Shown here piece by piece: positions 1 through 20,000 of a stretch of 20,000 nt of DNA. The translations under genes were made by a program, and so were the position numbers. The stretch lies in the IMG/VR virus record IMGVR_UViG_3300027541_000229; one strand, given 5' to 3'. Within the stretch, counting starts at the first letter, position 1. The number at the start of each line of letters is the position of its first letter. The DNA is from an uncultured virus (IMG/VR IMGVR_UViG_3300027541_000229). Taxonomy: Duplodnaviria > Heunggongvirae > Uroviricota > Caudoviricetes. The notes beneath the pieces were generated by a model. That model made no database searches. It worked only from the letters and a program-made list of their open reading frames with translations, and was not told the origin of the DNA.

Positions 1-2345
1 TCTGAAGGTTGATCCGCTACTTCACCTGCATCGCCAAGGTCTTTAGCTGGTTTGACTGGTTCTTTAGTTTCAATAGCAAACTTACTACCGCCTGGAGCAG
101 GTGTGTTAGGTTTGCCGTAATCTGATGCTTGTCCAGGCATCCTTACGCACTTTAATTTTTGTTTGAAAACACCATCATTAAAAATATTTTCACACATTAT
201 TACTCGATAGATTCCACCAAACGGACTGCTCGCAGTTTTGCCATTAGGAAAGTTATATAATCCATTACCATCTATCAGTCCTTCGTTAATATCAATAGGA
301 GATCTAAAACCTATATGTATGTAAACATCATTTCCTTCATAGTGAGCCGTACCGTCTTTAGTAATCTGACTCACTCCGCCACCGCCAACCGGCTGAGCAA
401 AATAATTCCCCATTCCGCTGTCAATCATCCAATAAGGGTCGCCTAGAGTTTCTAGATCTATAGTGACCATGTCTGCGCTGCTGCCTTTAACGAATGCGCT
501 ATGGAAAGCTTCTGCAACTTCTTTTTCAGTCGAAGTTCCTGAAGAACCGCCTTTAAACTTACTGATCAAATCTGGATCTCTAAATGGTCTAGCTCTACCC
601 GTATTAGCTGTCAACCCGGCTTTGTCTGCATCACCCGATCCAGTTTCTGTTTTCTTAGGAAGATTTTCAGCTGTTCCTTGCCCGTCTGGCGATGCCTGTT
701 TGCCTGCTTTAGCTTCGGCACTAGGGTTCACACCTGCATAGAACAGATTGTTAATATTAATATCAAACTTGAGAATGTCTACGTTCTTGCCAGTGTAGAT
801 ATAGTTGTAGGACTTGCATATTTTTGTAGCTAAGTCTCCGTATCCTTCGGGACTAGCTGTTGCTGCACTGAAAACGCTTTCGTGAACTAAAAAAGGAACT
901 ACTCTAAAAATTATCTTTCTAGCATAGTCACCTGTTAATGAATCAAACTTGTCTTGTTGAAACATTATTTGTATATCAAGTTTAAACCATTTGATAAAAC
1001 CGTTAGTGACATTTTCTTTTTTAAGAGCATTCATGCCATAGTCAGAGCTAACAATGACTTGATTGATAATAGATGTCAGCGATTGTGATTGAGAAAACTG
1101 GAAGGTCCTGCTCTTAGGATCTATCGCCATTTTATCTCGTTTCACTATACCAGTTTTTTCATCTCTCACATCACCATTGCGCTTTGGTACAAATGTTCCC
1201 CCAGAACTCTGAGAAAACCCAAAACTTGATTTTCCTATAGGATTGTTTCCATAGTTTCCTGCACCACCTAGGTTAGGAGCAAGGTTAGTTCCTAAGATAG
1301 TTTTTTTCTCAGCAGCATTAGGATTTACTGTGGCTTTCTTTTCTTCTAGGGGCGGATTCCCTGTAAACATCTCATAAGTGTTATCAGGAAACTGTATTTC
1401 ATACACGTCCGGAAATAAAATCTTCTTTTCTTCTACTAGACGTTTTTCATTTTCATTGATAGTTCTACATAGACTCTTTTCACCGGTCACTAAAAGATCA
1501 CCAACTGTTCCTGGTTCAAAGCCGCCTTCGGCTGTACCTTTACCTGTAGTTCCAGATATCGATATGTCTGTGTAGGTAATGTTTGTAGCATCAGCAAACC
1601 CTTGATGGTTCCATGGGATTCCTTCTACTTTATATGTGCTGCCGCCTTCATTGACGCTAAACTTACAACTAACTAGTTTTAGTGTAAAGAATTTAGGTTT
1701 TACAGCGGTATAGATATTTCCAACATCATCATAACCTTGGATGTCTAATCTTAAAACAAATGGAGCATTTTGTAGATAGTTTACATAGCCTGCGTTGACT
1801 GCTGCTACCTGCATACTTTGTAACAGTAATCCCATACTGTAAGGTTCATAAATGTCAAAACTAAACTTAATAGCATTGCTGTTCCCTGTCTGCGTATTTG
1901 CAGAAATAACAGCATTCATAGAAAAGTTGTTGACAAAAAATTCAGGCGATCCGTATGCGGTTTTTACTCTGTTTGAATCAAATCTTCCTGCAGACGAAAA
2001 TACAACATATTTTAAATCGTTGGGACTATTTCTGTAAGATGCAGGATTATTAAACTGTGCAGGGGTTAGACAAGCCAGTGTCCAAAGAGGAGCATATGAT
2101 GCATATTTTTCCAAAGGGTTAGGTATAACATTTGTTAACTGAGCTTCTATATTTGCACTAGTCTTTGTGGTATCTTGTAGTAAACTGCTGGCTCCTCCTA
2201 CTATAGAATCTATAGCTCTAGCAGGATTTAAAAATGTCGAACGTAGAGCCGAGCCTGCGTTGAGTGCATTTCCAACAACATTCTGTACTATGTTAGTACC
2301 GTCGGGCTTACGAATAGCATCTGTAATAGAATCAAACCAGGCCAT
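1..2345 (-). CDS. Large baseplate hub / tail protein (gp27-like), 3' end outside the window; missing from the ORF track
   Basis: ATG at 2345, just after the stop of the gp53-like gene. It translates MAWFDSITDAIRKPDG...IPNPLEKYASY...FDIYEPYSMGLLLQ...LGDPYWMIDSG...FGGIYRVIMCENIFNDGVFKQKLKCVR, and both ends are in the same frame. The C-terminal 'FxGxYxV...F..G.F.Q.L...R' pattern is typical of contractile-tail hub proteins. Confidence 0.7.
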   Translation of the reverse strand, partial: MAWFDSITDAIRKPDGTNIVQNVVGNALNAGSALRSTFLNPARAIDSIVGGASSLLQDTTKTSANIEAQLTNVIPNPLEKYASYAPLWTLACLTPAQFNNPASYRNSPNDLKYVVFSSAGRFDSNRVKTAYGSPEFFVNNFSMNAVISANTQTGNSNAIKFSFDIYEPYSMGLLLQSMQVAAVNAGYVNYLQNAPFVLRLDIQGYDDVGNIYTAVKPKFFTLKLVSCKFSVNEGGSTYKVEGIPWNHQGFADATNITYTDISISGTTGKGTAEGGFEPGTVGDLLVTGEKSLCRTINENEKRLVEEKKILFPDVYEIQFPDNTYEMFTGNPPLEEKKATVNPNAAEKKTILGTNLAPNLGGAGNYGNNPIGKSSFGFSQSSGGTFVPKRNGDVRDEKTGIVKRDKMAIDPKSRTFQFSQSQSLTSIINQVIVSSDYGMNALKKENVTNGFIKWFKLDIQIMFQQDKFDSLTGDYARKIIFRVVPFLVHESVFSAATASPEGYGDLATKICKSYNYIYTGKNVDILKFDININNLFYAGVNPSAEAKAGKQASPDGQGTAENLPKKTETGSGDADKAGLTANTGRARPFRDPDLISKFKGGSSGTSTEKEVAEAFHSAFVKGSSADMVTIDLETLGDPYWMIDSGMGNYFAQPVGGGGVSQITKDGTAHYEGNDVYIHIGFRSPIDINEGLIDGNGLYNFPNGKTASSPFGGIYRVIMCENIFNDGVFKQKLKCVRMPGQASDYGKPNTPAPGGSKFAIETKEPVKPAKDLGDAGEVADQPS

Positions 2346-2346
2346 A

Positions 2347-2649
2347 TTAAACTCCTAGAAACTTTTGTAGATTACTTTTCTTAGGAATATAAATGGTCAC
2401 TCCTGGTTCAAAGTCATAGATAGGATCTCTAATAACATTCATATTCCTTTGAACAAACACCCACCATAGTTTAGATGTTCCATAAAGATCATAGGCAAGA
2501 AGATCTGGCCTATGCTTATATTGATTTTCTATAGTATATTTGAAATCATCTGGTTCTGCAGGAACTGGACGAATAGTTAACAACTCCATGTACAGGTTGT
2601 TAATATTTGTACTAGCCCACGGAGATGTTTCAGGATATAGTTCTGACAT
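2347..2649 (-). CDS. Baseplate wedge subunit, T4 gp53-like (LysM-like)
   Basis: Motif YKHRPDLLAYDLYGTSKLWWVF...N...DPIYDF..G..IYIP, in a baseplate context. Confidence 0.8.
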   Translation of the reverse strand: MSELYPETSPWASTNINNLYMELLTIRPVPAEPDDFKYTIENQYKHRPDLLAYDLYGTSKLWWVFVQRNMNVIRDPIYDFEPGVTIYIPKKSNLQKFLGV

Positions 2650-2650
2650 A

Positions 2651-3772
2651 TTAAATGAATCCTACCGTAGAGTTACCAGCACGACGACCTCTTGAATAAT
2701 CTTCAAGACTGAACTGACGCAATCTCGATCTGTTGTAGATTGGTGATACTGTTACACTTATAGTGCTTAATACAGGAACCCACGTTCTTGTTCCAAAGCT
2801 ATCACAAAGTATGTAGTTAACGTCATCTTTTAAATCAACAGTAAATGATTTTATAATAACCGGAACGTTGTCAAACACACTAGCACCGTAGCCTGTTAGA
2901 TTACAAATGATCGGTGGGTTCCCTGCGTTTTCGCCAGTACCAAAAAACATCTTTGTAGCTGTCTTAAAAAATGTAGTTGCCGCTATCCAATATGCGCCAT
3001 CTGTTGCTGTTTCGCAGGTAAAGTCGCCTGAAATCTGTATATCTTCTATTGTACTATTCTTATAAGAATAAAACTTATAGTTGCTGTGTACGGGATCGAT
3101 TTCTGTGTAGTTTGATTTAGTAGTAATGTTTATAGATGGGTTGTAAGGCCAGACAACACCACCTGTATTTTCTAAAAGACCAAACATTGGCGATTTAAAC
3201 ATACTCCATTGTGCGTTTATCCTAACACGCCAATCATCAGGTGCTCCTGGATTCAACTTAATAGCTGTTCCTTGTTTTGCAAAAAGCTCTCCACCAGCAG
3301 GAAGATTGATGCCTCTTCCTAGACTAAGTAAGTTATTAAGCATACCTGCTGCAGAACTAATAGTACCCGCCAATCCCATTAAACCACCTGCTAGATTTCC
3401 ACCTGTGAGCTTTCCTATCGCTCCTGAAATGTCAGCAGTAATATTACTTGTGTTTGCTGCAACAGACTGTAAAGAGTTAACGGCGCCACCTACTTGAGAC
3501 TGTATCTGTCCACCGATGCCTCCGAGAGCACCAAGACTCCCAGGTATTTGATTACCGAAGTTTCCGAGACCTTGTTTAATATTGCCTGTGAAACTGTTTA
3601 GACCGCTGCCAATACCACCACTCTGTTGGTTGACCACTGAGTCTAAGTTGGCCTTTGCCAAGGTATTACTGGCATTGCCCATGGCACTGCTTGCTGCGTT
3701 AGAGGCCTCTGAGATCTTAGCACCAAGTTGTTGTACCAATAAGGCCTGCGGGTTTATAGATAATCCTGCCAT
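2651..3772 (-). CDS. Tail tube-like baseplate protein (gp48/gp54-type) with a Gly/Ser/Ala-rich N-terminus
   Basis: The C-terminal domain GVVWPYNPSI...Y...HSNY...IQISGDF...GNPPIICNL.GYG...NVPVIIKSFTVDL resembles tube-initiator folds. Likely start is ATG 3772 (alternative TTG 3781), with AGAGGA and a late promoter motif upstream. Confidence 0.6.
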   Translation of the reverse strand: MAGLSINPQALLVQQLGAKISEASNAASSAMGNASNTLAKANLDSVVNQQSGGIGSGLNSFTGNIKQGLGNFGNQIPGSLGALGGIGGQIQSQVGGAVNSLQSVAANTSNITADISGAIGKLTGGNLAGGLMGLAGTISSAAGMLNNLLSLGRGINLPAGGELFAKQGTAIKLNPGAPDDWRVRINAQWSMFKSPMFGLLENTGGVVWPYNPSINITTKSNYTEIDPVHSNYKFYSYKNSTIEDIQISGDFTCETATDGAYWIAATTFFKTATKMFFGTGENAGNPPIICNLTGYGASVFDNVPVIIKSFTVDLKDDVNYILCDSFGTRTWVPVLSTISVTVSPIYNRSRLRQFSLEDYSRGRRAGNSTVGFI

Positions 3773-3798
3773 TTTGAACAAATTTCCTCTTTATACTC

Positions 3799-3806
3799 TA
3801 TTTATT
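3799..3806 (-). promoter_or_regulatory. T4-type late promoter (AATAAATA) for the baseplate operon
   Basis: Matches TATAAATA at 7/8 positions and lies upstream of the first baseplate gene. Confidence 0.6.
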
Positions 3807-3853
3807 CTTAATAAAATATGCTATTATTATAAGTACTAGGAGAATGACATCTA

Positions 3854-4699
3854 ATGACTATTCCAAAAATAAAATATCTAACAAATAAAGATCTCCTCAG
3901 AGAGATACACCTTAGTAAAAATACATATTGCAGTTTCGATAAGCCTGAACATCACGAATATGATTTGATACTGCCCAGTCTAGACAAAATCAATATTAGA
4001 ACTATAGCAGAAGCCAAGAGAAATAAGGCTTCTAAGCTCAGTAAGCGAGCCTATGAAGCTGCCCAAGCAGCAGGTGGCAAAAAACTAAGCCCAAAAGATT
4101 TTGAAGTAGATTACAAAAAAGTAGCTAAGGTCGATGTAGTGTTTAGGATCATGACTTTCGAGCATATCCCGTTAGCACCAGGAAGAAAAAAGACTCTTAA
4201 AAATACTGCCGACAGCCACGAAAAAATCAACTTTCCTCCATTCCAACATTGGAAGTTTGACGACAACGATAACCTTATCTGCGTAGGTAAAAGCCACTGG
4301 AAAGGTGGGCTTGTCAAAGGTGTTTACAGCAAGGACCACGGAAAGATGACTGACAATCTTGCCCGCATGTTCTTGAAGCTCTGTGATCGTTATGCTACTC
4401 GCGGCAACGTCCGTGGCTATACCTACAATGATGAAATGAAGGGCCAGGCCATTTTGCAGCTCACACAGATAGGACTACAGTTTGACGAATCTAAATCAGA
4501 TAATCCGTTTGCTTACTATACTGCTGCTGTCACTAATAGTTTCGTTCGTATCATTAATATTGAGAAGCGGAATCAAAATATCCGAGATGATATCTTAGAA
4601 ATGAACGGAATGACTCCTAGTTGGACTCGACAAAATAGTGGCAGTTCTACAGCACCAGCAGCACCAGCAGCCCCTGTAAGCAGTGATGATTGGGATTGA
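3854..4699 (+). CDS. Late-transcription sigma factor, T4 gp55-like
   Basis: N-terminal YLTNKDLLREI and C-terminal RGNVRGYTYNDEM...QFDESKSDNPFAYYT...NSFVRII..EKR resemble gp55. It sits immediately upstream of gp47/gp46 as in T4-like phages, with SD AGGAG at 3838-3842. Confidence 0.8.
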   Translation: MTIPKIKYLTNKDLLREIHLSKNTYCSFDKPEHHEYDLILPSLDKINIRTIAEAKRNKASKLSKRAYEAAQAAGGKKLSPKDFEVDYKKVAKVDVVFRIMTFEHIPLAPGRKKTLKNTADSHEKINFPPFQHWKFDDNDNLICVGKSHWKGGLVKGVYSKDHGKMTDNLARMFLKLCDRYATRGNVRGYTYNDEMKGQAILQLTQIGLQFDESKSDNPFAYYTAAVTNSFVRIINIEKRNQNIRDDILEMNGMTPSWTRQNSGSSTAPAAPAAPVSSDDWD

Positions 4700-4724
4700 C
4701 TTGATTCAAAAAGAATTGTACACT
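4696..4724 (+). promoter_or_regulatory. Sigma70-type promoter for the gp47-gp46 operon
   Basis: TTGACT (4696-4701), a 17-bp spacer, then TACACT (4719-4724), followed by GGAG and ATG 4747. Confidence 0.6.
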
Positions 4725-4746
4725 ATTAGTGGAGTAGACAAAATCA

Positions 4747-5751
4747 ATGTTTAAAAAAGTTGCCTGTTTTACAGACATCCATTTTGGATTAAAATCTGGT
4801 AGTAGGATCCACAATCAAGACTGCGAAGATTTCGTAGATTGGTTCTGCGAAACTGCCAAACAAGAAGGTGCAGAAACCTGTATCTTCCTTGGTGACTGGC
4901 ATCATAATCGATCAACGACTGATGTTAGTACCATGAACTATACTGTTAGCAATCTAGAAAAACTAAACAACAGTTTTGATCATGTATATCTGATCATGGG
5001 CAACCATGATGAATACTACAAGGACAAACGTGAAATACACAGCCTAGAGTTTGCTAGACTGTTTCCTAATATCACGGTAGTGAACCAAACCATAACTGAT
5101 GGCGATGTAACTATCATGCCATGGCTTGTTGGTGACGAGTGGCAGAAGATTCCTAAGATCAAGAGCCGTTATATGTTTTCGCATCTTGAGCTTCCGCATT
5201 TTTATATGAACGCCATGGTGCAGATGCCAGACCACGGTCAGTTGCAGTCTACACACTTTGCTAATCAAGAATATGTGTTTACAGGGCATTTCCATAAACG
5301 ACAGACCAAAGGCAATATCGTTTACATCGGCAATGCGTTTCCGCACAACTATGCAGATTCGTTTGATGACGATCGAGGTATGATGCTGCTTGAATGGGGT
5401 AAGGAGCCTGTTTATAAGACATGGCCTGGTCAACCCATTTATAGGACCTATAAGCTAAGTCAAATCATTGATACTCCCGACAAGCTATTGCGTGAAAAGA
5501 TGCATTGTCGTGTTACTATTGACTTGCCTATCACTTTTGAAGAAGCTAACTTTATCAAAGAACAGTTCATGCCACAATATAATCTGCGTGAACTGATGCT
5601 TATTCCTGAAAAAGTAGAAGTTGAAAGTAATGCTGTAGCGATAGATCTTAAGTTTGAAAGCGTCGATACTATCGTCATGAACCAAATCAATGCTATCGAA
5701 AGCGATACCTATGACAAAAAACTGTTACTGGAGATCTATAGAGACCTATGA
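4747..5751 (+). CDS. Recombination nuclease subunit gp47 (Mre11/SbcD-like metallophosphoesterase)
   Basis: Motifs DIHFG, GDWHH, GNHD, SHLE and GHFH. Confidence 0.92.
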   Translation: MFKKVACFTDIHFGLKSGSRIHNQDCEDFVDWFCETAKQEGAETCIFLGDWHHNRSTTDVSTMNYTVSNLEKLNNSFDHVYLIMGNHDEYYKDKREIHSLEFARLFPNITVVNQTITDGDVTIMPWLVGDEWQKIPKIKSRYMFSHLELPHFYMNAMVQMPDHGQLQSTHFANQEYVFTGHFHKRQTKGNIVYIGNAFPHNYADSFDDDRGMMLLEWGKEPVYKTWPGQPIYRTYKLSQIIDTPDKLLREKMHCRVTIDLPITFEEANFIKEQFMPQYNLRELMLIPEKVEVESNAVAIDLKFESVDTIVMNQINAIESDTYDKKLLLEIYRDL

Positions 5752-7529
5752 TAAAGATTAAAAATCTAACAGTTAGAAACTTTATGAGCGTGGGCAACCA
5801 AACCCAAGCTATCGACTTTGACCGTGGACAGCTGACCTTAGTCTTAGGTGAAAATCTAGATCTAGGAGGTGATGACTCTGGCGCCCGTAACGGAACAGGC
5901 AAAACTACAATCATCAACGGACTGAGCTACGCTATCTATGGTCAAGCCCTAACTAACATCAAGCGTGATAATCTTATCAATAAGATTAACAGCAAAGGTA
6001 TGTTGGTTACAGTTACCTTTGAAAAAGATGGTGTTGAATATCATATCGAACGTGGACGAAAACCTAATCTTCTCAAGTTTAGTGTAAACGGAGAGGAGCA
6101 AGATCTTGAAAATGCCACTGACGAAAGTCAAGGCGACTCTCGAGAAACACAAAAAGCTATCGAAGAAATATTTCCAATGACCCATGAGATGTTTAAACAT
6201 CTTGTGGCGCTGAATACCTATACTGAACCGTTCCTTAGTATGAAGGCTGCTGATCAACGAGCCATCATTGAACAGCTATTAGGTATTACTCTGCTCAGTG
6301 AAAAAGCAGAAAATCTCAAAGAACAAGTTAAACTAACCAAAGATGCTATCAACAGTGAAAACACAAGGATTGAAACTGTTAAAGCATCTAACGATCGCAT
6401 ACAACAAAGCATCGAAGCACTAGAAAGAAAACAAAAACTGTGGGAAGAACAAAAGACCAAAGCAGTCACTGACCTACAGAAAAGCATCGATGTACTGTCA
6501 ACTATTGATATTGAGCAAGAGATCTCAAATCAACGTGCTCTAGAAGAATGGAATAAGAATAAAAAGGAACGTGATAGAGTACAGGCTCTGTTGGCTAAGT
6601 CTATAGCCACACTAGAAAAAGAACAAAAGACTCTTAAAAAACTAGAATCTGAGTTGGTCTTGTTAGCTGAACACAAGTGTCATAGCTGTGGTCAGGATCT
6701 GCATGACCACAAGCACGAAGAAATGATGACTAATAAGGTCAAACAGATCGATGACGCACAGTCCTTTATAGATAACCATGCCGATGATCTAATGAAACTG
6801 CAAGGCGAAATGGATCTACTAGGAGAACAAACTGATTGTCCTAAGGTTGTCTATGAAAATCTAGAAGAAGCACTTAATCATAAGAACACTATCGAAGGCC
6901 TTACTAAAGATCTACAGACTAAAACTTCTGAAGTAAACCCCTATCAAGAACAGATCGAAGAACTTAAGAAAACTGCGGTACAAGAGATTGATTGGGATCA
7001 ACTAAATGAACTAGTACGAGTTAAAGAGCATCAAGAGTTTCTATACAAACTACTCACTAACAAAGATAGTTTTGTACGCAAACGCATCATTGATCAGAAT
7101 CTAGCGTTCTTAAATCAGCGATTGACCTATTATCTCGATAAGATTGGTCTGCCTCATATCGTCGAGTTTCAAAATGACCTAAGTGTCATCATTACACAGC
7201 TAGGTCAAGATCTAGATTTTGATAATCTAAGCCGAGGAGAACGTAATAGGTTGATACTAAGTCTAAGTTGGGCGTTCCGTGATGTGTGGGAGAATCTATA
7301 TCATAACATCAACTTGCTGTTTATTGACGAGTTAGTAGATAGCGGCATGGACGCCAGCGGTGTTGAATCTAGTATCGCTGTATTAAAACGCATGACTCGT
7401 GAACGCGATAAGAATGTGTTCTTGATCAGCCATAGAGATGATCTAACTAATCGTGTAAACCATGTGTTAAAAGTTATTAAAGAAAACGGTTTTACTAGTT
7501 ATAGCAATGACGTGGAGATCGTAGCGTGA
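5748..7529 (+). CDS. Recombination ATPase gp46 (Rad50/SbcC-like)
   Basis: NFMSVGN, Walker A NGTGKTT, coiled coil with zinc hook CHSC, signature LSRGE, Walker B LLFIDE and H-loop ISH. ATGA overlap with gp47. Confidence 0.93.
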   Translation: MIKIKNLTVRNFMSVGNQTQAIDFDRGQLTLVLGENLDLGGDDSGARNGTGKTTIINGLSYAIYGQALTNIKRDNLINKINSKGMLVTVTFEKDGVEYHIERGRKPNLLKFSVNGEEQDLENATDESQGDSRETQKAIEEIFPMTHEMFKHLVALNTYTEPFLSMKAADQRAIIEQLLGITLLSEKAENLKEQVKLTKDAINSENTRIETVKASNDRIQQSIEALERKQKLWEEQKTKAVTDLQKSIDVLSTIDIEQEISNQRALEEWNKNKKERDRVQALLAKSIATLEKEQKTLKKLESELVLLAEHKCHSCGQDLHDHKHEEMMTNKVKQIDDAQSFIDNHADDLMKLQGEMDLLGEQTDCPKVVYENLEEALNHKNTIEGLTKDLQTKTSEVNPYQEQIEELKKTAVQEIDWDQLNELVRVKEHQEFLYKLLTNKDSFVRKRIIDQNLAFLNQRLTYYLDKIGLPHIVEFQNDLSVIITQLGQDLDFDNLSRGERNRLILSLSWAFRDVWENLYHNINLLFIDELVDSGMDASGVESSIAVLKRMTRERDKNVFLISHRDDLTNRVNHVLKVIKENGFTSYSNDVEIVA

Positions 7530-8146
7530 ACATCAACAGTAGAATCATAGCTTTGTCAAACATGACCCTTCTTAGGGCAGAAGTTCCTGTCAATCTTTTA
7601 AGGATAATGTTAGATGAAATAGATCAAATAGAAAAAGACGAGGGGTCTGCAGAAGAAACTAAGTCTGGACTATCTTCTCCTGGCGTTCCTAAGCACTATA
7701 GATTTACCAAGTCTACAGAAGATCTACTAAAGGAGTATATTTTAGAATGTACTCAAATGTATAGAGAAAGTTGTCACTATTTAAAGACCTTTGATTCTCC
7801 TAAAGTTGAACCGCAATATTATTGCGAACGTCCATGGATTAACTTTCAAAGAGCTGGAGAGTTTCTTCCTAATCATATGCATGGCGGTGTACTAAGTTAT
7901 ACCATATGGCTAAGGATTCCGGAAGTCATTGACGATACTAAAGATCCATTCTCTGGACAACTAGAGTTTACCTACACAGATATGCTAGGAAGAACTCAAG
8001 GTGCTACTATGGGTGTTAACAAATACAGCGTTGGACAGACTATGTTATTTCCTAGTCTACTAAGACACTGTGTATATCCATTTAGCAACTCTGACGAAAT
8101 ACGAATATCTGTATCAGGTAATGTGTTTCTTGGACAAGAACCGTGA
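7526..8146 (+). CDS. Putative 2OG-Fe(II) oxygenase
   Basis: WINFQ..GEF.PNHMH (HxH), LFPSLLRHCVYPF (distal His) and RISVSGN (RxS). Confidence 0.8.
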   Translation: MNINSRIIALSNMTLLRAEVPVNLLRIMLDEIDQIEKDEGSAEETKSGLSSPGVPKHYRFTKSTEDLLKEYILECTQMYRESCHYLKTFDSPKVEPQYYCERPWINFQRAGEFLPNHMHGGVLSYTIWLRIPEVIDDTKDPFSGQLEFTYTDMLGRTQGATMGVNKYSVGQTMLFPSLLRHCVYPFSNSDEIRISVSGNVFLGQEP

Positions 8147-8373
8147 GTACAGAATCACACGACAAGATGATTGCTGCTTTTCAAGAATATTTCAAGTGGC
8201 AAGAACGATTTGAATACAAGCACAGCGACGAAGCTGGCATTAAGGCACGATTTTGGCTATCAGAAATACGCAATGAGGCATCAAAAAGGCGAGTAGAAAT
8301 ACAAGAAAAACGCAAGGAAAGGCGCAAAGCCAGAAAAGGCATGAGAGGCAAACCACTGTCTATAACTAAATGA
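8143..8373 (+). CDS. Small basic helical protein, possibly a histone H1-like (Hc1-type) DNA-binding protein
   Basis: AGIKAR..LSEI...A.KRR.EIQE pattern and a very basic C-terminus. GTGA overlap with the upstream gene. Confidence 0.5.
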   Translation: MSTESHDKMIAAFQEYFKWQERFEYKHSDEAGIKARFWLSEIRNEASKRRVEIQEKRKERRKARKGMRGKPLSITK

Positions 8374-8808
8374 GTGCAGTGGACATATCAAAATCAACCC
8401 GTAGAAGAAATACCTGAAGGCTACATTGGCTTCGTTTATCTCATCACCAACACAACCACCGGACAGAAGTACATAGGCAAGAAACTAGCACAGTTTAAAC
8501 GTACTAAACCACCACTCAAAGGCAAAAAACTTAAACGCAGAAGCACAGTAGAAAGCGATTGGCGCGATTACTGGGGTTCTAGCGATAGGTTAAACGCAGA
8601 TGTCCAAGCATTAGGTCCGGAAAACTTCACCCGAGAAATACTCTACTACTGTAAATCTAAGGCAGAAATGGGCTATTTAGAGGCTAGAGAACAGTTTGAA
8701 CGCAGAGTTTTAGAAACTGACGAGTATTATAATGGCATTATAAACGTCAGAGTAGGCGGTTCAAACATACTTAGGCAGCGTCTAGAAGAGCATAAAAAGG
8801 CCAAATAA
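8374..8808 (+). CDS. Stand-alone GIY-YIG (Seg-like) endonuclease
   Basis: GFVYLITN...KYIGKK, YWGSS, FTREIL, a conserved Glu (YLEAREQ) and YYN. At 144 aa it is essentially just the catalytic domain with a basic insertion. Confidence 0.8.
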   Translation: MQWTYQNQPVEEIPEGYIGFVYLITNTTTGQKYIGKKLAQFKRTKPPLKGKKLKRRSTVESDWRDYWGSSDRLNADVQALGPENFTREILYYCKSKAEMGYLEAREQFERRVLETDEYYNGIINVRVGGSNILRQRLEEHKKAK

Positions 8809-8820
8809 TCGCCAAAAAAA

Positions 8821-9100
8821 CCCGCACCGGTGACTGTTATGGTGCCCGAAATCCGCTCTGATGTGTGGCGGTAAGGAAGCTCTACCTTGGTGAAGAGCGA
8901 CTCAACCACTATCCTTAACAGGACGTTGATAGCAAAGACCTTGCTGTTTGGTTGTTTTTGAGAGCGAAATAAGGCAAAATGAGGGGAGAAAAACCCCACG
9001 TATACGTAAGTGATAGCAGATTTACGTATGCCGCCGTTGTATAAAGACGGAGCTCGAGGTACCGGACAACCGCCTCTGTAATGCTCTACTGCTGTGTGAC
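8821..9100 (+). ncRNA. Candidate large structured non-coding RNA (unassigned)
   Basis: A non-coding interval with consecutive and nested stems, G-U pairs that favour the + strand, and a 7-bp loop-to-downstream pairing (see findings). Confidence 0.55.
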
Positions 9101-9197
9101 TTGCCGAACTCGGATAAAGCTCAAACTTTTAGCCCGGAAACGGGCTAAGTGTGACCATTAGAATCTGGATAATGCTAAACTTTCCGCTTCGCGGAAA
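9094..9197 (+). repeat. Two imperfect tandem units (period 55 bp), each a conserved motif followed by a perfect hairpin
   Basis: GTGTGAC-N5-GAA-N3-GGATAA-N-GCT(C)AAACTTT starts at 9094 and at 9149. The hairpins are TTAGCCCG-GAAA-CGGGCTAA and TTTCCGC-TTC-GCGGAAA. Confidence 0.75.
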
Positions 9198-9266
9198 AAA
9201 GATTTTTAGATCATCTAGATAAAAATCTAAAAAAAGAAAAAATGCGCTGAGCGTAAGCGAAAGCGC

Positions 9267-9287
9267 AAACGAGCGTTAGCTCGTTTT
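9267..9287 (+). terminator. Perfect hairpin, possible intrinsic terminator
   Basis: AAACGAGC-GTTA-GCTCGTTT ends in a short T run, directly before the late promoter at 9291. Confidence 0.4.
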
Positions 9288-9290
9288 ACC

Positions 9291-9298
9291 GATAAATA
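9291..9298 (+). promoter_or_regulatory. T4-type late promoter (GATAAATA)
   Basis: ATAAATA core lies 5 nt before ATG 9304. Confidence 0.6.
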
Positions 9299-9303
9299 AA
9301 CAT

Positions 9304-10788
9304 ATGAATACTTTTCTGCTTGAACAACATATGGCTGATTCTCGAGAAATACTAAGAGAATCCTGTTATTACCTAACTCTAGATCAAAGAAGGATTGTAG
9401 AAGGCTACTACCGCGACATGCTTCCACTGATCGAAGCATCATTAACCGCTGATCAGATCACACAGATATTTGGTGAGATCGAAAAGCAAAGTATCGCAGG
9501 TGGACAAAGCAGAACAGTCATTGGTGCTGGCAAAGATGCTATCAAGAAAGCAGATGAAATCATCAACAAAGCAGGACGTTGGCTACAGGACACTACTCCT
9601 GTTAAAGCATTTGATCAAAAGTTTGAGGACCTAAAAGCCAAGGTCGCTGAGAAGTTTCCAGATCTAGCAGAAAAAACCGCGGCCTTAGGTGAGTGGGTCA
9701 AGGCCAATCCTGGTAAATCAGCAGCAGTCATCGGCATACTCACAGCACTAGCTTCACTAGCAGGTGGTCCTGTAGGCGGTGCTATCGCTGGTCAGGTCTT
9801 GCGTGGTGCCAATGAACTGCTCAAAGGTGAGAAACTATCCACTGCTATTGGCAAAGGTATCAAGACAGCGGCTCTGGGTTATCTATCTGGTAAAGCCTTT
9901 CAAATGTTGGGCAACTGGATGGCTGGATTCCGTGAGCAGTCTATACCATTTGGTCCTGAGGATGCAGGACTTGAACAGATCAGTTGGGACGCTAGTAAAA
10001 CACTAAGAGCTCCAGGCATGGAGTGGACACAGACCACTCAAGGATTCAATGCCTTAGTTAAACCTGAAGAAGCCAGTGCTATCCGTGCTGCGATGAATCT
10101 AGTTAAATCCGGAGGTGATGGTGCTGCTGAAGGTTTTGATCAACTTAAAAATATAGCAGACATAGTTAGAAGCCAAGAATATACGTCTAGCATGGATCAA
10201 CTAGTCCAAGGTGCATGGAAGGCTGCTAAGGATAATGACAGCCTACTACAGTTTATCAATGCTACCAAGACTGGCATGCAGGCTGCTTCGCAGGGTGCAG
10301 TGGCAGCAGCTGGAGCAGCAGCACCAGCTAAACAAGAAAGTTATTATCTACAGACTCGTCCACTCAGCGAAGGACAGGTCTATATGATCGTGAATCGTGT
10401 TCTTACTGAAGCAGGATTCTTGGACAAGGCCAAGGAGCTAGGTGGCAAGGCTCTAGGCGCAGTGACCAAAGGTGTTGCCTGGGCAGGCAAACAGGCCACT
10501 GAAAAGGTCACATCCGCCAAACTATTAGCTGCATGGAAGCTAGAAGGTTCGCCTACAGACTCTGAGCAGCTGAGAAAGTTCCTACAGAACTATGGCGGCA
10601 TCGATCCTAAGATCGTGGATCAGGTCTACACAGACATGAAACTGCCTGTAGGACCTCAGGAACCTACGCTAGATCCTGTCAAAGCTACCAGTGCATACAT
10701 GCAGATCAAAGACCAAGTATTAAAGTTAAATAAGAAACAGCAGAAGCGTATCATGGCATACCTGCAAAAAGACCTAGGAACCGCATAA
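9304..10788 (+). CDS. Hypothetical virion protein (probable internal head or ejection protein)
   Basis: 494-aa ORF under a late promoter, with a hydrophobic Gly-rich segment (AAVIGILTALASLAGGPVGGAIAG) and L/I-x-E-(A/G) motifs. Confidence 0.55.
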   Translation: MNTFLLEQHMADSREILRESCYYLTLDQRRIVEGYYRDMLPLIEASLTADQITQIFGEIEKQSIAGGQSRTVIGAGKDAIKKADEIINKAGRWLQDTTPVKAFDQKFEDLKAKVAEKFPDLAEKTAALGEWVKANPGKSAAVIGILTALASLAGGPVGGAIAGQVLRGANELLKGEKLSTAIGKGIKTAALGYLSGKAFQMLGNWMAGFREQSIPFGPEDAGLEQISWDASKTLRAPGMEWTQTTQGFNALVKPEEASAIRAAMNLVKSGGDGAAEGFDQLKNIADIVRSQEYTSSMDQLVQGAWKAAKDNDSLLQFINATKTGMQAASQGAVAAAGAAAPAKQESYYLQTRPLSEGQVYMIVNRVLTEAGFLDKAKELGGKALGAVTKGVAWAGKQATEKVTSAKLLAAWKLEGSPTDSEQLRKFLQNYGGIDPKIVDQVYTDMKLPVGPQEPTLDPVKATSAYMQIKDQVLKLNKKQQKRIMAYLQKDLGTA

Positions 10789-10789
10789 A

Positions 10790-11959
10790 ATGAAATTAAA
10801 TGAAATCATAACTGAATCAGAACAACAACATCTAGAATATCTTGAAGAAGGTCCTCTAGGAAGCCTAGGCACAGCAGTAGGCAAAGGGGTAGGCGGATTG
10901 GCCAAAGGTGTAGGAGCCGTAGCAGGCGGTGTTGCAGGTATTGGCAAAGCCTTCAAGAAAGGTTATGCCACTGGCAAAGCCACAGTAGCAGGCGATCCTG
11001 ATCCTTATCCAGATGCTCCAGACGCAGCAGCACCCGCAAAAAGTGCGGCAGCAGCACCCGCAGGCGGAGAAGAACCAGCAGCGGCAGCACCTGCAGGTGG
11101 AGCAGCAGCAGCTCCAGCAAGTGGCGCTAGCGCACCCGCAGCAGGTGGCGCAGGTTCAGCTCCTGGAAATACAACAAATGTTAATGTATCAGGCGGTAAT
11201 GCAGCCGGAGGCGCAGCAGCACCAGCTACTACCGCCGCAGATGCTAATGCACAAGGTCCTAAAGGTACAGCACCCGCAAAAGCACAGACAGGTGCAGCAG
11301 CACAAGCCATGAAGAAAACAGCAGATGCTACCGCAGGCGCAGGTGCAGAAAAAGCAGGACAGACAGTCTATGCACAGGTCAAAGCATCATTGAACCAGCT
11401 AGACAAGAAAGGCAAGCAACGTATCCTACAGCTACTACAAAAATCTCTAGCACAACCTGGACCAGCTGACCAAAAAGCAGCGGCAGGTGCAGCAGCACCA
11501 GCAGCAGGTGGTGCTCCAGCAGCAGAACCAGCAGCGGCAGCAACTCCTCCGGGAGCTCCTCCAGCACCAGCAGGTTCAGAACCAGCAGCAGAACCAGCAG
11601 CCGCAACAGCAGCACCAGCAGCCGCAACAGCAGAACCAGTAGCAGGTGGCGCAGCAGCACCAGCACCAAAACGCACTGGTGGCAAAGTTGCCGGACAAGT
11701 TAGCCAAACACCTGGCGCTATCAGAAAACGTCAAGCTCGTGCCGCTAAGAAAGGTGCAGCAGAGCCAGCACCAGGCGCAGCACCTGATCAAGCTACTATC
11801 GATGCTGACCGTGAGCGTATCATGGGACCAACTAGCGACAGCATTATTCGCACAGGCAACAGTCTAAGCGAAGCACTAGCAGCTAAGATTGAATCTAAGA
11901 AGCGTGAGATATTTGAAGTTGAGTTAGTCAACGGTCGTGCGAGCTTGTTCAGAAAATGA
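10790..11959 (+). CDS. Hypothetical Ala/Pro/Gly-rich virion protein (probable internal head protein)
   Basis: 389 aa with a MKLNEIITE start, an amphipathic Gly-rich segment after LEEG and long low-complexity linkers. Confidence 0.55.
   Translation: MKLNEIITESEQQHLEYLEEGPLGSLGTAVGKGVGGLAKGVGAVAGGVAGIGKAFKKGYATGKATVAGDPDPYPDAPDAAAPAKSAAAAPAGGEEPAAAAPAGGAAAAPASGASAPAAGGAGSAPGNTTNVNVSGGNAAGGAAAPATTAADANAQGPKGTAPAKAQTGAAAQAMKKTADATAGAGAEKAGQTVYAQVKASLNQLDKKGKQRILQLLQKSLAQPGPADQKAAAGAAAPAAGGAPAAEPAAAATPPGAPPAPAGSEPAAEPAAATAAPAAATAEPVAGGAAAPAPKRTGGKVAGQVSQTPGAIRKRQARAAKKGAAEPAPGAAPDQATIDADRERIMGPTSDSIIRTGNSLSEALAAKIESKKREIFEVELVNGRASLFRK
11593..11633 (+). repeat. 21-bp coding tandem repeat (PAAATA[A/E]) inside a GCA/CCA-rich low-complexity region
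   Basis: ACCAGCAGCCGCAACAGCAG occurs at 11593-11612 and 11614-11633. Confidence 0.7.
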
Positions 11960-12357
11960 GAATCAGTGAACTGATCGAAAAAAATCTAGAAATAGATAAT
12001 ACAGATCCTTACGATAAAGGAAAAAAGTTTGGTCAAAAACTATTAAGTCCTTTATCGTGGATTAACACTGATTCTGATAAAGAAAAAGTTGATCCTAATC
12101 TTATACAGAATCCTGCCGCTTTTATGAGCAGTGGACAAAATAGTCTAGATCTAGTAATACGAGGTAAAGCTCTTTATTCAGCAGACAAAACATTTATACA
12201 ACGTGTACTAGATCAGATAACCAGTGGGCAGATGAAACCCTCTAACGATATTGATGCTAAAGCATTGGTGTCAGGTTTAAGAGCAGCACTTAGTGGTAGA
12301 GCTGCTAATCCTCAGCAGATTGAAGCTATCAAACAGTTCCACAAACAGTTCCGTTAA
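11956..12357 (+). CDS. Hypothetical protein (MRISELIE N-terminus; probable head-associated protein)
   Basis: 133-aa ORF with an ATGA overlap with the upstream gene. Confidence 0.6.
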   Translation: MRISELIEKNLEIDNTDPYDKGKKFGQKLLSPLSWINTDSDKEKVDPNLIQNPAAFMSSGQNSLDLVIRGKALYSADKTFIQRVLDQITSGQMKPSNDIDAKALVSGLRAALSGRAANPQQIEAIKQFHKQFR

Positions 12358-12581
12358 AAAAACGGCAATCCAGATTTCTTAGTAGTTTCTAAATTTTCTT
12401 TGATTATCTCACCTATGATCTGTCTTTCTTCATAGCTGAGATGCATAGCTTCAGAAAAACTCATTCCGCGCATATACCAACAGAGCTTCATGGCTTCTTT
12501 TTTGATTTCTCTAGCCTGTGCGTCTAGTTTCGCAGATTCCTGTAAAATCTCCGGCAGAGATAGATTTAAGATTTTACTACG
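12354..12581 (-). CDS. gp51-like baseplate/tail assembly ORF, probably expressed as a -1 frameshift extension of the gp26-like gene; missing from the ORF track
   Basis: Open frame RSKILNLSLPEILQESAKLDAQAREIKKEAMKLCWYMRGMSFSEAMHLSYEERQIIGEIIKENLETTKKSGLPFF*. It has no ATG/GTG/TTG before the internal Met and begins at a slippery site. Confidence 0.7.
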   Translation of the reverse strand, partial: RSKILNLSLPEILQESAKLDAQAREIKKEAMKLCWYMRGMSFSEAMHLSYEERQIIGEIIKENLETTKKSGLPFF

Positions 12582-13429
12582 AAAAAATTTGATTGGTCCA
12601 TAGTGATAGGAATATCAAACGTTTCCTTACACTCTCCGCACTGGACATTTTGAGCTTTTAGCTCAACTTGCTCTCTTAACAACTTAAGGCGATCTTGTAT
12701 TTGATCAAAGATATCCTTGCTAGTGTTATTGATAAACTCTTTGATGATTTTTTTATCAGTAGTTTCACCATCGGGTGTTACGACTCGACTAATACACTCA
12801 GCTACAATCTCAACAGTTAGTTCTGTGAGCTTGACAAAGCTCTTGCCAAACTGATCAACTTTTTGCTCGTCAGTTAACTTTTCATCATTGATGATTGTGA
12901 ATATCTTTTGTTGCTCTAAAGTCTTAAGTTGTGTCTTTGTAACTTCTTGATATGTATACGGTCTAATATAGATCTGTAAGGGATCTACTTCGATCATATC
13001 TCGGTATTCAAATGCAGCAAACAATGCCATCCAGTTGTTAAGATCAATGTCATAGGTGTTTTCTGCATTACAATAAGGACAGTTAGAATCGATCTCCATC
13101 TTTTCGCCATAGGTAGCGATTCGAATAGCGATCAGTGCAAAATCAAGATCGATAGCAGGCATTAACCAAGGATCTTTGATAGCAGGTATACAACTTTTAA
13201 TAAGTTCTACAGTGCTAGCACCAGTAAGCAGAGCATCTGGTGTTTTAAACAGTAGTTCATCCTTGGCTGTCATAGCATATACAGGATATTCTTCGTTGGT
13301 GCTGACATCTAGAGCACCAGGAGGATAAAACCGTCCTTTACTAGGCAGTTTTACATATAGTTTTGGTTGTCTGTACCAACCCGCTAAGGGATTCTTTTTA
13401 GGTTGATTGACATTCTCTAGATCACTCAT
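12566..13429 (-). CDS. Baseplate hub assembly protein / chaperone, T4 gp26-like
   Basis: NPL..WYRQPKLYVKLPS.G.FY, MTAKDEL, D.DFALIAIRIATYGE, two CxxC pairs (CPYC, CGEC) and a C-terminal NFF. SD GGAG and a TATAAATA promoter lie upstream. Confidence 0.75.
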   Translation of the reverse strand: MSDLENVNQPKKNPLAGWYRQPKLYVKLPSKGRFYPPGALDVSTNEEYPVYAMTAKDELLFKTPDALLTGASTVELIKSCIPAIKDPWLMPAIDLDFALIAIRIATYGEKMEIDSNCPYCNAENTYDIDLNNWMALFAAFEYRDMIEVDPLQIYIRPYTYQEVTKTQLKTLEQQKIFTIINDEKLTDEQKVDQFGKSFVKLTELTVEIVAECISRVVTPDGETTDKKIIKEFINNTSKDIFDQIQDRLKLLREQVELKAQNVQCGECKETFDIPITMDQSNFFVVKS

Positions 13430-13438
13430 TTTTTCTCC

Positions 13439-13446
13439 AATAAATA
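13439..13446 (+). promoter_or_regulatory. T4-type late promoter (AATAAATA) for the tape measure-portal operon
   Basis: 7/8 match to TATAAATA, about 55 nt upstream of ATG 13501. Confidence 0.55.
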
Positions 13447-13465
13447 ATATTGTATCATATGCCAG

Positions 13466-13473
13466 TATTTATA
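13466..13473 (-). promoter_or_regulatory. T4 late promoter TATAAATA for the gp26-like gene
   Basis: Perfect consensus on the minus strand, 36 nt upstream of ATG 13429. Confidence 0.7.
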
Positions 13474-13500
13474 TACGCATAAAACCATGGAAAACTAAAG

Positions 13501-16326
13501 ATGGCAGCATCCGTCCTAATAGACATACCCGGAGTTGGAACAGTAGAAGCCAAAAATGCGGCCTCTGAAGCCACGCTACAGGAAATATTAAAAGTAGTTA
13601 GAAAAGCCGATAAAGAAACCGGGGGATTTAAAAAGAATCCTGGGGACAAAGGCGGTGGTGGCGGTGGCGACACCGGAGGTGGTGGCGGCGGATCTAAAGC
13701 TGGTAGCGGCCTGGAATCTCTAGGAAAGCTAGCCTACGCAACAGGTTTTGCATTTGCTAAAGTTGAAAAAGCAGTAAAATGGACTACTGGTGCTATCGTA
13801 GGGCTTGGTGAAGGTAGCACAAAACTCATAGAACAGTTTTCTAAAGTAGGAGATGATGTTAACAGTGCGGCCGCAGTATTCAGTAAGGTTCCTATTGTTG
13901 GAACGATGTTTAGTGCGGTAGCAGCCGCAGCTTCTGGAGTAGTTAAATCATATCAAGATGCCGCAGCCAGTGGAGCTACATTCACAGGTAGTGTTAATCA
14001 GTTTGCTGCCGCAGCCAGTGGAGCAGGTATGACAATGGCCGATTTTGGTGCATTAATAAGAAACAACGGCGCTGGCATGCTTGGGTTTGGAACAACGGTT
14101 GAAGATGGTGCAAAGAGATTTGCACAGGTGTCAAAAGCCTTAAGAACCTCTAGTGGTGAACTATATGCACTTGGGTATTCTACTCAAGATATTAATGAAG
14201 GCCTCGCTAAGTACGGTTCATTGTTAAGACAACAAGGTCTACAAGGTAATCAAACAAACGCACAGTTAGCCAGCGGTGCTAAAAATTATCTAAAAGAAAT
14301 GGATGCGTTAGCCAAGATAACTGGTGAAGAGCGCAAAGCAAAAGAAGCACAAGCAGAAGCACTAGCAAAAGATGCTCAGTTCCAAGCAGCATTGGCCGGA
14401 GCCAGTGAAGAAGTAAGAAATAGTTTTCGAGATACAGTTCTACAGTTTAAAAATCCCGCACTACAAAACTTTGCCAAAGACGTTATGGCAAACGGTGTTG
14501 CTACCACTGAAGAAAATCAAAAGATTATGGCCATGATGCCTAAATCAGCAGCCATGCTCGCAGAGTTTAATGCTAAAATAGCACGTGGCGAAACAATCAG
14601 TGTTGAAGAAAGAAACAGATTAAACAATCTAATGAAAGTAGAAGGCGGAGCAGCACTAAAAAATATTAAAACAGCAGGTGCCGCTAGTCAAGAGCTATCA
14701 GGGACTGTTAATGCTCTAGCAGGTACGCAAGAAATTAATACAGACGCTGTTAAAAAAGCAGGAGAACAACAAGCAGAAGCTGCTAAGAAAACTGACGGTA
14801 TGAATGCACAGATGGAAGCTACTAAACAAAGGTTAGCAGAATTTAGTAACGCTTTTCAAATGGCTCTGGCTAATAGCGGTCTATTAGATTTGTTGTTAAA
14901 AGCCTTTGAGTTTGTAGCAAATATAATAATGACTTTTGTTGTGCCTATTTTTCAAATGTTTGCTCAGGTAATAAACTCAGCAGGTTCAACATTTATTGAT
15001 CTTTTAATGCCCGCAGTTACAGCTCTAGCAGATTTTTTTGTAACAAACGTTCTTCCTATTTTAAATCGACTAACAGGAATAATAATAGGCGAAGTCATTC
15101 CTGCATTTGTTGAAGCTATACAAACTACCTTGGAAGATCTCAAACCTGCATTCGAATGGATTTCTAATGTTATCAAAGATTATGTTATTCCAATCTTTAA
15201 GAATGTAGCATTGTTTATCGCAGATAACCTAACTCCAATATTGATAGGAGTTGTTGGAGCATTTGTAACAATGAAAGCTATACAGCTCGCTTCTATGATT
15301 CCCTCGATGATAGCTACTGCTGCACAGGCATTTGCAACTGCGGCAGCATTTATTCCTTTGATTGCAGGAGTTGTGGCAGCCACGTGGCCGTTTTTAGCCA
15401 TAGCTGCTGCCATCGCCGCTGCTATCTATGTGTTTAAAAAACTAGGTGGTGATACACAGGTTGTGTCTGATGCATTTAGCTGGTTAGGTAAACAGTTCAA
15501 GTCTATGTTCCTTATGCTCAAGGAAGGTATATTAGTTTTCCTAAATGCTATTCCTGGTATGCGTGGAGACTACGATAAAGATATTAAAGACATACAGGAA
15601 GAACGAAAAAAGAATAGCGAGGAAGCAACTCAGCTTGAAAAAGACATGGCTGAGCGTATGAGGAAAAACAGAGAAGCTCAAGAAGCTGAAGCAAAAGCCG
15701 AGGCCGCAAAAGAAGAAGCTGATAACAAGAAAAAAGAAGCTCGTCGTCAGAATGCTAAAGATATCGAAGAGAATCTTGCTAAGAAAGAAGAAACACTGTT
15801 CAAGAATGGTTTATCAATTAAAGGAGCTAGTTTGGCTGCTGACAAAAAACATGCAGACAAAAAAGAAGAGATTGCTGATAAAGCAGAAGAAGCAGAAAAG
15901 AAACTAGCAAATGTTGATTATAACACTACTGATTCTATTTCATTATTGAAACAGGTAGCAACACAACAAGGAAGTGATTTAGTTCCACAGGCAGCTAAAA
16001 CTGTAGGAAGAGAACCAGCCCCTGCTTCGGCTTCTGCAGGTGCAGATACTACTAGAAGAGAAATTGCAGCGGTCAGCGAAGAAGAAAGAGCTAAAAAAGC
16101 CAAAGAAGCAGCCGAGCGTCAAGCCAGAGAAAGTGGAGGTGGTTCAACTACTAATCCAGCAGCTCCAAAGTCTCCGACCCAAGCTCAAGAATCCGCCGAG
16201 TCATTGCTTGCACAGTTAAATACTAAGATGGATCAACTTCTAAGAGTAAATCGAGAATCGTTTAATGTTGCCGAGCGCCAACTAAGCGTTACTAGAGGTC
16301 TAAGCAAAGACATGTTTAACATTTAA
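13501..16326 (+). CDS. Tail tape measure protein
   Basis: 941-aa Ala-rich helical protein with central hydrophobic segments and charged coiled coils, adjacent to the gp26/gp51-like genes. Confidence 0.75.
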   Translation: MAASVLIDIPGVGTVEAKNAASEATLQEILKVVRKADKETGGFKKNPGDKGGGGGGDTGGGGGGSKAGSGLESLGKLAYATGFAFAKVEKAVKWTTGAIVGLGEGSTKLIEQFSKVGDDVNSAAAVFSKVPIVGTMFSAVAAAASGVVKSYQDAAASGATFTGSVNQFAAAASGAGMTMADFGALIRNNGAGMLGFGTTVEDGAKRFAQVSKALRTSSGELYALGYSTQDINEGLAKYGSLLRQQGLQGNQTNAQLASGAKNYLKEMDALAKITGEERKAKEAQAEALAKDAQFQAALAGASEEVRNSFRDTVLQFKNPALQNFAKDVMANGVATTEENQKIMAMMPKSAAMLAEFNAKIARGETISVEERNRLNNLMKVEGGAALKNIKTAGAASQELSGTVNALAGTQEINTDAVKKAGEQQAEAAKKTDGMNAQMEATKQRLAEFSNAFQMALANSGLLDLLLKAFEFVANIIMTFVVPIFQMFAQVINSAGSTFIDLLMPAVTALADFFVTNVLPILNRLTGIIIGEVIPAFVEAIQTTLEDLKPAFEWISNVIKDYVIPIFKNVALFIADNLTPILIGVVGAFVTMKAIQLASMIPSMIATAAQAFATAAAFIPLIAGVVAATWPFLAIAAAIAAAIYVFKKLGGDTQVVSDAFSWLGKQFKSMFLMLKEGILVFLNAIPGMRGDYDKDIKDIQEERKKNSEEATQLEKDMAERMRKNREAQEAEAKAEAAKEEADNKKKEARRQNAKDIEENLAKKEETLFKNGLSIKGASLAADKKHADKKEEIADKAEEAEKKLANVDYNTTDSISLLKQVATQQGSDLVPQAAKTVGREPAPASASAGADTTRREIAAVSEEERAKKAKEAAERQARESGGGSTTNPAAPKSPTQAQESAESLLAQLNTKMDQLLRVNRESFNVAERQLSVTRGLSKDMFNI

Positions 16327-16335
16327 GGTACTGCA

Positions 16336-18054
16336 ATGAGTTGGAAAAAATATTTTACGCCGGTTAACACTAATGTCCAAAAGGCAGGGTTTAGTCCTAT
16401 TTCAGGAGCCACACGCCCTGGACCAGCACGATCAAACTACAGCAGTTACCTACCGGATGTCTATGCAGGCTCGCCAAACCGTATCGAACGATATATCCAA
16501 TATGACACAATGGATATGGACTCAGAAGTTAATGCAGCACTGGATATCCTTAGTGAGTTTTGCACACAATCAGATAAAGAAAACGATACAGCTTTCCAGG
16601 TAAAATACAAAGGAAAACCGACTGCCGTAGAAGTTAGATTGATCAAAGACAGTCTACAAAAATGGTACAAGGAAAATGATTTTGAAACAAGAATCTTCCG
16701 TATCGTGCGTAACACATTTAAGTATGGAGATTGTTTCTTCATACGTGATCCAGAAAACAAAAAATGGTTGTATGTAGACCCTACCAAGGTTACAAAAATC
16801 ATCGTCAATGAAAGCGAAGGTAAGATTCCTGAGCAGTACACGCTCAAAGATATTAACTTTAATTTCAAGAACTTAATAGCAGTAACACCGCATCAAACCA
16901 CAAACACACAGCCTAGTGGTACATCTTATTACACCACAGCAGGTGGATTTGGTCGAGGCTTTACAGGTGATGCTGCCCGCCCACCTGGCACACGTTTCAG
17001 TAACCAAGTTAATGAAGTAACTGTTGATGCCAAACACATGATACATATCAGTCTTTCAGAAGGACTTGATCAAAACTATCCATTTGGTAACAGCCTACTA
17101 GAATCAGTATTCAAAGTCTACAAGCAGAAAGAACTGCTCGAAGATGCTATCATTATCTATCGTATACAACGTGCTCCAGAACGTAGAATCTTCTACGTGG
17201 ACGTTGGAAATATGCCAGCACACATGGCTATGGGATTCGTTGAACGTGTTAAAAACGAAATACAACAACGACGTATTCCAAGTGCTACAGGTGGTGGACA
17301 GAACGTCATAGACGCTAGTTATAATCCTCTAAGTGTAAACGAAGATTACTTCTTTCCGCAGACTGCAGAAGGTCGTGGATCAAAAGTTGAAACACTTCCA
17401 GGCGGTACTAATCTAGGTGAAATCACAGATCTACGCTATTTTACCAACAAGCTATTCCGTGCTCTGCGTATTCCAAGTAGCTATCTGCCTACACAGATTG
17501 ACGAACAACCAAACAATATCGCAGACGGTAAGGTAGGAACAGCCTACATACAAGAACTGCGTTTTAACAAATACTGCGAACGTCTACAGAGTCTTATCAT
17601 TGAAGCTTTTGACACAGAGTTTAAACTTTGGTTAATGGATCAAGGGGTCAATATCGACAACACTTTATTCAAACTCAAGTTCAACACTCCTCAAAACTTT
17701 GCCGCTTATCGTCAAAGTGAACTTGATACTGCTCGCGTAGCAACATTCGCACAAGTACAACAGATTCCGCATCTGAGCAAACGTTTTGCTATGAAGAGAT
17801 TCTTGGGCATGACCGAAGAAGAAATCAAAGAAAATGAACAGATGTGGAGAGAAGAAAACGGCAGCAAACTAGCACCGCCTACTGATGCACAGGGAGAAAT
17901 GCGTGGAGCAGGAATCACTCCTGGAGGTATCGCAGGCGATGTAGCAGGGCAAGAAGCTGAAGCAAGTCCAGATATGGCCGCAGCAGCCGAGGGCGAAGCA
18001 GCTACAGGAGCTGAACCAGGAGCTGGAGCTGCACCTCCGCCTCCCGCAGCATAA
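16336..18054 (+). CDS. Portal protein, T4 gp20-like
   Basis: LLEDAIIIYRIQRAPERRIFYVDVGNMP, EDYFFP...GRGSKVETLPGG.NLGEI.DL.YF..KL.RALRIP.S and ELRF.KY..RLQ. Confidence 0.95.
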   Translation: MSWKKYFTPVNTNVQKAGFSPISGATRPGPARSNYSSYLPDVYAGSPNRIERYIQYDTMDMDSEVNAALDILSEFCTQSDKENDTAFQVKYKGKPTAVEVRLIKDSLQKWYKENDFETRIFRIVRNTFKYGDCFFIRDPENKKWLYVDPTKVTKIIVNESEGKIPEQYTLKDINFNFKNLIAVTPHQTTNTQPSGTSYYTTAGGFGRGFTGDAARPPGTRFSNQVNEVTVDAKHMIHISLSEGLDQNYPFGNSLLESVFKVYKQKELLEDAIIIYRIQRAPERRIFYVDVGNMPAHMAMGFVERVKNEIQQRRIPSATGGGQNVIDASYNPLSVNEDYFFPQTAEGRGSKVETLPGGTNLGEITDLRYFTNKLFRALRIPSSYLPTQIDEQPNNIADGKVGTAYIQELRFNKYCERLQSLIIEAFDTEFKLWLMDQGVNIDNTLFKLKFNTPQNFAAYRQSELDTARVATFAQVQQIPHLSKRFAMKRFLGMTEEEIKENEQMWREENGSKLAPPTDAQGEMRGAGITPGGIAGDVAGQEAEASPDMAAAAEGEAATGAEPGAGAAPPPPAA

Positions 18055-18055
18055 T

Positions 18056-18063
18056 AATAAATA
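18056..18063 (+). promoter_or_regulatory. T4-type late promoter (AATAAATA)
   Basis: Lies 4 nt before ATG 18068, with no SD. Confidence 0.6.
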
Positions 18064-18067
18064 CAAT

Positions 18068-18310
18068 ATGCTTCTACGAGAGTTCATCTATTTTAACGAC
18101 AATATTAATGACTTTGCTGTTGATCGCCGATACGATAACAGCAAGGACAGTTCTGTTTTGGAAAAAGGTGATACACGTAAAGTGCGTCTTACACTAAGAC
18201 AAATCAATCAACTAAGGCTGCAAGCCGAAGCTCACAAAGCTGAAGTAGAGAGCGAATCTGCTTTTATACAACAAATGTATGCAACCCCAGTTGAGCAACC
18301 AGCACAATAA
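18068..18310 (+). CDS. Small hypothetical head-module protein
   Basis: 80-aa ORF (MLLREFI...TRKVRLTLRQINQLR...QQMY) between the portal and core genes. Confidence 0.7.
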   Translation: MLLREFIYFNDNINDFAVDRRYDNSKDSSVLEKGDTRKVRLTLRQINQLRLQAEAHKAEVESESAFIQQMYATPVEQPAQ

Positions 18311-18926
18311 CATAGCTTTTGTATTAGGAAACGGTAAAACTCGGTTAGCAGCAAACGCAAACGAGCTACTGAATCTTGGTATCGTCTATGGCTGTAACGC
18401 CATATATCGCGAACTTAATCCACATTTTTTAATAGCCGTTGACGTAAAAATGGTCAACGAAATCATCGGTACGGGCTATCACAGATGCAACCAAGTGTGG
18501 ACTAATCACAACAAAGGCATCGTAGATCACAAAGATATTAACTTTTTCCATCCGCATAAAGGTTGGAGCAGTGGTCCTACAGCATTACATATGGCTGCTA
18601 GCAGAGGACACACTGAGATCTACATACTAGGGTTTGATTATCAAGGCGAAAAAGGACTAGTAAACAACATATACGCAGACACAAACAACTATAAAAAAAG
18701 CTCTGAACCTGCGACTTATTATGGAAACTGGATGGCTCAGACCGTTAAAACTATCAAGGAATTTCCAAAAACAAAGTTCATTAGAGTTATAGAACCCAGC
18801 GATTTTAAGCCGGTAGAACTGACTACAGACCTCGGAAACCTTTCACATATGACTTATCGTTATTTCTTTGAAAAATTTCCAACGGCTATATATTCTGATC
18901 AAAACGATCAAAAAACTACCATTTAA
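18279..18926 (+). CDS. MptE-like / Maf (DUF115) / sialyltransferase-like Rossmann-fold protein
   Basis: AFVLGNG..R, YGCNAIYR, LIAVD, WSSGPTAL..A and IYILGFD motifs. Start is uncertain (ATG 18279 or TTG 18291). Confidence 0.6.
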   Translation: MQPQLSNQHNNIAFVLGNGKTRLAANANELLNLGIVYGCNAIYRELNPHFLIAVDVKMVNEIIGTGYHRCNQVWTNHNKGIVDHKDINFFHPHKGWSSGPTALHMAASRGHTEIYILGFDYQGEKGLVNNIYADTNNYKKSSEPATYYGNWMAQTVKTIKEFPKTKFIRVIEPSDFKPVELTTDLGNLSHMTYRYFFEKFPTAIYSDQNDQKTTI

Positions 18927-18946
18927 ACCCGATTTAAAATATATGT

Positions 18947-18954
18947 ATTAAATA
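18947..18954 (+). promoter_or_regulatory. Probable late promoter (ATTAAATA)
   Basis: TAAATA core upstream of the AAGGAG SD and ATG 18990. Confidence 0.45.
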
Positions 18955-18989
18955 AAACACAGCCTAACCACATCTTGAAGGAGAATACT

Positions 18990-19940
18990 ATGGCAGATAA
19001 GAACCTATTGACTCAGATGCTTGAGCATCTAGTTAACGATGATTCAGCTAAAGCTGAAGAACTATTCCACGAATACGTGGTACAAAAATCCCGCGAAATT
19101 TATGAAGATTTGATCGAATCAGAGATCAAAGACGAAGAAGACGAAGAAGTTGAAGAAGCAACTGAAGAAGATGATGAAGAATCAATGGAAGAATCTTCTG
19201 AATCAGATGACGAAGAAATGGACGAAAACTTCGAAGATATCGCTATCGAAGGCGACGACGAAGAAGACGATATGGGCGGCGACGATATGACAGGTGATCT
19301 AGAAGGTGATCTAGACATGGGCCCAGAAGAAGGCGAAGAAGAAGAAAAGTCCGAAGAAGAATTGTTCCAAGACCTAGACGCTATCGTTGATGAACTACAA
19401 GCTAAGTTCGACGAGCTAAAGGGCATGGAAGCTGGTGAGCACGAAATGGACGGTGACACTGGTGAAGAAGAAATGGAAACATTTGGTGACCCACAACTAG
19501 CAACAGTTCGTGAGTACGTAGAAAAAGTTCCAGCAGGTCACGGTGTTGAAAAGAAAGGTGGCGCAGAAGGTCAACTAAGCGGCACAGGTTCACAAAGTGA
19601 CAAGCCAAGCGTTAATACAAAATCTATCGTAGCAGGTAAGAATGACATGGGCGGTACAGCTAGCAATCTTAACCAAGCCTACGAAGATGGCAGCGTTACA
19701 CACGCAGGCGCAGAAGGCGGTGCTCTAAAAGGCAACGGCCTAAGCGATACTAAAGCAAAGGATATGAATACAGGTAACATCAATGTTCCCGGCGGCAAAG
19801 CAGGCGATGCTTTCAAGAAAAACTCCGCTGGACATGGTGCAGAGAAAAAGGGCGGTGGCGAAGGCGTTCTAAGTGGTACAGGTAATCACAGCGATAAGCC
19901 AAGTGTCAACACCCAAAGCCTTTTCCGTGGTCGTAGATAA
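18990..19940 (+). CDS. Acidic prohead core / scaffold protein (gp67/gp68-position gene)
   Basis: Start reassigned to ATG 18990 (SD AAGGAG at 18978-18983). It has an extremely D/E-rich centre and lies between the portal and the probable protease. Confidence 0.6.
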   Translation: MADKNLLTQMLEHLVNDDSAKAEELFHEYVVQKSREIYEDLIESEIKDEEDEEVEEATEEDDEESMEESSESDDEEMDENFEDIAIEGDDEEDDMGGDDMTGDLEGDLDMGPEEGEEEEKSEEELFQDLDAIVDELQAKFDELKGMEAGEHEMDGDTGEEEMETFGDPQLATVREYVEKVPAGHGVEKKGGAEGQLSGTGSQSDKPSVNTKSIVAGKNDMGGTASNLNQAYEDGSVTHAGAEGGALKGNGLSDTKAKDMNTGNINVPGGKAGDAFKKNSAGHGAEKKGGGEGVLSGTGNHSDKPSVNTQSLFRGRR

Positions 19941-19955
19941 TAGGATCGTAAACCG

Positions 19956-20000
19956 GTGAAAACTACTCTAGCAGAACATTTGAGTTACGACCAGGCTAAG
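19956..20000 (+). CDS. 5' end of the next gene, probably the prohead protease (gp21-like)
   Basis: GTG start with AGGA upstream, reading MKTTLAEHLSYDQAK to the window edge. The identity rests on synteny and an 'L.EHL.(Y/F)DQA' start. Confidence 0.45.
   Translation, partial: MKTTLAEHLSYDQAK

Follow-up and report, generated by a model that had tools for sequence, protein, structure and literature searches.

The Polynucleobacter-1 motif (RF01718) was reported in 2010 from Burkholderiales and from fresh-water and estuarine samples, and the main text of that report mentions no GIY-YIG protein or endonuclease (PMC2864571). In its supplementary alignment, 11 of 16 sequences reach the equivalent of position ~9097 of the DNA described here and carry the same stems together with a structure line for a 7-bp pseudoknot. 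The RNA is the same as ours, and according to that supplement the ~280-nt form and its first pseudoknot are already published, without a function. The 2010 alignment stops before the segment called box 1 below, and its structure lines hold no second pseudoknot. In the open-access literature, the name Polynucleobacter-1 was found only in the 2010 paper.

In ColE1, the structured RNA II pairs with its template and is processed by RNase H, and the displaced strand serves for helicase loading (PMC5043065, PMC4412123). Pairing of an rG stretch in the RNA with a dC stretch in the template is essential for the persistent hybrid (PMC4412123). The T4 origins oriF and oriG consist of a promoter and a downstream unwinding element, with a persistent RNA-DNA hybrid as primer; as that source describes them, neither a large conserved RNA fold nor a pair of twin boxes is required (PMC4412123).

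The current work concerns a stretch of 20,000 nucleotides of viral DNA, referred to at its full length as the window. PHROG matches to gp47/gp46, a late sigma factor, and baseplate and portal genes identify its source as a T4-like myophage, and the same element is found in related phages, among them contigs 345 kb (99% complete) and 372 kb (complete) long. We give an even chance to the reading that this element is a single-copy, RNA-primed replication origin, similar to the ColE1 RNA II preprimer, of a clade of ~350-kb T4-like aquatic phages. With RNA II it would share a long structured transcript, RNA-template pairing, RNase H processing, and a displaced strand for helicase loading. It differs from ColE1 in having no sequence similarity, in a pairing segment that is a variable mixed 7-mer and not a G run, in the lack of any known RNA I or Rop, and in its location in a large lytic phage. 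The Rfam RNAI model found no match in the window, and a model of the phage 3' module found none in ColE1. The likeness to oriF and oriG lies in the T4-like phage genome, in a promoter followed by an unwinding element, and in the proposed use of a lasting RNA-DNA hybrid as primer. A preliminary description of this region had named a primer or R-loop RNA for an origin as its second option, which the evidence presented below favours; the decisive features lie 3' of the coordinates that it covered. The features of the locus are as follows.

5748..7529, + strand: gp46/SbcC-like recombination nuclease subunit (phrog_77, E 1.7e-108), the conserved upstream neighbour and an independent marker for locus selection
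8143..8373, + strand: 76-aa basic protein in the slot before the nuclease; one cluster makes up 98 of 136 upstream neighbours
8374..8808, + strand: stand-alone SegE-like GIY-YIG nuclease (PF19835, E 5.5e-36, full-length; phrog_447)
8819..8957, + strand: 5' domain of the RNA, matching the Rfam Polynucleobacter-1 model (67.4 bits); exchangeable among relatives
8975..9097, + strand: RNA core with the long stem, pseudoknot 1 (9013-19/9089-95), pseudoknot 2 (9037-40/9066-69) and nested stems 9050-9086
9108..9120, + strand: box 1, fixed ACTC and then a variable 7-mer (9112-9118), the proposed guide segment
9129..9148, + strand: RNA-type hairpin between the boxes (tetraloops GNRA in 48 of 77 vs GNYA in 15; G-U 9 vs A-C 0)
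9163..9175, + strand: box 2, fixed ATCT and then the same variable 7-mer (9167-9173), the proposed DNA target
9181..9197, no strand assigned: hairpin that on the minus strand has the form of a GAA-triloop DNA mini-hairpin (CTTCG on + in 91 of 160 loci)
9198..9242, no strand assigned: AT-rich tract (mean 78% A+T in 81 loci vs 50% in the core)
9243..9285, + strand: two hairpins with GNA/GNNA loops (fold z below -4 as DNA on both strands)
9292..9298, + strand: ATAAATA, a late-promoter-like motif by sequence, before the next gene and outside the RNA

The preliminary description had not recognised the RNA as belonging to a known family. Its claim of novelty falls with the match of Rfam Polynucleobacter-1 to 8819-8957, which covers model positions 1-141 of 141 at 67.4 bits against a cut-off of 37, and with the ~280-nt pseudoknotted form in the 2010 supplement (PMC2864571). 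The 3' extension of that long form (a long stem, nested GAGG/CCUC stems and the 7-bp pseudoknot) corresponds to covarying pairs found here. At the E-value level, Rfam gave nothing for 8960-9300 or for the marine class of elements.

The structural statements of the same description fared better. All of the stems it listed are present, and the 495 nt after the GIY-YIG gene (8809-9303) hold no plausible + strand gene. The + strand of 8810-9110 folds with a z of -2.58 (0/100 shuffles as good) and the - strand with -1.01; the 5' 139 nt alone fold no better than shuffles (z -0.06). Folding without an alignment gave a poor result. In a 44-sequence alignment of 8975-9180, 93.8% of cells are paired and 29 of 39 pairs show two-sided change, a level reached in 0/500 shuffles, and slid controls pair at 33-48%. 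The predicted pseudoknot 9013-19/9089-95 is 98% paired in this alignment, with compensatory change in 6 of its 7 pairs. In the long stem, G-U cells far exceed A-C cells across 99 loci (133 vs 10); thus the folded strand is the + strand, as had been argued from G-U pairs. The CCGT/ACGG stem (9034-37/9047-50) is unsupported as drawn, because G9050 covaries with C9086, and 9037-40 pairs with 9066-69. This last pairing, with the ACAA loop at 9066-69, forms a second pseudoknot in which, over 99 loci, the pair 9038/9068 occurs 57 times as T-A and 42 times as C-G. The element, supposed to end at ~9100, has a conserved part that reaches ~9175 and hairpins that continue to 9285.

The 5' domain is the exchangeable part of the RNA. 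The Rfam model was found in 8 of 20 tested relatives, the other 12 having different or shortened 5' domains, and the 3' module is common to at least three unrelated-looking 5' bodies. Parts of this domain are missing from loci L016 and L397, by real deletion or by assembly collapse. In the hairpin of the three-way junction, positions 8912/8924 show a non-canonical covariation, T/C (57) vs C/T (34), that is likely a tertiary contact. In L102, a tandem array of ~9 copies of a 13-nt unit lies ~250-340 nt before the RNA, between promoter and RNA. Four of 23 matching RNA runs, all of them assembled contigs that carry no read ends or strand, cover the flanking genes and the spacer alike.

The twin boxes carry the main evidence. 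With boxes located without using identity, 161 of 162 non-redundant loci have the same 6-mer after ACTC as after ATCT; this 6-mer comes in 15 variants, and 6 loci were unresolved. A second count, 246 of 246 with 8 unresolved, used loci chosen by the box model, and the first is preferred. The boxes lie 55 nt apart in the window and 47-68 nt apart among the loci, with no frame preference. On a tree of 99 class-1 loci built without the boxes, position +4 changed 20-21 times, a single tip being discordant; +5 changed 7 times and +8 changed 9 times, with no discordant tip. The elements of L055 and L060, at 96% identity, have different sequences in both boxes, their GIY-YIG proteins differing at two peripheral residues. 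No residue of the GIY-YIG protein explains box position +4 (MI at most 0.18 of 0.95 bits), and a search for a third element column covarying with the boxes, or for a third in-cis complement of them, found none. In L100, the sole locus mismatched at position +4, the GIY-YIG gene lies on the strand opposite to the RNA.

The CTC/TCT difference beside the boxes has never been homogenised (162/162 loci). Since this neighbouring difference is never erased, selection rather than gene conversion would appear to keep the boxes identical. The flanks add a polarity: at +12, box 1/box 2 is T/C in 28 loci vs C/T in 1 (21 expected), and at -1 it is G/A in 14 vs A/G in 0 (13 expected). This pattern is the one expected if box 1 of the + strand pairs with the complement of box 2; it is absent at -2 and +13, and +11 is uninformative. 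The linked change of both boxes suggests that the RNA pairs with its own DNA, and we regard it as quite probable that box 1 RNA pairs with the template DNA strand at box 2.

A similar TG(A/G)C word precedes each box, so that the module resembles an old tandem duplication. The module is single-copy, with one strong copy in each of 5 large contigs, and it is kept in all 42 gp46-selected loci that have 3 kb downstream. In the lineage with RNase HI, the boxes share only ~4-5 nt, and the divergent relatives L455 and L457 have twin repeats of other sequence around a hairpin. Other RNA classes, with no sequence likeness to Polynucleobacter-1, occupy the locus at L455:3060-3520, L457:3060-3520 and L435:1745-2365, and have the same ending of twin repeats around a hairpin, AT-rich tract and mini-hairpins. 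The L031/L090 contig (L031:3700-3740) lacks box 1, the hairpin and the 3' strand of the pseudoknot, by a real deletion or by misassembly. A candidate "stem A" between the spacers before each box was dropped for weak and inconsistent support. Likenesses to the DnaA box, the sigma-70 -10 element and the C/D box were also rejected; none of these demands identity at free positions.

Past box 2, the character of the element shifts from RNA to DNA. The downstream loops show no GNRA preference (56 GNRA vs 47 GNYA). The ATAAATA motif at 9292-9298 presumably resembles T4 TATAAATA. Mini-hairpins of the type found here are far more stable in DNA and occur at the G4 and RSF1010 priming sites (PMC13037366). 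The GAGCG-N-AGCGA motif (9249-9260) has a single copy in the window, and three genomes of 270-372 kb likewise carry it once each, at the element in every case. A single copy is also present in ColE1, again downstream and on the same strand: it lies ~136 nt beyond the origin and reads in the sense of RNA II, with the origin placed ~550 nt after the RNA II start (PMC5043065).

At the level of the genome, strand-corrected four-fold GC skew in G008, G010 and G018 shows no sign change at the element and is confounded by gene class. In the same genomes, the RNA-sense strand is C-richer, opposite to the usual G excess of leading strands. In three clade genomes, which share synteny and are not independent, the main gene-orientation divergence point is no more than a few kb from the element. 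Distant blastn searches found no real match in cultured phages or plasmids. A pattern scan of GTDB gave 7 matches, of which 5 are true elements, located on short MAG contigs, and 2 are due to chance.

The first proposal of the preliminary description was a dedicated nuclease-RNA pair, and adjacency alone would seem to favour it. Of 80 core-selected loci, 2 were chance matches and 5 were incomplete; among the 73 informative ones, 66 have GIY-YIG within 1.5 kb, and it lies beside the RNA in 76/76 marine-class loci (4 incomplete dropped) and 41/42 gp46-selected loci; the 3' module was found in 62 of the 64 GIY-selected loci searched. The genes 5' of the nuclease are conserved as well, so the adjacency reflects synteny; the genes 3' of the element differ from locus to locus and frequently lie on the other strand. 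In 7 loci, nuclease and RNA are separated by other genes, and one RNA class is preceded by GIY-YIGs of ~55% as well as ~90% identity. No nuclease lies upstream of the RNA in L103, L112 and L143, and a sigma-70-like promoter of the RNA's own is present in L143 (11/12) and L112 (12/12). In five cultured phages with GIY-YIG, one of them 67% identical, the 3' module was found in 0/5; a model without base pairs (R1) gave 0 matches in the divergent G013, G014, G015 and G017, so that the blank in cultured phages excludes only close forms.

The slot of the nuclease can also be filled by a PD-(D/E)xK protein (PF24608; phrog_244, 'RusA-like Holliday junction resolvase'), as at L116:721-1242, L155:335-853 and L429:6851-7363. 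Among 28 PF24608 loci, the same module follows 276-314 nt downstream in 15, a diverged element follows directly in 2, and RNase HI and then a diverged element follow in 11; GIY-YIG occurs in none. PF24608 was not found in three GIY-YIG contigs, nor a stand-alone SegE orthologue in two complete 372-kb genomes of the resolvase lineage. In the contigs and genomes tested, then, one enzyme is found only where the other is missing, a hint that the phrog_447 family cuts junctions or branches. The linkage expected of a dedicated pair breaks down among homologues, where the RNA also stands behind another nuclease fold or its own promoter. By its distribution, the GIY-YIG protein is not a dedicated partner of the RNA, and the obligate linkage to one nuclease family that would mark an RNA-guided or OMEGA-like system was not found.

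The RNase HI (PF00075) between resolvase and element in those 11 of 28 loci is of bacterial type and is also present in L428/L102 (coordinates L433:3136-3552 and L428:6371-6790); the two placements may be one event. It is absent from G008 (99% complete) and G010.

The nuclease itself is ordinary. It matches the SegE-like family (PF19835, phrog_447) over its full length with nothing unusual, and the phrog_447 label 'NAD synthetase' is a mislabel of this family. The predicted model (pLDDT 96) best matches the I-TevI catalytic domain (Z 8.5, rmsd 2.6, 82 aligned residues), and a Foldseek structure search gave no match at E 0.001. The GIY-YIG superfamily fold and the Tyr/Tyr-Gly/Glu/Asn catalytic set are present, with Y22, Y33, G35, Y66, S69, E103 and N120 invariant among 103 sequences. 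The catalytic Arg of I-TevI is R27. No Arg is invariant among the 103 sequences, and one of K37 and R87, both conserved in at least 90%, may substitute for it. The basic insertion that had been singled out as a special feature is a predicted beta-hairpin common to the family consensus, including the Melnitz protein, which shares the basic stretch yet comes from a phage without the RNA. Relatives of the protein occur in 499 cultured phage records, and in most of the cultured carriers checked the space is too small for an RNA of this kind. The enzyme is probably a branch- or junction-cutting nuclease, because a resolvase-like PD-(D/E)xK enzyme replaces it in the same slot.

Several observations concern the neighbouring genes. 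The 76-aa basic protein (8143..8373) has no Pfam or PHROG match; Hc1 (histone H1-like) is a weak lead, with PF07432 on 10% of the members of one ESM Atlas cluster. L429:2802-5729 encodes a gp46 homologue of 975 aa with an internal insertion, and an HNH/NUMOD3 gene comes after it; by its motifs, the insertion looks like an intein with a homing endonuclease. In the gp46-selected loci L354-L431, where gp46 is 83-89% identical to that of the window, GIY-YIGs of ~55% and ~90% identity alternate, which suggests that the nuclease gene is exchanged among close relatives.

In the mechanism proposed for an RNA-primed origin, the starting points are the fold, its strand, the identity rule, the single copy and the independence from the nuclease, all of which were observed. 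As covariation shows, the + strand folds into a ~350-nt doubly pseudoknotted RNA that extends past hairpin 9129-9148; its transcript would come from the gp47-gp46 operon, of which GIY-YIG is the usual last gene. We strongly infer that box 1 RNA would pair with the template DNA opposite box 2, 47-68 nt downstream. Such pairing would explain both the required box identity and the toleration of flank mismatches only toward G-T or U-G pairs. From the paired boxes, a persistent R-loop would presumably spread into the AT-rich tract. RNase H of the host or the phage would trim the RNA to a 3' end that primes DNA synthesis, and the mini-hairpins on the unwound DNA would load primase or helicase. Against this mechanism stand the wobble polarity absent at -2 and +13, the fixed CTC/TCT difference, which would leave a 3-nt bubble, the missing skew switch and the C-richer RNA-sense strand, the weak boxes in the RNase HI lineage, the absence of RNase HI from G008 and G010, and the L031/L090 contig without box 1.

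Other explanations of the boxes must be weighed against this one. The RNA may pair with its own template at box 2 to control transcription by pausing, termination, insulation or antitermination, and not to prime replication. This is unlikely. The box evidence fits it equally well, the skew holds no origin signal, the element closes an operon and precedes a late-promoter-like motif, and the motif was scored as possibly cis-regulatory in 2010 (PMC2864571). Control of that kind would leave the AT-rich tract, the DNA-type mini-hairpins and the RNase HI adjacency unneeded, and it agrees poorly with downstream genes that vary and often lie on the opposite strand, and with the two loci that give the RNA its own near-perfect promoter. 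It is clearly improbable that the boxes are tandem sites at which a dimeric phage protein binds, either DNA sites like iterons or paired sites in the RNA; its specificity would then co-evolve with them, and the RNA would be a scaffold. Iterons are a standard feature of origins (PMC6312765), and the similar TG(A/G)C words suit a duplicated site; each of ~21 concerted switches at one position, however, would need a third change, in the protein. GIY-YIG does not track these switches, the adjacent CTC/TCT was never homogenised in 162/162 loci, and the wobble polarity points to base pairing.

The remaining alternatives are weaker still. The boxes could form a slipped-strand structure in DNA, nicked by the nuclease of the slot to start recombination-dependent replication or packaging; slippage also demands box identity, and the slot always holds a nuclease in the GIY and resolvase lineages. 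We consider this very unlikely, given the RNA signatures (G-U bias, GNRA loops) that extend to the hairpin between the boxes and the three loci, L103, L112 and L143, without a nuclease upstream. Direct repeats kept close in a folded RNA are a signature of template jumps, as in the hepadnavirus epsilon-to-DR1 transfer and DRT2 template jumping. A polymerase that copies box 2 and hops to box 1, in template switching or primer translocation, would produce the same pairing polarity; with box spacing that varies over 47-68 nt without frame preference and no RVT_1 match in five large contigs (0/5, one 99% complete, controls positive), such a hop is highly unlikely. The same five contigs set the element apart from the template RNAs of retrons and DRT systems, which go with a reverse transcriptase. 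Finally, the minimal GIY-YIG and the RNA might form a dedicated, possibly RNA-directed nuclease complex, as the adjacency counts (66/73, 76/76 and 41/42 loci) and the invariant catalytic Tyr, Glu and Asn would allow. By distribution, this complex is largely refuted and extremely unlikely: 15 of 28 PD-(D/E)xK loci carry the RNA without GIY-YIG, two complete 372-kb resolvase genomes lack a stand-alone SegE, 0/5 cultured GIY-YIG phages have the module, other genes intervene in 7 loci, and conserved upstream neighbours make the adjacency a matter of synteny.

The RNA family, the first pseudoknot and the ordinary nuclease were known. Apparently new are the 3' module with its twin boxes, the second pseudoknot, the nuclease swap and the RNase HI link; no description of the twin-box rule, its polarity, or of the last three was found in the open-access literature. 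The main text of PMC10690425 does not mention the 3' module, which its supplements may contain. An orphan RNA motif of 2010 thereby gains a 3' end, a testable mechanism and a place in the genome: a single-copy locus that belongs to the core of large uncultured phages, which are abundant. Covariation that keeps positions identical instead of complementary is a rare kind, and standard RNA motif pipelines overlook it. The nuclease swap suggests branch or junction cutting for a widespread SegE-like family labelled NAD synthetase.

If the origin reading is true, replication in these phages begins with a large folded RNA that finds its own DNA through base pairing. It is conceivable, though plainly unlikely, that the RNA scaffold presents box 1 as a freely variable guide and invades duplex DNA bearing a matching box, so that changed boxes, or a changed guide alone for a new target, would redirect R-loop and priming independently of any one nuclease family. 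If true, this would be a natural guide-directed initiation of DNA replication.
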